Shown here: piece after piece, positions 1 through 64,000 of the stretch | Numbering within the stretch: position 1 is the stretch's first letter | Layout: each line of letters starts with the position of its first letter | From: Eledone cirrhosa | Taxonomy: Eukaryota | Assembly (NCBI GenBank): GCA_964016885.1 | Contig: OZ024742.1 | Location: 134,726,001-134,790,000 of the forward strand | DNA length: 64,000 nucleotides | Reading direction: 5' to 3' | Notes under the pieces: model-generated | Databases searched by the model: none | What the model saw: the letters and a program-made list of their open reading frames with translations, nothing else | What the model was told of the DNA's origin: nothing | Position numbers and translations under genes: made by a program

Positions 1-1196
1 CATCCCCTCAACATAGCTGTCACTACTTAAGTTTTGCTTTATTATATGAGTCAATAAGTTAGGGAGTTTCGCATGGGTACATGCCGTTCAAACATTATTC
101 GGATGCAGCACCGATTCAAGCATTTTCAGCTCTCAGGGTGTTATTTTATTATTTTTCGGATGTTTGCAATAATGGTTTTGTAAGATGCTTACTTGCCGTC
201 GATTGGCGATATTCTGTAAACCAAATTTTAATTTAGAATTTATTATATTGTTTTAATAATTTATTTTGTTGTTTCTCCATTCCATTTATAATACGTATTA
301 CTTCAACCTACATTTTATATTTGCTGGCTTCATTGAAAATAGCGTTTTCCATAGCGTAATTAATATTTTGTTACTATTTGTATGACACGTTTTAGATATT
401 GGCAATGTCTTACACAGATATATCATGATATGATTCTATTTGTAGTGTGCATCTATTTGAGATAAATATATAATAACGCTGTGTCGAAATTTGCGTAGTG
501 AATTATACAACCAGATAATATTGTTTTTCTTTTCCTGTCTAGCCTTGCTAATAGTTACAGCGTCACCTTTAAAATATTATGTCTATTAAGATACGATATT
601 TACATTAGCGAGAATCTTTTATATCATGCGGTCTTTTCAGCTTTTAAGTAATACTAGCGTTAATATGCTTAGCCAGTCATATTTCATGATGGTATCCCCT
701 TTTCAATAAAGGTCATACTCCCAGGGAGCCGCTGTTGATTACCACTTGAAAAACGCAACAAGAGGCCGAAGAGCAATACGTGCTTTTTATAGTGATTATA
801 TATGTAAGGAAATATTTTGTTGTGACCACTGGAAGATATATGTCTAGAGAAAAGAATTGTATATTGTGCTACTATTTCGATGGTCAACAGATGAATATTT
901 TATATATGGTTCACATATAAAAAGAATCTGCCAAATGCCCACCCATCGCACATAGAAAACATTAATTTATTTCAAAAATATATTTGTATATTGTTATTCA
1001 ATGCAAAACAAAATATAATTATGTAATTTATATAGGGAATCTATTCATTATTAGTCATCCTCCCAGGATCTGAAATAGAAATGAGTTGTCTTCAGCACAC
1101 AGTTATTATTAGACTATTTCATTTGCGGCGAATTAGAAGATTATATATATATATATATATATATCATTCTTTCACACACACCCACACACACACACA

Positions 1197-1233
<37 letters not shown>

Positions 1234-1238
<5 letters not shown>

Positions 1239-1419
1239 TTTAAACCCGACGGCAGGGCTCAAGCCGTTTCGATGGCTATTTGCGTTCAGAACTAGCAGTC
1301 GAAACGGCTTGAGCCCTGCCGTCGGGATTAAACATTTCCATATTACTCACTCTACTACCCTAAGTATTGAGTACTCTGGTGCGTTATGGTCCATCTGGTT
1401 CCCTATCACATCTCCTTCG

Positions 1420-1421
<2 letters not shown>
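1234..1421. repeat. Foldback repeat fragment in (TA)n (probable PLE terminus)
   Basis: 27-bp perfect inverted arms at 1245-1271 and 1300-1326. Segment 1335-1420 recurs at about 15914-15996 (same strand) and about 20815-20900 (inverted). (TA)n on both sides. Confidence 0.6.
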
Positions 1422-1457
<36 letters not shown>

Positions 1458-1496
1458 TATTGAGTCACATTACAACGAATCTTATAATTATACAGA

Positions 1497-1627
<131 letters not shown>

Positions 1628-1951
1628 GTGAGCAAAGAAATATCTCTAGGTGTAAAAAGGGAAAGAGGAAAATGATGCTCAATTGGGAAGAGGGAAGATA
1701 TATTATATGATTTATTTATGTTCATACACGGAACAAAACTACTACCTAAGTTTCCAAGGATCAAAATTGACCATATCTCTAGAATGTAAGAAGGATAAAA
1801 ATCGTGACGTGATCTTCATAAACGAATTTATATGATACGCTAACAAAGGGAAACAAAGGGAAATAACTCAAAAAATGTCAACTTCAAATCGTACACGTGT
1901 CAGTATCCGTGTGTAATAGCAGATGTATTTTATTATGTGATATTATGTAAT

Positions 1952-2140
1952 TTAGGGCGGTGGATTGGCAGTATCGGTAGAGGGTCGGACGCTATGCTTT
2001 GACGTATAGAGTTACGGCCATGCCATTCTGAGTTCAAATCCCGCCGAGGTTAACTTTGCCTTTCATCCTTACGAGGTCGATAAAATAAAGTACCAGTAAT
2101 GCTCTGGGTAATTTCTGGCCTTGTGCCAAACGTAGAAACA
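1952..2140 (+). mobile_element. tRNA-derived SINE (Nin/Deu-type central domain) with 20-bp target site duplication
   Basis: A box TGGCAGTATCGG, B box GAGTTCAAATCC, core GCCTTTCATCCTTACGAGGTCGATAAAATAAAGTACCAG. ATTATGTGATATTATGTAAT occurs at 1932-1951 and 2141-2160. Confidence 0.9.
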
Positions 2141-2872
2141 ATTATGTGATATTATGTAATATAGAGATGTTAATAATTATCAAATTATGAAGTAGTGTTG
2201 TATAAAGGTTGTACTGTATTACGTAGGTATAGAAAAGGAAATAACGTTATCGAGAAAGAATATAGATCAAATTAGGTTGGTTCAAAATAAATTGAATTTT
2301 TGACTATTTCAGATGGATCATCGTATAAAAATGTTGCTCTTTGAGTTCAAACTATTATTATTCGGAGAAGACAAATCTTGTCATATTCTAAATTTCACAC
2401 TATGACAGAGAGGAGATCTCTTTGTATCGTTGGTGTAAAGTATGGATCTTTCAATTATCTGACAATTAATCTCGTGAAAGAGTCCGTACTCCTTTAATTA
2501 TCAGATACAATACAACAGGAGGAACATAATAGTATACACTGATGATGTTGCAGATGTGCAACGGAATAAATTTGTTAGATTATATATATATATGTGTTTA
2601 TATCTATATTATATCTGTATTTTTGACCGTTGGTCAGACAATGGTAACCATTGAGGACCGAATGAATTAACTGAGGAGATATAAAAGATACAGAAGCGAA
2701 AACAAACCAAACAGTGAGTGTGTTTTGTTATTATTTCTGGCAATATTATTACAACGATATGACCCTCCCCAAGTATAACAATATTTGTTTCGACACACGA
2801 TTTATTATAAAAAACCTCGCAAAACAAATATATATATAAACATATGTATATATATATATATATACATATGCA

Positions 2873-2912
<40 letters not shown>

Positions 2913-4560
2913 TACATACACACACGCATATATATATATGCGTGTGTGTGCGTGCGTGTGTGTATGTATGTGTGTGTCTGTGTATGTGGTGTGTGTTTGT
3001 GCTAAATGAAATATATACTCAACTTAAATAAGACGACATGTGTCTCTATTTATTATAACTTCTTCGATTGCCTACATTTTATCACCATTTTTATGATAAA
3101 GATTCCTAACTTATGTCTATAGTTGGGATTATAGACGTTGTATAAGATTTTTGTTTCATTGAATAATAAACTTGTATTTTATAGTTATGTGCAGATGCTG
3201 TGTTTGTAAATATTCAAAAATGATTTGCACAAGAGGCTACACTTTATGCAAATACATACATATATATAAATATGTCTATGTGCGTATGTCTATGTGTGGG
3301 GAGTACAGTTACATATTCATATAATAGATCGTAAGATTTGATGCCGAAAACTGCACCGTCTATTCTTAAAATAGTTGTTATTATTTCTATATATTAGATT
3401 TGCCAAACTGTAACGATCTTCATTAAATACAACCATAAAGCTTCCTTTATGGCAATTTATACATATACAATCTCGCGTACGTACAAACATGCGCACAGAA
3501 ACATCCATAACTATTCAAACACCGTATGCATGCACTCACACACACAAACGCACATAGGAACATGTGTATGTAAGAATAATGTGATAGAATTTTAAATAAA
3601 TGTAGATACTTAGATATACTGATACGATATTGAAAATGCACATGTATGCTCGAAGTGTTGAGATTGTAGTTGAATTTTAACTGGAAATCAGATGAATGAA
3701 ACATGTCCATACGCATATTAACACATCTGCTTATATATATATATATATATATATACATTCTGCTTGTAATATAGACGCGTATTTTGCTACGAAATATGTC
3801 AGTATTTATGCATAAGTTTACTTGTCAACGCATATATGTATGCATGTACGCCTGTATGTGTGTGATAATAGACCACTCTCTCTCACACACACACACATAT
3901 AAATGTATATACATATATATATATATATGTGTGTGGGTGCGCGTGTGTGTATGTGTATGTGTGTGAGTGTGTGTATGCGTGTTTATATGACTGTGTGTGT
4001 AAGTACACATATATACATCAAATTAAATAGCACCATAACCTCGAAATTGCCAACGTGCGTATTTCAACGAATATTTGATGCATGCATGCATTCATATATG
4101 CATGCCTGCATTCAAATACTCAACCTGCATTTGAAAGTATGAATTTTAGTGGAAAGAATCTGTGTGCAAGCGTAAGTACCTTAGTACATACTTCAAGCGT
4201 TCTAGACCATTCTGACGTATGAACGAGACGTGAGTGACCATCGAAATCGCATCAGTTGACAAAGAGTGACATAACCACACAATACTCATTGATCCACGCT
4301 AGGACACACAATATTGACGGCAACAAAGTTGACAGAGAATATAATGACGGTGATGAATATGATGCTGCGTATGAATATAATATTTTCGATAATGCTAGTA
4401 GTGATAGTTATAATGGATAACAACCTTGTCACCAACAGCTTTATGTATTGCTACTTTTCTAGATTGCAGTTGTGATGGCTGTGGTAGATTTGTGCAGCAA
4501 GTTGCGTAGTGATCGATATTAACCTTGCAGACAAAGCGTATAAAAATAATCAGTTCATGC

Positions 4561-5228
<668 letters not shown>

Positions 5229-5234
5229 ATACTT

Positions 5235-5853
5235 CTTGTGACGCTGAACTCCGTCAGTTGCAGACTGTGTATCAACATGTGAATCTCCTTCCACAAAGCT
5301 CGATCACCAGCAGCAGAGTCCAAAGCGCAAAGATCAAGTCCAGTCCATAAGTTGACATTGTCAAGCCATCGTTTTGGCTGCAGGCCTCTGCTTCTCTTAC
5401 CAGACAACCTTCCTTCCAGGCATAACGTACTCACACCACGTGTTGATATCTTGATATGACCGTAGAGTTTAAGCACTCTTGACTTGACAATTGATGTAAC
5501 TGCTCTGATTCTGGTAATGTTGAGCAGATCACTGATACAGATACGGTCGCTGAGATGATTGCCAGTCATAAGTCTCATTATGTGGTTCTGGATTGTAGAG
5601 AGCCTCTGAAGTACCTTGTCGTCCAATTAACACACTCAAGACCTTATAACACAACTGGTAGGATATAAGTATCAAAGATCTTAGCCTTCAAATGATAGTA
5701 AACTCGTTTTTATGTTAGTACTTCCTCGTTCTTGTTGAAAGCTGCCCAACCTAGAGCGATTCGATATTGCACATCAACCATTCCATTGTTGTTTGATGAT
5801 AGTTTGTGACCGAGACACACAAACTCCGTAACTTGAGCAATTTGCTGGTTGTA
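5235..5853 (-). pseudogene. RTE-clade LINE, degenerate 3' end
   Basis: Translations VTEFVCLGH..RIALGWAAF and LKLYGHI..LEGRLSGKRSRGLQPKRWLD match the RTE C-terminal pattern. Truncated at the (TA)n at 5854. Confidence 0.8.
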
Positions 5854-6006
5854 ATATATATATATATAAATTGGAATAAATGCTCTGAAATAGCGATATA
5901 TATGTGAATATAGACATAGAATATTCGAAAATATTCTGTATGTTTATAATAAACATTTTGAAGACCTAATCGCTATAGAATAGAATACGTCACGTATTAC
6001 AATTAG

Positions 6007-6095
6007 ATTCTCGATAAAAGCAAGGGAAGTAATCTACGCGTTTCATTCTTGTTAGAAATCATCAGGACTACATATCCAGTGCTTTTATCGAGAAT
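6007..6095 (-). ncRNA. Type I hammerhead ribozyme (repeated at 6317, 6627, 6937, 7247)
   Basis: Minus strand GUAGUC-CUGAUGA-UUUCUAACAAGAAU-GAAA-CGCG-UA-GAUUAC, with a distal 16-bp perfect stem I extension. Confidence 0.88.
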
Positions 6096-7490
6096 GACAC
6101 AGCTAGAGACTTATAGAATACTTAGCTGTGTACAGGAACTGGTTTGAAAGAGCGGTTGCCGGTCCGGCAGAAATTAGAAATTGGAATAAATGCTCTGAAA
6201 TAGCGATATATATGTGAATATAGACATAGAATATTCGAAAATATTCTGTATGTTTATAATAAACATTTTGAAGACCTAATCGCTATAGAATAGAATACGT
6301 CACGTATTACAATTAGATTCTCGATAAAAGCAAGGGAAGTAATCTACGCGTTTCATTCTTGTTAGAAATCATCAGGACTACATATCCAGTGCTTTTATCG
6401 AGAATGACACAGCTAGAGACTTATAGAATACTTAGCTGTGTACAGGAACTGGTTTGAAAGAGCGGTTGCCGGTCCGGCAGAAATTAGAAATTGGAATAAA
6501 TGCTCTGAAATAGCGATATATATGTGAATATAGACATAGAATATTCGAAAATATTCTGTATGTTTATAATAAACATTTTGAAGACCTAATCGCTATAGAA
6601 TAGAATACGTCACGTATTACAATTAGATTCTCGATAAAAGCAAGGGAAGTAATCTACGCGTTTCATTCTTGTTAGAAATCATCAGGACTACATATCCAGT
6701 GCTTTTATCGAGAATGACACAGCTAGAGACTTATAGAATACTTAGCTGTGTACAGGAACTGGTTTGAAAGAGCGGTTGCCGGTCCGGCAGAAATTAGAAA
6801 TTGGAATAAATGCTCTGAAATAGCGATATATATGTGAATATAGACATAGAATATTCGAAAATATTCTGTATGTTTATAATAAACATTTTGAAGACCTAAT
6901 CGCTATAGAATAGAATACGTCACGTATTACAATTAGATTCTCGATAAAAGCAAGGGAAGTAATCTACGCGTTTCATTCTTGTTAGAAATCATCAGGACTA
7001 CATATCCAGTGCTTTTATCGAGAATGACACAGCTAGAGACTTATAGAATACTTAGCTGTGTACAGGAACTGGTTTGAAAGAGCGGTTGCCGGTCCGGCAG
7101 AAATTAGAAATTGGAATAAATGCTCTGAAATAGCGATATATATGTGAATATAGACATAGAATATTCGAAAATATTCTGTATGTTTATAATAAACATTTTG
7201 AAGACCTAATCGCTATAGAATAGAATACGTCACGTATTACAATTAGATTCTCGATAAAAGCAAGGGAAGTAATCTACGCGTTTCATTCTTTTTAGAAATC
7301 ATCAGGACTACATATCCAGTGCTTTTATCGAGAATGACACAGCTAGAGACAATATTCTATGTCTATATTCACATATATATCGCTATTTCAGAGCATTTAT
7401 TCCAATTTCTAATTTCTGCCGGACCGGCAACCGCTCTTTCAAACCAGTTCCTGTACACAGCTAAGTATTCTATAAGTCTCTAGCTGTGTC

Positions 7491-7579
7491 ATTCTCGATA
7501 AAAGCACTGGATATGTAGTCCTGATGATTTCTAACAAGAATGAAACGCGTAGATTACTTCCCTTGCTTTTATCGAGAAT
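7491..7579 (+). ncRNA. Type I hammerhead ribozyme (inverted unit)
   Basis: CTGATGA 7521-7527, GAAA 7542-7545, GUA site ending 7551. 7515-7520 pairs with 7552-7557; 7491-7506 pairs with 7564-7579. Confidence 0.88.
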
Positions 7580-7677
7580 CTAATTGTAATACGTGACGTA
7601 TTCTATTCTATAGCGATTAGGTCTTCAAAATGTTTATTATAAACATACAGAATATTTTCGAATATTCTATGTCTATA

Positions 7678-8130
<453 letters not shown>

Positions 8131-8338
8131 CGATAGAGCGTCTGAACCCATATTTTGCAGCATAGAGTTCCGGCCCTTTACATTCTGAGTTCAAATCTTA
8201 CCGATGGTAGCTTTGCTTTTCATCCATACGGGATGGATCAAATAAAGAACCAGTACTGAACTGGGGTCGATTTAATTGATGTTCCCCTCCTCTCCATATT
8301 GCTGGCCTTGTGCCTTAATAAGAAAGAATTATTATTAT
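8131..8338 (+). mobile_element. SINE, 5'-clipped and diverged
   Basis: B box GAGTTCAAATC, TTTCATCC core, GGCCTTGTGCC end, ATT tail. Confidence 0.8.
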
Positions 8339-8518
8339 GAATATTATTAGTGTGGTGAAATATCTAAATCAATAAAATGGCAGATACCTTGATATAATTT
8401 GTTGGTTTTAATTGGGTTTAATTCATTACTCCCATAAAGCTTTTAGTTTGTCAACTAAATATGTGTTAATCTTTTCATTTTAATTCTGTTCCATATTATA
8501 GACAATTGTTTTATTGTA

Positions 8519-8697
8519 ATATTGTTTCTACTTTTGGCACAAGGCCAGCAATTACCCAGTACATTACTATTACTTTATTTTATCGACCCCGTAAGGATGA
8601 AAAACAAAGTTAACCTCGACGGGATTTGAACTCAGACCGTAAAGGGACGTAACTATGCTGGAAAGCATGGCATGTGACCCTCCACCGATACTGTCAT
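8519..8697 (-). mobile_element. SINE
   Basis: Reverse complement of the family consensus. Confidence 0.88.
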
Positions 8698-10579
8698 TTT
8701 TTTCCTCTGTAATAACAGATTTTGGCACTCCCTAATTTATTGTAGAAGAGACAGGTTCCATTAAACCATAGATCCACATAGAACGAATAACGTAATGTCG
8801 TGTCTCAAATGTGCAGGCATTAGCCAAAGCTAACACATTTACAGAGTTTCCTAGAAGAACAATAGTGTACGCACACATTATTGCAATACACTTTATTTGG
8901 GCACCCAAATCCTGTATAAATTGCGGATTAAATCAAAGGCGTATCATCGGAAAAGTTGTGATGATGGAAAAGATATGTTGTTGATGGGAACAGTCTCAGT
9001 TATCACTCAAAGATGTCATTCAGATTTAGGATAATATATTAATTTTATACTTTGTCTATAATGCAATGAGATGAAAGATACTCTCTCGGGTTCGAAGATG
9101 TGCATTCATTTGATCAATGAATGTAAGTTTGATTGTAAGTGAATGCGTATTCAGTAGTCAACTGTAATCTTAGTGTAAATTTCAGTCAGAATCAGGCTAA
9201 AAAAACATGTGACTTCACTTGCACTTCAAATTACAGGCTTCCGTTCATAAACGTTTGATGCATGTTGGGTGTGTTCATGAAAGGCATATATTTGCGAAAG
9301 CTATAGTCATTAGAAATTGTCTTTATATTGAGAGTTTTGCTCTTCTGTCAGCCAACGTGTTAGATGTGTACGATCAACGCTGACTTTGAAAACGTTGTAA
9401 TAGCCAGTAGCCATTCAACCTGGTATAATTACTAGTTTGATATCTCTCAAATAGCAGCCAACTATATTTAGTATTGATAAATTAAATTATAAGAATACAT
9501 TGCAGAATATACTCCCAACGTAAATTATATCTGGAAATATAATGGTGTGCTAGCAACTAGAACGCATCTGATCATACAACTGTTCGGTCAGAGATTTAAC
9601 AAGTCAGATTTTCTTTAACATAAAAGAAACCACATTTGGATAATGAAGTGCCAAATGCATTGTTTGAAAAAAAAATACTTTGGTCGCTGCATTAATGTCA
9701 TTGTTCATATATCTAGACTGACCTGAGGTTTAATATCAAGAATCAGAATTGGAGCATGTGCCTGACTCGACCTGCTAACAATAGCAAGCACATATCTCTT
9801 AAATTACTCCCAGCCGACTTAAAAACTGAAGAGGGTGCTTTCCGTAATGCAGTTTTAAATGCCCTCTGTCTTAACAGGAGGAAATGAAGGGGATTGTTTA
9901 GTGGCGGACGGAATGCCTTTGATCATAGATCTGCTGGATTAATCCTAACCGAGGGCTAAATAACTAAAACAATAGTAACAACAAAATTTCGGGCGCAAAC
10001 ACCAAGGTATGTATGAAATGGGAAATATGAAGAAACTTACATAAAAAATATAACTAAAAATTATTTTATGAAGGCGGGGGTGAAAGAAGGATTATATTGA
10101 TGCATGTCATGGAAGAATATATATGTGATGAAAGTAGAAGAAACAACACATGATGGGCAAAAAATTAGAAAAGAAGAAAACATAAAACTACAGGAAAAAC
10201 ACGCCAAAAAGAAAAAAAAAATATGTGTAAAGCTGCGGAAAAACAGGAAATGCTGCCAGATGAAAGACATTGACAGGCAAGTGAAGACAGTGACCGGCAT
10301 AGTTAGGGTGGGGTGGGGGTCTTTCAGAGATGTGGTGAAGATGGGGGTGATAGTGGCAGAGATGTTGATAATGTGTTGGTTGTGGTGAGGGTGGGTACTT
10401 TAGTGTAGGGTAGAGGTTAAGGTGGCATCAATGGCATCATTCAATTCCGTTGTATTTGCCGTTGGGGGAGGCTGCTGTTTGGGGAGGCTGATGTTGGGGA
10501 GGGGGGGGGGCTGTTGGGGGTGGCTGCTGTTTGTAATGTTGGAGTTTTTCATGTTGTTATTTTTCACATAGTTGTGGCT

Positions 10580-10721
10580 ATTTTTTATGATTATGTTGAT
10601 GATGATGATGAAGATAATGATGATGGTGATGATGATGATCATGATGATGGTGACCATGATAATCATGATCATCATCATATTCATCATGGTGATTATGATG
10701 ATGATGATCATCATCAGCATG

Positions 10722-10765
<44 letters not shown>

Positions 10766-10870
10766 GGTGATTATGTTGATGATGTTCATCATCATCATCA
10801 TCTTCATCATGAGGAGGAGGAGGGGAAGTGGACGACGATGATGATGATGATGACGACGATGATGATGAAT
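10580..10870. repeat. Mixed (GAT)n/(CAT)n trinucleotide tract
   Basis: Alternating complementary triplet runs. Confidence 0.9.
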
Positions 10871-11565
10871 GTGTGTTAGAGAAGGAGAGAGAGGAAAACT
10901 ATGATGATGATATCAGTGATGATCTTAGCAGATGATATTCAAGCAAATTCCACCGATGATTCCACATCATTATGCTGGATGTTGTGTCGGTCGTGGGTCA
11001 TAAAGCAAGTGGAGCGGATGGTGAATGGGTTTTTTTAAATAGAGGGCAGGAAAATAGTGGAAGTGGTGAAGATGGATAAATAGTTATAGAGCGACATATT
11101 GATGGTGTTGTTTTGCCTCAAAATCAGCTCAGATCGATCACAAATTGGATGAAAGTCAGTAAAACCATATTCGGTTTCGTCTTATACAGCTGCTGATTCT
11201 CAAACTCAAAGTTCGATATGACGGGTATTTGGCTAGTATTTCTAGCAATTATAGCCATCTGCTAGAAGTCCCTTAAGCGACTCACGAAACTTGAGGCATA
11301 TGTAAGTAACGATGAAGACGGGAATATTGGAGCTCCCTCCACCAGTTCCTGCGGTGGTGACGATGGTGATTGTTGTAGTGACGATCATTGTAATGATGGC
11401 GCCGGTGGTGGCGATGATGACGTTGATAATGATGATTATGATGGCGATAGTGATGATGATCATCATAAATATCATAGTAGTCGTGAGGTTAAGAATGCTG
11501 GGAGGGATCGTGGCAGTGGTGTTTGTGGTGGTCGTGCTTATAGTGGTGGTTTTAATGTTAATTAT

Positions 11566-11749
11566 TTGTTTCTACTTTAGGCACAAGGCCAGCAATTACC
11601 CAGATTGCATTACTGGTACTTTATTTTATCGACCCCGTAAGGATGAAAGGCAAAGTCAACCTCGGCGGGATTTGAACTCAGATGGTAAAGGGACGTAACT
11701 ATGCTGGAAAGCATGGCGTCCGACCCTCTGCAGATACTGCCAATCCACC
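11566..11749 (-). mobile_element. SINE
   Basis: Full head, core and tail on the minus strand. Confidence 0.9.
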
Positions 11750-11763
11750 AACAATAATTAACA

Positions 11764-11950
11764 TGGATTGGCAGTATCGGTAGAGGGTCGGACGCCATGC
11801 TTTCCAGCATAGTTACGTCCCTTTATCATCTGAGTTCAAATCCCGCCGAGGTTAACTTTGCCTTTCATCCTTACGGGGTCGATAAAATAAAGTACCAGTA
11901 ATGCACTACGGGTAATTGCTGGCCTTGTGCCTAAAGTAGAAACAATTATT
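11764..11950 (+). mobile_element. SINE
   Basis: A box, B box, core and ATT tail; head-to-head with the previous copy. Confidence 0.9.
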
Positions 11951-11967
11951 GTTATGATTGTATAAAT

Positions 11968-12158
11968 GGCAGTGGATTGGCAGTATCGGTAGAGGGTCTC
12001 ACGTCATGCTTTGCAGCAAAGAGTTACGGCCCTTTATGGTCTGAGTTGAAATCCCGCCGAGGTTAACTTTGCCTTTCATCCTTAAGGGGTCGACAAAATA
12101 AAGAACCAGTAATGCACTGAGATAATTGCTGGCCTTGTGCCAAAAATAGGAACAATTA
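11968..12158 (+). mobile_element. SINE
   Basis: Third adjacent copy. Confidence 0.88.
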
Positions 12159-14270
12159 TATATGCTGACGATAATGATGACGGCGATGATGATGATGGCG
12201 ACCATCAACTTCACCATCATCATCATCGTCATCAACATATACTTTGCAATATTGATGGTGGTGGTGATGATGTTGTTGATGGTGGCAGTTATAATGTTGT
12301 TGATGATTCTGATCATGATGATCATGAAGCGGACGATAAAGGTAATGGTTGTGTAGGGGGTATCTGTGTGGGAGGTTTTGTGGCTGCTGGATGTTAGTGA
12401 ACGTAAATGCGGAAACTATTTTGCGTGTATATGTATATATATATATATATATGTATATATGCGTATGTATGTATATATATATATATTTATATATATATAT
12501 ATATATATATATAAATATACATATGTGTATATAATTATATATACATATACACATATATATGTACATGTGTATGTATGTGTGTGTCTGTGTGCTTGTGTTT
12601 GTGTGTGTGTGTGTATGTGTGTGTGTGTGTGTGTGCCTGTGTGTGTGTGTGCGCGTGTGTGTATTGTGTTTGGGATGTAATATAATTATAGCAAAGAAAG
12701 TTAGCACTTGATGACACTACTGTTTATTGTTAATTATAATGGCAGAGGTACTGTTGTTGTTTCTGTTGTGTGTGATATTAATTGAGTGGGGTAAGAAGGC
12801 GGTTAAGCTTCTTCCATGTCGGGTGTTGTAGAATGGAGCTAGCAGTCTGATAACATTCTGCGATTTCTAATTGGTGAAAGGAGTTACAATGAAATAGTGA
12901 GATGAATCGGCTGATATTGCTGTTGCTGCTGCTGTTTCTTCTTCTTCTTCTTCTTCTGATGATGATGATGATGATGATGAGGATGAGGTGGAGGGTGATG
13001 AAGGCGCTGATGGTGAAGATGAGAATGTGGATGAGGATGAGGAAAATGATAACTGTGGTAGTGATGGGTGTGGGGGTGAATACGATATTGGTGGTGGTGG
13101 GGCCATTGGCATAAGGTGTAGAAAGGGATAAAGTACTTGGCAGAGGGTAGGGGTAAGGCTGACATCCGGTATGGTATCTTGGCTATATTCTTGTTATTGT
13201 CCCTTTTCTTGTTTCAGCCATCCCAACACTAATTAGTTAGACATTTTATCATTAACGACTTTTGGTCTCCATTTTCGAGTGTTTTGCTGTGGCTATTTTT
13301 GTTTAAGACAGTGAGATTTGAGAGAAATGTCGTTGCTGTTGCGACTTTTAATGTATTTATGTTGCAGTTGTTGTTATTGTTATTTAGTTTAATATCATAT
13401 CTGACCGTGCAGATATATAACCAGAGACATTCCTTCCTTGACTATCATGTTTGTTTTGTTTTTTATATCAAGAAATATATTGCCAAATGTCCTATTTTTA
13501 AGCGGTAATGTCTGAATCAGCGGTATTTAGCTGTCATTTCTGGCAGGTCGAGTTATTACGTATGACTTCTCCAGTTGGCTCAAAATGTTGCTGTTGACTG
13601 ACCACATACAAGCTATGTTATTCGTTGTCATCTTTAGCTGTGTTGTACTTGATGAGAGTAAGTAATGGGGGGAGGGATAACAGTAGGAGACAGAGGTACA
13701 GAGTTCAAAGGGGGGGGGGGGAGAACTAGCTTCGAGAATTTGGCACATTCTCCTATGCATCAGCAATACTCAGCAATTAATATAATAAGAGAAAAGAAAA
13801 ATACAATGAAAACTAGAGAATGGAGACAAAGAGATCAGGGTGGGGGAGAGAGGGAGGAGAGAAAAAGGAAAGTGAGAGAGAGCGAGAGAAACCAAAAATA
13901 AGCAAGTTGGCTTAAGATAAAGATGAAGGGGAAAGTTGAACAGAAACATCGTGACTTTATGACGACTTTGATGACCTAAAGAAAAAACAATTACGAGATA
14001 GTGTGACAACTTGGAAATAGCAATTCAGATGTCATGGCCACCCCCGACCACACACGTTCATACACACATGCATTCATACATACACTTGTTTTTATACTTA
14101 CACACACATTCATAGGCACATACACTCAGACAAACCCACTCAGACCCAAGAACAAATTTGACATAGCTGACATGAACCAACAATAACAAAAACCACCATG
14201 ACTGAAATGATATATTATGAAAAATAATTTTGCGTTTGTGATAGAAGATAATGTTACTGAATGGATGTGC

Positions 14271-14468
14271 GGATAAAGAGTAAACTTAAAAGAATGGGTC
14301 GATGATGTTTTCACAGAAGTAGGAATTAGTGATACAGCTAAGATTCAATAATAACTACCTGCCACAAACACTACACACTCCTTTCTACTACCATGAGCTA
14401 ACGAAAGAGAAAGGACTCTCGGAGTAACTGAATCTATTGTATAGAGCAGCCATATAACTCACAATTCA
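14271..14468 (+). repeat. About 190-bp dispersed direct repeat (second copy 16211-16390)
   Basis: Both copies run from ATAAAGAGTAAACTTAAAAGAATGGGTCGATGAT to ACTCACAATTCA. Confidence 0.85.
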
Positions 14469-15636
14469 GGACACATCATCTGCATTAGTCCTGATGAATA
14501 TTGGGTAGCCGAATAAAAGGACAGAAATGTATGTCAAAAAGCATTAGTGTTACCACGGAGTGTTTTTGATTAGACTCCTCGATAAAAACAAAAATTGAGT
14601 CTAGACAACAAAATCAACGAGGAAAACGTCCATATAGTATCGGCAACATGAACTACTAAAAATAGTAGTCGAATCGTTATCAAGCCAAATTTATACACCA
14701 TATGATGTAAAATGTAATCTCCAAAATAAGAAGATTATAGTCATGGCGGAAATATCTATGATGAAATATCTGCCTGCATCTATCACAGCTTACTTGGAGT
14801 TAAGCAACAACAAACACATACCTAATATTTAATTACGCGAAGAGTAGAAAAGCAGCTTCATTTTAAAGTCAACATTACTGCCATTACATCTTATGCTAAA
14901 TAAGCAACTAATTTGTGTAGAGACCTGCTAGACCTAGAAGCGAAATTCTCATTGCCATCCTTACAAAGAACTTATCAACCATTGTAGACTTGGCATATCA
15001 TGCTTGAAAAAAGACGACTTGTTTTTAGAGTGTGAATAACCTGATTATTAGTCTGATCAATAAAGGTTTGACTGTGGCATAACAACGGCAACAACAGCAA
15101 CAAATATATAAACAGTATATTTAAAACAGTGCAGCTTTGGATTACGTCTACAGGCAATTAACACTATAACATTATCCACCTCCAACTGAGTCGCTTCGGC
15201 CACAATCCCCAGTAAAGCGGCCCACAATGCAGAGGACAGGAAGACAAGCATATATAGGGGCTTGTCTGGTTGCTTCTTCTTTGCAGAGGTCACCGTCGAA
15301 AATCAGGGGTGCGGGACCACTTATAGCCGAATAATAACCCTAACCCTTTTCCGTCTCTCCTTCTACTGATCTTTCCTTACACTCCTTCCTCTTTCCCTCC
15401 CTTACTTCTCATGTATAACCTTTATCGTCCTTTCCTTTACTTTCCTACACAGTTCGGCCCTTCTTTATCCGTTCCTCATTTTTACGTTACTTCATTTTGT
15501 TTTTATCTCTTTTAAATATTTTCATCATTGTATACTTATTTTTTATAAAATTTAGTTGACAAAATAAAGAAAAATATTAAAAACTGAAAGTTTATATCAG
15601 GTATATATATTTTGACCAGTATGATAAAAATATATA

Positions 15637-15719
15637 AGCGCAACTGCTGATGAGCCAAGATTTGAGGTTGTAACCACTAACACGGCGAAACGAATTCTTA
15701 GCGAATTTGTACAGGCGCT
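15637..15719 (+). ncRNA. Type I hammerhead ribozyme with full 8-bp stem III
   Basis: AGCGC-aa-CTG, CTGATGA (15647-15653), GCC..GGC, GAAA (15687-15690), CGAATTC-ttagc-GAATTTG, TA, CAG-GCGCT. Confidence 0.88.
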
Positions 15720-16039
15720 GTTTAGTTTATGAGGTAGGTTTTTCATTTTAATTCATCCTTTTAATTATTATGTTTCTCCTATTAGCTTGTATTCTCTTCA
15801 CGCCGGTGGTTGAAATCCTGTAATGAAAACACAACCTCCTGCGTTTTCTACTCTCTATATTGTATATATATATATATATATATGAAAAATTTCATTGGGG
15901 TCCTGAATTATTTCATGTTCCCCACTCTATTACCATAAATATCGAGTACTTAGGGGCGTAATGGTCCACCTGGTATCGCACCATATCCTCTTTGTTATAC
16001 ACACACACACACACAATCACACGCACGCACACATACACA

Positions 16040-16165
<126 letters not shown>

Positions 16166-17861
16166 CGCTACACGTTACCAGTTTACGATAAACTGCAGTT
16201 TTTACATACAGGAATAAAGAGTAAACTTAAAAGAATGGGTCGATGATATTTTTACAGAATTAGGAATTAGTGATAAGATTCAATAATAACTACCCGCCAC
16301 AAATACATCACACACATTTCAACTACCACGAGAAAGGACTCTCAGGGTAACTGAATCTGTTATATAGAGCAGCCATATCACTCACAATTCATTTCTATTT
16401 AACCTTTGTTCTCTCTCTGTTCCGCTCATCTACTTTCTCCTGATTTCTCTCATTTCTCTAACTATGGCTAGATTGTCTACTTCATATTTGGCATCTGGAT
16501 CTTACTTTGGTCTTTCTTTTCCGACTCGGTACGTATCAGACCCATTTTCATCAGCTAAGTAACCCGAACACGTCCCCCGGACGAACGATAGCAGGGATAA
16601 AGAATTATGCGAGAAATATCAAAAGCTATCCAACGTTGAGAGGAGCCTCGCGAGAAAAAAATTGATACCATGACATAGCCGTACTAATATACTACAATAA
16701 AGTACATAATAAGACATTTTCGTTAAATTTGCGCTCATTAAACGATGTTACTATCATCCTAACACAGAGAAAGCAACAAATCTCAAATGTGCAGTCAAAG
16801 TAAAAACAGTACAGTTGGTAATGGCACTTGTGGGTTTGGGGAAAGAAGCCAGCACTATATTTAAGTTCTGAGCGAAGCATTCAGTGATAATACTCGAGAT
16901 AATGCTACTGACTAAACATGAGTGCATATCAAGGTTCTTTCACACCATTTTGTGTGTGGGATTTACAATTTCCTGAAGCAAGAGGTTTAAGACAAACTCC
17001 CTTGAGAATATTTCTACCATTTGGCGAAAGAGAATCATTTTAAACCGCCGGGAACTTAATTAGTGAACCATCATTTCTACTACTATCAGTAACTAACATA
17101 AAACAAGTTGTTGTTTGTCACTCCCTCCCCACCATTTTATGTTTCCTTGCTTAAGTCCCTCTTTCTCTCATTCGGCTTCTCATGTGCCATCTTTCCCGCT
17201 TGCCAGATCAATTAACTCTCAAGTAGTTCTATGCTGTAGAGTATATTGTCCGACTCTCCACCAATACCCCCAATCTACTACCTATATATTTCAAAATATA
17301 GATATATCTTGCGTTTCGTATGCTGTGTTTCTGTTTTCTCAGGAAAACGGACGCGGGTCATGTTAGTTCCTCACAATGTTCTTATGCTTCGAGTTTACAT
17401 GTCCATGACAAAAGATATTTTGTTGAGAACCTTTCTATCAACATTATAGTTTTTTATTTTAGAAGTTTTATTTTACCCTTTGTCAAAGTTTGCAACTTTG
17501 CTGCGCTTCTTTTATAATATATTTTTTATTCTCTTTATATTTTTAAAAAATATCTGCGTTAATATTTAACGCATATTTTCCTTGGCTGCGTGATCGCCAT
17601 TACCTCCGTATTTACTAGCGCCCCGCACCAATACTGCAGTATAAGATGTGTTGGAATACGTGTACGTGAATGTTTACAAAATCTATAATATGAAATGTTC
17701 AAAACAAATTTTTTAACCTAAAGTAAATGGGATGGCCATTGAATTATTTCAAAGCCTTCTAGCGCTAAAATATTCCAAATGAAATTTTTTTTTCATAAAA
17801 CTCAAACGTGACAAATCCTAATTTTCTACGGAGTCACTTCAAAGAAACCCAGTTCAAACCA

Positions 17862-17867
17862 GAACAA

Positions 17868-17898
<31 letters not shown>

Positions 17899-18072
17899 AG
17901 CAATAACAACAACAACAACAGCAACAATAAAATGATGAGAATGATAATAATAAAAATAAAACTGAATAAATAAGTAAATAAATATACAATAAAAATAATA
18001 ATAATAATAATAATAATAACAATAATAATAATAATAATAATATAATACAGCAACAACAACAACAACAACAGC
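17862..18072. repeat. (AAC)n/(AAT)n microsatellite
   Basis: Read directly. Confidence 0.9.
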
Positions 18073-18603
18073 AATGGCATCGTATATTTTACTTGTTTTT
18101 TTATCATGATTGTTTGACAAAGCCATTTATTGTCATCCTATTATGATAACGATATAAAATGATGGCGTCTCTTACAAGAATGTATGTCATGTAATTTCGT
18201 AGCAGCGGTACATTATGGAATGCACTGTTCGACCGCCACATCACAGATTTCATGTGCCACTTATCTGCCGTAGTTATTCATTGTATTTTCCAGCCATTCA
18301 TTCATATGCAAACGTATATACACAGTTGTTCTTCCAAACACGTACAAATGTGTCTCACCCCTCCCGCTCTATTGTATATATATATATATATATATAGAAG
18401 AGAGAAGAGGGAATGTTTGCGTGCGTGTGTATATATATATAGAGAGAGAGAGTCATAAATGTCATTGCTGGGGAAGGCAACGTTTCAGAGCGAGATAACT
18501 CCTAGAATCAGGCCAGAATGGTGTGATGTTCATGCTCGTCTATTATAGATCCTATATAAGTTAGCTTGCCGATTATATACAAATATGTACGTATGTATAT
18601 TAT

Positions 18604-19177
<574 letters not shown>

Positions 19178-19245
19178 GGGGAGAGAGAATAGTGGGTGAC
19201 TGAAATGGAAAGAGAAAGAATACGGTGTCATAGAAAGAAAATGAT

Positions 19246-19309
<64 letters not shown>

Positions 19310-19348
19310 GATATTAATAAATGGAAACTATATTTATAAAACCATATT

Positions 19349-19413
19349 TATTTCATTATACATATTTCAGGGATACCACATTAAATTATGGTATGCCTTC
19401 ATCAGACAAAATA
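19349..19413 (-). ncRNA. Type I hammerhead in a foldback pLTR-like fragment (19305-19660)
   Basis: UAUUUUGU-CUGAUGA-AGGCAUACCA..UGGUAUCCCU-GAAA-UAUGUA-UA-AUGAAAUA. Confidence 0.8.
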
Positions 19414-19689
19414 CAATATATAACAGTGTTACAAATAGCTTTGACGTACCCTTTTAAAATACAACCATTACTTTTGGAGGCTGTCTGGTTGCATTTTAAA
19501 AGTGGTATCCCTAAAATATGTATAATGAAATAAATATGGTTTTATAAATATAGTTTCCATTTATTAATATCGTATATCTACTCCAAAAACTTGTCGAGTT
19601 CTTTATATCAGTTATAAAAATATTTACTTGTTGTATCCCAACAACTTTAAATAGAACTTTTGCATATATATATATATATATATATATAT

Positions 19690-20250
<561 letters not shown>

Positions 20251-20303
20251 TATGTTTGGATTTTAGTCTTCAAATTTATTATTATTACTATTATTACTAT
20301 TAT

Positions 20304-20376
<73 letters not shown>

Positions 20377-20508
20377 TAAGCAAAGAGATATTAAATTGTT
20401 GGTAATTCCACAAATATATTTATAACATATACGAATCACTCGACAGGTTTTCTGGAGTATAATATCAATTATATTAATAAATGGAAACTATATTTATAAA
20501 ACCATATT

Positions 20509-20571
20509 TATTCTATTATATATATATTTCAAGGGTACCAACACTTTGGTACGCCCTCATCAGATAAAATA
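20509..20571 (-). ncRNA. Type I hammerhead, same family as 19349, in a foldback fragment (20380-20790)
   Basis: UAUUUUAU-CUGAUGA-GGGCGUACCAA-agug-UUGGUACCCUU-GAAA-(UA)n-UA-AUAGAAUA. The opposite arm (about 20683-20740) has a damaged core. Confidence 0.8.
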
Positions 20572-21286
20572 CAACATTTTTTTCATAAATAGTGACATAC
20601 CCAGGAATCAGACCAAACGGAACCTGAACTATAAAGGTCTGATTCCTGGGTATGTCACTATTTATAAAACAAATATGTTATTGTATCTGAGAGCGTACCA
20701 AAGTGTTGGTACCCTTGAAATATATATATATAATAGAATAAATATGGTTTTATAAATATAATTTCCATTTATTAATATCATTCATATATATAAATATATA
20801 TATTTAAAACAAACAAAGAAAGTGTGGTAAGAAACCAGGCTGACCATAACGCTCCAGAGTACTCGATACTTAGGGTAGTAGAGTGGGTAATAGGAAAATA
20901 GTCAGGACCCCGAGTTCAGATCCTGCCGTCGAAACAGCCGGAGCTCAGCTGTTGGGGTCTTGACTGTTTTCCTATATATATATATATCACTTCACTTTCT
21001 TAATCATTCTTATTAATATGCTTTTTCCTCCATTTTGATATTCACTTTTAATCTTTCCTGCATTCATTTATATCACTCTATAATATCTATTTGATTCTCC
21101 TATCTCTCCCTTCTCTCATCTTCTGTTATGATAAAGAAAACATTATTTCACGTTACTTGTTTCTCACTGTCTTTTCTTTGTATCTTAAACTTCCAACTCT
21201 TCGTCTAACTCCTTCCATTATGTTTTCTCTATGTTTCTTTCTTCTCTATCTCTCACTTTCTCTCTCATACACACACCCGCTCTCTC

Positions 21287-21321
<35 letters not shown>

Positions 21322-21710
21322 TACATACACACACACTCTCTCTCTCTCTATGTTCTCAATCCAGTTCCTCTTTATATTCCAATCACTACTTCAAGTAATG
21401 CATTGCTCCTTAATTTAATCTCCAAACCTCACCCTCTCTGTAACATTTGCACTTCATGCAATTGCACTCTGTAATCCCTCACACTATACTGCATCAATAC
21501 ACAGCTTGCAGAATGCTCCTATCCGTTGCATACCAACCAACCACCCTGTTTTGTACATTTCGTTGCATACCATATGATCATCCAGTCGTGACAATCTAAC
21601 AACAACAATGATCATATCAAGGTTTAATTTACATCCTCTTCCCATCAGTTTCCACTGACATTCACACACACGCACACATACTCTCTCACCTCCCACCCCT
21701 CTCTCTATCA

Positions 21711-21776
<66 letters not shown>

Positions 21777-23665
21777 CTCTCCCTCTCTCTCCCTATCTCT
21801 CTCTATCCCTCTCTCTCTCACGCACACACAACACACATACTTATATATTCTGTCTCTTTCTCATTCTTGCATTCTCTGTTTATTTCACACGTTCACTTTC
21901 TATTTTCCATTTACACCCTATCGTCTCTTTTTCTATTTCCTCTGCTGTCAATAATTATTGTTATACCTTAACAAGATATACTATGTCCATCCACCAACCA
22001 AATGACATGCAAAGAGTTCAAGCAAACGGGGCCCTCTCTTTATAGAAACAGTAACATGTCTACCAAGCGACACTTTAACCGTTAAAAAAAAAACTAGAAA
22101 GAGCACACTGGATACTGTCTCGGTTATGGCGCCGTAAACTTAACAACGATATCGAAAACAAATTAAAAACTACAATACTAAACACAAACATGGAATACAC
22201 TATCTCTAAAGATAAAACACCATTTGGTAATCTCTGCTTTATTGCTCAGCTTCGAGAATTTGCAGCTAAATGCCTCTCAAGTCAAACGGCATGTCTTAAA
22301 ATGAACATTTTAGATAATGTGGTCGTGGTTTCTCTTCACGATGGTCACAGTTGGAAAGTGTTTGATCACACGGCTTCTCATTCAAGGCTGATATCAGATT
22401 AAAGACGATAATTAATCATTCCATTCAATTTGTGAGATTCTAACTATGAATTCGCTCGGTCTGCTATAAACTCAACGAATCATTGTCTGTTTTAATGATG
22501 AGCAATGAATTTGTCAATTATTGAATTGCCGTGACTCAGTGTGATATAGGTACATGTGACTGTAACATATACATAGTGTGGCATAACCTTGAGGTGGCGG
22601 GTTATAAGTTTAAACCACTGCGTTTCTGACATATTCCCTTCGGCGCAATTTCACAGAATTCTTCTCTAGAAATGTTACTCCCCAAAATTGGGTAACTCAA
22701 TTATAATCAACTCATTTTATCAAGATATCACGCAACGTGATCAAACCTGCAGCTTTTTGATGGAAAATCGCACTTCTTAAACATTGAGATAGAATTAATA
22801 TTAAAATCTTATCCAAACCTATCTTGTACTCTTGTGACGTGAAATCAAGTTGCTTATATTTTCTTGCATTGGTTTTATCTGTAAACCTCAACAGATATCC
22901 AAACTTCCACAAATACTGCAGCAGTGTTAACATTCAAGAATCCGTTGATTATTTTACAACCAACACAAAATTACTACCATAAAACCAAAGTATTGACTTG
23001 AACTGTGGACATCACATAAAACATTATCCCCACCAGCCTTACCAGTATCTTTAGTCTATATTTTCCCATCGGATCATATATATGGCCAAAATGTATCCAC
23101 AGTTATCCCTCTTGTTTCATGACGTAATTCAAATATCACTCACAATCGAATATCACGTTTTCTTAATGCATAACAATATCTGTTTTACATTACAATTCAC
23201 ATTAAAAAGTTTGAATGTTCAAACAAACATAACTCCATCTGTACATGTACCAGAACGTCTACTATGTACACTTACGCTTGTCCCCCATACGTTTTAATCC
23301 CTGAAAATAAATGTCCATATCATTAATCAACTTCGAGTATATTTTGAAAATAGATTATCTGCTAATTGTAGTACGTCGAAAGTGCACGGTTTGGCTGCCG
23401 TTTTTGTTGACGTTATTCTTGTTGTTAATGGTTACACTTTGAAACAGATTCATTTTCATGGCTTCACGTCAAATTTCAAGATCACTGCGTTCATATTGGT
23501 ATTTTAACAAAATCAGATACTGGGGCCTACAAGAGATGGATTCAACCGGTAGATCGATACAGAACCCGTGAAACACAATTTACTGCTCATACTTAAATAT
23601 GGAATGATACGCGATGTCCCCCCCACACACACACACACCACACCACACCCACACACCCCCACACA

Positions 23666-23790
23666 CACAGCCCCGGCGGACAGGATGGAGAAGGCATTTC
23701 CCCGGAGGACGGCAAGGGAGAGGCGCTGGAAAAGCCACTCCAACTCGCGGGGCTCACACATGTGGCTGGCCAGCTCAGAGCCCACTTAGA
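23666..23790 (-). pseudogene. CRE-like RLE LINE C-terminal fragment
   Basis: LEWLFQRLSLAVLRGNAFSIL motif. Confidence 0.7.
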
Positions 23791-23844
23791 GGAGTAAATA
23801 TACAATATATTAACAAATGGAAATTATATTTATAAAACCATATT

Positions 23845-23910
23845 TATTTTATTATACATATTTCAAAGGCCACCAAGGCAAATTATGGTGCGCTTTCATC
23901 ATATAAAATA
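23845..23910 (-). ncRNA. Degenerate hammerhead (C3->A), 19349 family
   Basis: UAUUUUAU-AUGAUGA-AAGCGCACCA..UGGUGGCCUUU-GAAA-UAUGUA-UA-AUAAAAUA. Confidence 0.65.
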
Positions 23911-24342
23911 CAATACAGATTAGTTTTATAAATAAATATTGACATACCCTGAAAAAAGACAACCTTAACGGTTGGAGCTTCCTGGATAGTGGAGATATTA
24001 CATTTATTGAGGGTGATAGAAAGTTATGATTGAGTAGGCAAATGAGTAACCGACTGGTTTAAAATGTAACAGTTTATTTAAATTAAACTGTTGGAAGAAG
24101 GTGATATTGTGAGGGAGAGAGAAACAAGAAAGAAAGAGAAAAAGAAGGAAATAGTGTGAAGAGAGGAGAGCGTGATTATATTTAAGTGAGAGAAAATATT
24201 AGTTATAAAGTACACATACAGCGTAAGTATGTTTACGTGAGAGGAAAGAAGAAGAAACGAAGAAACGAGGGTAGCGTGGAGGAATAATAAAGCAGGATTC
24301 GTTATTATCAAATCACCGTTTTTTTTACTGTCGACCCTACCT

Positions 24343-25280
24343 TCACGTAGCGGCTAACTTTCCTTCTAGATATAATTTACTCACATCACGATTTGATATT
24401 TTCATATGACCATATATTGTAAGTATTCTTGGCTTGATAATTGATGCGATTGGTTTAAACTTGGTAATGTTGAGTAGCTCATTGATAGAGATATGGTCTA
24501 TGACTCGTTTTGTAGTCTCGTGATGTGGTTCTGGAAAATAGAGAGATTCTGAAATTACTCTCGTCCAGTAAAGACCATATAACACAGCTGGTAGGATGTA
24601 ACTGTCAACACTCTGGAGTAGACCACATATACTCAGAATTCATCAAAGCTGAAGGTGAACCAATTATTAACGCACTTTTCAACTGTATTATCATCACAGG
24701 AAAAGACCCAGACATATTCAAGAAAGCATTGATAGTCGAACACTAAAAACAAATGTAGTAGACTTGATTGTGGGAACTATTGTCCTATCAGTCTCTTGAG
24801 TCTTGCAAACAGTTTTTCATGAGTATCATTGCAGCACGAGTGAGGTCAGACCGTAACGCCCCATTTTCTGAAACACAAGCTGCGTATCAACATGGGAGCG
24901 GCACCATTGAGCAGATCCTAGCTAGTGAACAAATCATTGAGAAATTAATAGAATACAACAACCCTGTGGACATCACCTTCATCATTTCAAAAAAGCTTTT
25001 GATAACAGGAAACTAGCCATATTGTGGGAACTCATAAATAAAACCTCAATTAACAAGAAATATATTAACCTGCTGATAAAAACGTATACCAACTAAAAGC
25101 ATATATAAAAAAAATCTGGAAAGTACATGGTGTATAGCCATCTTGAATGGAGTTAAGCAGGGAGGTGTACTCTCAGCACTTCTTTTCTGTATCTAACAAA
25201 CTGAAGGAGAATGCTCCTTCGCTTATCAAATAGATCAAATTTTATCAAATCTTACCTATGCAGCCGATCTGGCTCACTGG
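24343..25280. pseudogene. RTE LINE remnant with internal inversion
   Basis: 24343-24540 (-) encodes the C-terminus (IYGHMK..LYLEGKL; similar to 5150-5626). About 24600-25280 (+) encodes degenerate RT: GVDHIYSEFIK, NYCPISLLS, KAFD, GVKQG, YAAD. Confidence 0.75.
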
Positions 25281-25615
25281 AGTTACTTTGAGACTGGGTG
25301 GGAATGAATATGTGCCTATATCTTAATACATACATCTAGGGTTTACTTAATTTCAGGATCAATATGCTAAGCTTCTTACAATAAGTGAAATAAGGCGTTT
25401 GGTTTTTGTTTTTAAATATTTTTTATGTAATTTGTATCCTTCTAAATTGAATAAGATTTTAGCATACAAATAACTGAAGAAAATAAAACCCATGAAAAAT
25501 GTTCTTTTCAAAGATACTCTGTAATTGAGATGCATGCTTTATGTCCAACATTCTTGCTATAGGTAAAATCGATGTTTCATTGACAACCCTATTCATTATG
25601 AAAAATGTTTATCTC

Positions 25616-25737
25616 CTCTCTGAAGAGAAGGAATATGATCTATAGCTATATATCTACGCCTAAGCATAGACAATGAGAAATGTTTACCAGCACTCCAAAT
25701 AATGGAATACATTTATCTTTAGAAACATATGTAAGAG
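25616..25737 (+). ncRNA. Type I hammerhead candidate with about 95-nt stem II domain
   Basis: CTCT-CTGAAGA (25620-25626)-gAAGGA..TCTTTa-GAAA (25722-25725)-CATATG-TA-AGAG. Followed by AATAAATATGGTTTT as in the 19349 family. Confidence 0.65.
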
Positions 25738-25960
25738 AATAAATATGGTTTTGGATAAAAGAAGTTAAATTGTCCATTAATACTCCCGTTTATAATTGCT
25801 CTGCCTTTATAACTACATTTCCTAACTAATACCTTTTCCTCTTCTAATATTTATATATTATATAAACGCATTGAGCTATTTCTTTTTAAAAACTGGCAAT
25901 GGCATATTATCACTATAATTCTCTACTTTCCTTTGAGAATTGTTTGTTTAACTCTACCTT

Positions 25961-26035
<75 letters not shown>

Positions 26036-26391
26036 AACACAAAGACCCAACCCACTCATTTTCTTCTCACCCGCCGGTTACTACCAAACTTTCATGTACT
26101 CGTGCCTCGTTTTTTTCCCCTTTCCTATCGCTATGTCTTTCTTTTTTTTTTTCTCTTTTGTTGTTTTGTTTTTGTCGCTCTCTTCGTTATCGTCTGTTGT
26201 CTCTCTTCCTGGACAGCGATTCATTTTAGTTATCAATGCACTGCGGTGAGATGTACTACCTTTAATGCGTTTGATCATCAGTGATCCACAGAAGAGAGCC
26301 GACGAGCGGGAATTATCCTAATGTTTGTGTTTCTCTCACGTTTTAAAATAAATATACATTAGTAAGCACACAGCGACGTTCTCACTTTAAA

Positions 26392-26533
<142 letters not shown>

Positions 26534-26965
26534 ATGAAAACAAACGTACTGCGTTGTTGCAAATGGGTTACATATCAATAAAGTTAGTCCTTCATCAGTG
26601 ATCTTCCAACCTTCCTTGGTATTTCATCGATTTAAAAATCATATACCTCCGTTTGGTGCGAGCAACGGCTAAAGAAAGTCGTTGGGACACGTAAGGGGAA
26701 CGAGCGAGACTGTAAACAAACAAAGATGGTAATGCAACGAAAAGTGAAGAAGAAAGAGTCGAGTCCCAGAATTCCATGAATATAAGTTCGGTGAAATTAT
26801 ATATATATATATATATACAAATGATTTCTACATTCAAAGGAAATCATCAGGAAGTCCCATACCTATATACATAGAAATAGGGAGAGAAAGAGATAGATAG
26901 ATAGATAGGGAGAGAGAGAGAAAGAAAGAGAAATATATATATATATATATATATATAGATAGATA

Positions 26966-27040
<75 letters not shown>

Positions 27041-27404
27041 TGTGAGATGTGTGTATATGCGTAATGTATATATAATTTCATGTTAGCTCTACAAGTCTCA
27101 CTTGTGTGTTATCTTCAGGAGCAGGATGTTCCATTGATTAAAAATCATCCTCGAAACCGACGTAGGTTCAGCAAATCATCTGTTTGAATATTTTGAAGTA
27201 TTTTTAATAATTTGGAAAGTGTCGATAAATTAAGTAAAAGAAATGTTTAGCGACACGTGTACTTTGAAACATCCGGGCAATTCACCTTGCTGTCTGGCCA
27301 TTATTGATACATATTAACAGAAATAAAAAAAAAAATACATTATCATAGTAATTTTAATGAACAAGGAAATAGTAACCCTCCACATCTCTTCGTATGATGA
27401 GCTA

Positions 27405-27720
27405 ATAGGCTCCCATGTGCTGGCCGCCCTACAAGCCCGGCGGACAGAATGGAGAAGGCGTTTCCCCGGAGGATGGTAAGGGAGATGCGCTGGAAGACCC
27501 ATTCCAACTCGTGAGGCTGACACCTACGGTTGGCCATCTCCGTGCCTATGGTGGTGAGAAGGAAGTTAGCCCTAGAGCCAAGGACACCAGAAGTCTCCCC
27601 TGCTAAGGGTACGATCGCGAAACTGTCGGAGATCGACCGGTACTTTAAACCCAGTTTTTCGGCAGGAACTCTAGGGGACTGGTATGGTTGTACATATTGC
27701 ATAGACATATGCTCTCACTC
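27405..27720 (-). pseudogene. CRE-like RLE LINE C-terminal fragment
   Basis: EKLGLKY..FAIVPLAGETSGVLG..FQRISLTILRGNA. Confidence 0.78.
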
Positions 27721-27876
27721 AGACGAAAAAGAGACTGTCGTTAACTGTTGTTTTGACTTCCTTTGCTTCATTTTCTTTTCTCTAAACCTTCCACCATACT
27801 GCCTATTATATATGAAAAATTGTATACACATTTGTGTCTGTATGTCAATCTCTCTCTCACACACACACACGCACAG

Positions 27877-28048
<172 letters not shown>

Positions 28049-29195
28049 ACGGTGGATTTTTTTAAAATACGATTTTGAAATTATATGCCATCAGCGCTTT
28101 CTTTTTATGTTAAATAAATTCTCCCCTAATGCATAAAATAAGCAACTCCGTTGGTGAAACAATCTCTACATCGCATTCTTGCTCCGAATATAATTCTGGT
28201 TAGATACCAACAAAATTTTGTTTCAAACATGAACACAACCAAAAACTATCATTTACCAGCAAGCTGATTTGGCATTGAACATATGTAACCGCAAACCATA
28301 TAAATAACCAGAGAACTAAGATCACAATATGACTTATATGCTTCCATAAATACATAAAGACTTCAAATTCTAAAGAAATATTTACATGGCATTAGGGTTG
28401 ACAATTCCCAACTACATACTTATTGAGAAAAAGATAAATACGTTCATCTAAAATAATGGCCATAGAAAACTTCTGAAGTTGATTCTGTATAATACCTTCT
28501 CCAGATAGTTCTTGTATCGAAGAAATACGACATGATTACCAAATCAATGTTGAATGTAATTTGACAAAAGTGTCAGACTACAGCATAATATGTTAAAGAT
28601 TGAGGACAACGAAATGATATTTGATCGTGGAATACGTCTAAAACACTAAAGGAAATAATAGGAATGGTTAAACAGTAAAAACAAATGATCTAACAATGTT
28701 GTTTCTAGATATAAATTGAAAAAAAAAAGAACATTATGTGGCTTGTGCAATTGATGTATGTTATAACAAATCTTTAACAAAAGTTAAATAATTATATATA
28801 TAAAAAGTTTAAAAAGTGTGAGACCAACAAAAGCGACTAAATATATATGGTCATACTTACACCACAATTACAATAAATACAAACATGTCGAAGACTGACA
28901 TGGAACGTCTAGTGTAGATAGAAATTGATATACATATTTGATATGTTTCTGGAACCCTGGAAAGCTGCACCACAAGTTACATAATGGCTATGCAAATCAG
29001 AAATGCAATTCTGTGATGGAAAGGTAGCCTCCGTCTGCTGCAGGTTTCGTTCCGTAATTCCCAACTTGTTTCTGCAGGGAAACATTTAAGCATTCTAGTA
29101 TCGTAGTAAATTCATGTGTCATCATAAGACTTTTCTCCAAAGAGGAAGGGTCAAGTTGGCCGAACTGTTGTAGGGTAAATTTAGGATGTGAACAA

Positions 29196-29731
29196 ATTTT
29201 ACTATACGCATTTCAAAAACAAATATCATCCAGGGACGATATTTGCGTTCTCATCAGATAAAATAGGGAGACATGATAAGAAGAAATAACAAGATGGTTA
29301 AAAAAGTTCCATGTACTTTATTATGCGCATTTCAAAAACAAATTCATCCAGGGACGATATTTGCGTTCTCATCAGATAAAATAGGGAGACATGATATGAA
29401 GCTTAAAAAAGACACTTGTGAGCAAGGTAGTGTCTAAACAACATATGATAAATAAATGTAAAAGGATATAGGAGATTGGAAAAAAGGAAAGGAAGGTGAG
29501 AAAAGTAAGGAAGAGGAAGGAAGGAAAGGAATCTCCTATATACTTTTAAATTTATTTATCAAATGTTGTTTAGACACTACCTTGCTCACAAGTGTCTTTT
29601 TTAAGCTTCATATCATGTCTCCCTATTTTATCTGATGAGAACGCAAATATCGTCCCTGGATGAATTTGTTTTTGAAATGCGCATAATAAAGTACATGGAA
29701 CTTTTTTAACCATCTTGTTATTTCTTCTTAT
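29196..29731. mobile_element. pLTR-like partial tandem plus 200-bp foldback carrying three hammerheads
   Basis: HHRs at 29196-29265 (-), 29314-29383 (-) and 29624-29693 (+): UAUUUUAU-CUGAUGA-stem II-GAAA-UGCGCA-UA-AUAAAGUA. Arms 29276-29477 and 29530-29731. Confidence 0.85.
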
Positions 29732-29828
29732 ATATATATACTCCAGTCCAATAAACTGTTGAGTGCTACTTATCCGATATTTGCATTGCTTTATTGTGCT
29801 AAAATAAAACTCACCTCCTACACACACA

Positions 29829-29864
<36 letters not shown>

Positions 29865-30758
29865 CTCGTGTCTGTGTTCGTGTGTGTGTGTAGAATTGAC
29901 GGCTAGATAGACATAGTTTTATAGATATATAGATATATATCCTTTGTAGATAACATTGGAAAATCCATTAGTTTTAGTAGCTCCGGATTCACAGAGGTCC
30001 TATTAAATACATATATGGATTATGCTTAGAATTGACGTCCTGATCATTGTAGTGGCATGAAACCATTTCAGCTCAAACAATGTCTTTCTTAAAGGTAAGG
30101 AAACAGCCGAAAAGTCAACCGAAATGTGTTATGCGAAAATATGAGCTTATATATATAAGACGTGAATATTTTCAGAGACGTTTTTATATTAAATTATGAG
30201 ATAATAGTTCGATAAATGATTGTTGTTAGGAGATGAAAAGATAGCAGAATATACTCGTTATCAGTGTGAAATGAGACCATTATCTCCATCTATGTTTACA
30301 TACTCTTATTTGAAGGAAACGGCCATAAGTGAATTAAACGACGATTGAATTCAAATCCTCGTTAATGTATATATATATTTATATATATAAATATATATTA
30401 CTACAACATAAATCAAATGCCCTTTAGATTTCAGAGTCCCGTTGGATCAATACAGATCGAACCTTGACCTGATCAATAGCGAAACGAGTGAGACTACTCG
30501 AACGTAATGAATACATAAAAAATCGTCCTTATTATTATTATTAACACCCCCCCACCCCCACACACACACACACATATATGCGTGTGTGTGAGTGTGTAAG
30601 TATGTATATTATGCAAATTCTCCAACAGGTAGAATACAACTATAGCTAAATAATACACGATAAAATATACTCGATATTTATATATTTCGACGATTTAGAT
30701 ATTTTAAAACTACCTATGGACATTTTCAGTAAAATAGCAACAAAGAAAACCTTCTAAT

Positions 30759-30808
<50 letters not shown>

Positions 30809-30811
<3 letters not shown>

Positions 30812-31579
30812 TAAATTAGCGAGAATCGTTTTCAGCTCAGGAATTAACGAAAATCAACGTCCGATATGTGTGGCAAGCGCTCGATGAATCATATGAATCA
30901 GAGCTACAACATACGTTAAGGGCCAAACACACTGAGATGATGGTTAAACATATCATCCGCACAGCCAAAACAAAACGACCAAGTAATTCGGGTCAAACAA
31001 TAAAAATATATGTGTTGATCCTTTCCCGGACCCTGGACTGATGGTAAAATCCAGTATTGGTTTCTGCGACTCCAAATCAGGTACTGTCCGCCTACATAAA
31101 GAATGTTGGGTTCTGGTGAGATGATGAACAAGGCAGTCGTGTTATCAACGGGTTTTGCTCCAAGATGCTATAGATAGTGTGGCTATTACTGACCCCTCGT
31201 GGGATTCAGCAAGGGAGGTAACACCTCTATTAAGCGAATGATTCAGTTGTGTATTATTGCGAGAATGCAAAATATCACAAATCGAATAAAGCTCTCGACA
31301 GAATGGTTAAATATAACAGAGCTATTCAACAGTCAATATAAGTAACTGAAAAAAATCAATAAAATTAACTGCTCAATAGCTAGACTCTGGAGATTAATAC
31401 AAATATAAATTAGCGAGAATCGTTTTCAGCTCAGGAATTAACGAAAATCAACGTCCGATATGTGTGGCAAGCGCTCGATTAATCATATGAATCAGAGCTA
31501 CAACATACGTTAAGGGCCAAACACACTGAGATGATGGTTAAACATATCATCCGCACAGCCAAAACAAAACGACCAAGTA

Positions 31580-31581
<2 letters not shown>
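30809..31581 (-). mobile_element. 1.3-copy tandem of a 594-bp non-coding unit between (TA)n tracts
   Basis: 30809-30987 repeats at 31403-31581 with one mismatch seen. Confidence 0.85.
31025..31152 (-). ncRNA. Hammerhead candidate with U3-A8 core
   Basis: CCCG-UUGAUAA-caCGACU..AGUCGca-GAAA-CC-aaua-CUGGA..UCCAG-GG-UC-CGGG. The two closing pairs of stem II are C/A mismatches. Confidence 0.62.
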
Positions 31582-31640
<59 letters not shown>

Positions 31641-31643
<3 letters not shown>

Positions 31644-31829
31644 ATTGTTTCTACTTTAGGCACAAGGCCAGCGATTACCCAGTGCATTACTGGTACTTTA
31701 TTTTATCGACCCCGTAAGGATGAAAGGCAAAGTCAACCTCGGCGGGATTTGAACTCAGATCGTAAAGGGACGTAACTATGCTGCAAAGCATGGCCTCCGA
31801 AACTCTATCGATACTGCCAATCCACCACC
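31641..31829 (-). mobile_element. SINE
   Basis: Full-length reverse-complement copy. Confidence 0.9.
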
Positions 31830-31837
31830 TATATATA

Positions 31838-34800
31838 TAATAATAATGATTTCATTTATTAGCCACAAGGGCCGACATGTAGGGGACAATACAAAGACAG
31901 GGACAGTGGGGATTTCCAATAAGGTCGAGTAAAAGTGCACAATGGCAAGACTAATTTAACAATGAATATATAAAAATATAAAATAAACTATGCATAAATA
32001 TAACAAAATAAATTCCCCGATAGGCGTGGACGACCCTGGGGTGACTCGGGTACCCCACCAATCCTGAACCACCCTGCGCTTCTAGGGCACGCAGGTAGAG
32101 CACCCCTCACCTCAAATTAGCTAGCCTATAGGCGCATGGTGAGAGTAGGCCAATTCACACGAGCCATTCTCACCACATTCACCCACCTTTTAGCAAATGT
32201 ACTTGGGGGCAGCACCTCTCTCTCCACCGTCACCTTCCTTTCCAGGTGAAACTTGAAGAAGTTGATGAGTGATTGGCCCAATGGAAAAGTGTCTGTCTTC
32301 AGTCCTTTTAACTTGGTCCACCATATAACCTATTTCGCAACTGCCACCAGACAGAGGCACATTTCCTGCTCTTCCTGACCTAAGGAAGGCGGTGGGTCGA
32401 TCGTTACTATGGACGCGGCCAATAGCCGGATTCGTTCCACATGCAACAGTAGCTGTTCGACATAACTCCACAAGTCAGTAATGCATGGACATTGGACAAG
32501 TGCGTGCAGAACTGTTTCGTCGTTCTGTGTGCATCTTGGGCACGTCCGTCTGACTGCACTTCCGTGACTGTAGACTTTATCCCGAACCGGCAGTGCCCCC
32601 CGGTAGCACTGCCCAGCGAGGGATTTCTGGAAATTGTCCATCGTCCCAGGCTCAATAGTCCTCCGGTACAGACTGGTCAGTTCGACTTCGTCGAGGCCCA
32701 AAGCTTCTCCGAGTGCGTCATCGCACTTCCCACCAATAATCCTCTATAGAACTCTAGAGTGGAAGTTGCACTGATCGCATTGCCCGCTTGGTAGAGGGCA
32801 GTGAGTGCCTAGCAACATTTCAGGTACCAGTCACCCAGTCTCGGTCTACTCTTGACCCAGGACTGCAGCACAGTCAAAGAAATGAGCTGCGGAAAGGCCC
32901 GTCTGATAAACGGCGACCACATTCTGTTGAGGCAGAATATCTGGAGATGTCGCAGCATCAACGCATGTCTGCGCATCGTTAGCCACGGCATGCCCAGCCC
33001 TCCGCCTAGAGTGTGCTGGCAGCAGATGGACCGCCTCAGCAACGGAACTTGTCCCGTCCAAAAGAATTTGAAGAGGAGCCGTTCCAAGTTGACGAGGCGC
33101 GGACGGGGGCAAGGCACGACGGTCAGGCGGTAGTCGATGACGGACGTGATGTACGCACTCGCCACCTCCGCGCGACCTTTCATTGATAGCTTCCTCCAAG
33201 CCCATTTTTGGGTGAGATTGGCTACTCTGCTCGTAACCTCGTCCCAATTCTTTTCCACCTGGAGGTCTGGTCCTATAAAAACCCCGAGCAACTTTACCGG
33301 TCCGTCCGTTTAGCGCCCCACAACGCTGTTGGACGGCCTGAGCTTGCCTCTCCAGGTTTCGAGCTGCAAGCCCACCGACTTTTTCGGGTTAAGTTTGGCT
33401 CCTGTCAACCTTTCATATTCCTTCAATAAGGTGTTCGACACCATCACGGTGATGTCGTCCGCATAAGCCGACACCGCCTTTTAACGTCCCGGTTCGAATG
33501 GGATGCCCTGCAATAGCTCCAACTTCCTCAGTAAAGGCTCGAGAGTCAATACGTACAGAAGGGAAGAGAGAGGGTACCATTGCCGGACCGATCGGGAAAG
33601 CCCAAATGGTTTCGAGAGGTGGCCATTAACCTTGAACACCGAGCGTGTGCCGCTGTGCATTGCAGCGATCCAGCTTCTGAAGACAGGGCCGAAGCCAGTT
33701 GCTTTGAGGACAAACTCCAGATACCGATGATCGACCCTATCGAATGCTTTCGATTGATCTAAATTGATCAGTGCGCCACCGAAGCCAGGTTTACACCCTA
33801 CCGTCTCTATGATGTATCGCGTGAGGTGGAGATTGTCGTGTATCGACCTGGCTGGGATTGCGCTAGTTTGTGCCTTTCCAGCCAAATCCTCGACGACAAG
33901 CGCCAATCTCTTTACTAGCACCTTGGCCAAAATCTTAAACTCTGTGTTCAGCAGAGTTATGGGCCTGAAGTTGTCTAATGTATCCCTCTTGTTCTCGTCT
34001 TTCCTTATCAGCATCACCACTCCCCTAATCACAGAATCCCCGAACAATCGAGTAAAGTACTGGCAAAAGGCCGCACACATCCGCTTGGAATGTGTCCGTC
34101 TCGGTTCACCAAAGACCGAATTGTGGTTTTATTACCCCGCTGCGCCTCGGCCACGCGGGCCCATCGAACAGCTTTGGTTCCCTCCATTCTTAGCGCCCGC
34201 GCTTATATCTGACAATGCAACCTTCGTGTTTCGCATAGAAGAAATGATCTAATGCCATTCTTGCCGCTAGCACGTCTGTTGCAATGCCACTACAAAAAGC
34301 CTCGTCTAACTTATCTACCAGTCACCTTCCTTTCTATTTTTCTCTAACGCTAGCTCTAAACTCTATCGAAGTTACTCTAATCTCTCTTTTGAGAGCCCCC
34401 ACCATCTCTTGTTGATGATCCCCCTGTCAACTTTTGCTTAACTAAATTGTTGACTCGGGTCCAGTAAGCCTTACGTGCCGGAAATTACATGTTCAGCTTC
34501 CAGTAACCCGGTCCTATCCTACGCGTTTTATCTAGGTCGACCGTACAGATCACAAAATTTTGATTTGAATAGGCGACCGTTTTAAAAAGTGGGTAGCCCA
34601 CACTATTTCTATCTATTTTCCTAATGAAGATCCTGTCTATATACAATCTAGATGACCCCATTCGGATGCTCCATGTCCATACTGGCACATTGGGGATATA
34701 TAGTCGATACCTGTCAGACAGTTGGAACTGGCTGAGTAGGTGCTTGAAGGTTTTGCACCCCCTGCTCCTATCGGCTACTCCCACACAATCCCAGCGTGCG

Positions 34801-34970
34801 TCTAAGATGCCATTCCACTCCCCCGCTAACAGTAAAGGGCGAGACATACCCAGAAAGGTGTCCAGGCGGCTAAAGAAGTCCGGTCGTCCGGCCCCTGTAG
34901 GGGCGTAGATGGCCAGCAATCTAAATGCACCACCTTCGCTACTGCTCACATCCAAGACCACCAACTTACC
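31838..34970 (-). mobile_element. Tx1/L1-clade LINE, 5'-truncated, disrupted ORF2 (APE-RT-Cys/His)
   Basis: APE: AIYAP, LLAGEWN, IDRIF, GPGYWKLN. RT: NFRPITLLNTEFKILAK, LDQSKAFDRVDH, AYADD near 33460. CPRC..ETVLHALVQCP. Short (TTA) tail. Confidence 0.92.
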
Positions 34971-34971
34971 G

Positions 34972-37313
34972 GAGGAATATGGGAGCAGGATGTTAAACAT
35001 AATGACCAGGCAATGTGGATTGAGACAGTACAAAAGGAGATTAGTGAACAGGCACACCAACAAACTGATTTGAGAGTATCACAGTGAAACTCTTAAGGGG
35101 CAGGCCAAAAAACTAACCAACTGGAAATCGCCAGGCCCAGATGGTGTGCAGGGGTATTGGATTAAACATATAACATCCCTCCACACGAAACTGACAACCA
35201 TGTTCAATGACTGATTGATGTCAGGTGAGGTACCACGGTGGTTGACAAAAGGTACCACAGTTCTGGTAATGAAAGACCGAATCAAGGGTAATGATGTTAC
35301 CAACTAAAGACCTATCACATGTCTGTCCGTAATGTGTAAACTGTTAAGAAGCATTGTGTCTGAGGAAATCTACCATCACCTCCACACAAACAACTTGTTA
35401 CCGGACGAACAGAAAGGATGCCGAAAGAAGTCCCGTGGTATAAAGGACCAGTTACTTATTGATAAGACGGTAATGAGGAATTGCAAGAGGAGACACACTG
35501 GTCTTGCCATGGGATGGATAGACTACAAAAAGGCATTTGACATGGTGCCTCAGTCTTGGATCACCAAAAGCCTAGAGATCTTCAGGGTGGCAGATAACAT
35601 CAGACAGTTGTTGAGCCAAAGTATGAAGTCCTGGAAAACAGAGTTAACATCGGCTGGAGAATCCTTGGGAGGCGTGAAGATCAAGAGAAGTATCTTCCAG
35701 GGAGATAGTCTGTCCCCTCTGTTGTTTGTACTTGCCCTGATGCCCCTGACTATTATACTGCGAAAAGCGAGAGAAGGAGTTGGGAAAGAGAGAGCTTACC
35801 ATCAAGCTTACCATCGATATTAAGCTCTTCGGGAAGAATGTGAAGGAGTTGGGTGTGCTTGTTGACACTGTCCGTATTTTCAGCAATGATGTATGTATGC
35901 AATTTGGTATTAGAAAGTGTGAAGTCCTTGTGATGAAGAAGGGTAAATTGAGCAGAAACAACGGAATCCATGTACCAACAGGTGAGATGATAAAGGAAAT
36001 TAACACTGAAGAAGAATACACATATTTAGGCGTTCTGGAGGCTAATGACATCAAGAACAAAAAAATGAAGTAATTGATAAGATCTGAATATATTCGGAGA
36101 GAAAGGAGCGTATTAAAATCACATCTGAACAGTAGGAATGCCATAAGTGCAGTAAATTCCCGAGCTGTGTCTATTATTAGGTACAGTGCGGGAATTCTGA
36201 GATGGAATGTTGCTGAACAAAAAGAAATGGATAGTAAGTGTAGGAAGCTATTGACTATCTACAACATGTTCCACAAGAGGAGTGATGTCGATAGACTCTA
36301 CTTAAGGAGTTCTGAGGGTGGAACAGGTCTTATCAGCATAGAGGTCTGTGTTCAGATGGAGAAAAACAAACTACACAAATACGTGACAGATAGTAGGGAG
36401 CCAATGCTCAGAATTGTACTGTAGAAGACAATAGACAAGGGGATGTCCAAGGAGGAAATAACAAGGAGAAAGAGCAACCTTCATGACAAACCCCTTCATA
36501 GTACCTTCTTTGAGAAAACTGAATTCGGAGATCCACAGACATGGAATAGGTTGAAAAGAGGAGACCTTAAAAAGGCTACAGAAGGAATGCTAATGGTTGC
36601 GCAAGAGCAGGCCCACAAAACAAAGTGGCTGAAACACCATATTTACAAGGAGAGGGCTAGCTTACTGTTTAGGATCTCTGGAGAGAGAGAGGAGACTTTG
36701 GCTCACATTGTATCCGACTGTAAACACCTAGCCCAGACTCACTATAATGGCTGGAGACATGATGTGATGGGCAGTGTGATCCACTGGCACCTATGCAATG
36801 TAAACAATTTACCACATTCTGAGAAGTGGTATGTGCATAAGCCAGAGTCGGTGATAGAAAACGATCAGGTGAAGGTGCTGTGGGATTTTAGGATACAGAC
36901 GGACAAGAAACTGGAACACAATAGACCTGACCTGGTTGTTTTGGATAAGGAAAAAAGATGGTGCCTGATTGTGGATATGGCCTGCCCATTCGACATGTGA
37001 GTGCAAGAGAAGGAGAGGGAGAACATTAACCGATACCAGGACTTAAAGAGGGAGGTAAAAAAGGATTTGGAACTGCCATGAAGTCAAAGTGGTCCCGATT
37101 GTCATAGGTGCACTAGGTACTATCTCAAAGAGTTTCCAAGGATGGTTAAAGAAAATTGGCCCAGTCCCGCTTTTTGGAACACTTCAAAAGGCATGATTGC
37201 TGGGAACAGCAAGAACCTTCCGATACGTCCTGAATATCTGAGGCTGAAAGTAGTGGCTTGATATTCATTTCAACAAACTTTCCAGTTAACTAACATCAAT
37301 GACTGAGACTCAA
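34972..37313 (+). mobile_element. R4/Dong-clade RLE LINE, 5'-truncated degenerate copy
   Basis: Colinear with about 39685-42046. RT ([18 protein letters not shown]), RHD and PD..D endonuclease motifs, many stops. Followed by (AAT)n. Confidence 0.92.
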
Positions 37314-37321
37314 TCAACAAC

Positions 37322-37404
<83 letters not shown>

Positions 37405-37446
37405 TAATACAATAATAATAAATATAATAACAATAAGAATAATAAA

Positions 37447-37496
<50 letters not shown>

Positions 37497-37506
37497 TAAT
37501 AATAAG
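37314..37506. repeat. (AAT)n tract, Dong-type target/tail
   Basis: Read directly. Confidence 0.9.
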
Positions 37507-38399
37507 GGAAGAAGACGCACGAGGTGACGGAGGACATGAAATCGCTCCCGTAAGTTTTGAATTTTTAACATATTTAAATCATTTGTGAAATAACAACTCT
37601 TAGTACAAATGCTACGTAAAGCACCCGGCTTGAGCCCCAAAAAATTCGGACCCAAAATATATTGTTATAAGGCTCAAATATTCAAATATTCAACATTGTA
37701 TTGTACACTGTATATCCCAAAAAGAAAATTGCTATAAATGGAAGAAGACCCCCCCCCCTCCTCTCCTCTGTCTACACTATATAGAACAGCCAAACTCACC
37801 AATACCAGAAACTAGATACACCACCCACCCCATCACCTGTGTACACTAAACACAACAGCCAGATAACGGCATTTTCACCACCACCGCTCACTACAGCCAT
37901 CATTACCACCATTATCCCATCACCGCCGCCACCACCCCTTCACTTCTTCACTGCTACCACCGCTACAGCACCATCACTACAGTAATACGGTCACATCACC
38001 GCCACCACCGCCTCGGTATCGACATCACCTCCACCACTGTCTCAGTATCGCTACCGCCGCCAGTCCTCCACTTCTACCAGCTGGCTGCTGCCACCACATT
38101 ATAGAATCCCTACTGCTAAAAAAGAGGAAGGCATCAAAATATATAGATAGACTCAAAAGAAAAAAGAAAAAACAAACAACAAAACCAAAGCAGCACAGCA
38201 ACAACAGCAAAAAACGAGAAAAACAAACAGAGAAAAACAAAAACAAAAAAAAAACCCCAAAAAACGTAAAGAAGATAAGAATGAAGAGAGAAGCAGGCGG
38301 ACGGACAGAGAAGAGGGGGGAAAAACTAAAACTTAAAAAACAAAAACTCAGTCAGACATTCGAACACTACATTACAATGAAACTTATGCTTATTCATTT

Positions 38400-41300
38400 T
38401 TGGGGCCCTTCTCTGCCTGTGTGTTTGTTTGTTTATGTGAGTTCGTATACAGCGTGGTGATAATGCCACACAAGGGCCAAGTGGAATGGCGGATCCACAG
38501 ATGGCTATGTAACCATACATTCGCCAATCCTCGATAAGAGTGTTTAAATATCGAACATAAACAGTTCGAATAACGGTGAAATGGAGACTAGAACGTCATG
38601 TGACAGACTCTCACCCAACAGGTGCCCACTGGCTCAGCAGCAGGAACCTGACTGTCAACCAAATACTGCTGATGTTGGAGGAAGGAGAAGAAGGAAAGGG
38701 GCCAGAAGCAACTGGACGAAAGAATTGAATAGAACTGTTATGCAATGCTACCTGAAAAGTAACCCCAAGGAGAGGGGCTACAGGAGACGGATGCATAACA
38801 TCTGGAACGAGATTGGTTTATTTAAATTAGATGAACAAAAATTGGCCGGGCAGGCTCGGGTAATAAGAACTAATGGGTGGATAAGCGAGCTGGAACTGGA
38901 GGAACTGAGCAGAGAGAATGGCTTGGAGATGGCGGGTGTAGTATGCCAGACAAGCGAGCCAGTGGGAAATGAAGGTGAAGAGGTCCTGAGAACGGAGGAA
39001 CCACCCGAAGCAGACAATGATCTGAATACTGAGATAAATAATACCTGGAACAGAGATACGGCCACTGAGGAGATGGATGCTGACGGGCTAGGACAAGATT
39101 CGGTTGACATCCTAAATTTAGTGGTAGATGAATTGAACAATGATAGTGGGAGACCTATGAACCTAAGATTTGTAGACAGGAAAAAGTTAAAAGAAACAAC
39201 AGCTAAGGTAAACAAAGTCATCCCATACCTTGAGGCGAGGAGCCTTTACCAGTGCAACAATATCCTCAAAGCAACAGCAAATACGGTGAGGAAACTACTT
39301 GGTATAAAAGCGAGAGGAAACAACAGACAAGAAAGAGCAGAGCCGTGGTGGAAGAAGCGACTGAGTGGGCAAATCGGGGAAATGAGAAATGACATAGGAA
39401 AGCTTGAGTCCCACTGAATGGGACACTAAAAAACATAGGCACTAGAAATAGACTGGAAATAAAATACAAAACTAGGAGGAAAAAGCTAAATATTATCATA
39501 GAGGAACTGAAGCAACGCATTGTAGCAAAGAGTGCAAAAATCAGGCGATACGAGAACAGAGTCAGTCAGTATAAACAGAACCGCATGTTCGACAACAACC
39601 AGAAGATGCTGTTTGGACAGCTTGAGGGGAAAGAAAGAGGCAACGACTTGATCCCTGGGGCGGAGCAAACTAAAACATTCTGGAGAGGAATATGGGAGCA
39701 GGATTTTAGACATAATGTCCAGGCAGGGTGAATTGAGACAGTACAGAGGGAGATCGGTGAGCAGGCACAACAACAAACTGATTTGAGTATCACAGTTGAA
39801 ACTCTTAAGGGGCAGGCCAAAAAACTAACCAACTGGAAATCACCAGGCCCAGATGGTGTGCAGGGGTATTGGATTAAACATTTAACATCCCTCCACCCGA
39901 AGCTGACGGCCATGTTCAATGACTGCTTGGTGTCGGGTGAGGTGCCAGAGTGGTTGACAAAAGGTACCACAGTTCTGATAATGAAAGACCGAATCAAGGG
40001 TAATAATGTTACCAACTATAGACCTATCACATGTCTGTTCGTAATGTGGAAACTGTTGACGAGCATTGTGTCTGAGGAAATCTACCATCACCTCCACACA
40101 AACAACTTGTTACCGGACGAACAGAAAGGATGCCGAAAGAAGTCACGTGGTACAAAGGACCAGTTACTTATTGATAAGATGGTAATGGGGAATTGCAGGA
40201 GGAGACACACTGATCTTGCCATGGGATGGATAGACTACAGAAAGGCATTTGACATGGTGCCTCATTATTGGATCACCAAAAGCCTGGAGATCTTCAGGGT
40301 GGCAGATAACATCAGACAGTTGCTAGGCAGGAGTATAGGGTCCTGGGAGACAGAGTTGACATCAACTGGAGTATCCTTGGGAAGCGTGAAGATCAAGAGA
40401 GGTATCTTCCAGGGAGATAGCCTGTCCCCTCTGTTGTTTGTCCTTGCCCTGATGCCCTTGACCATTATGCTGCGAAAAGTGAGAGCAGGATACAAGTTGG
40501 GAAGCGGAGAGCTTACCATCAATCACCTCCTCTTCATGGACGATCTTAAGCTCTTCGGGAAAAGTGAGAAGGAGTTGGATGTGCTTGTTGAAACTGTCCG
40601 TATTTTCAGCAGTGATATATGTATGCAGTTTGGTATTGGTAAATGTGGAGTCATTGTGATGAGGAGGGGTAGGTTGAGCAGAAGTAACGGGATCCAGATA
40701 CCAACAGGTGAGATGATAAAGGAAATTGACTCTGAGGAAGGATACAAGTATTTGGGCGTTCTGGAGGCTGATGGCATAAAGAACAAAAAAATGAAGGAAT
40801 TGTTAAGAACTGAATACATTCGGAGAGTAAGGAGCGTATTGAAGTCACATCTGAACAGCAGAAATGCCATAAGCGCAGTAAATTCCCGAGCTGTGTCTAT
40901 TATTAGGTACAGTGCGGGAATTCTGAGATGGAATGTTGCTGTACAAAAAGAAATGGATAGGAAGACTAGGAAGCTATTGACTATCTAAAACATGTTCCAC
41001 AAGAGGAGTGATGTCGATAGACTCTACCTAAGGAGATCTGAGGGTGGAAGAGGTCTTATCAGCATAGAGGACTGTGTTCAGATGGAGAAAAACAACCTAT
41101 ACAAATACGTGACCTATAGTAAGGAGCCAATACTCAGAACTGTACTGAAGGAGGGGACAGTAGGTCAGGGGATGTCCAAGGAGGAAATAACATCAAGGAG
41201 GAAGAGCAGCCTTAAGGGAAAATCCCTTCATAGTACCTTCTTTGAGAAAACTGAATTTAGAGATCCACAGACATGGAACTGGTTGAGAAGAGGAGACCTC

Positions 41301-42046
41301 AAAAAGGCTACAGAAGGAATGCTAATGGCTGCGCAGGAGCAGGCCCTCAAAACGAAGTGGTTGAAGCACCATATCTACAAGGAGGAGGCTAGCCCACTGT
41401 GCAGGATCTGTGGAGAGAGAGAGGAGACTGTGGCTCACATTGTGTCCGAGTGTAAACACCTAGCCCAGACCCACTATAAGGGCTGGAGACACGATGTGAT
41501 GGGCAGGGTGATCCACTGGCACCTGTGCAAAGTAAACAATTTACCACATTCTGAGAAATGGTATGAGCATAGGCCAGAGGCGGTGATGGAGAACAATCAG
41601 GTGAAGGTGCTGTGGGATTTTAGGGTACAGACGGACAAAAAACTGGAACACAATAGACCTGACCTGGTGGTTGTGGACAAAGAAAAAAGATCGTGCCTGA
41701 TTGTGGATGTGGCCTGCCCGTTCGACACGAGAGTGCAAGAGAAGGAGAGGGAGAAAATTAACCGATACCAGGACCTAAAGTGGGAGGTGAAAAGGATTTG
41801 GAACTGCCATGAAGTCAAAGTGATCCCGATTGTCATAGGCGCACTGGGGACTATCAACAAAGGTTTCCAGGGATGGTTAAAGAAAATCGGCCCCTTCACG
41901 CTTTTTGGAACGCTTCAAAAGGCATGCTTGCTTGGAACAGCAAGAACCCTCCGATACGTCCTGAATATCTGAGGCTGCAGGTAGTGGCTTGATATTCAAT
42001 CCAACGGACTTTCCAGTTAACCAACATCAATGACTGAGATTCAAGG
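38400..42046 (+). mobile_element. R4/Dong-clade RLE LINE, near full length (5' boundary uncertain)
   Basis: Single disrupted ORF, about 75-bp 3'UTR, then (AAT)n at 42047-42111. Confidence 0.93.
38581..41972 (+). pseudogene. RT-zinc knuckle-RLE polyprotein (about 1130 codons) with three lesions
   Basis: N-terminal WTKELN..GYRRRMHNIW, HLLFMDDLKLF, CRIC..H..C, RHD, PDLV..IVDVACP..K. Frameshift near 39415, TGA at 39729, TAA at 40986. Confidence 0.92.
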
Positions 42047-42058
42047 AATAACAACAAC

Positions 42059-42110
<52 letters not shown>

Positions 42111-42112
<2 letters not shown>

Positions 42113-42213
42113 TGTTTCTACCTTTTGCACAAAGCCAGCAATTAACCAGTGTATTACTGGTACTTAATTTTATCGACTCCATAAGGATGAAAGGCAAAGT
42201 TAACCTCGGCGGG
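42111..42213 (-). mobile_element. SINE 3' half
   Basis: Core and 3' end; its tail merges with the LINE (AAT)n tract. Confidence 0.85.
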
Positions 42214-42399
42214 GTATAATAATAGTAGCGTATACGTATCGTAGGAGAAGAGTAAATAGAGAGATACAGAGAAGTGCGAGACAGATTACTAAATGCCAAT
42301 AGCCAAAGCGGAGTATGCTCAATGCTTGGGTTGGCGGAGTTAAATATTAGAGAAAATGTAATATTAAGTAGGTTGTTCAAGTAGGGCAGGAATAAGCAA

Positions 42400-42578
42400 C
42401 TGAATGAAGGAGATACAAGCCTTTAAACAAGTTCATTATACAAATCTTACATAATGTTTCGCCCACACGGGCTCCTCAAAGAAATGATTGTTTATCTGAG
42501 GAGCCCGTGTGGGCGAAACATTATGTAAGATTTATACAAAGTACTTGTCTTAACGGCTTGTTACACCTTCATTCATTC
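42400..42578. ncRNA. Foldback with two minimal hammerhead motifs
   Basis: Plus strand CTGAGGA (42496)-GCCC gtgt GGGC-GAAA-CATTATG-TA with poor stem I. The minus copy (42445-42482) has UUGAGGA and a 3-bp stem I. Confidence 0.65.
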
Positions 42579-42579
42579 A

Positions 42580-42620
<41 letters not shown>

Positions 42621-42940
42621 GGGGATCGGGGTCGAATCGGGATGTGTGCTAAAAAGCCGTATATATGAAGTTGTATCTGTATATACCTGCGATGTAGGTA
42701 ATATTTTGCGTATTATGAGATACTTGATCATGTTTTACTTTGGTTGTTTAGATGATACAATTCCTTTCCGTTGAAAGCCTTACTAAACTTGAAAACGCGT
42801 TAATGGCATTTACCATTTTTTTCAAATCCCCAGGAAATACATATATTGGAATATCTACACGTTTACACACACAAAGTATAAATTTACATACACATTTAAT
42901 CAGTCTCGGTTATCTATGTAAATATCTATATACTTATCGA

Positions 42941-43100
42941 AGGGGGTGAATTGGCAGAAGCTTTACAAGGTCGAATAGAATGATTTCCCGTGTTCTTTCC
43001 GGCTCCTGCTCTTTTAGTTTAAAAGTCAACTTCGCTTTTCATCCATTTCAGATCCACAAAAAGATTGGCTTTCTAGCATTGGGTCAATTCTTCCTTTGTT
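42941..43100 (+). mobile_element. Old degenerate SINE
   Basis: GGTGAATTGGCAGAA head and GTCAACTTCGCTTTTCATCC core. Confidence 0.55.
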
Positions 43101-44224
43101 TCGCTTTTCTTTTCTCTCACACCCTTCTCTGGAGGAATTCTCTGATTTACAATGGCCTGGAGAAAGGATGTGTTCACCAGGTTTAAACATGCCTTAAGAA
43201 CCGCCTTATGTCAATATAGCGTCACTAAGATTCCTTCGGGAGTTACGGGTTTTACCATACCATATACCTATCAAGAGAGAAAGAGAGCGTTAGATAGAAT
43301 GCAAGTGAAATATATATATAAAGAAATACACCTAACTTCCCCTGCTGCCACATACATCACAAGATTTTTTTTATTACAATTTTTGCCCAATAGTGTATTC
43401 ATTTCAAGAAAGTCAAAGTTAGAGCATTAATATTAATATCTGTTAACAGACTCCCACGTTGACGGAAATAATTATATGTAAGTACAAAAGTAAATCTAAA
43501 CATTATGAATGAAAATTTAAGCAATTTCTTTTGAGCAACTTAAGATCTGCGGGAATTATTAGTAAAGTTGTTATTCGAATTAGAAATAAATACGAAATGT
43601 ATATGTTTTATTTGCAAGTGTGTAGGCATATGAGTATACAATGTGAAATGAATTATCTATTTATCCCATTTTTCTCCATCTAACCATTTGATTCCATCTC
43701 TCCGTCTATCTAGCTGTTGTCTATTTCTCTTCATTGAGGTATGTATGTATATAAGAGGTTGTGATTTTGTGCGTTTAACTGTCCGTGTGGGTGAGTGGGT
43801 GGTGTGTGTAACAATAATTGTGTATTTTTCTCGTCCTTTGTTTTAATTTGTGTATATAAATGGATATATTTAATAAGAAAAGTAAACAAATATTAACTAC
43901 TTATGTTCTACGTGTTAGTAAGAACATCTCAGTAGGTGTAAAGAAACAGATGTTAGGCTTCTGGCATTATGTTAGTTCTAATGTAATTTCTTAAACGCAA
44001 GCACAATTAGTATTGCTTTTTCATACTGACAGTCAATATATAAATTTTCAAAACGACATTTTACACCCACACCCACACGCACACGTACACGCACCCGCAC
44101 ATGCACACACAAACACACATATATATATATATATTTATATATATAATATGTTGTATATATATTTATATATACATATTTATATATGGTATATATATATATA
44201 TATTTATATGTATATATATAAATG

Positions 44225-44263
<39 letters not shown>

Positions 44264-44372
44264 TAAGTATGCATATATATAAAGATATATATATATATAT
44301 ATATATAAATATATATATACATATATATGTATATATATAAATATCTCATATATTATATATATATAAGTATAT

Positions 44373-44426
<54 letters not shown>

Positions 44427-44456
44427 TATACATATATATATTCATACATACATATA

Positions 44457-44528
<72 letters not shown>

Positions 44529-44653
44529 CTTGACCGACCAGTTTGTCAGGCGCCGTTCGGCGCCTCTGGTCACAGCACGTCGTGCTGTTTTAGCCATATG
44601 ATAACGCCATATTATAACGCCATCCCACTTTTAGCCATATGATAACGCCATCC

Positions 44654-46430
44654 CATTTTACTAGCTTCAAGAACGCGTCTACACGACGTGAGAAAGAATC
44701 CCAAAAGGCGGAGGGGGAGATAGTCACGCGATATAACGGTCGAGAAACAGAGCGGTTGGGTGTGGATGCATTCATGTATATGTGTGTGTCCGCATGTATC
44801 TGTGTGTTTCTAGATATATTGTTAATAACTCCCTCTGGTCGAGTAATCTTTGAAGTGTGGTGACTGCTGGAAAGCTGCCATTACTCATACTTCTCGCCTC
44901 CTTCACCACCTCTTCTACGGCTTCGATATAAATACCCCCTCCGCCTCCGTGGTATTTTCTTCGGGGTTATAAGAGGCTTAGCTCTGTTTCTCGACCGTTA
45001 TATCGCGTGACTATCTCCCCCTCCGCCTTTTGATATTCTTTCTCACGTCGTGTAGACGCGTTCTTGAAGCTAGTAAAATGAGGTACCCTCTTGATAAGTC
45101 GGCAGACCTCGCAAAGACTCTATATCTTTATGATGTATTGTTTTTGTTTATGCCACGAAACTACGTAGTCGAGGAATCTTGGAGCAGTTTAGGTATGATA
45201 CATTTTATTACTAATTATATCTAAATGTTTCTTCTCTCTTCATAATGTATCTTTAACTCTGATACTGGTTCAGTCTAATTCAACCGGATTGGTCTGTCCC
45301 AGTCATTCATTGAGCAACATCGGTGAGGTTGGCACCATTAACTCATGGTTGGGTGTGGATACATTCATGTATATGTGTGTGTCCGCATGTATCTGTGTGT
45401 TTCTAAATATATTGTTAATAACTCCCTCTGGTCGAGTAATCTTTGAAGTGTGGTGACTGTTGGAAAGCTGCCATTACTCATACTTCTCGCCTCCTTCACC
45501 ATCTCTTCTACGGCTTCAATATAAATACACCCTCCGCCTCCGTGGTATTTTCTTCGGGGTTATAAGAGGCTTAGCTCTGTTTCTCGACCGTTATATCGCG
45601 TGACTATCTCCCCCTCCGCCTTTTGGGATTCTTTCTCACGTCGTGTAGACGCGTTCTTGAAGCTAGTAAATTGAGGTACCCTCTTGATAAGTCGGCAGAC
45701 CTCGCAAAGACTCTATATCTTTATGATGTATTGTTTTTGTTTATGCCACGAAGCTACGTAGTCGAGGAATCTTGGAGCAGTTTAGGTATGATACATTTTA
45801 TTACTAATTATATCTAAATGTTTCTTCTCTCTTCATAATGTATCTTTAACTCTGATACTGGTTCAGTCTAATTCAACCGGATTGGTCTGTCCCAGTCATT
45901 CATTGAGCAACATCGGTGAGGTTGGCACCATTAACTCACGGTTGGGTGTGGATGCATTCATGTATATGTGTGTGTCCGCATGTATCTGTGTGTTTCTAAA
46001 TATATTGTTAATAACTCCCTCTGGTCGAGTTATCTTTGAAGTGTGGTGACTGCTGGAAAGCTGCCATTACTCATACTTCTCGCATCCTTCACCACCTCTT
46101 CTACGGCTTCGATATAATTACCCCCTCCGCCTCCGTGATATTTTCATAGGGGTTATAAGAGGCTTAGCTCTGTTTCTCGACCATTATATCGCGTGACTAT
46201 CTCCCCCTCCGCCTTTTGGGATTCTTTCTCACGTCGTGTAGACGCGTTCTTGAAGCTAGTAAAATGAGGTACCCTCTTGATAAGTCGGCAGACCTCGCAA
46301 AGACTCTATATCTTTATGATGTATTGTTTTTGTTTATGCCACGAAACTACGTAGTCGAGGAATCTTGGAGCAGTTTAGGTATGATACATTTTATTACTAA
46401 TTATATCTAAATGTTTCTTCTCTCTTCATA

Positions 46431-46436
<6 letters not shown>
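44654..46436 (+). mobile_element. 593-bp tandem array (2.8 units) with 100-bp 5' inversion; retrozyme-like
   Basis: Units start at 44754, 45347 and 45940. 44654-44753 is the inverse of 44981-45080. (TA)n at the 3' end and about 130 bp upstream. Confidence 0.9.
45081..45179 (+). ncRNA. Type I hammerhead with U3-A8 core (copies 45674-45772, 46267-46365)
   Basis: AGGT-ac-CCTC, TTGATAA (45091-45097), GTcGGCA..46 nt..TGCCAC, GAAA (45157-45160), CTACGTAG, TC, GAGG-a-ATCT. Confidence 0.78.
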
Positions 46437-46480
<44 letters not shown>

Positions 46481-46490
46481 ATATATGTGT

Positions 46491-46593
<103 letters not shown>

Positions 46594-46734
46594 GAGTTTA
46601 TGTTGGTTGTATACCAACACCTCAGTATGCAGGCTGGAGCACTCGACGAAGTGCGCAGGTTGGTTTGGTTACTCCGGAGTAGTGTAAATCAAGTTAAATA
46701 AAAGTCAAATGATTAAAATTTAGCTTCGTTTATT

Positions 46735-46789
46735 ACTGCTATATATATTTCAGTGACAGCCATCTTTGGCTGTGACCTCTTCAGGCAGT
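46735..46789 (-). ncRNA. Type I hammerhead in pLTR
   Basis: Mirror of 49293-49347. Confidence 0.9.
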
Positions 46790-47984
46790 TTGAATTAGTA
46801 TGGTATAGACAAGTACATATGTTGTTAGGGTGTATGATATTGTCAATACTCTGATATGCCCAGTTCCTTGTTGGGTTGTTAATTCACTGGGGAACTGGAG
46901 TCATATGAATTCAAACAAACGAATTTTAGTGTCACAGGTCCCCTTCTCCTCTCATTGGTCAGTTATTAGTGTTGTCATTGTTGGAGTTAGCTTAAAAATT
47001 GATAAAATGGTAGAAGGGACAAGGTGTTGAAGGAACAAAATATCAAAAAATGTGTCAAACTTCCCATTGTTCAGTTCTGAGAGCATTCCTCAGTCAGAAG
47101 TCTATAGAATTCTTTCTGGGTTGAGGCTCCCTGTAGTGTTTATGCCTGCTATTGTTCAGTACATTTGACCTCCACCATTATTTTGGTACTGTTGTTGTTG
47201 TAGTGGTCAGCTTATATCTTGCTGCTGCTAACAATTTAGAAGTATTCAGTTTGTGTTTTCTCTTCATCCCACCCGCCACCATCGTAGTGGTGGTGGCGGG
47301 GGGTGGGTGGGGTTATTTCATGTATATGAAGAAATATAAGGCAATAAATGAAGAAAACAGAAGATAAATAAATAATATAATAAAATAAAATAATTAATAT
47401 AATTTGTGTAATTTGAAAATAAATAAATAAATAGAGAATAAAGAATAAAGAGTAAATGAGAGATTGGTGAAAAAGTAATGATAATGTATATGGAGAAGTG
47501 AGAAATAATGTAGGATAAAGTGTGTGTGTGTGTGTGCTATAACCAATCTCAAGGTCAGAATATGTTGGATAGATTGGTATGATACAAGATGTTAAGATGA
47601 GATATTCAATGTGTTTGTGTTATAATCTATCTCAACTTAAAATAAATATAAATATAAGGTTATACAGTGAAGAGGGCAGAAAACAAATAACAAATTAATA
47701 TAGAGAAATCAAGATTTAAGATTGGAACTTTAAAGTCAGAAATCTGGTAAATTAAAAGTGTTTGTGTTATAGATGTTGGCCAGATTATTATGGCTGTGTC
47801 CGATTCTGTCTCTAGGCTATCATGGTGTCTGCTCCGCCTGGGTTGTTCCCTATGGCTTGAGGGGAGTTCACAACCTAGGGTGTTGTAATTGCCCATATAG
47901 CTTGAGGGAGGTCTGGCCGAGAGGTGTTTTCATGTTCTGTAGAAGTCCCTATAGCTTGAGGGGAGTTCACATCTTCTTGTGTTG

Positions 47985-48520
47985 CTACTGTCCATATATT
48001 TTGAGAAAGGTCCCGGCTCTAAGGTGTCTGCATGTCCCGAAGAAGTCGGTTCTGAGGTTTATCAGGCCGCTTCCTCCTCTTAGTATCTCGAGGGTCTCGT
48101 TCAGGCATAGTTTGCATATGCAAGATCCCCCTTTATCGGGTGGTACTTTCCTGATTATGTACCAGGCCAGAGAGTATGGGGTCCTGTCCAGCTTAAGCTT
48201 CCAGATCAGGTCGGAGAGAGCTGTGCTTTTCCTTTTGGCCTCCTTCTTGAATGAATGGCGATGGTTGTACCAGCGGTCCTTAAAGCTCGTTGATGTGGCT
48301 CCTATGTAGAGGTGTTCGGAGTTGGGGGTTTTAACCCTACAACCGTACACTATGTTCTTCTTGAGACATTCATTACCAAGGGGGCATGATTCGGGGTTTC
48401 TACAGTTGCAGAGGGTGGGCGGCCTCTGCGTGCTTAGATTAGGGTTCTCATTATGTGTTACATGTTGGTCTTCCCCCATGCTCGGTGGGGGGTCCTTGGG
48501 TCTGTTTGTGTTTCTTGATC
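47985..48520 (-). CDS. PLE GIY-YIG endonuclease domain (uninterrupted fragment)
   Basis: CNC..CPLGNECL..IVY..YIGAT..FKDRWYNH..CKLCLNE..LIN..CRH. Confidence 0.85.
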
Positions 48521-49292
48521 CATAACCAAGGCAGTGGTGAAGAGTGTCTCGGACAGGATCTCCAGCCTGTCCGCAAGTAAGGAAATATTCAACAACCACG
48601 CGGAATATTACAACGCAGCTCTAAAGACCCAAGGACCCCCCACCGAGCATGGGGGAAGACCATTTTCAAATTACACAAATTATATTAATTATTTTATTTT
48701 ATTATATTATTTATTTATCTTCTGTTTTCTTCATTTATTGCCTTATATTTCTTCATATACATGAAATAACCCCACCCACCCCCCGCCACCACCACTACGA
48801 TGGTGGCGGGTGGGATGAAGAGAAAACACAAACTGAATACTTCTAAATTGTTAGCAGCAGCAAGATATAAGCTGACCACTACAACAACAACAGTACCAAA
48901 ATAATGGTGGAGGTCAAATGTACTGAACAATAGCAGGCATAAACACTACAGGGAGCCTCACCCCAGAAAGAATTCTATAGACTTCTGACTGAGGAATGCT
49001 CTCAGAACTGAACAATGGGAAGTTTGACACATTTTTTGATATTTTGTTCCTTCAACACCTTGTCCCTTCTACCATTTTATCAATTTTTAAGCTAACTCCA
49101 ACAATGACAACACTAATAACTGACCAATGAGAGGAGAAGGGGACCTGTGACACTAAAATTCGTTTGTTTGAATTCATATGACTCCAGTTCCCCAGTGAAT
49201 TAACAACCCAACAAGGAACTGGGCATATCAGAGTATTGACAATATCATACACCTAAACAACATATGTACTTGTCTATACCATACTAATTCAA

Positions 49293-49347
49293 ACTGCCTG
49301 AAGAGGTCACAGCCAAAGATGGCTGTCACTGAAATATATATAGCAGT
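49293..49347 (+). ncRNA. Type I hammerhead in inverted pLTR
   Basis: ACTGC-CTGAAGA-GGTcACAGCCA aaga TGGCTGTcACT-GAAA-TATATA-TA-GCAGT. Confidence 0.9.
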
Positions 49348-49391
49348 AATAAACGAAGCTAAATTTTAATCATTTGACTTTTATTTAACTT

Positions 49392-50860
<1,469 letters not shown>

Positions 50861-50925
50861 TGATATATATATAGAATATATATATATGTTTATTTGGTTC
50901 CTTTCCCGGTTTACGGTCCCTCCCA

Positions 50926-51012
<87 letters not shown>

Positions 51013-51020
51013 ATATATAT

Positions 51021-51073
<53 letters not shown>

Positions 51074-51159
51074 ATATATTATATAAATATATATATATTA
51101 TATATATATATATTATATATATATATATATATTATATATATATATATATATTATATATA

Positions 51160-51198
<39 letters not shown>

Positions 51199-51242
51199 CG
51201 GTGGGAGGGACCGTAAACCACAGACCCTCCATCTCAACACTA

Positions 51243-51278
51243 CTTTTGAAAAACAGAAGAACTGCGAAACCGGTAAAG
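51243..51278 (+). ncRNA. Minimal hammerhead candidate, U3-A8 core
   Basis: CTT-TTGAAAA-aCAG aagaa CTGc-GAAA-CCGG-TA-AAG, inside a foldback (50886-50930 vs 51197-51293). Confidence 0.55.
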
Positions 51279-51288
51279 GAACCAAATA

Positions 51289-51343
<55 letters not shown>

Positions 51344-51637
51344 ATTATATATATATATGTATTATATATTATATATATAAATGGTGAAAGCAGCGATTCT
51401 TCGCTTAAACTTTAATCTTTCATTTTAATAAATATTTGCTCTAAGGTTCGTAAGTATATGATATATATTTATACTTATCGAGCCCCCTTTGGATTTTAGC
51501 CTTCACTTTTATTATTATTTCTATATATATATAGTAATAATAATAACGATGGTTGCCGAACACTGTATGGCTTAATTCGGGCTGTTTGTTTACAAACAAA
51601 CCGAACATTATAATAAATATTCGGTAAAACCCATAGT

Positions 51638-51683
<46 letters not shown>

Positions 51684-51803
51684 CATGTATGTATATATAC
51701 ATACTACTGTACGTCTGTATACATATATGGATGTATGTATACATACTTATATTTAAGTATTAGCCGTACTAAGAGTGAGAAATGAAATTTTCGTTTCATT
51801 CTT

Positions 51804-51844
<41 letters not shown>

Positions 51845-52074
51845 TTAATATATATGTATATATATGTATATATATACATATATATATATATATTTAGTTC
51901 ACCTGTCTCCCCCCACCCACCCACCACAATTCTTTTTATCCCAATAATTTTATTTGGTTATTGTTCGCGCTGGCCGGAGGTATCTGGTATTTAATGCGAA
52001 GAAATACCTATGAGCACTAATGATGGAGAGTCCTATTTCTAATTCTTTAATTTATATATATATATACATATATA

Positions 52075-52154
<80 letters not shown>

Positions 52155-52183
52155 GTTATGCAATAAACAATATAAGGCAATTA

Positions 52184-52243
52184 TTCCATTTACCAGTGGT
52201 TTCTTAAAAGCAAAAGATTTTGCTTTCAATCCTCAGAATGAAA
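52184..52243 (-). ncRNA. Type I hammerhead
   Basis: UUUCAUU-CUGAGGA-UUGAAAGCAAAA uc UUUUGCUUUUAA-GAAA-CCACUGG-UA-AAUGGAA. Confidence 0.88.
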
Positions 52244-52402
52244 AAATCCTGGTCTGTTTATTGAATTTGGATTTTAAAAACAAAAATGCAATCAAAAATG
52301 AAAGTGAGGCTGGAGAAGGAAGAAGGAAAGGAAAAATAAAATAAAACTATACATGCAAACACACACACAAAAACACGCACACACACACACAAAAGCACTC
52401 AT

Positions 52403-52492
<90 letters not shown>

Positions 52493-52494
<2 letters not shown>

Positions 52495-52900
52495 GGTGGC
52501 TGCCAACTCGTTTTCGAGTACGGCCACTACTTTATATCCATGTAGGAGAACCCCCACCGATGCGCTGAACGAGTGTGACTTTTTAGTCCAGCCAGCGACT
52601 TGAAAACTCTGGTACAAACACTAGACTTGTGACAATTATTGACACTTAGTGCTGGGCCCATGGTATCATGTGACGACAAGTGCAGGGAGATCTCCAGATA
52701 TAAAGCAATGCCTGTGCCGTAAAGCTTTTATAGTGAGCAAAGGCACTGCACAAAGCCAGTCCCACTCTCTTAACCAAGATGATATTTACCAAAAAGAAAA
52801 ACAAGTCAACATCATTGGATACCATCAGAGTTGCAGGTGTTATATCAGAGTTTTCCTTCTCCTAGAATTCTGCCTTGACAAAGGCTAAGGGGTCATCTCT
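52493..52900. mobile_element. Rearranged second copy of the 19690 element
   Basis: 52493-52688 matches 19690-19877. 52845-52900 is the reverse complement of 20068-20124. Confidence 0.75.
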
Positions 52901-53163
52901 ATATACATACACTCATACATACACACACACATATACACACTTATATGTGTATATAAATACACACATACACATACATATACACATATATACATACGCACAT
53001 AAATATCAACACATCCATATATACCCACCCATACATATACATACACCTCCCCTTATATTTCACCTTTTCCTATGTCCCCCCCCCCATGTATTCTTTTTGC
53101 CTTGGCCTTCACATACCTATGTGTATGTGTATGTTTATTTATGTGTATATATATATATATATA

Positions 53164-53248
<85 letters not shown>

Positions 53249-53608
53249 TTTTAATTACCCTTTCTGACTTACTTTCATTCTTATCCTTGTCGATAATTTC
53301 ATTTATTTTTACTTCACCCCCCCCCCCCCCTTTATTCTCCGATCCACTTCCTATTTCCTATTTTTTACTTCCCCTTCTTTTATTTCCTTTTTTCCTCTAC
53401 TAACTGATTATACTTGTCTTTTGTGTTTTTCCATCCAGATATATTTTTCATTTTATTTTTATTTTATTTTTGCGCAGCCTATCTTACAATTTTATATTTG
53501 TATTTATTTATCCACATTTCAATATGGCTGAACGCCTTAATGTGTGTATACTTTTTTTTTTATATATGTACATGAGTGACTACGTATGTGCGCGCGCGTG
53601 CGTGCATG

Positions 53609-53657
<49 letters not shown>

Positions 53658-54444
53658 GTGTATATATGCGTGTGTGTACTGGTGTTTGTGTGTGTGCGTG
53701 TGTGTATATTATGCGTATGTGTAAGTGTCTTTATATCCGTGTTTTTGACATTTCCGTTTTATATTTTTTGTTTCTTTTTCTTCTCCCCCCCCCCTTCCCT
53801 CTTTTGTTATTTACCCAGTTTCATACATGGGCATGCAAACAGGTTTATATGCGCGAGTATAAGTATGTGTGTGTGTCTGTATGTACGTATCGAACGTATG
53901 GAAGTGTAAGCGCGTGTGTGTATATAAGCATAATTATTTTTACATTTCTTTTGTGAGACACGCGTGTCTGTGTATGTATGTACCCCCGCTTTTTTTGTTT
54001 TCTTTATTTTTTCTTTCTATCTTGTCTTTCTAATTTATCGTTACTATATTTTTATAAATATATCGTAATAGATACTTTTCTTTTATTTATTATACTCTCT
54101 TCATCTCCTTACTTTCCGTATCTAAATGTACGAGTGTCCAGGTGTTTTTATGCGCGCGACTTTATTTTCTTATTTTTACGAAGTAACCATTTCCGTCTGC
54201 ATAATACAGACATATAGATACATTTGCCCTAAACTTTTATTTTTATAATTACGCACACTTTCTAACTATACATTTACACGTGCACATATACATATATGCA
54301 CATCTATGAGCGTATATACATACACATACACACACCTAACTATTTTTCTTGATAGATTTTTATATATTTCAATTTCTATTTCATTTATCTATATATTTTT
54401 TTGATTTTCTTGATGTGTTTTTCTAAGTATTTGCACATGTTTTA

Positions 54445-54524
54445 TATTGCCTCGTCTGACGAACGAATGAAGTCGTTTATTTCGTATTCGCCTCATTCGG
54501 GAAACCTCTGGTAATGAGGTAATA
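54445..54524 (+). ncRNA. Type I hammerhead with 11-bp stem I
   Basis: TATTGCCTCGT-CTGACGA-aCGAATGA..TCATTCGg-GAAA-CCTCTGG-TA-ATGAGGTAATA. Confidence 0.82.
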
Positions 54525-54625
54525 ATATTGTATTGATTTTATACATAAAATTTTGCTCTGATACTGACATAGAGCACTTTTCATTTCTATGACCTTTTCT
54601 GTTTCTAACTGAAATTTCAATACCT

Positions 54626-54769
<144 letters not shown>

Positions 54770-54807
54770 GTGTGTATATGTATGTATATGTAGATAGACC
54801 AGGTTTT

Positions 54808-54867
54808 TTTCATTCTGAAGATTGAAGGAAAAAGTTTTTGCTTTTAAGAAACCACTGGTGAATGGAA
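54808..54867 (+). ncRNA. Hammerhead, 52184 family, cleavage site mutated to GUG
   Basis: TTTCATT-CTGAAGA-stem II-GAAA-CCACTGG-TG-AATGGAA. Confidence 0.7.
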
Positions 54868-54986
54868 TAATTTGCCTTATGTTGCTTATTACTTTATTAC
54901 CTTACTACTATATATATGTATATGTAAGGTTCATATGAACTATCTAAGACTGAGTTTTACACACACACGCACATGTATATGTGTAT

Positions 54987-55044
<58 letters not shown>

Positions 55045-55769
55045 TTGTATTTGGTTGTGCGTGTTCATGATATGTACGTATTTGTGTGTGTGTATGTATA
55101 CATATATATGTGTGTGTGTATTTTTATAATTATGTATAGATATATATATGTATTTGTATATATATACATAAATGAAGTAATTCCATCGGAAAAGTCCAGG
55201 AAAAAAGAGTGCTCTATGTATGCAACAGAGCTTAATTATTATTATTATGTAATAAACATATGAGTGTGTATATGTGTGTGTATAATTGTATACGTGTGCG
55301 TGTTTGTACATGTATTTGTGTATGAATGTGTTTATGTATTTGTATATGTATATTTATGTGTGAGAGTGTGTGTATGTATTTACTATTTCGTACGTATGTA
55401 TACGTGCATTTGTGTGTATTACTTACCACGCGTGTCTGTCCAGCTACCCGCCGTTTGTATCGCTGTCAACATTTTTTATATATATATTTTTCTTATATTT
55501 ATGTTTCTATGTGTATGTATGTGTATGTGTGTATATATGTGTGTATGTATGAGTGTATATATATATATATATATATATGTTTGTGTGTGTGTGTGTGTGT
55601 GTGTGTTTGTGTATGTGTGTGTGTGTGTATGTATGCTTTTGTGTGTGTGTGTATTTGCATGTGTAGTTTTATTTTATTTTTCCTTTCCTTCTTCCTTCTC
55701 CAGCCTCACTTTCATATAGATTGCATTATTGTTTTTAAAATGCAAATTCAATAAACAGACCAGGATTTT

Positions 55770-55829
55770 TTTCATTCTGAGGATTAAAAGCAAAATCTTT
55801 TGCTTTTAAGAAACCACTGGTAAATGGAA
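55770..55829 (+). ncRNA. Type I hammerhead, 52184 family
   Basis: TTTCATT-CTGAGGA-TTAAAAGCAAAA tc TTTTGCTTTTAA-GAAA-CCACTGG-TA-AATGGAA. Confidence 0.88.
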
Positions 55830-55857
55830 TAATTGCCTGATGTTGTTTATTACATAA

Positions 55858-55936
55858 CTATTAAGCTCCGTTACCTACATAGAGCACTCTTTTTTCCTGG
55901 ACTTTTCCGACGGAATTACTTCATTCACACACACAC

Positions 55937-56003
<67 letters not shown>

Positions 56004-56071
56004 AATGAAGTAATTCCGTCGGAAAAGTCCTGGAAAAAAGAGTGCTCTATGTAGGTAACAGAGCTTAATAG
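55858..56071. repeat. About 68-bp inverted arms around a CA/TA/TG microsatellite (third copy about 55171-55236)
   Basis: AATGAAGTAATTCCGTCGGAAAAGTCC..CTCTATGTAGGTAAC and its reverse complement. Confidence 0.8.
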
Positions 56072-56186
56072 GTATTTTAACGATAGTTATAGCTCTGATA
56101 TATCCAAATTATTGAGCCCTCTGCCACACATGCCTGATATTATTTATCGTCATTTCATGGGCTGATATTCCGATTCTCGATTATTC

Positions 56187-56277
<91 letters not shown>

Positions 56278-56373
56278 TTAGTTAAGCAAAACAAGACCGC
56301 AAATTTCACAAGGAAGATATTATTAAAAGATTGTCAACATAGCTTTAGTTTATTGTAAGGAATGTAGATAATG

Positions 56374-56427
<54 letters not shown>

Positions 56428-56871
56428 TTAATAATAATAATGTCCGTTTAAATTGTTTCGCTACTCCATATAATTTTTCTGATTCTAATGATTATAGATC
56501 ATTATTGAGCTGGTTCAGTTGAAGATAATTAACTTAGGTACAATTAGAGCAGCTCATCGGAACTTCAAAATGAATATAAATTAAAATAAAGAAAGAATGT
56601 TACATGGTCTTGTTTTACTAAACTAATGAATATTTCCAGCTCTGTGCACCTAACCTCTGCATGAACCCAGCCACTTAGCTGCCTTCCACTACATATTGCT
56701 CATTGAGCACATATCTTTACGCTTTGACTTCTAACTAATTCACCAATCTCTCTTCTCCTCTCCCATATCCTCTCCTATCTCCATCTCTCTATTTAAGCCC
56801 TCTTTGGATTTTAGTCTTCAAATTTATTATTATTACTATATATATATAATATATATATATATATATGTATA

Positions 56872-56933
<62 letters not shown>

Positions 56934-56951
56934 ATACATATATGTATGTAC

Positions 56952-57059
<108 letters not shown>

Positions 57060-57189
57060 GAAATAGCAAGGAAAATATATTTAAGGGTCTGTTTTTCGCT
57101 TTTGATTTGTGACATGTGAACATTCTTGAACAAATTAAAGGGACAATTCATTTTTAAAAAAAAGTTGTATAAGGTATATAATGTATATG

Positions 57190-57240
57190 AAGAATTACCG
57201 GTTTCGATGTATTATTAAAATCCATCTCATCAAATGTTGA
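57190..57240 (-). ncRNA. Degenerate hammerhead in pLTR (partner 63195-63245, +)
   Basis: UUGAUGA-GAUG..CAUC-GAAA-CCGG-UA. The partner has TTGATAA but TAAG in place of GAAA. Stem I is weak in both. Confidence 0.55.
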
Positions 57241-57793
57241 GTGTTGAAATAAAAATTAAAAAGAATTAATAGGAGTTATAAACTAAGGTTTTAAAATTAA
57301 AATCAAATGTTTGGAGTAAATTTTCTTCCATCCTTCTTGCTCAAAATGTGGTGGTAAGAGAAGATAGCACTAGTTGTGTTTCTTCACAGCCTGTGAGGGT
57401 GTATATATATAGATATAACAATACACACGTGTGGGGGTGTGGGGTTTTTTTTACTCTGTCTGTCACAGTCCATTTAGCAATGTCTGTTTTTGTGGTGTTT
57501 GTATGTGTGTTTTTTTTTTCAGCCGGTCTGTTACAGATCCCTAGGTGGTGGGAAATAAGAAATTTTTTCTTAAAAATTCAGAAAATTGTCAAAAATAAAA
57601 ACTAAAATCCAAAGGATTCTCAGAATCCAAAGAAATTTTAAATTTAGAAAATATTCTCTAAGAAAACACCGGAGTATAAGTATTATGGGCAGTAACTTCT
57701 GCAATGAGTAATCGCTCTTATTTTGTGGTTTGTGTGAGTGTATATATATATAAATATAATATAAAATCAAAAGCTGGTTAAAAGAGTTCCATG

Positions 57794-57864
57794 TATTTTA
57801 TTGTGCGCATTTCAAAAACAAATATCATCATGGGATGATATTTGCGTTCTCATCAGATAAAATA
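57794..57864 (-). ncRNA. Hammerhead, 29196 family, U16.1->C
   Basis: Within a roughly 130-bp foreign insert (about 57775-57903) homologous to about 29295-29423. Confidence 0.7.
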
Positions 57865-58703
57865 GGGAGACATGATATGAAGCTTAAAAAACACTTGCGA
57901 GCTGTGAAGTGTTAAATCAATATATAAATATTGTTATATATAAATATATATGTATATATATATATACATCCCTTTGTGGTGGGAAATTAAAATTATTTTT
58001 CAAAAAATGTAGAACATTGTCAAGAACTAAAGATTATTCTGTGGCGTCTGTCGGGGATGTAATGGGGTGATTACATATTTAGTATTGGTTGAAATTTGTT
58101 AATAAATAGTTTTTCCTTATTTATTATTTGTTGTTGAGTGAAAGAATCGTCGCACTTGTAAAGGGGGATGATTTTAATGTTGGGTAGAATCATTTCTGCA
58201 CAATCTGCAATGTGGCTACTTAAGGGGATTTTCCTTGTGTTTGCGTTTGTGTTGGCAATCGATGGTCATTCCTTTGAGTAATGACAACCCCGTCTGTCCT
58301 ATATAGTTATATCGACTACCAACGCATGCATGTGATTACATAGATCAGGTCCTCCGAGTTGCAAGTGATAGTTGTTTTTTTTCCGGTGAAAGTTTGGCCA
58401 TCTTTAAACGTGAATTTATTTCCTTCAGTTATGTATAGGCATGTTCCACAGTTTGTTCTCGCGCATTTTGTTACCGTAAGGTTGGAGATAGGTTTGTGTG
58501 TCTTTGTTCCAGTGAGAATGTGTTTTAGTGATTTGGTTGCCTTTTGCTTTTGATGATCTTATGTGTTTCTAGAATTTTTTCAATTTGTTCATCTTTAAAT
58601 AGGTACTGTTTAGAGTCTGTGGGTTTATAAAATATGTCTGTTTCTATTTCCCCATCTGTAGGGTAATTCCTTGGAGTTAGATTCCATTGTGAATTGTATA
58701 TTA

Positions 58704-59619
58704 TCTATATATATAAAACTGAGGATGTCTGTGTTTGTATGAGTTCGAATCCCTAAAACTTGAGAACCACCAAACTGACTGTTTTCAAACTTTACACATC
58801 TAATATTTAAGTTTCAGGGAGTGTTCTGAGCCAATCTTCAATGCCCTAGGGACCGCATTAGGCGATTGAGCGATCCCGCTCTATAATTCTTAGTCTTTCT
58901 CTTTTTAGATAGATACATAGATATAGCGTCGCGCACTTATAATATCTGTCTGTATGTCTGAATGTCTGCAATACGTCACTTTCCTGAGGATGTATGTCTG
59001 TGTGTGTGTGTGTGTGTATGTGTGTGTGTGTGTGTGTTTGAATCTCTAAAACCCGAGAAATACCCAACGGATTTTTTTCAGACTTTACATGTGTGTTACT
59101 TATGTTTCAGGGATTTTTATGCACATAAACAAATTCAACTTTGTTATCTCCTAGGGCCCGCATTAGGTGAAAAACTGCGTTTTTTTCAGGTTTCTAGGGG
59201 TTTTTTGAGGCGTTACGTCAGACTGATTTCCTTGAAATTGTAACTATGTATTAGTCAGTCTCTTCTTCATACCGTAAGCAAAGAAAATTTCTTATTGCAT
59301 TAAGTGAAAAACTTCATTTTTTCAGCTGCTTAGGGCTTTTCTGAGGCGTTACGTCTAGCCGATTTTCCCGAAATGTCAAGGCATATTATGCACAAAAAAA
59401 AAATCCATTTTCTTGATCCCCCAGGGCCCGCATTAGGTGAAAACCTGCATTTTTCCTGCCTCATCGAGGAAAATCTTAAATATTATCCAGCCATGAGAGT
59501 ATTCGTTTTATTTTCTTTACATATTGTCCAGGCTTAGGTCTGTTTTTCCACGATTAGGTCTGTTGGCGGCCCGCGTTCTAAAATTACATATTCCGTGCAA
59601 CTCCGGGTCCCACTACTAG
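58704..59619 (+). mobile_element. Non-autonomous Helitron
   Basis: 5' TC, 3' CTAG, subterminal CCGTGCAACTCCGGG hairpin remnant, inserted between A and T without TSD, internal subrepeats. Confidence 0.88.
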
Positions 59620-62503
59620 TTGTTAATAATGTTAATCATATTTTTGAAAAGAGTGAGTGTATTCATCTCTTCCTGCCCTAGTATGAAGCAATCATCTAGG
59701 TATCTCTTCCAATTACTTTTGAGATGTGTAAGGAAAGAGTCTCCGAATAAAAGAATAGATTGCTTGTAGATTTGTTGTTCGTGGAATCCCATGACTAGGT
59801 TGGCGTATGTTGGGGCTACCTTTGTGCCCTTCGATTTATCGGTATGTTGAGTCATTGAAAGTAAAGAAATTATTCTCTAAGATAAATCGGAGTCCCTCAA
59901 TAATGAAGTTTTTATTGATGCGTGTATGTATTTTAGGTTGGTGAGTGTCTAGCCAAAACTGGATTGCTGTTATTCTATAGATATGGGGTGTGTTAGTGTA
60001 GTGGTTTACTACGTCAAAGGAGAGAAGAATAGTGTTTTCACTTACTGTTTTGGGTAGGTGGTTCAGTATATCAAGGTCATCCCGTATGAAGCTCTGTATA
60101 TGTTTTAGTAAGAGCTTTAGTAGGATGTTCAGGAAATTGCTAAGTCTGTCGGTTTCACATGCAGGGCCTGCTATAAATGGTCTGAGTGTTAAGTCTTCTG
60201 CTGGTGTTATTTGTATGTATTTGTTAGTCGAAGTGTCGCAAGCATTGCTCATGAGTTTGCATTTATGTATCTTCGGTAATTTGAAATGGCTTATGTATTC
60301 AAATTGTTTTCTTGTTCGGCTACTGCGATATTTGTGTAGTAATGCTAGGATATTCTCCATTGTTTTAGTTTGTTTGTAGTTTACTGTTTTTTCGTAGTCT
60401 AAGATTTTGAGTGCCAGGTCTCTATAGTAGTCAGTGTCCATAATGACCATTATTGGTTTCTTTGGTGGTTATTTCAGTGTTGTTTTGCAGTGTGAAAAAT
60501 TATTTCCAATAGTATTTGGAGAGGTTCGATTTCGTGTGTTTATTTGTAATTTGTTCATAGGGAAATTTGATGGTGCGTTTGCAGTAGGTGTCCGGTGTTG
60601 TATTCCTCCCTTTCTGTGGGCAGAAATCACATTTGTTTCTGACTATTGATTCGTCTTCAGTGTTGGTGTCACTGGAGAAGTATTCTATTAGTCTGAGTTT
60701 TCTGCAGAATTCCATGATGTCATCTTTCATTTCGGGGAAGTTAGATTTTTGTGGTGTGGGAGTAAATTTCAGTCCCTTACTTGATATGTTAATCTGTGTG
60801 TTAGTTAGTGATACCTTTGAAAGTTTAATTATCTTCGACTTCTCATGAGTCGGGGCCATCGGGTGTGCTGGTAGTTCATGTCTTGTTCCTAAAAAGGAAT
60901 GTTGTTTTGGTTGTAATTGTAGTCTGCTTGTCTGTTTTGTATAGGTCTGTAGTTTGTTTTTTTCATGAGAGTTAATGTGGTGATGGGAGTGGAGTCTGTT
61001 TTAGTTGTTATTGTGTAAGGGTTCTGTTATGGGTTCATGTGGTCTGGGTGGGTTTCTTCTGGAATGGATAGTGTTGATGTTGTGGGGGTTGTTTTTTTGT
61101 AGTGTTGGGGGTGATACATGTTGTAGTTTTTAATGTGGAAATATTTTGTTGGGATTTCATATGATCTTGTGGGTTTCTTCTGGAGTGTATGGTGTTTGTG
61201 TTGTGGGTTAGTTCTATGTTGTTTTGGGGTTAGTTTCTGTAGGAGATACTATTGTGGGTACCTATTTTGTGGTGGTTGGGTATGTTTCTTTTACTGTAGT
61301 TGGTTGTATTTGGTCTGTGTAGAGAGGGGTTTTGTCTGTGGCTGATGTGTTTTGGGGTTGGAAGTATGCATGTCACTGAGGGGGTCCTAGCTTTGTTTAA
61401 TTTCTTTGTAAAGGGGGTTATCTGTGTGATGCATTGCTTTGAAATTCTTCTTGGATATGCTCATTCTAAAAACAGATGGGAAAATAGAAACAGACATCTT
61501 TTATAAACCCACGGACTCCAAAAGGTACCTCCTATTCACATCAAATCAACCAAAACATACCAATGTTAACATTTAACGTATATGCATCATATTATCAGAC
61601 CCAGCTAAAGGGGAACATAGACCAAATGAACTCAAAACACACTTATTTTAAGAGCCTTCCCACTTGACATAATTAACAACGGAATAGACAAAGCAGAACA
61701 CGCACATTTTCATCAACCCAACAACCCCAAAGACAGAACCACAAACAATACCTTACCCTATGTATCCACATTCAACCCCAGAAACACAGAAATGTTCGAC
61801 CTCCTACACAAAACCTCCCCATTCTATTTAAAGATGAAAAGATTAAAACAATCCTAGAACCACACAAGATCATCAAAAGCAAAAGGCAACCAAAATTACT
61901 AAAACACATTCTAACTGAAACAAAGATACACAAACCTATCTCCAACCTTACGGTAACAAAATGCGGAAGAGCAAACTGTGTAACATGCCTATACTTACCT
62001 GAAGGACATAAATTCACGTTTAAAGATGGCCAAACGTTCACCGTGAAAAACAACTTCACTTGCAACTCGGAGAACCTGATCAATGCGGTGGCTGTCGACA
62101 TAACTACGGGTGTGTCATTACGCAAAAGAATGACCATCCATCGCCAACAAATCCGAGGCGTAAACACAAGGAACATTCCCTTGAATAAACATTGCAGATT
62201 GTGCAGGAATGAATCTACCCAACTTTAAAATCATATCTCTTTACAAGTGCGACGCAGCTTTCACTCAACAACAAAGAATAAATAAGGATAAACTATTCAT
62301 TAACAAATTTAAACCAAAACTAAATATGTAATCACCCCCATTAAATCCCACACAGGCCACAAAATAATGTTTAGTTCTTTACAATGTTCTGGATTTTTGG
62401 TAAAAAAATGTTAAAATTCCCATCACAAAGAGATCTGTGACAAACAGGCTGAAAAAAACACACAGACCCCCCCCCCCCCTACACACACATATATGTGGAT
62501 TAT

Positions 62504-62537
<34 letters not shown>

Positions 62538-63441
62538 CATACACACAAACACACACACGCACAACGAAATATGAGAGATAAAATTACTCATTGCAGAAGT
62601 TACTGCCCGTAATACCGATACTCTACTCTGCCTTTTTCTTAAAGAATATTTTCTAAATTTTTGAATTTATGGATTCTGAGAATCGTTTGGATTTTAGTTT
62701 TTCATTTTTGACAATTTTCTGAATTTTGAAGAAAACTTTTTCTTAATTTCCTCCCACAAAGGGAACCGTGACAGACAGGCTGAAAAAAAACCACACACAA
62801 ACACACACTAGACCCCCCCCCACCTCTACACACATACGTGTGTATTGCTAAGGGGACTGTGACAGACAGACTGAAAAAAATACACAGACACACACACACG
62901 TATATACACACACATTCTAATAATAGAATTTCTCCTACACTCATGCTGCTTCCACATAACTTACCTCTATCATACCAAATCCCCCATATCCTTTTGAAAT
63001 TGTAACCAGTCAATTAACACAATCAGATATATACACACACAGGCTGTGAAGAAACACAACTACTGGTATCTTCTATTACCACCAAATTTTGAGCAAGAAG
63101 GATGGAAGAAAATTTGCTCCAAACATTTGATTTTAATTTTTAAATCCTTAGTTTTTAACTCCTATTAATTATTTTAAATTTTTATTTCAATACTCAACAT
63201 TTGATAAGATGGATTTTAAAAATACATCTAAGCCGGTAATACTTCATATACTTTATATACCTTATACATTTAAAAAAAAAAAACGAATTGTCCCTCTCAT
63301 TTTTTCAATAATGTTATATTTTCAATAATGTGATATTGACGAATCAAATAAAGAAAAACAGACCCTTAAATATATTTTCCGGGTTATTTCCAACTGCACC
63401 TTTTCTCTATATCCACTGTTTTTTTTATAGAACCTTATTTC

Positions 63442-63490
<49 letters not shown>

Positions 63491-63536
63491 TATATATATA
63501 ATAAGAAGTGTGCTAGCAGCGGAATTGTATAATAGA

Positions 63537-63632
63537 TAATTGTTTCTACTTTTGGCACAAGGCCATCAATTACCCAGTGCATTACTTGTACTTTATTTTA
63601 TCGACCTCGGAAGGATGAATGTCAAAGTTAAT
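63537..63632 (-). mobile_element. SINE 3' half
   Basis: Core and 3' end on the minus strand. Confidence 0.82.
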
Positions 63633-64000
63633 CTAATATTTATTTAAATACAGTGTGTGTAACTGACTCTGCACCAATGTGCAGAAACGTACACACATAT
63701 CTAATATGTAGACATATATACATGGCATGGAATAGGCTTCTCCTTGTGAGTTTTAAAATATATTAAACATTTGAATCCATTTTCCGATCAAATTGGTACC
63801 TCGTCAGAAGACGTGTATATCATCCAAACACAACGAAACATTTATTTAGTGAGTATATAAACCCATTCCCTGATAGTATTGTTCAGAAAAGGACGTTCAA
63901 ATCCGTATATAATTAGCACTGCTGTGGGTATCTATTGAGATATAAAGCAAGAGGTGTGCTACCACCCGATGTGTATAATAACCTTATACCTGTATAATAC

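Follow-up and report, generated by a model that had tools for sequence, protein, structure and literature searches.

A (TA)n-inserted, protein-free repeat of Eledone cirrhosa, probably a retrozyme, carries a predicted pseudoknotted hammerhead that likely cuts in vivo

The (TA)n tracts at about 31 kb in a 64,000-nucleotide stretch of Eledone cirrhosa DNA (the window) flank a short repeat of slightly more than one unit, in which a preliminary description had proposed an unusual hammerhead ribozyme. We asked what this element is, whether its ribozyme is real and what form of RNA its copies were made from. The element belongs to a short protein-free mobile repeat with a predicted self-cutting RNA, of which the genome has hundreds of recent copies. 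We consider it probable that this 5′-truncated, 1.3-unit copy is a retrozyme that was moved by a borrowed Penelope-like reverse transcriptase and endonuclease, and that its predicted pseudoknotted hammerhead cuts in vivo. The anatomy of the family, the distributions of its ends and the covariation of its structure are demonstrated below; catalysis, the identity of the enzyme and the form of the template are what we infer.

A truncated partial tandem and its family

The insertion lies on the minus strand (30809..31581; 1.30 units), with its 3′ end at 30809 and its 5′ truncation at 31581. It comprises one complete, non-coding unit of 594 bp (30809..31402; read as a circle, its longest ATG frame is 39 aa), preceded by a 5′ partial copy (31403..31581; unit positions 416–594) that lacks the hammerhead. 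The locus therefore has a single ribozyme, from which we reason that two cuts could not free an RNA of unit length from it. Unit positions are numbered from 31402 along the minus strand, so that the predicted cut falls at 374|375 and the 5′ end of the window copy at 416, an ordinary truncation point. Target (TA)n tracts, to which no strand is assigned, adjoin the 3′ junction (30761..30813) and the 5′ junction (31580..31640). The proposed 594-bp unit with a 179-bp terminal redundancy between such tracts was borne out: the period is 594 and 178 of 179 redundant positions are identical, with a single G/T difference at 30886/31480. At the fixed 3′ end, a tail kept across subfamilies (30809..30860, minus strand), which closes with an AU-rich stretch, is the putative start of reverse transcription. 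A diverged 3′ fragment of the same superfamily lies on the plus strand at window positions 56077–56190.

Searching the 3.0-Gb, microsatellite-rich animal genome with the unit returned 3648 candidates, and all 40 that were scored were 98–100% identical to it. A 3′-proximal 22-mer had 352 exact matches, against 0 for its control, and the median divergence among 58 copies was 0.9%. In the flank of one family copy we found a subfamily of about 73% identity; a superfamily motif common to two subfamilies had at least 2,586 matches, against 1 for the control, and related units measure 572–626 bp, one deleted copy aside. Another family copy was seen inserted directly at the 3′ end of a 604-bp subfamily copy (L089:796-2368). 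Three contig runs of unrecorded type from one sample yielded sequence variants only.

End statistics were taken from the 78 insertions behind the first 100 of the 352 matches listed. Copies of up to one unit predominate (54), followed by 1.x units (23) and a single copy of 3.2 units, and only two loci hold two complete ribozymes. By contrast with the variable 5′ ends, the 3′ end is constant: of 49 loci retrieved with anchors some 200 nt from it, 48 end at position 594, and no second 3′ end was seen 30–40 bp away; the 179-bp redundancy is therefore a truncation point and not an LTR. At the AU-rich end, three registers (33, 30 and 12 junctions) account for all but 6 of the 3′ junctions, a pattern which suggests that a TA end primed on the AU-rich terminus. 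In the commonest register an A replaces an internal G, which we interpret as the outcome expected of a TA primer overwriting that G.

The predicted hammerhead and its conservation

The hammerhead that had been claimed, with a U3-A8 core, a 77-nt stem II domain, an extended stem III and a GUC site, is present as described, on the minus strand. From 5′ to 3′ it consists of a pseudoknot strand, GAGCAA (31155..31160), with predicted pairing to 31131–31126; the 5′ strand of stem I, CCCG (31149..31152); the core UUGAUAA (31142..31148), a U3-A8 variant in which N7 is free; the enlarged stem II domain of 77 nt (31065..31141), in which basal C·A and A·C mismatches are followed by 5 + 2 bp, the pseudoknot 3′ strand UUGUUC (31126..31131) and inner hairpins; the GAAA core segment (G12–A15.1; 31061..31064); an extended stem III of 3 bp, a bulge and a 7-bp hairpin (31030..31060); the GUC triplet (31031–31029; cut-site feature 31028..31031), with the predicted cut between 31029 and 31028; and the 3′ strand of stem I, CGGG (31025..31028). 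The type I order, the three helices and the core consensus (GAAA, UH) are thus all there, in U3-A8 form. Of 3000 dinucleotide shuffles of the unit, a loose layout descriptor, composed after the motif had been seen, picked out 18, a number that fell to 2 when equal stem quality was required; the same approach detected no plus-strand hammerhead in the unit. Rfam gave no hammerhead match on the element at E ≤ 10, its output being microsatellite-driven noise only, and the window's canonical minimal hammerheads were likewise missing from the 150 of 168 matches listed.

Whether the two C/A mismatches that close stem II are repaired elsewhere in the family had been raised as a check, and they are not: C·A followed by A·C is found in 30 of 30 close copies, and in a wider sample the four mismatch letters are unchanged in 42–43 of 43 and in 46 of 47 copies. 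The paired 10.1–11.1 position closing stem II is accordingly absent in the window family. The domain itself measures 78 nt in 28 of 30 copies, the 77 nt of the window reflecting the loss of one G from that copy. Because the mismatches are family-wide, the family formally has the consensus without stem II pairing that had been named as counting against a ribozyme; the ribozyme nevertheless stands, on account of the covariation and the cut-site footprint described below, and it survives in the family with its mismatches. Among superfamily relatives (91 loci examined, 75 with the 5′ half, a few rows being overlapping loci), 62 of 75 cores read UUGANAA, the first stem II position is always N·A (the A was set by the search pattern and was also met in pattern-independent copies), and the second is G-C in 65 of 75 and A·C in 8 of 75. 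The window family thus has one conserved and one derived mismatch. Within it, N7 is the sole core position with recurrent change (of 43 copies, 27 have U and 16 have A), the remaining core and stem I 5′ positions being invariant. One subfamily (L161, L183, L215) has spread although it combines C3 with A8 (4 of 75 cores), a mismatch that should impair cleavage.

Across a 65-row alignment of the whole structure, 88.4% of cells are paired, and 101 double changes were counted against 47.6 in shuffles (reached in 0 of 500), with two of five covariation measures not above shuffles and the shuffles ignoring relatedness. The predicted pseudoknot joins six bases 5′ of stem I to six within the stem II domain. 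At least 5 bp form in 48 of 56 distinct strand pairs, with a mean of 5.9 versus 5.5 after partner swapping (1 of 1000); 85% of its cells are paired and three of its six base pairs show double changes. The strands are GAGCAA/UUGUUC in the window family and GAACGA/UCGUUC or GGACGG/CCGUCC in relatives. When folded without the pseudoknot, the hammerhead lies 2–12 kcal/mol above the ensemble in four natural copies, and the pseudoknot duplex contributes about −4 kcal/mol in folding. About 35 nt past the cut, a conserved GACCCG (window 30988–30995; unit about 408–413) could pair with the GGGUC cleavage strand; the modelled hammerhead fraction drops when this region is included, and such pairing may damp cleavage. 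A 7-nt complement of the core just past the cut site was set aside as a weak lead, being uncompensated in the N7 = A subfamily.

The preliminary description had also linked the element to an array at 44.7 kb of nearly equal unit length and little similar sequence, as two members of a size-constrained class of ribozyme circles. The periods, 594 and 593, do lie within 1 nt, and no phase-locked similarity was found (11 of 100 shuffles reach the global alignment score); under three scorings, 10, 0 and 50 of 100 shuffles reach the local score, and the best local match is out of phase and AT-rich. The shared ribozyme topology held up, with a 6-bp pseudoknot strand, a 2-nt linker, a 4-bp stem I, a U3-A8 core and an enlarged stem II in both families; a tight size limit did not, since units of 572–626 bp in the superfamily make 594 versus 593 a coincidence in a loose range near 600. 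In the 44.7-kb family, (U/C)GAGGU pairs with ACCUCG in 53 of 53 cores, overlapping loci included. It departs from the 594-bp family in several respects: stem III is short and palindromic, the closing pair is G-C, and multimers, inverted arms and two 3′ ends occur. Its window copy (44654–46436; 593-bp U3-A8 unit, 1867 candidates) has an inverted 5′ arm of 100 bp, with 3′ ends fixed at two sites, and its partial copies, read by eye, have no obvious pile-up at their own cut site.

Other repeats in the window also carry hammerheads. A 310-bp tandem array of 4.8 units with an inverted arm (5865–7690) has a canonical minimal type I hammerhead in each unit, and further canonical C3-G8 type I hammerheads occur in other repeats at 29198–29740, 52236, 54456 and 55777, of which that at 54456 recurs adjoining Penelope-like endonuclease copies. 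A non-LTR element flanked by (AAT)n, which we take to be R4/Dong-like, occupies 38548–41972, with an older, 90% identical neighbour at 34972–37381.

Insertion ends, template and enzyme

If the ribozyme cuts the RNA that is copied, 5′ ends should bear its mark. At the 78 loci, 11 ends fall at unit positions 373–381, against 1.25 expected from a uniform spread, and 13 at 373–384 (about one copy in six), with 1 at 361–372 and 0 at 385–391; the interval edges were picked after the data had been seen, the cut site itself having been predicted beforehand. Restricting the count to the 46 ends without TA microhomology again leaves 11 at 373–381. A genome-wide junction pattern, in which a TA run lies within 30 nt upstream of position 376, gave 31 loci from the first 100 of 119 matches listed: nine begin at C375, six at G376, two at 373–374, and 14 are spread over the 27 positions 346–372. 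This excess at C375/G376 has P of about 1e-10. At a control anchor at 337, ten junctions from nine loci cover about 31 positions, and one adjoins the anchor. A separate pattern retrieved 46 loci starting at 375–385, many of them on TA-like letters at 382–384, where many ends coincide with TA microhomology. The letters at the junctions vary from copy to copy, and cut-site ends come from both the 594 and the 597 subfamily, which argues against a single master copy. Replication in older subfamilies was weak (second-pass ends: two at 0 to +9 and seven at +18 to +29, with eight insertions beyond the site), and a loose cut-site junction pattern in other subfamilies was uninformative (118 matches versus 470 for the control). 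In one locus, L085, a 5′ inversion has an inverted piece ending exactly at the predicted cut (unit 375).

The pile-up might instead reflect an enzyme that stalls on reaching the 3′ edge of the folded ribozyme, or that anneals through A/T-rich microhomology, the ribozyme being weakened or dead from its double mismatch. The many ends on A- or TA-rich letters at 379–384, immediately beyond stem I, the weakness of the footprint in older subfamilies and the failure of eight of nine Xenopus retrozymes to cleave in vitro, as given in passages of 10.64898/2026.07.22.740005, speak for this. Against it, 15 of the 31 junctions are on C375 or G376, which lie within stem I and lack TA microhomology, the ends drop sharply 5′ of the scissile bond in the same set, and the core is invariant apart from N7; we regard stalling or annealing as quite improbable. 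That the ribozyme cuts in living cells, and that the cut RNA is then pasted into the genome, is likely, and the footprint favours cut linear RNA as the template of copies that start at the cut site. On balance we lean towards the fuller statement that the genome records in vivo cutting by an atypical hammerhead missed by Rfam, with roughly one in five reverse-transcription passes ending at the scissile bond.

The form of the remaining template is less clear-cut. As 51 of 78 copies cross the cut site, most templates were intact there. Stops on the first pass leave 220-nt copies and those on the second 814-nt copies, with 13 stops in 69 passes. An early excess of second-pass stops (8 of 13 versus 5 of 56; Fisher P = 0.0001) did not replicate, the rate being 5 of 31 outside contigs 1–2 and 10 of 46 overall, as equal hazard would predict, and a nicked-circle model was therefore dropped. 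Equal stop rates fit linear multimers with per-ribozyme cutting near 0.2, or circles whose junction stalls the enzyme. For copies that pass one cut site only to end at the following one, linear multimeric RNA is the simplest explanation. Tandem copies within an insertion carry the same subfamily variants (12 shared departures), so that a monomer stage, by circle or template jump, was probably at least occasional.

A reading to which we give a substantial minority of our confidence is that all copies derive from a closed RNA circle copied for one to three rounds, with a ligation scar (for example, a 2′-5′ bond) that stalls the enzyme equally at each pass. It accommodates the crossing of the cut site by the 51 copies, the shared variants of the tandem copies, the rarity of loci with two complete ribozymes and the near-equal stop frequencies of both passes, and circles have been shown for coral, mussel and axolotl retrozymes (in passages of PMC7229834). 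A plain closed circle is endless, however, and predicts no stops at 375, so that the scar is an added assumption; near-private variants common to both tandem copies are few (2 versus 95 unshared differences); and unprocessed RNA was the dominant template in vitro in the passages of PMC11167929. Folded as a circle, moreover, the window unit beats its shuffles by a small margin only (z of −1.4 in the sense and −0.6 in the antisense orientation, and −2.1 for L003, a natural majority-type copy; 22 shuffles). Viroid-like replicons have ribozymes on both strands and a rod-like fold, neither of which was seen in the window unit with the hammerhead descriptor, Rfam and circular folding.

With linear multimers as the preferred template, a source locus with at least two units would be transcribed, and a borrowed enzyme would nick a (TA)n tract, prime 220 nt downstream of the ribozyme, at the one fixed AU-rich site, and copy towards the RNA 5′ end, falling off at random. 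On each pass of a ribozyme site about one template in five would already be cut and copying would stop, to leave the 220-nt or 814-nt products, the majority of templates being uncut or re-ligated at that site.

Partial-tandem insertions, 5′ truncation and a microsatellite target are traits of non-autonomous Penelope-like elements, and all three are found here. A partner bearing superfamily sequence was not found among 75 Penelope-like loci of two lineages, retrieved with two endonuclease queries. The superfamily matches in two of these loci (L293, L300) look to be independent insertions into TA tracts, and that in a third (L295) is truncated by the edge of the locus. The near-identical copies of one young Penelope-like family (L331–L338), which has open frames of 777 aa, contain no canonical hammerhead by descriptor, and Penelope-like fragments that include GIY-YIG remnants and an inverted repeat of 735 bp (99.5%) lie between TA tracts at window positions 46686–50585. 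Inverted 5′ arms are usual in Penelope-like insertions but nearly absent here, with one clear case among the copies examined (L085); the second 3′ end 30–40 bp away, another mark of such elements, is likewise lacking. A LINE-type enzyme that recognizes the conserved 3′ hairpin, in the fashion of a SINE, could also move the family; this is unlikely, in our estimate. The single fixed 3′ end, the conserved 3′ tail, the near absence of inverted arms and the lack of a partner among the 75 Penelope-like loci would suit it, whereas partial tandems longer than a unit, internal priming and (TA)n targeting are Penelope-like traits (in passages of PMC8557442 and PMC11167929) and the genome is rich in Penelope-like elements, some with 777-aa open frames. 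That a hammerhead-like motif arose by chance in an ordinary LTR, local duplication or satellite we find scarcely credible, in spite of the silence of Rfam: this reading is refuted by dispersed copies of variable redundancy length, superfamily cores and a structure that covaries across subfamilies of about 73% identity, and the shuffle controls also stand against it. LTR and local duplication were the alternatives named in the preliminary description.

Relation to known systems

The hammerhead's role in the Penelope and retrozyme cycle is a question on which this family gives a counted footprint of cut templates, and it makes the choice between circle and linear multimer directly testable. The family also defines a pseudoknotted U3-A8 form with core-adjacent mismatches that exists in thousands of copies and is rejected by standard filters. 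If our reading is true, ribozyme-cut linear multimers are real integration templates for Penelope-type machinery, and insertion ends provide an assay-free, nucleotide-resolution readout of ribozyme activity for each subfamily. The R2 retrotransposon, an autonomous site-specific element, has a self-cleaving, HDV-like 5′ ribozyme that sets the full-length 5′ end. Here too a ribozyme defines the 5′ end of copies, as a minority stop.

Both the retrozyme class and the U3-A8 core are already published (in the passages of PMC7229834 and PMC4209133). For the pseudoknotted, mismatch-bearing form and the counted cut-site footprint we found no precedent; neither the window family nor a mapping of insertion ends to the cut of a hammerhead is described in the literature covered, mainly open-access main texts, and the supplementary alignments of PMC4209133 and PMC3088659 could hold a U3-A8 mismatch variant.

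The family consists of non-coding head-to-tail units with one type I hammerhead each and no LTR, the features by which animal non-LTR retrozymes are recognized; a further one, two or more ribozymes at some loci, holds for 2 of 78 loci, the window copy having one. According to passages of PMC7229834 and 10.64898/2026.07.22.740005, those retrozymes are likewise non-coding, low in GC, head-to-tail and without LTRs, with units of 51–972 bp, a range that includes ours. Like animal retrozymes moved by Penelope-like elements, the family combines one fixed 3′ end, placed in (TA)n, with 5′ ends that vary. It differs from the retrozymes of those passages in its dispersed copies, mostly of 0.1–1.9 units, rather than arrays, its U3-A8 core, its long rather than short palindromic stem III and its 76–81-nt stem II domain with a pseudoknot; insertion ends mapped to the cut site are not reported in those passages and are counted here.

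Among the hammerheads in the terminal repeats of Penelope-like elements (passages of PMC4209133), covariation of U3 with A8 is described in Schistosoma. Those terminal-repeat hammerheads share a helix I of 4–5 bp, an extra nucleotide after A9 and proposed copying beyond one unit; in the window family, unlike them, an unpaired A precedes G12, the G10.1-C11.1 pair is missing and a large helix III, given there for fungal and protist Penelope-like elements, occurs in an animal. Poseidon of Anolis (passages of PMC11167929) similarly starts reverse transcription internally, downstream of its hammerhead, at AT-rich targets, which shows internal priming at AT-rich DNA for a Penelope-like element. Poseidon has two start sites, needs no cleavage in vitro and has no RNA-seq reads ending at the cut; the window family differs in its one start site and its genomic record of cut templates.

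The closest structural parallel is with pseudoknot-stabilized hammerheads, in which, in the passages of PMC3088659, a 6-bp pseudoknot between the stem I and stem II sides replaces loop–loop contacts. About 40% of the examples given there use such a pseudoknot, which is needed for fast cleavage in other hammerheads, and a U·U mismatch at 10.1–11.1 is tolerated. The filter applied in that study rejected mispairs adjoining the core, and an A·A or C·A mismatch together with a U3-A8 core, absent from those passages, is what the window superfamily has.

What the first reader, a model, noticed from the sequence alone, without database searches (positions are those of the whole stretch)
44654..46436. 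593-bp array with a non-canonical U3-A8 hammerhead and enlarged stem II
Seen: 2.8 units, each with CCUC-UUGAUAA-stem II (46-nt insert)-GAAA-palindromic ACUACGUAGU-C-GAGG. Both core changes (C3U, G8A) restore the 3-8 pair. Known: the 3-8 Watson-Crick pair is required for catalysis, and compensated variants can be active but are missed by CUGANGA searches. Inference: a retrozyme-like family with a unit longer than typical metazoan retrozymes, and so plausibly undescribed. It has the same layout as the 310-bp array (5' inversion, tandem, TA end).
Basis: partly seen in the sequence, partly recalled or inferred. Interest (0 to 1): 0.9.

Follow-up and report, generated by a model that had tools for sequence, protein, structure and literature searches.

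The report
Hidden hammerhead retrozyme family, swapped core
This array is one of thousands of copies of a 593-base non-coding repeat that carries a predicted self-cutting RNA motif with a swapped core base pair and likely spreads as RNA copied by another transposon's enzyme, and a related lineage appears to have changed that pair back through a mismatched step that still spread.

Summary
The array is real: 2.84 units of 593 bp plus a 100-bp inverted arm, ending in (TA)n. It has three type I hammerhead motifs with U3-A8; the middle one is damaged (A15.1G). The family has about 6,000-6,900 motif copies in this 3-Gb genome, and Rfam misses it. Insertions end at two fixed sites next to (TA)n, 163 nt apart, and 15 of 19 two-armed insertions use one site on each arm. 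This is Penelope-like (PLE) anatomy. Best reading: a non-autonomous PLE / non-LTR retrozyme copied from a cleaved, circularised RNA. U3-A8 is already known from schistosome PLEs, and 593 nt is within the published unit range, so neither is new. The unexpected result is in a sister lineage: copies run U3-A8, then U3.G8, then C3-G8 on a tree, and the wobble form was inserted many times independently. Cleavage, expression and the autonomous partner were not shown.

The parts
44753..46436 (+). Direct arm: 2.84 head-to-tail 593-bp units, non-coding (longest ATG frame 48 aa), 41% GC
44654..44753 (-). Inverted 100-bp arm (unit positions 499-593 and 1-5; unit position 1 = 45076), joined by short microhomology to a SINE-like repeat
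45080..45174 (+). Hammerhead 1 (type I, U3-A8): pseudoknot 5' strand 45080-84, stem I 45087-90/45171-74, core 45091-97, stem II 45098-104/45151-56, palindromic stem III 45160-69, predicted cut after C45170
45105..45150 (+). 46-nt stem II insert: ACCUC pseudoknot 3' strand (45106-10) followed by a two-part hairpin
45673..45767 (+). Hammerhead 2, with A15.1G at 45753, likely decayed
46266..46360 (+). Hammerhead 3, intact core, predicted cut after C46356
46430..46561 (+). 3' end at unit position 175 (46436), 80 nt past the predicted cut, fused to (TA)n; inferred priming site
45405..45417 (+). Second family end site (unit positions 337-345), internal in this array, used as an outer end in other copies
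44526..44653 (+). Flank, not part of the element: 5' part of a high-copy SINE-like repeat with a 28-bp duplication, after (TA)n 44119-44525

Best explanation
This is a non-coding, dispersed tandem repeat of the non-LTR retrozyme kind that is likely a non-autonomous Penelope-like element, whose RNA is predicted to cut itself at a pseudoknotted U3-A8 hammerhead, likely closes into a 593-nt circle, and is likely copied into (TA)n sites by a PLE reverse transcriptase-endonuclease supplied in trans. Shown: repeat structure, copy number, conserved hammerhead anatomy, fixed ends at (TA)n, copies that run across the predicted cut site for several units, and closer likeness of units within one insertion. 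Inferred: transcription across two motifs, cleavage after C17 (as monomer helped by the pseudoknot, or as dimer through the palindromic stem III), ligation by a host ligase, priming by the nicked (TA)n strand on UA-rich sites 80 and 243 nt past the cut, more than one turn round the template to give tandem arms, and a second priming on the other strand to give the inverted arm.
For: Core positions fixed while N7 varies (U 86, A 13, C 9, G 4 of 112 relatives). On 46 aligned motifs 83.4% of cells pair against 77.2% shuffled, 70 double changes against 20. Stem III is a perfect palindrome in 66 of 111 relatives, 11 different palindromes. G[AG]GG lies at -14..-5 in 86 of 112 against 4, 0 and 2 in control windows. 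Of 33 insertions, 19 are two-armed; all 19 have one end at position 175 and 15 have the other at 337-345; none has the same site twice (tallied by hand). Units differ by 0.9% within an insertion, on either arm, and 3.2% between insertions. A young GIY-YIG-type PLE family in this genome shows the same two ends 160 nt apart next to (TA)n. Papers: PLE tandem/inverted structure, one-sided tail and (TA)n bias (PMC8557442); circle model (PMC4209133; PMC7229834).
Against: No cleavage or expression data. The unconstrained fold of the 110-nt motif is not the hammerhead (-27.1 against -24.6 kcal/mol constrained, pseudoknot not modelled; z -1.8). In one lab hammerhead only the G3-C8 swap rescued activity, all other changes in the motif being low (PMC9901934). 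Only 1 of 9 frog retrozyme dimers cleaved in vitro. No autonomous PLE sharing this sequence was found in the loci checked. An uncut multimeric transcript would give the same DNA. Search patterns fixed CCTC, GAAAC and GTC, so those columns are not evidence, and relatives are not independent, which inflates.
Confidence: 0.72

Rival explanations
1. The element is a non-autonomous PLE, but the template is an uncut read-through multimer from existing arrays; the hammerhead is weak or dispensable for a round of mobilisation and is kept only by long-term selection.
For: A U3.G8 form, expected to cut poorly, was inserted many times. Low or absent in vitro cleavage is common in PLE and retrozyme motifs. 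Naiad PLEs spread without canonical hammerheads.
Against: Stems and core covary across families down to 62-66% identity; the lineage regained a Watson-Crick 3-8 pair; C3.A8 occurs only in 2 of 111 scattered rows. Within family A, stems vary less (0-1.0%) than the unit body (2.6-3.0%) (loci partly chosen for an intact core).
Confidence: 0.2
2. The arrays are orphan pseudo-LTRs or satellite DNA: single PLE ends later expanded by unequal crossing over, with no RNA circle of their own.
For: Units within an array are more alike than between arrays; the 2026 preprint raises local tandem amplification.
Against: Arrays seen are short (about 1-6 units), scattered over many contigs, keep fixed 3' ends and variable 5' ends, and both arms of inverted insertions share private variants in 7 arrays. 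No coding sequence adjoins any unit checked.
Confidence: 0.06
3. The hammerhead likeness is chance.
For: No Rfam hammerhead match even at E 10.
Against: Covariation, variable N7, palindromic stem III, and canonical C3-G8 members of the same lineage.
Confidence: 0.02

Closest known systems
Metazoan non-LTR retrozymes (coral, mussel, axolotl; PMC7229834) and vertebrate retrozymes (bioRxiv 10.64898/2026.07.22.740005)
   Same: Dispersed non-coding tandem repeats, GC under 50%, one type I hammerhead per unit, palindromic stem III, link to PLEs
   Different: U3-A8 core, 46-nt stem II insert with a pseudoknot instead of the usual loop-loop contact; unit above the 170-400 nt of 2020 but inside 51-972 bp of 2026; circles not shown here
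U3-A8 minimal hammerheads of Schistosoma mansoni Cercyon PLEs (PMC4209133)
   Same: Same compensated core pair in a PLE context
   Different: Those are minimal motifs, mostly single and heterogeneous; these have a full stem III and pseudoknot and sit in young tandem arrays
Endonuclease-bearing PLEs that target (TA)n (Neptune, Naiad; PMC8557442)
   Same: Tandem and inverted insertions, extension at one end only, (TA)n targets
   Different: No ORF; extension is 163 nt rather than 30-40 bp; no sequence match to an autonomous element found
Pseudoknotted hammerheads, including human C10orf118 (PMC3088659)
   Same: Base-paired contact between the stem I side and stem II
   Different: Here the 3' strand lies in an internal loop of a long stem II and the motif is in a high-copy mobile element

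Membership tests
Type I hammerhead ribozyme | Core U4 G5 A6 N7, A9, G12 A13 A14, A15.1-U16.1, H17 | tested here: met
   Units 1 and 3; unit 2 has A15.1G. N7 varies among relatives
Type I hammerhead ribozyme | Watson-Crick pair between positions 3 and 8 | tested here: met
   U3-A8 in 99 of the first 100 listed family copies with both positions free
Type I hammerhead ribozyme | Three stems with covariation, stem I open | tested here: met
Type I hammerhead ribozyme | [quoted passage not shown] | tested here: met
   Predicted pseudoknot; partner present in 86 of 112, flanking pair U-A 37, U-G 20, C-G 17, C.A 2; not probed
Type I hammerhead ribozyme | Self-cleavage after H17 | not testable with these tools
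   Needs an in vitro assay
Type I hammerhead ribozyme | Match to an Rfam hammerhead model | tested here: not met
   No match at gathering score or at E 10; the long insert and swapped core are the likely reason
Non-LTR retrozyme | Dispersed tandem repeats with a type I hammerhead in each unit | tested here: met
Non-LTR retrozyme | Non-coding, GC under 50% | tested here: met
   48 aa longest ATG frame, 41% GC
Non-LTR retrozyme | Unit length in the reported range | tested here: met
   593 bp: outside 150-450 bp, inside 51-972 bp
Non-LTR retrozyme | Expressed as linear and circular monomer RNA | not testable with these tools
   No run on record as RNA was listed
Non-autonomous Penelope-like element | Tandem and inverted insertions with an extension at one end only, (TA)n targets | tested here: met
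Non-autonomous Penelope-like element | Sequence shared with the pseudo-LTR of an autonomous PLE | tested here: inconclusive
   None in the loci held; genome not searched exhaustively
Autonomous Penelope-like element | ORF for reverse transcriptase and GIY-YIG endonuclease | tested here: not met

The most novel reading that the evidence does not exclude
A clade of pseudoknotted, long-stem II hammerhead retrozymes, invisible to CUGANGA and Rfam searches, records a catalytic core pair evolving step by step (U3-A8 to U3.G8 to C3-G8) with the wobble intermediate itself amplified; the pseudoknot buffers the wobble so that it still cuts and circularises, which makes these families a natural mutagenesis series for hammerhead catalysis and for whether cleavage is needed for PLE-driven mobilisation.
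Probability: 0.4. Interest if true: 0.78.

Novelty: new variant of a known kind. Interest (0 to 1): 0.58.

Why it matters
Two open questions become testable. First, which enzyme moves animal retrozymes: a 2020 review says their sequence gives no clue; here the insertion ends follow the same two-site, (TA)n rule as a young coding PLE in the same genome. Second, whether hammerhead cleavage is needed for PLE-type mobilisation: three related subfamilies differ at the 3-8 core pair and all spread, so their cleavage rates can be set against copy number. It also shows that thousands of motifs in one animal genome escape standard descriptors.

Tried and rejected
Rfam found nothing relevant. Sequencing runs: no RNA holder listed; contigs of four runs hold the unit and show joints to (TA)n at 45250 and 45412, but their library type is not on record, so they say nothing on expression; whether those runs are RNA or DNA stays open. 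The PLE fragment fused to the inverted arm in L004 looked like the partner, but it lies in a 3.5-kb inverted duplication and its family shares no sequence with the unit. PLE fragments near C3-G8 copies are separate insertions in the one locus read in full (L182); the others were judged from tblastn coordinates only. A short-stem II pattern gave 8 matches against 8 controls; one (L075) proved to be a real relative. The left flank is a separate SINE-like repeat, not part of the unit. A script slip mis-indexed the upper stem II pairs (constrained fold used instead) and a regex mis-cut stem III in 37 rows (stem I, stem III and H17 counts taken). Earlier scan findings: nothing returned. Primary papers on C3U and G8A kinetics and on PLE hammerhead dimers were not held.

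Full report
Observation. The window has a direct arm of 2.84 units of 593 bp (44753-46436, 97.7% identity between units) and a 100-bp inverted arm (44654-44753). It ends in (TA)n at 46434-46561. Three hammerhead-like motifs begin at 45087, 45680 and 46273. Unit 1 reads as a type I hammerhead: stem I CCUC/GAGG, U3 U4 G5 A6 U7 A8 A9, a 6-bp stem II with one bulge around a 46-nt insert, GAAA, the palindrome ACUACGUAGU and C17 at 45170. Unit 2 has A15.1G. All three units carry a private change that shortens stem I from the family's 5 bp to 4. The unit is 41% GC with no ATG frame over 48 aa on either strand when read as a circle. Rfam gives no hammerhead match.

The family. The own genome (G000, 3.0 Gb) holds 6,872 exact matches to a core pattern and 5,995 to a second pattern, both with 0 control matches. 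With positions 3 and 8 left free, 99 of the first 100 listed are U3-A8 and 1 is U3.G8. The best copies are 96-98% identical. I examined 35 loci, which reduce to 33 insertions (tallied by hand). Outer 3' ends fall at unit position 175-180 or 337-345, 80 and about 243 nt past the predicted cut, almost always against (TA)n; 5' ends vary. Nineteen insertions have two opposed arms; all 19 end at 175 on one side, 15 end at 337-345 on the other, and 4 end elsewhere (317, 522, and near position 5 in the window and L004). None uses the same site on both sides. Two of the 15 (L044, L047) are neighbours and may be one duplicated event. Units differ by 0.9% within an insertion (74 same-arm and 33 opposite-arm pairs) and 3.2% between insertions (4,395 pairs); the nearest piece was in the same array for only 56 of 97 pieces, as young subfamilies are nearly identical. 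Arms can each run for more than one unit across the predicted cut site. A linear cleaved monomer primed at 175 could give only 80 nt, so the template was a circle or an uncut multimer (inference).

Relatives and structure. Pattern searches that allowed C or U at 3 and A or G at 8 found 211 and 62 matches (controls 1 and 2), from older copies of this family (77-81% identity) to families at 62-66% or alignable only at the motif. On 46 aligned motifs, 83.4% of cells pair against 77.2% in shuffles and at most 45.8% in slid registers, with 70 double changes against 20. The rows are related and the patterns fixed CCTC, GAAAC and GTC, so this is support, not proof. Among 111-112 distinct motifs outside the main family (2 chance-like loci left out), N7 varies, the first four pairs of stem I hold in 94-103 of 111 and the five pairs of stem II in 90-104 of 112. 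Stem III is a perfect palindrome in 66 of 111, in 11 forms of 6-12 nt, and the central four bases are self-complementary in 67 of 91 longer stems, which a simple hairpin would not need and a dimer would; the palindrome duplex is -12.9 kcal/mol against +1.5 for the hairpin. A G[AG]GG strand lies just 5' of stem I in 86 of 112 against 0-4 in three control windows, complementary to CCUC in the stem II insert, and the flanking pair covaries. I read this as a pseudoknot; in the window it is 45080-84 with 45106-10. The free fold forms that helix but not the hammerhead (-27.1); the hammerhead fold is -24.6 without the pseudoknot, and in a circular fold of a whole unit stems I and II form in the minimum-energy structure (z -5.3 on 40 shuffles).

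The core pair changes in a sister lineage. A 703-nt family gave 72 matches with 0 controls: by hand count 40 C3-G8, 24 U3.G8, 8 U3-A8 and 0 C3.A8. I fetched all U3 copies not already held and 20 regions covering 22 of the 40 C3-G8 matches. A tree of 79 rows (18 of 97 dropped for short or distant matches; positions 3 and 8 masked) is a ladder: a U3-A8 grade, a star of mostly U3.G8 copies, and within it a clade of 21 C3-G8 plus 1 U3.G8 (100/99, bootstrap not fully settled). A quick tree of 117 rows rooted on the window's lineage gives the same order, with every deeper lineage U3-A8. The node uniting U3.G8 and C3-G8 copies is only moderately supported and a few single rows break the pattern, as decay would. 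U3.G8 copies have many different 5' ends and share the lineage's two 3' ends (+312 and +445) at (TA)n; four on one contig share a 5' end and are one duplicated insertion. So a U3.G8 template was inserted on the order of twenty times among the copies seen. Either the wobble core cuts well enough here, perhaps helped by the pseudoknot, or cleavage is not needed for every round.

Mechanism. The ends match PLE anatomy: tandem and inverted insertions, an extension at one end only, and (TA)n targets (PMC8557442, passages). The window's 310-bp array, with a canonical core, has ends 37 nt apart, the usual 30-40 bp. A young coding PLE family here has a 469-bp pseudo-LTR and ends 160 nt apart. I therefore infer cleavage, ligation to a circle, and target-primed reverse transcription by a PLE enzyme, with the two nicked strands priming at the two sites. 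I found no coding PLE joined to or alike to any of these units in the loci held, so the partner is unidentified.

What is known. U3-A8 was reported in Schistosoma PLE motifs, about 1,300 hits (PMC4209133, parts 1-2 of 4 read) and as natural covariation, said to be active in vitro by citation (PMC3088659, section 8 and passages); pseudoknots occur in about 40% of hammerheads there. Pairwise mutagenesis of one type III hammerhead found only the G3-C8 swap rescued (PMC9901934, passages), which counts against strong activity for both U3-A8 and U3.G8 in that context. Retrozymes of 170-400 nt form circles in three animals (PMC7229834, passages); a 2026 preprint gives 51-972 bp, ties them to PLE pseudo-LTRs and saw cleavage in 1 of 9 (parts 1-3 of 5). 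A review notes no clue to the mobilising enzyme (PMC7761336, passages). Searches for a natural U3-G8 hammerhead and for this family under a guessed taxon found no report in the held library; subscription papers, preprint supplements, paper supplements and repeat databases were not seen and may list it.

Verdict. A real, very abundant retrozyme family with a well-supported but untested hammerhead. It is a new variant of a known kind. The core swap and the length are not new; the pseudoknotted long-stem II clade, the two-site end rule and the amplified wobble intermediate are what raise it. Interest 0.58.

Noticed in passing
window 5868-7680: 310-bp two-armed array with six canonical CUGAUGA type I hammerheads (five on -, one on + at 7515-7557); both ends at (TA)n, 129 and 166 nt past the predicted cut.
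   Followed up: partly
window 46711-49392: Inverted-arm PLE insertion with a GIY-YIG fragment (47985-48620, -) and minimal C3-G8 hammerheads whose stem III is UAUAUA, at 46784 (-) and 49298 (+).
   Followed up: partly
window 49396-50585, 59836-62228: Further broken PLE-like reverse transcriptase and endonuclease fragments; family labels are from recall of motifs, Pfam gave no match.
   Followed up: no
window 19405, 20563, 29257-29632, 52236, 55777: More short hammerhead-like motifs with C3-G8 cores, several repeated in other loci.
   Followed up: no
window 38548-41972: LINE-like element with RVT_1 domain in several frames, and older copies at 35308-37000.
   Followed up: no
L134:2047-2515 and 6248-6715: Young coding PLE with a 469-bp pseudo-LTR holding a hammerhead-like motif with C at position 4, and two 3' ends 160 nt apart.
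   Followed up: partly
L148-L149 (G000:C2:384.268-384.277 Mb): 3.5-kb inverted duplication at 99.4% identity that ends where the retrozyme's inverted arm begins.
   Followed up: no
L170-L187: A sub-branch of the C3-G8 clade has A at position 17 and a changed stem III palindrome.
   Followed up: partly
L135:6168-9901: Array of at least six 597-bp units of the same family at over 99% identity, the longest seen.
   Followed up: no
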